In this document: in pieces, positions 1 to 5,587 of the stretch
Position numbering within the stretch: position 1 is the first letter of the stretch
How the letters are laid out: every line of letters starts with the position of its first letter
Assembly (NCBI RefSeq): GCF_006345805.1
Contig: NW_021830004.1
Coordinates: 1 to 5,587 of the forward strand
Length of the DNA: 5,587 bases
Source: Octopus sinensis
Taxonomy: Eukaryota
Direction: 5' to 3'
Translations under genes and position numbers: made by a program
Notes under the pieces: model-generated
The model's input: only the letters and a program-made list of their open reading frames with translations
The model's database searches: none
What the model was told of the DNA's origin: nothing

Positions 1-165
1 TATATAAATCAAAATATGCAACAAGGATATACTTGTGCTTATTTTGATTTTGATCACCTTACTTTGAAATTGTATGTATAATACCGTACTAAATTCTAGT
101 GCCTCAACTTAAGTACCATATTCATCTGAATCAAAATTTTTGCTGAACTCATCTACCATACTTAG

Positions 166-176
166 TATATATATAT

Positions 177-269
<93 letters not shown>

Positions 270-283
270 TATATATACATATA
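166..283. repeat. (TA)n microsatellite
   Basis: Nearly pure TA dinucleotide run with a few interruptions, directly upstream of the SINE 5' end. Confidence 0.97.
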
Positions 284-293
284 GGCGCAGGAG

Positions 294-347
294 TGGGTGC
301 GTGGTAAGTAGCTTGTTTACCAACCACATGGTTCCGGGTTCAGTCCC
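294..347 (+). promoter_or_regulatory. Degenerate internal RNA Pol III type 2 promoter of the SINE (A box 294-304, B box 337-347)
   Basis: TGGGTGCGTGG and GGTTCAGTCCC at tRNA-like spacing. Copy 2 has TGGCTATGTAG (5065-5075, minus) and an identical GGTTCAGTCCC (5022-5032, minus). Confidence 0.65.
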
Positions 348-445
348 ACTGCGTGGCATCTTGGGTAAGTGTCTTCTACTATAGCCTCGGGCCCGACCAA
401 AGCCTTGTGAGTGGATTGGTAGACGGAAACCGAAAGAAGCCGTCG

Positions 446-447
446 TA

Positions 448-486
<39 letters not shown>

Positions 487-517
487 GCGTGTGTGTGTGT
501 GTTTGTGTGTCTGTGTT
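446..517. repeat. Compound (TA)n(TG)n microsatellite inside SINE copy 1
   Basis: Seen directly. The matching tract lies at the same internal position in copy 2 (about 4846-4922), so it is part of the SINE body. Confidence 0.92.
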
Positions 518-1416
518 TGGTCCCCTAGCATTGCTTGACAACCGATGCTGGTGTGTTTATGTCCCCGTTACTTAGCGGTTCAGCAAAAGAGACCAATAGA
601 ATAAATACTGGGCTTACAAAAGAATAAGTCCCGGGGTCGAGTTGCTCGATTAAAGGCGGTGCTCCAGCATGCCGCAGTTAAATGACTGAAACAAGTAAAA
701 GAGTATATATATATATGATAATAAGATAAAGTACACTTGTAATTTTGATAAAATATATTCATGGAGAAGGGGCTGTGTGTAGAAATGTTGGTAAACATCA
801 TTTTATGGGCATTTGCCGAGTGTTTTGTATAGACATGTGGTATGTGCTACTATAACCGACTGTGTATCTACTTGAATATACTTGTATTTATTCATTTATC
901 GTACAGATGTACCTTGTTTTAGTTATATGTGCCTTTGTATGTCTTCAGACATATATGTTTGAGAATTTGTGTAAGAATTTTGGTTGCGTTTTCTCATTCA
1001 TGAACATTCTCACATTGCATTTTTAACTCATATACTAAGTATGACGACGTATATTTATGTATTTTGAAGGAAAGGTAGATTGGTGGGGCTGAAAAGTATT
1101 ATAAAGTATACGTTTACTAAGGTTCTGTAGTGGAGCTTGTAAAAGATTGTTCGGGGAAGTAGATAGAAGATATGATTATATAAAATGAATAGTATTTCCT
1201 CCTCAACAAAATCTAGAGAGGAAGCCATCAAAAGCCATCAAAACCTCATTTAAACCAATCTATCATAGTAAAGATCACACGCCAATCCCAACCCATGTGT
1301 TAGCAGGCAAGCGGCAAAGAAGAGTGCTTATAGACTACAACACAGCTGAGCTACACGTGTTGAGTTTTATGTAAGTTTAAAGAAAGGCGAGCCCACACAC
1401 AATATAAGTTCTTTTG

Positions 1417-1495
1417 CACATACACATATACGTATATATATATATGCATGTATGTATATATATATAGATATATATAATATATATATATATATATA
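1417..1495. repeat. (CA)/(TA)n microsatellite, left flank of the hammerhead array
   Basis: TA-rich dinucleotide run ending where the array starts (GTGACGTATTTTTGCC at 1496). Confidence 0.93.
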
Positions 1496-1649
1496 GTGAC
1501 GTATTTTTGCCATTTCAATATGGCTAACCCCTAAGGGTGGATGCTTACTGTAGTTTTTAGCCCCAGGAGGACACACTCCTCCAGATGGCCATAGACACAC
1601 TATCTGTGTCCTGTCAGTATTTGCAAAGGGAAGTCATCCTTCCCGTCTT

Positions 1650-1718
1650 CACTTATGATACACACGGACTCGAGTTTCGAGGTATTGACCTCTCGTCAGC
1701 GTGTGACAATCATAGTTG
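1650..1718 (-). ncRNA. Type I hammerhead ribozyme, intact core
   Basis: Minus strand reads CACACG-CTGACGA-GAGGT CAAT ACCTC-GAAA-C TCGA G-TC-CGTGTG. Predicted cleavage between 1667 and 1666. Confidence 0.93.
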
Positions 1719-1999
1719 TCGCCGAGAATTAGATTTCCTTCACAAATACTTATACTTTTTCCAGCGCCCACTGTCGCTGATATTGAAAAAGTGAAATCAA
1801 ACAATGATAAATATCAAAGTGAGTTTATACAGTAGCGGTAACACATCGTGACGTATTTTTGCCATTTCAATATGGCTAACCCCTAAGGGTGGATGCTACT
1901 GTAGTTTTTAGCCCCAGGAGGACACACTCCTCCAGCTGGCCATAGACCACTATCTGTATCCTGTCAGTATTTGCAAAGGGACGTCATCCTTCCCGTCTT

Positions 2000-2067
2000 C
2001 ATTATAGATACACACGACTCGAGTTTCGAGGTATTGACCTCTCGTCAGCGTGTGACAATCATAGTTG
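2000..2067 (-). ncRNA. Type I hammerhead ribozyme with a 1-nt deletion at the cleavage site / start of stem I
   Basis: CTGACGA (2042-2048, minus), stem II and GAAAC TCGA GTC are intact. It reads GTCGTGTG instead of GTCCGTGTG, and distal stem I has further indels. Confidence 0.8.
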
Positions 2068-2376
2068 TCGCCGAGAATTAGATTTCCTTCACAAATACTT
2101 ATACTTTTCCCAGCGCCCACTGTCGCGATATTGAAAAAGTGAAATCAAACAATGATAAATATCAAAGTGAGTTATATACAGTAGCGGTACACATCGTGAC
2201 GTATTTTTGCCTTAGGGGTTAGCCATATTGAAATGGCAAAAATACGTCACGATGTGTTACCGCTACTGTATATAACCCTTTTGATATTTATCATTGTTTG
2301 ATTTCACTTTTTAATATCAGCGACAGTGGGCGCTGGAAAAAGTATAAGTATTTGTGAAGGAATCTAATCTCGGCGA

Positions 2377-2446
2377 CAACTATGATTGTCACACGCTGAC
2401 GAGAGGTCAATACCTCGAAACTCGAGTCCGTGTGTATCATAAGTTG
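2377..2446 (+). ncRNA. Type I hammerhead ribozyme, intact
   Basis: Stem I CACACG(2390-2395)/CGTGTG(2429-2434), then a TGT/T internal loop, ATGAT/ATCAT and CAACT/AGTTG. Core CTGACGA 2396-2402. Stem II GAGGT/ACCTC with loop CAAT, 2403-2416. GAAA 2417-2420. Stem III within palindrome ACTCGAGT 2420-2427. GUC cleavage after 2428. Confidence 0.95.
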
Positions 2447-2723
2447 AAGACGGGAAGGATGACTTCCCTTGCAAATCCTGACAGGACACAGATAGTGTGT
2501 CTATGGCCAGCTGGAGGAGTGTGTCCTCCTGGGGCTAAAAACTACAGTAGCATCCACCCTTAGGGGTTACCATATTGAAATGGCAAAAATACGTCACGAT
2601 GTTTACCGCTACTGTATATAACTCACTTTGATATTTATCATTGTTTGATTTCCTTTTCAATATCAGCGACAGTGGGCGCTGGAAAAAGTATAAGTATTTG
2701 TGAAGGAAATCTAATTCTCGCGA

Positions 2724-2792
2724 CAACTATGATTGTCACACGCTGACGAGAGTTCAATACCTCGAAACTCGGTCCGTGTGTATCATAAGTTG
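2724..2792 (+). ncRNA. Type I hammerhead ribozyme, variant copy
   Basis: CTGACGA 2743-2749 and GAAA 2764-2767 intact. Stem II has G>T at 2753. The stem III loop is TCG (one A missing, palindrome broken). GUC ends at 2774. Confidence 0.85.
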
Positions 2793-3074
2793 AAGACGGG
2801 AAGGATGACTTCCCTTTGCAAATACTAACAGGACACAGATAGCGTGTCTATGGCCAGCTGGAAGATTGTGGTCCCTCCTGGGCCCTAAAAACTACAGTAG
2901 CATCCACCCTTAGGGTTAGCATATTGAAATGGCAAAAATACGTACGATGTGTTACCGCTACTTATATAACTCACTTTGATATTTATCATTGTTTGATTTC
3001 ACTTTTTCAATATCAGCGACAGTGGGCGCTGGAAAAAGTATAAGTATTTGTGAAGGAAATCTAATTCTCGGCGA

Positions 3075-3144
3075 CAACTATGATTGTCACACGCTGACGA
3101 GAGGTCAATACCTCGAAACTCGAGTCCGTGTGTATCATAAGTTG
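3075..3144 (+). ncRNA. Type I hammerhead ribozyme, intact
   Basis: Same sequence as 2377-2446: CTGACGA 3094-3100, GAAA 3115-3118, cleavage after 3126. Confidence 0.95.
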
Positions 3145-3334
3145 AAGACGGGAAGGATGACTTCCCTTGCAAATACTGACAGTGACACAGATAGTTGTCT
3201 ATGGCCAGCTGGAGGAGTGTGTCCTCCTGGGGCTAAAAACTACAGTAGCATCCACCCTTAGGGGTTAGCCATATTGAAATGCAAAAATACGTCACGATGT
3301 GTTACCGCTACTGTATATAACTCACTTTGATATT

Positions 3335-3337
<3 letters not shown>

Positions 3338-3381
<44 letters not shown>

Positions 3382-3418
3382 ATAATATAATATATATAAT
3401 ATATATATATATATATAT

Positions 3419-3450
<32 letters not shown>

Positions 3451-3488
3451 TATATGCATATATGTGCGCATTTGTGTGTGTATATACA
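3338..3488. repeat. (TA)n / (TATG)n / (TG)n compound microsatellite, right flank of the array
   Basis: Begins where the last partial unit stops (…CACTTTGATATTTAT). Confidence 0.94.
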
Positions 3489-3506
3489 TTCTTTATCCTA
3501 TTATTA

Positions 3507-3535
3507 TTTTTATTGTTTCAATCATTTGACTGCGG
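3507..3535 (-). mobile_element. Detached 3' terminus of SINE copy 2
   Basis: Minus strand reads CCGCAGTCAAATGATTGAAACAATAAAA, matching the copy 1 tail CCGCAGTTAAATGACTGAAACAAGTAAAA (672-700). This is the part missing from 4681-5085. Confidence 0.85.
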
Positions 3536-3910
3536 GGATCTAGTTATTTTTCATTCGCAAAATAATTCAGTTTTTAAAAGAAAGTAAAAAATATGAAAAT
3601 TGGCTATAATAATGTGGTCTTCCAGTTACATTGCTATCAAGGTATGATGTTATAGAATTTGATGTTACAGAGGTTTATATATGATGTTACAGTGGTTTAA
3701 AAATCGGAAAAACTCTGTATTTTGAGCCAATAGTAAGACAGAAATTTTCTGCGGTTAGTGGATTGGTGTCAACTTTGAGGTTGTACACTGTGAAATTTAT
3801 AGTTTCACGTCTGTGACATGACCTGTTCATTGTAGATTTCAAAATAAACAGAAATGCTTAATAAAATCGATATGTATCATTTTCCTGTTTCTTTTGTCTC
3901 CTTATTGATT

Positions 3911-4017
3911 GTATGTTTTTATTATTTTTTAATTTATCTTTATATATTTGTCTACATGTTTTTATTATTTTTTTAATTTGTTGTATTAATATATTTGTCT
4001 GTATGTTTTTAATTTAT
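3911..4017. repeat. Degenerate AT-rich ~43-47-bp tandem repeat (about 2.3 copies)
   Basis: ATGTTTTTA at 3913, 3956 and 4003; the first two continue TTATTTTTT(T)AATTT...ATATTTGTCT. Confidence 0.7.
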
Positions 4018-4141
4018 GCGTATTTCAATATTATGTATGCCTGTCATGTATTTGTGTACATCTTTAATATATAAGTGCGTGTGAATGTATGTATTCATAA
4101 ATAATTTTATATGTATATTAATGTATAATGTATTCATGCGC

Positions 4142-4149
4142 GTGTGTGT

Positions 4150-4181
<32 letters not shown>
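4142..4181. repeat. (GT)n microsatellite
   Basis: Seen directly, one phase break. Confidence 0.96.
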
Positions 4182-4183
<2 letters not shown>

Positions 4184-4310
4184 GGGGACGTGTCTCCAAA
4201 ACTCTAAAGTTGAGTAACGTTTTCATGCTTAGATTTGTAAACTAAGATAAGAATAACACTGGTCAACAACTAACACACAGAAGCACAGAAAAAATATGTA
4301 ATAAACTAAC

Positions 4311-4371
4311 GCCCCAGCATGGCCACAGCTCAAGAGCTGAAACTGGAAAACATAAACATAAACATAAACAC
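4311..4371 (+). mobile_element. 5'-truncated LINE/SINE 3' tail with (AAACAT)n terminal repeats
   Basis: GCCCCAGCATGGCCACAGCTCAAGAGCTGAAAC is homologous to the SINE tail GCTCCAGCATG(G)CCGCAGTYAAATGACTGAAAC and is followed by AAACAT x3. CACAGAAAAA at 4284-4293 and 4369-4378 is a possible TSD. Confidence 0.6.
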
Positions 4372-4459
4372 AGAAAAATTAAAACAAAACACGCGGGTGA
4401 AAAGAATCTTGTAGTGTGAAGAATCAAGAGTAAAAAATTCAACCAGAACACAGCGTGCG

Positions 4460-4507
4460 GTTGTCATGGTAACAAGACGCGAATGCCACGCTGTCTGCTG
4501 ATTGGCT
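4460..4507 (+). promoter_or_regulatory. Candidate RFX X-box (4460-4473) plus NF-Y/CCAAT Y-box (4498-4507)
   Basis: GTTGTCATGGTAAC fits the X-box consensus RYYNYYWWRRNRAC. CTGATTGGCT is a canonical reverse CCAAT box 24 bp downstream. Motif match only. Confidence 0.4.
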
Positions 4508-4680
4508 AAAATTATCCAAATTTCCCAACTTAAATTACAAATAACATCAGGTTTTTTTTAATTTACGAGATTAAGTAATTGGTTGATCGTAATTAAAAGT
4601 CAGAGTTTCATCGATACATCAAAACTGAAAGCAATCTGAGCAAAATTAAATGGGGCTCATTTTGCAAATAAAAAAGATCC

Positions 4681-4883
4681 GACTGCGGCCATGCTGGAGC
4701 GCAATCTTTAGTCGAGCAAATAAGCCCAGAACTGGGTAAGCGTAGTACTTATTCTATCGGTCTCTTTGGCCGAACCGCTAAGTTACGGGCACGTAAACAA
4801 AACAGCATCAGTTGTCAAGCAATGTTGGGGGGGGACAATCACAGGTACATAAATATATACACACACACATACACACGTGTATG

Positions 4884-4923
<40 letters not shown>

Positions 4924-5085
4924 GACGGGCTTCTTTCAGTTTCCATCTACCAAAACTACTCACAAAGCTTTGGTTGGCCCAAGGCTATAGTAGAAGACAC
5001 ATGCCCAAGGTTTCATGCAGTGGGACTGAACCCAGAGCCATGAAGTTGGTAAGCAAGCTACTTACTACATAGCCACTGCTGCGCT
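4681..5085 (-). mobile_element. tRNA-derived SINE copy 2 (main body, interrupted near its 3' end)
   Basis: Reverse complement is colinear with 284-679: A/B boxes, GTGTCTTCTACTATAGCC, GGAAACTGAAAGAAGCCCGTCG, internal microsatellite, CTTAGCGGTTC, GCTCCAGCATGGCCGCAGTC. Confidence 0.88.
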
Positions 5086-5086
5086 T

Positions 5087-5185
5087 GTATATATATACTA
5101 TACATATGTATGTGGGGGTAGGTGTGTGTATGTGGTATATGTGTGTGTACATATATATGTATCTCTCTCTCTCTCTTCTCTCTCT

Positions 5186-5246
<61 letters not shown>
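5087..5246. repeat. Compound (TA)/(TG)/(CT)n/(TA)n microsatellite
   Basis: Seen directly; (CT)n about 5162-5195 followed by (TA)n. Confidence 0.94.
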
Positions 5247-5249
<3 letters not shown>

Positions 5250-5462
5250 CTGTAATATATATGTGACATTATCGGGTGCCATAGCACTCCGAGTTTCGGA
5301 TTTTGGGCTGGAAACGTGGTCCGGCATCTCTTCAACTGAGATTTTCATAGCATATTTTGATAGCCACGTAACTGAAAAGATGCCGAGGGAGGTTTCCGCC
5401 CTAACATCCGAACTCGGAGTTTTATGTCAACCGAATAATTGTCACATATTATATTACAGATA
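5247..5462. repeat. Imperfect inverted repeat, ~88-bp arms (5247-5334 / 5373-5462) with 38-bp spacer; PLE-type inverted remnant or MITE
   Basis: Left arm TATCTGTAATATATATGTGACATTATCGGGTGCCATAGCACTCCGAGTTTCGGATTTTGGGCTGGAAAC...CGGCATCTCTTCA. Right arm reverse complement TATCTGTAATATAATATGTGACAATTATTCGGTTGACATAAAACTCCGAGTTCGGATGTTAGGGCGGAAAC...CGGCATCTTTTCA. Confidence 0.85.
5366..5427 (+). ncRNA. Decayed type I hammerhead-like motif (probably inactive)
   Basis: Stem I ACGTAA/TTATGT; CTGAAAA (for CTGANGA); long stem II GATG..AGGG.GG TTT CC.CCCT..CATC; CGAA-C TCGGA GTT. The opposite arm (minus strand) has TTGAAGA and CGAAAC TCGGA GTG, complementing these lesions. Confidence 0.5.
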
Positions 5463-5509
5463 AATTCCTCTGTTTACATATCGAAGTCTCTTTCATTCTT
5501 TTGTATTTT

Positions 5510-5587
5510 TACCAGACTTAAGAATATAAAAGCTTTGATCGATTTCTTCGACTATGCCATTTAGAACGGTGCTCCAACATGGCCACA
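5510..5587 (+). mobile_element. Diverged SINE/LINE 3' tail fragment running off the window
   Basis: GATCGATTTCTTCGACTA...CGGTGCTCCAACATGGCCACA matches GGTCGAGTTGCTCGATTA...CGGTGCTCCAGCATGCCGCA of SINE copy 1 (635-676). Confidence 0.65.

What the first reader, a model, noticed from the sequence alone, without database searches (positions are those of the whole stretch)
2196..2250. Head-to-head inversion creates a ~715-bp-arm palindrome with a 23-nt spacer and CC microhomology
Seen: the minus-oriented block ends ...GTATTTTTGCC (2211) and the plus block begins CCTTAGGGG... (2210), sharing CC. Arms 1496-2211 and 2235-2945 are reverse complements around unit-derived spacer TTAGGGGTTAGCCATATTGAAAT. 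Established: PLE insertions often carry an inverted 5' segment, and microhomology junctions mark template switching or twin priming. Inference: the junction records the retrotransposition mechanism and supports PLE-type mobilisation. Read-through from either direction would meet sense hammerheads and also fold into long dsRNA, a possible substrate for ADAR or siRNA pathways.
Basis: partly seen in the sequence, partly recalled or inferred. Interest (0 to 1): 0.75.

Follow-up and report, generated by a model that had tools for sequence, protein, structure and literature searches.

The report
Head-to-head retrozyme with two fixed ends
This palindrome is one copy of a small protein-free repeat with a predicted self-cutting RNA motif; such copies often sit back to back in TA repeats with one arm ending at each of two fixed sites, which likely records a Penelope-type enzyme copying the RNA from both cut DNA strands, and the 23-base spacer is just where two randomly truncated copies were joined.

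Summary
The palindrome is there as described: arms match at 687 of 727 columns, with a 23-nt spacer and a shared CC. It is one insertion of a 353-nt type I hammerhead repeat (non-LTR retrozyme; 683 exact core matches genome-wide) in a (TA)n tract.

The inversion is common: 29 of 58 motif-ascertained loci have one. In 40 of 40 junctions with canonical outer ends, one arm ends at unit 10-19 and the other at 56-66 (the Penelope 'tail'). Inner breakpoints are independent, so the spacer is not a fold-back loop. CC alone is chance-level (16%), but microhomology is enriched family-wide. The two arms share subfamily and rare variants.

Best reading: a Penelope-type RT/endonuclease primes both target strands at two fixed RNA sites, and end joining fuses the truncated cDNAs. 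Self-priming and L1-style twin priming fit poorly.

Not shown: independent reads for this junction, the partner element, RNA circles, dsRNA processing. Inverted copies and tails are known for Penelope elements; the one-of-each rule was not found in three paper searches. This scan found the same pattern before on other DNA of this genome.

The parts
1433..1495 (.). Left (TA)n target tract
   Evidence: TRF period 2, 32 copies
1496..2211 (-). Left arm: two units of the 353-nt repeat plus 16 nt. Its 5' (inner) end is at unit position 1 and its outer 3' end at position 16 ('S' end), joined directly to (TA)n
1661..1705 (-). Type I hammerhead motif (predicted), left arm outer unit
   Evidence: Rfam Hammerhead_1 32.2 bits, E 3.6e-5, under the gathering score of 34
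2010..2053 (-). Type I hammerhead motif (predicted), left arm inner unit
   Evidence: Rfam Hammerhead_1 25.5 bits, E 0.006
2210..2211 (.). 2-nt microhomology (CC) at the head-to-head junction
   Evidence: chance of 2 nt or more is 15.9% for random break pairs
2212..2234 (+). 23-nt 'spacer' = unit 331-353; the unpaired stretch left because the right arm's 5' end lies 25 nt upstream of the left arm's
   Evidence: offsets across 40 junctions are uniform
2210..3337 (+). Right arm: 3.2 units. Its 5' (inner) end is at unit position 329 and its outer 3' end at position 58 ('L' end), joined directly to (TA)n
2390..2434 (+). Type I hammerhead motif (predicted); predicted cut after 2428 (unit 198); 2-bp helix III inside an 8-nt palindrome
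   Evidence: Rfam 32.2 bits; motif positions
2737..2780 (+). Hammerhead motif of the second plus unit, with a stem II mismatch and a 1-nt gap (perhaps sequencing error)
   Evidence: alignment; core start at 2743; not listed by Rfam at E<=1
3088..3132 (+). Type I hammerhead motif (predicted), third plus unit
   Evidence: Rfam 32.2 bits
3296..3337 (+). 'Tail': unit 17-58, the terminal extension present on the right end only
   Evidence: tail described for PLEs in PMC8557442 and PMC11167929
3338..3463 (.). Right (TA)n / (TATG)n tract

Best explanation
The palindrome is one insertion of a non-coding 353-nt hammerhead repeat in a (TA)n tract, whose two back-to-back arms end at the family's two fixed sites; it was likely made by a borrowed Penelope-type RT/endonuclease priming cDNA from both cut target strands, with the two truncated cDNAs likely fused by microhomology-assisted end joining. 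Proposed steps: (1) the endonuclease cuts both strands of (TA)n (inferred); (2) one 3' end primes at unit ~16-19 and the other at ~58-65 of the same template, in a coordinated way (the end rule is shown, the priming is inferred); (3) each RT runs a random distance, through the ribozyme cut site and over several units (shown as independent breakpoints; a monomeric circle as template is inferred); (4) the two cDNA ends are joined through 0-5 nt of microhomology or with a short unit-derived insert (junction pattern shown; the repair pathway is inferred). The 23-nt spacer is the offset between the two stop points and has no role of its own.
For: 89 sources were parsed: the window plus 88 loci. They gave 52 head-to-head junctions, 50 after dropping 2 within-locus duplicates. 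29 of 58 loci picked only by the hammerhead core motif have such a junction, as do 26 of 39 top-BLAST loci. 40 of the 50 have both outer ends at canonical sites, and all 40 pair one S end with one L end (p 9e-13 against a coin toss); these ends run into (TA)n or TA-rich tracts. Offsets between the two 5' ends: 6 of 40 within 30 nt, 7.0 expected by permutation. Microhomology of 2 nt or more: 19 of the 36 junctions without an insert, against 15.9% by chance (p 3.6e-7; 19 of all 50, p 1.3e-4). 14 of 50 have inserts, and all 8 inserts of 9 nt or more hold an 8-20 nt match to the unit (no shuffle control for this). The two arms agree at 38 of 38 derived subfamily sites in 45 arm pairs (shuffled mean 18%, max 42%), and share rare variants in 12 of 45 (shuffled max 1). 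15 rare variants are fixed in every unit of 11 of 47 multi-unit loci, and subfamily sites are mixed within a locus in only 3 of 67 cases, as expected from a monomer bottleneck. Only 1 of 100 5' ends lies within 3 nt of the ribozyme cut. Literature: a purified PLE protein cuts and extends both strands, prefers AT-rich DNA and starts RT at two internal sites that bracket the tail (PMC11167929 main text). The genome holds open RT + GIY-YIG frames of 775-780 aa.
Against: No autonomous partner was identified: none of the 50 fetched GIY-YIG stretches (partly overlapping places; 150 of 5,029 candidates were scored) has a terminus homologous to the unit. 10 of 50 junctions have at least one outer end elsewhere and were left out of the 40. 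40 of 89 sources have no inverted arm of 20 nt or more, and these are skewed to S ends (32 S, 7 L, 1 other), which the model explains only by assuming the L-primed product is often lost. [quoted passage not shown] Variant sharing could also come from two identical RNAs of one source locus or from gene conversion. 19 variants are present in only part of a locus's units, some with period 2 or 4, which a pure monomer circle does not give. Target-site duplications cannot be read in (TA)n. The window contig is error-rich.
Confidence: 0.7

Rival explanations
1. Self-priming or fold-back template switch: the first cDNA (or an antisense template) folds back at a palindrome and copies itself, the 23-nt spacer being the hairpin loop. 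This is the first reader's 'template switching' and the model proposed for rotifer Penelopes.
For: PMC3846280 (passages) infers self-priming from palindromes at inverted junctions. A few junctions here are near mirror images (offsets 0, 1, 9, 11). Arms share variants. 31 of 40 pairs are compatible by length.
Against: Near-zero offsets are no more frequent than chance (2 of 40 within 5 nt, 1.4 expected; 6 of 40 within 30 nt, 7.0 expected). In 9 of 40 pairs neither arm can be contained in the other. It does not explain why the copied arm would always stop at the other fixed site.
Confidence: 0.08
2. L1-style twin priming on one linear RNA: the 3'-primed RT stops where the internal primer sits, giving non-overlapping arms with an internal deletion.
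For: Gives a head-to-head layout with junction microhomology (PMC2837659 passages). On a tandem transcript the primers could sit in different units.
Against: The L arm's 5' end lies within 10 nt of the S site in 3 of 40 cases and the S arm's within 10 nt of the L site in 2 of 40, with 2.4 expected for each. Both outer ends are fixed, there is no poly(A), and arms overlap over whole units.
Confidence: 0.07
3. Dual priming by two separate RNA-protein complexes, one per strand, from the same source locus; S or L is set by the geometry of the cut or by the order of events rather than by one shared RNA.
For: Explains overlapping arms without strand displacement, and identical variants if one source locus is active. 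Dual priming was proposed for L1 (PMC2837659). Sequence data cannot tell one RNA from two identical RNAs.
Against: Independent complexes should sometimes give S/S or L/L pairs (0 of 40) and sometimes mix subfamilies (0 of 38 sites discordant). It needs an extra asymmetry.
Confidence: 0.12
4. Assembly or read artefact (fold-back chimera) at this locus.
For: Short unplaced contig, third-highest indel rate of 89 sources.
Against: Flanks are not mirrored, the ends follow the family's S/L rule, and the same architecture occurs at many loci on chromosome-scale contigs.
Confidence: 0.03

Closest known systems
Metazoan non-LTR retrozymes (PMC7229834, passages read; bioRxiv 10.64898/2026.07.22.740005, parts 1-3 of 5 read)
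   Same: Non-coding tandem units of a few hundred bases (353 nt here; 353-nt constructs in mussel and axolotl), one type I hammerhead per unit, dispersed monomers to multimers, and a short helix III as in amphibian dimer-acting ribozymes.
   Different: The word 'inverted' does not occur in the main text of PMC7229834, and the preprint parts read do not describe head-to-head arms or paired fixed ends. Cleavage and circles are shown there but not here. pLTR homology to a PLE was shown for Xenopus but was not found for this family.
EN+ Penelope-like elements: partial tandems, inverted 5'-truncated copy, 30-40 bp tail, (TA)n bias (PMC8557442, passages; PMC3846280, passages)
   Same: Inverted 5'-truncated copy at the 5' end, tail on one end, microsatellite target, microhomology joins.
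   Different: No ORF here. The tail is 42-46 nt. Junctions are not enriched for palindromes. The tail is not 'optional at either end': in two-armed insertions it is on exactly one arm (40 of 40).
PAc (Anolis Poseidon) in vitro mechanism (PMC11167929, main text read)
   Same: Both strands cut and extended, AT-rich target, two internal RT start sites bracketing the tail, hammerhead cleavage not needed for insertion.
   Different: That work reports no strand difference in start site and does not resolve how the insertion is completed. The genomic data here imply per-insertion pairing of the two sites and end-to-end joining.
L1 twin priming and dual priming (PMC2837659, passages)
   Same: Two cDNAs primed from opposite strands and joined head to head with microhomology.
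   Different: No poly(A), both primer sites fixed, arms overlap over whole units, and the first arm does not stop at the second primer.

Membership tests
Metazoan non-LTR retrozyme | Non-coding tandem unit of about 150-450 bp | tested here: met
   353-nt unit; no frame over 93 aa overlaps the array
Metazoan non-LTR retrozyme | Type I hammerhead in each unit | tested here: met
   Rfam Hammerhead_1 in 4 of 5 full units, 25.5-32.2 bits, below the gathering score of 34; the core starts are present in all 5
Metazoan non-LTR retrozyme | Dispersed multi-copy family | tested here: met
   683 exact core matches, 0 for the reversed control; copies mostly 97-100% identical
Metazoan non-LTR retrozyme | Self-cleavage of the RNA | not testable with these tools
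   The monomer MFE fold is not the hammerhead fold, and a two-molecule fold pairs the helix III palindromes; this is prediction only
Metazoan non-LTR retrozyme | Expressed as linear and circular monomer RNA | tested here: inconclusive
   No RNA holder on record; the laid runs are contigs whose RNA nature is a guess. Locus-wide fixed variants hint at a monomer bottleneck
PLE-type insertion | Inverted 5'-truncated copy at the 5' end | tested here: met
   Window plus 48 of 88 loci
PLE-type insertion | 30-40 bp tail at one end | tested here: met
   Ends at unit 16-19 versus 58-65, a tail of about 42-46 nt
PLE-type insertion | AT-rich or microsatellite target | tested here: met
   (TA)n or TA-rich sequence at nearly all canonical outer ends (read by eye, not counted)
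PLE-type insertion | Homology to the pLTR of an autonomous PLE of the same genome | tested here: inconclusive
   None among 50 fetched GIY-YIG stretches; only 150 of 5,029 candidates were scored
Autonomous PLE | RT + GIY-YIG ORF | tested here: not met
   No such ORF in the window
L1-style twin priming product | First arm ends where the internal primer annealed; arms do not overlap | tested here: not met
   3 of 40 and 2 of 40 against 2.4 expected
siRNA or ADAR substrate locus | Small RNAs or A-to-I editing over the arms | not testable with these tools
   Only contigs could be laid

The most novel reading that the evidence does not exclude
The inverted copy and the tail of Penelope elements are one event. 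A dimeric RT/endonuclease holds a single (probably circular) RNA at two sites ~42-46 nt apart, gives one site to each target strand, and both RTs roll along the same template; end joining then fuses the cDNAs. This family's hundreds of young copies are a ready read-out of that rule and argue against the published self-priming explanation of PLE head-to-head repeats. As a side effect, each inverted insertion carries its own antisense and is predicted to mask its ribozymes in read-through RNA.
Probability: 0.45. Interest if true: 0.68.

Novelty: new member of a known kind. Interest (0 to 1): 0.42.

Why it matters
How Penelope-like elements make their tandem, inverted and tail structures is stated as an open question (PMC8557442; PMC11167929). 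A strict one-of-each end rule, with independent inner breakpoints and arms from one template lineage, narrows the possible mechanisms and gives sharp predictions for the existing in vitro system. It also links animal retrozymes to PLE machinery by insertion anatomy rather than by co-occurrence. The window itself is an ordinary copy; the value lies in the family statistics.

Tried and rejected
1) Independent support for this junction. Contigs of 4 public runs laid on 2120-2330 show no listed piece that bridges it. A hole proves nothing, and the insertion may be private to one individual. One contig in X2 carries another head-to-head joint that matches locus L071 exactly over 44 nt, but it has only 28 letters on the shorter side (the tool asks for 31) and X2 may be the assembly's own sample, so it is a weak hint. 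A second joint, in X1 (side 27), matched none of the 89 sources.

2) Empty allele. The left flank is single-copy and the right flank is a common repeat, so no pre-insertion site was found.

3) Expression. No RNA holder is listed. Four runs guessed to be RNA cover the unit and the unit-unit joint, but they are contigs, may be DNA, and cannot tell a circle from a tandem. Not used as evidence.

4) Autonomous partner. A Pfam accession recalled from memory was not in the library. The GIY-YIG search gave PLE ORFs but no shared terminus. A shared 18-24 nt AT-rich word near some PLE loci (E 0.13-0.74) was judged chance or another repeat family. PLEs next to the unit in L080, L088, L109 and L159 look like neighbours in shared TA tracts or later rearrangements.

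5) Template-jump scars at the ribozyme cut. 4 indels in 226 at position 198 against a mean rate of 0.5%: too weak, and next to a CC run.

6) A conserved stem around the S site. An 8-bp stem is kept in 6 relatives, but only one of its pairs changes on both sides and the covariation term is unfavourable: a lead only.

7) Rfam MIR6217 (97 bits, under the gathering score of 110) at 2084-2362 is rejected as a generic long-hairpin match.

8) A look-up of earlier findings by sequence returned nothing.

9) Supplements were not read for any paper; Fig. S2 of PMC11167929 and the preprint's tables may bear on the end-pairing novelty claim.

Full report
Observation. The window is the whole of contig C6475 of a 2.72-Gb genome; a cephalopod host is my guess and appears in titles of earlier scan notes, but no call established it. 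Between two TA tracts lie 2.0 units on the minus strand (1496-2211) and 3.2 on the plus strand (2210-3337). Rfam finds a type I hammerhead in 4 of the 5 full units, just under the curated score. No frame over 93 aa overlaps the array. The contig's copies carry 1.7% indels against 0.5% elsewhere, so their differences are probably mostly error.

Family. The hammerhead core occurs exactly 683 times in the genome, with 0 for the reversed control. I fetched 39 loci from the best BLAST hits and 49 more, so as to hold all 58 loci behind the first 100 listed motif matches. With the window that makes 89 sources, parsed against one natural 353-nt copy in both orientations. 29 of the 58 motif-picked loci and 26 of the 39 BLAST loci have a head-to-head junction. 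The only 2 tail-to-tail adjacencies are neighbouring or duplicated insertions separated by (TA)n.

Outer ends. The 3' ends fall at unit 16-19 (S; 10-15 in three arms) or 58-66 (L), then enter TA-rich DNA. Of 50 distinct junctions (2 duplicates dropped), 40 have both outer ends canonical, and all 40 pair one S with one L. The other 10 have an end elsewhere, mostly in multi-piece junctions. The window is S left, L right. Among the 40 sources without an inverted arm of 20 nt or more, 32 end at S, 7 at L and 1 elsewhere. The S-to-L stretch is what the literature calls the PLE tail, and in vitro it lies between two RT start sites (PMC11167929).

Inner junction. The two 5' ends are unrelated: 6 of 40 lie within 30 nt, with 7.0 expected. 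The window's offset of 25 nt, hence its 23-nt spacer, is an ordinary draw. Fold-back copying cannot produce 9 of 40 pairs, and L arms do not stop at the S site (3 of 40; 2.4 expected), which L1-style twin priming would predict. Microhomology is in excess: 19 of the 36 insert-free junctions have 2 nt or more, against 15.9% by chance; mean 1.8 against 0.7. 14 of 50 have inserts, and the 8 longest each hold an 8-20 nt piece of the unit, 4 of them found within 40 nt of the junction (no shuffle control). This pattern resembles polymerase-theta end joining (own knowledge).

Template. Both arms come from one template lineage: 38 of 38 derived subfamily sites agree in 45 arm pairs (5 junctions with an arm under 40 nt left out; shuffled mean 18%), and 12 of 45 pairs share rare variants (shuffled max 1). 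In 47 loci with three or more units over a site (5 loci with two insertions left out), 39 variants are fixed in all units, 19 are partial and 111 are singletons; 15 fixed ones, in 11 loci, are rare elsewhere. Arms read through the ribozyme cut (1 of 100 5' ends near it). A monomeric circle copied by rolling RT fits this. Gene conversion, or two identical RNAs, would also fit, and period-2 or period-4 variant patterns in L042, L044, L082 and L109 need dimeric templates or DNA-level duplication.

Mechanism. The simplest account is double target-primed reverse transcription by a PLE protein, with one strand primed at S and the other at L, random truncation and end joining. Both-strand cutting and extension, AT preference and a predicted dimer are reported for the Anolis element. 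The genome holds open RT + C-terminal GIY-YIG frames of 775-780 aa, with a cysteine linker of the kind described for Neptune and Nematis. No partner sharing the unit's ends was found, so PLE mobilisation is inferred from anatomy.

RNA consequences. A read-through RNA is predicted to form a very long duplex that buries 2 of 3 plus-strand or 2 of 2 minus-strand hammerhead cores. It would then not release a monomer, which needs two cuts; transcripts starting inside the plus block could. Editing, siRNA and expression could not be tested.

Is this junction real? The flanks are not mirrored and the ends obey the family rule, so a fold-back chimera is unlikely. No independent read spans it.

Comparison and novelty. 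Retrozymes (PMC7229834; preprint 10.64898/2026.07.22.740005) and the inverted-copy-plus-tail anatomy of PLEs (PMC8557442, PMC3846280) are published. Three full-text searches listed no paper stating the per-insertion S/L pairing; I saw only listings for most hits, subscription journals are not covered, and no supplements were read. I formed this reading before looking at earlier scan notes; several of them report the same two-site pattern for this or sister families on other DNA of this genome. They are not independent evidence. Verdict: a real but ordinary member of a known kind, whose family statistics make an open mechanistic question testable.

Noticed in passing
window 163-678 and 4682-5246: Inverted match of 74% over 574 columns between the two flanks: two separate copies of a common composite repeat (SINE-like, from recall), not a mirror of the junction.
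   Followed up: partly
window 3535-4130: Copy of another dispersed repeat, 73-81% identical to many places (801 candidates, 40 scored); type not determined.
   Followed up: no
L042 3278-6967; L044; L082; L109: Variants recur with period 4 (L042) or 2 (L044, L082, L109) along the arrays, suggesting multimeric templates or DNA-level duplication.
   Followed up: partly
L047, L101, L087; L041, L091: Whole insertions duplicated in tandem with identical junctions (L047, L101, L087), and two different insertions in the same or adjacent TA tracts (L041, L091).
   Followed up: no
L109 100-3176; L080 1330-3118: A frameshifted PLE-like RT element cut off inside its endonuclease abuts a retrozyme arm that ends at unit 163 (L109); a 98% identical 5'-truncated copy starts about 40 nt from an S end across (TA)n (L080).
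   Followed up: partly
L084 5900-6390; L099 6208-6400; L050 3532-3700; L159 5439-5772; L173 3040-3418: Diverged sister families (71-90% where measured) that end at the L-equivalent site in TA; L084 and L173 are also head to head.
   Followed up: partly
L176 2810-3300: An apparently unrelated AT-rich element with the same back-to-back layout in (TA)n and unequal outer ends.
   Followed up: no
L160 174-3875 and ~5519: A PLE with a 479-aa frame upstream of and overlapping the 781-aa RT/EN frame, and a hammerhead-like motif about 1.6 kb downstream in a separate repeat.
   Followed up: no
L040 3159-3170: A 12-nt inverted stub ending at the S site: very short second arms exist and may be hidden among 'single-arm' loci.
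   Followed up: partly
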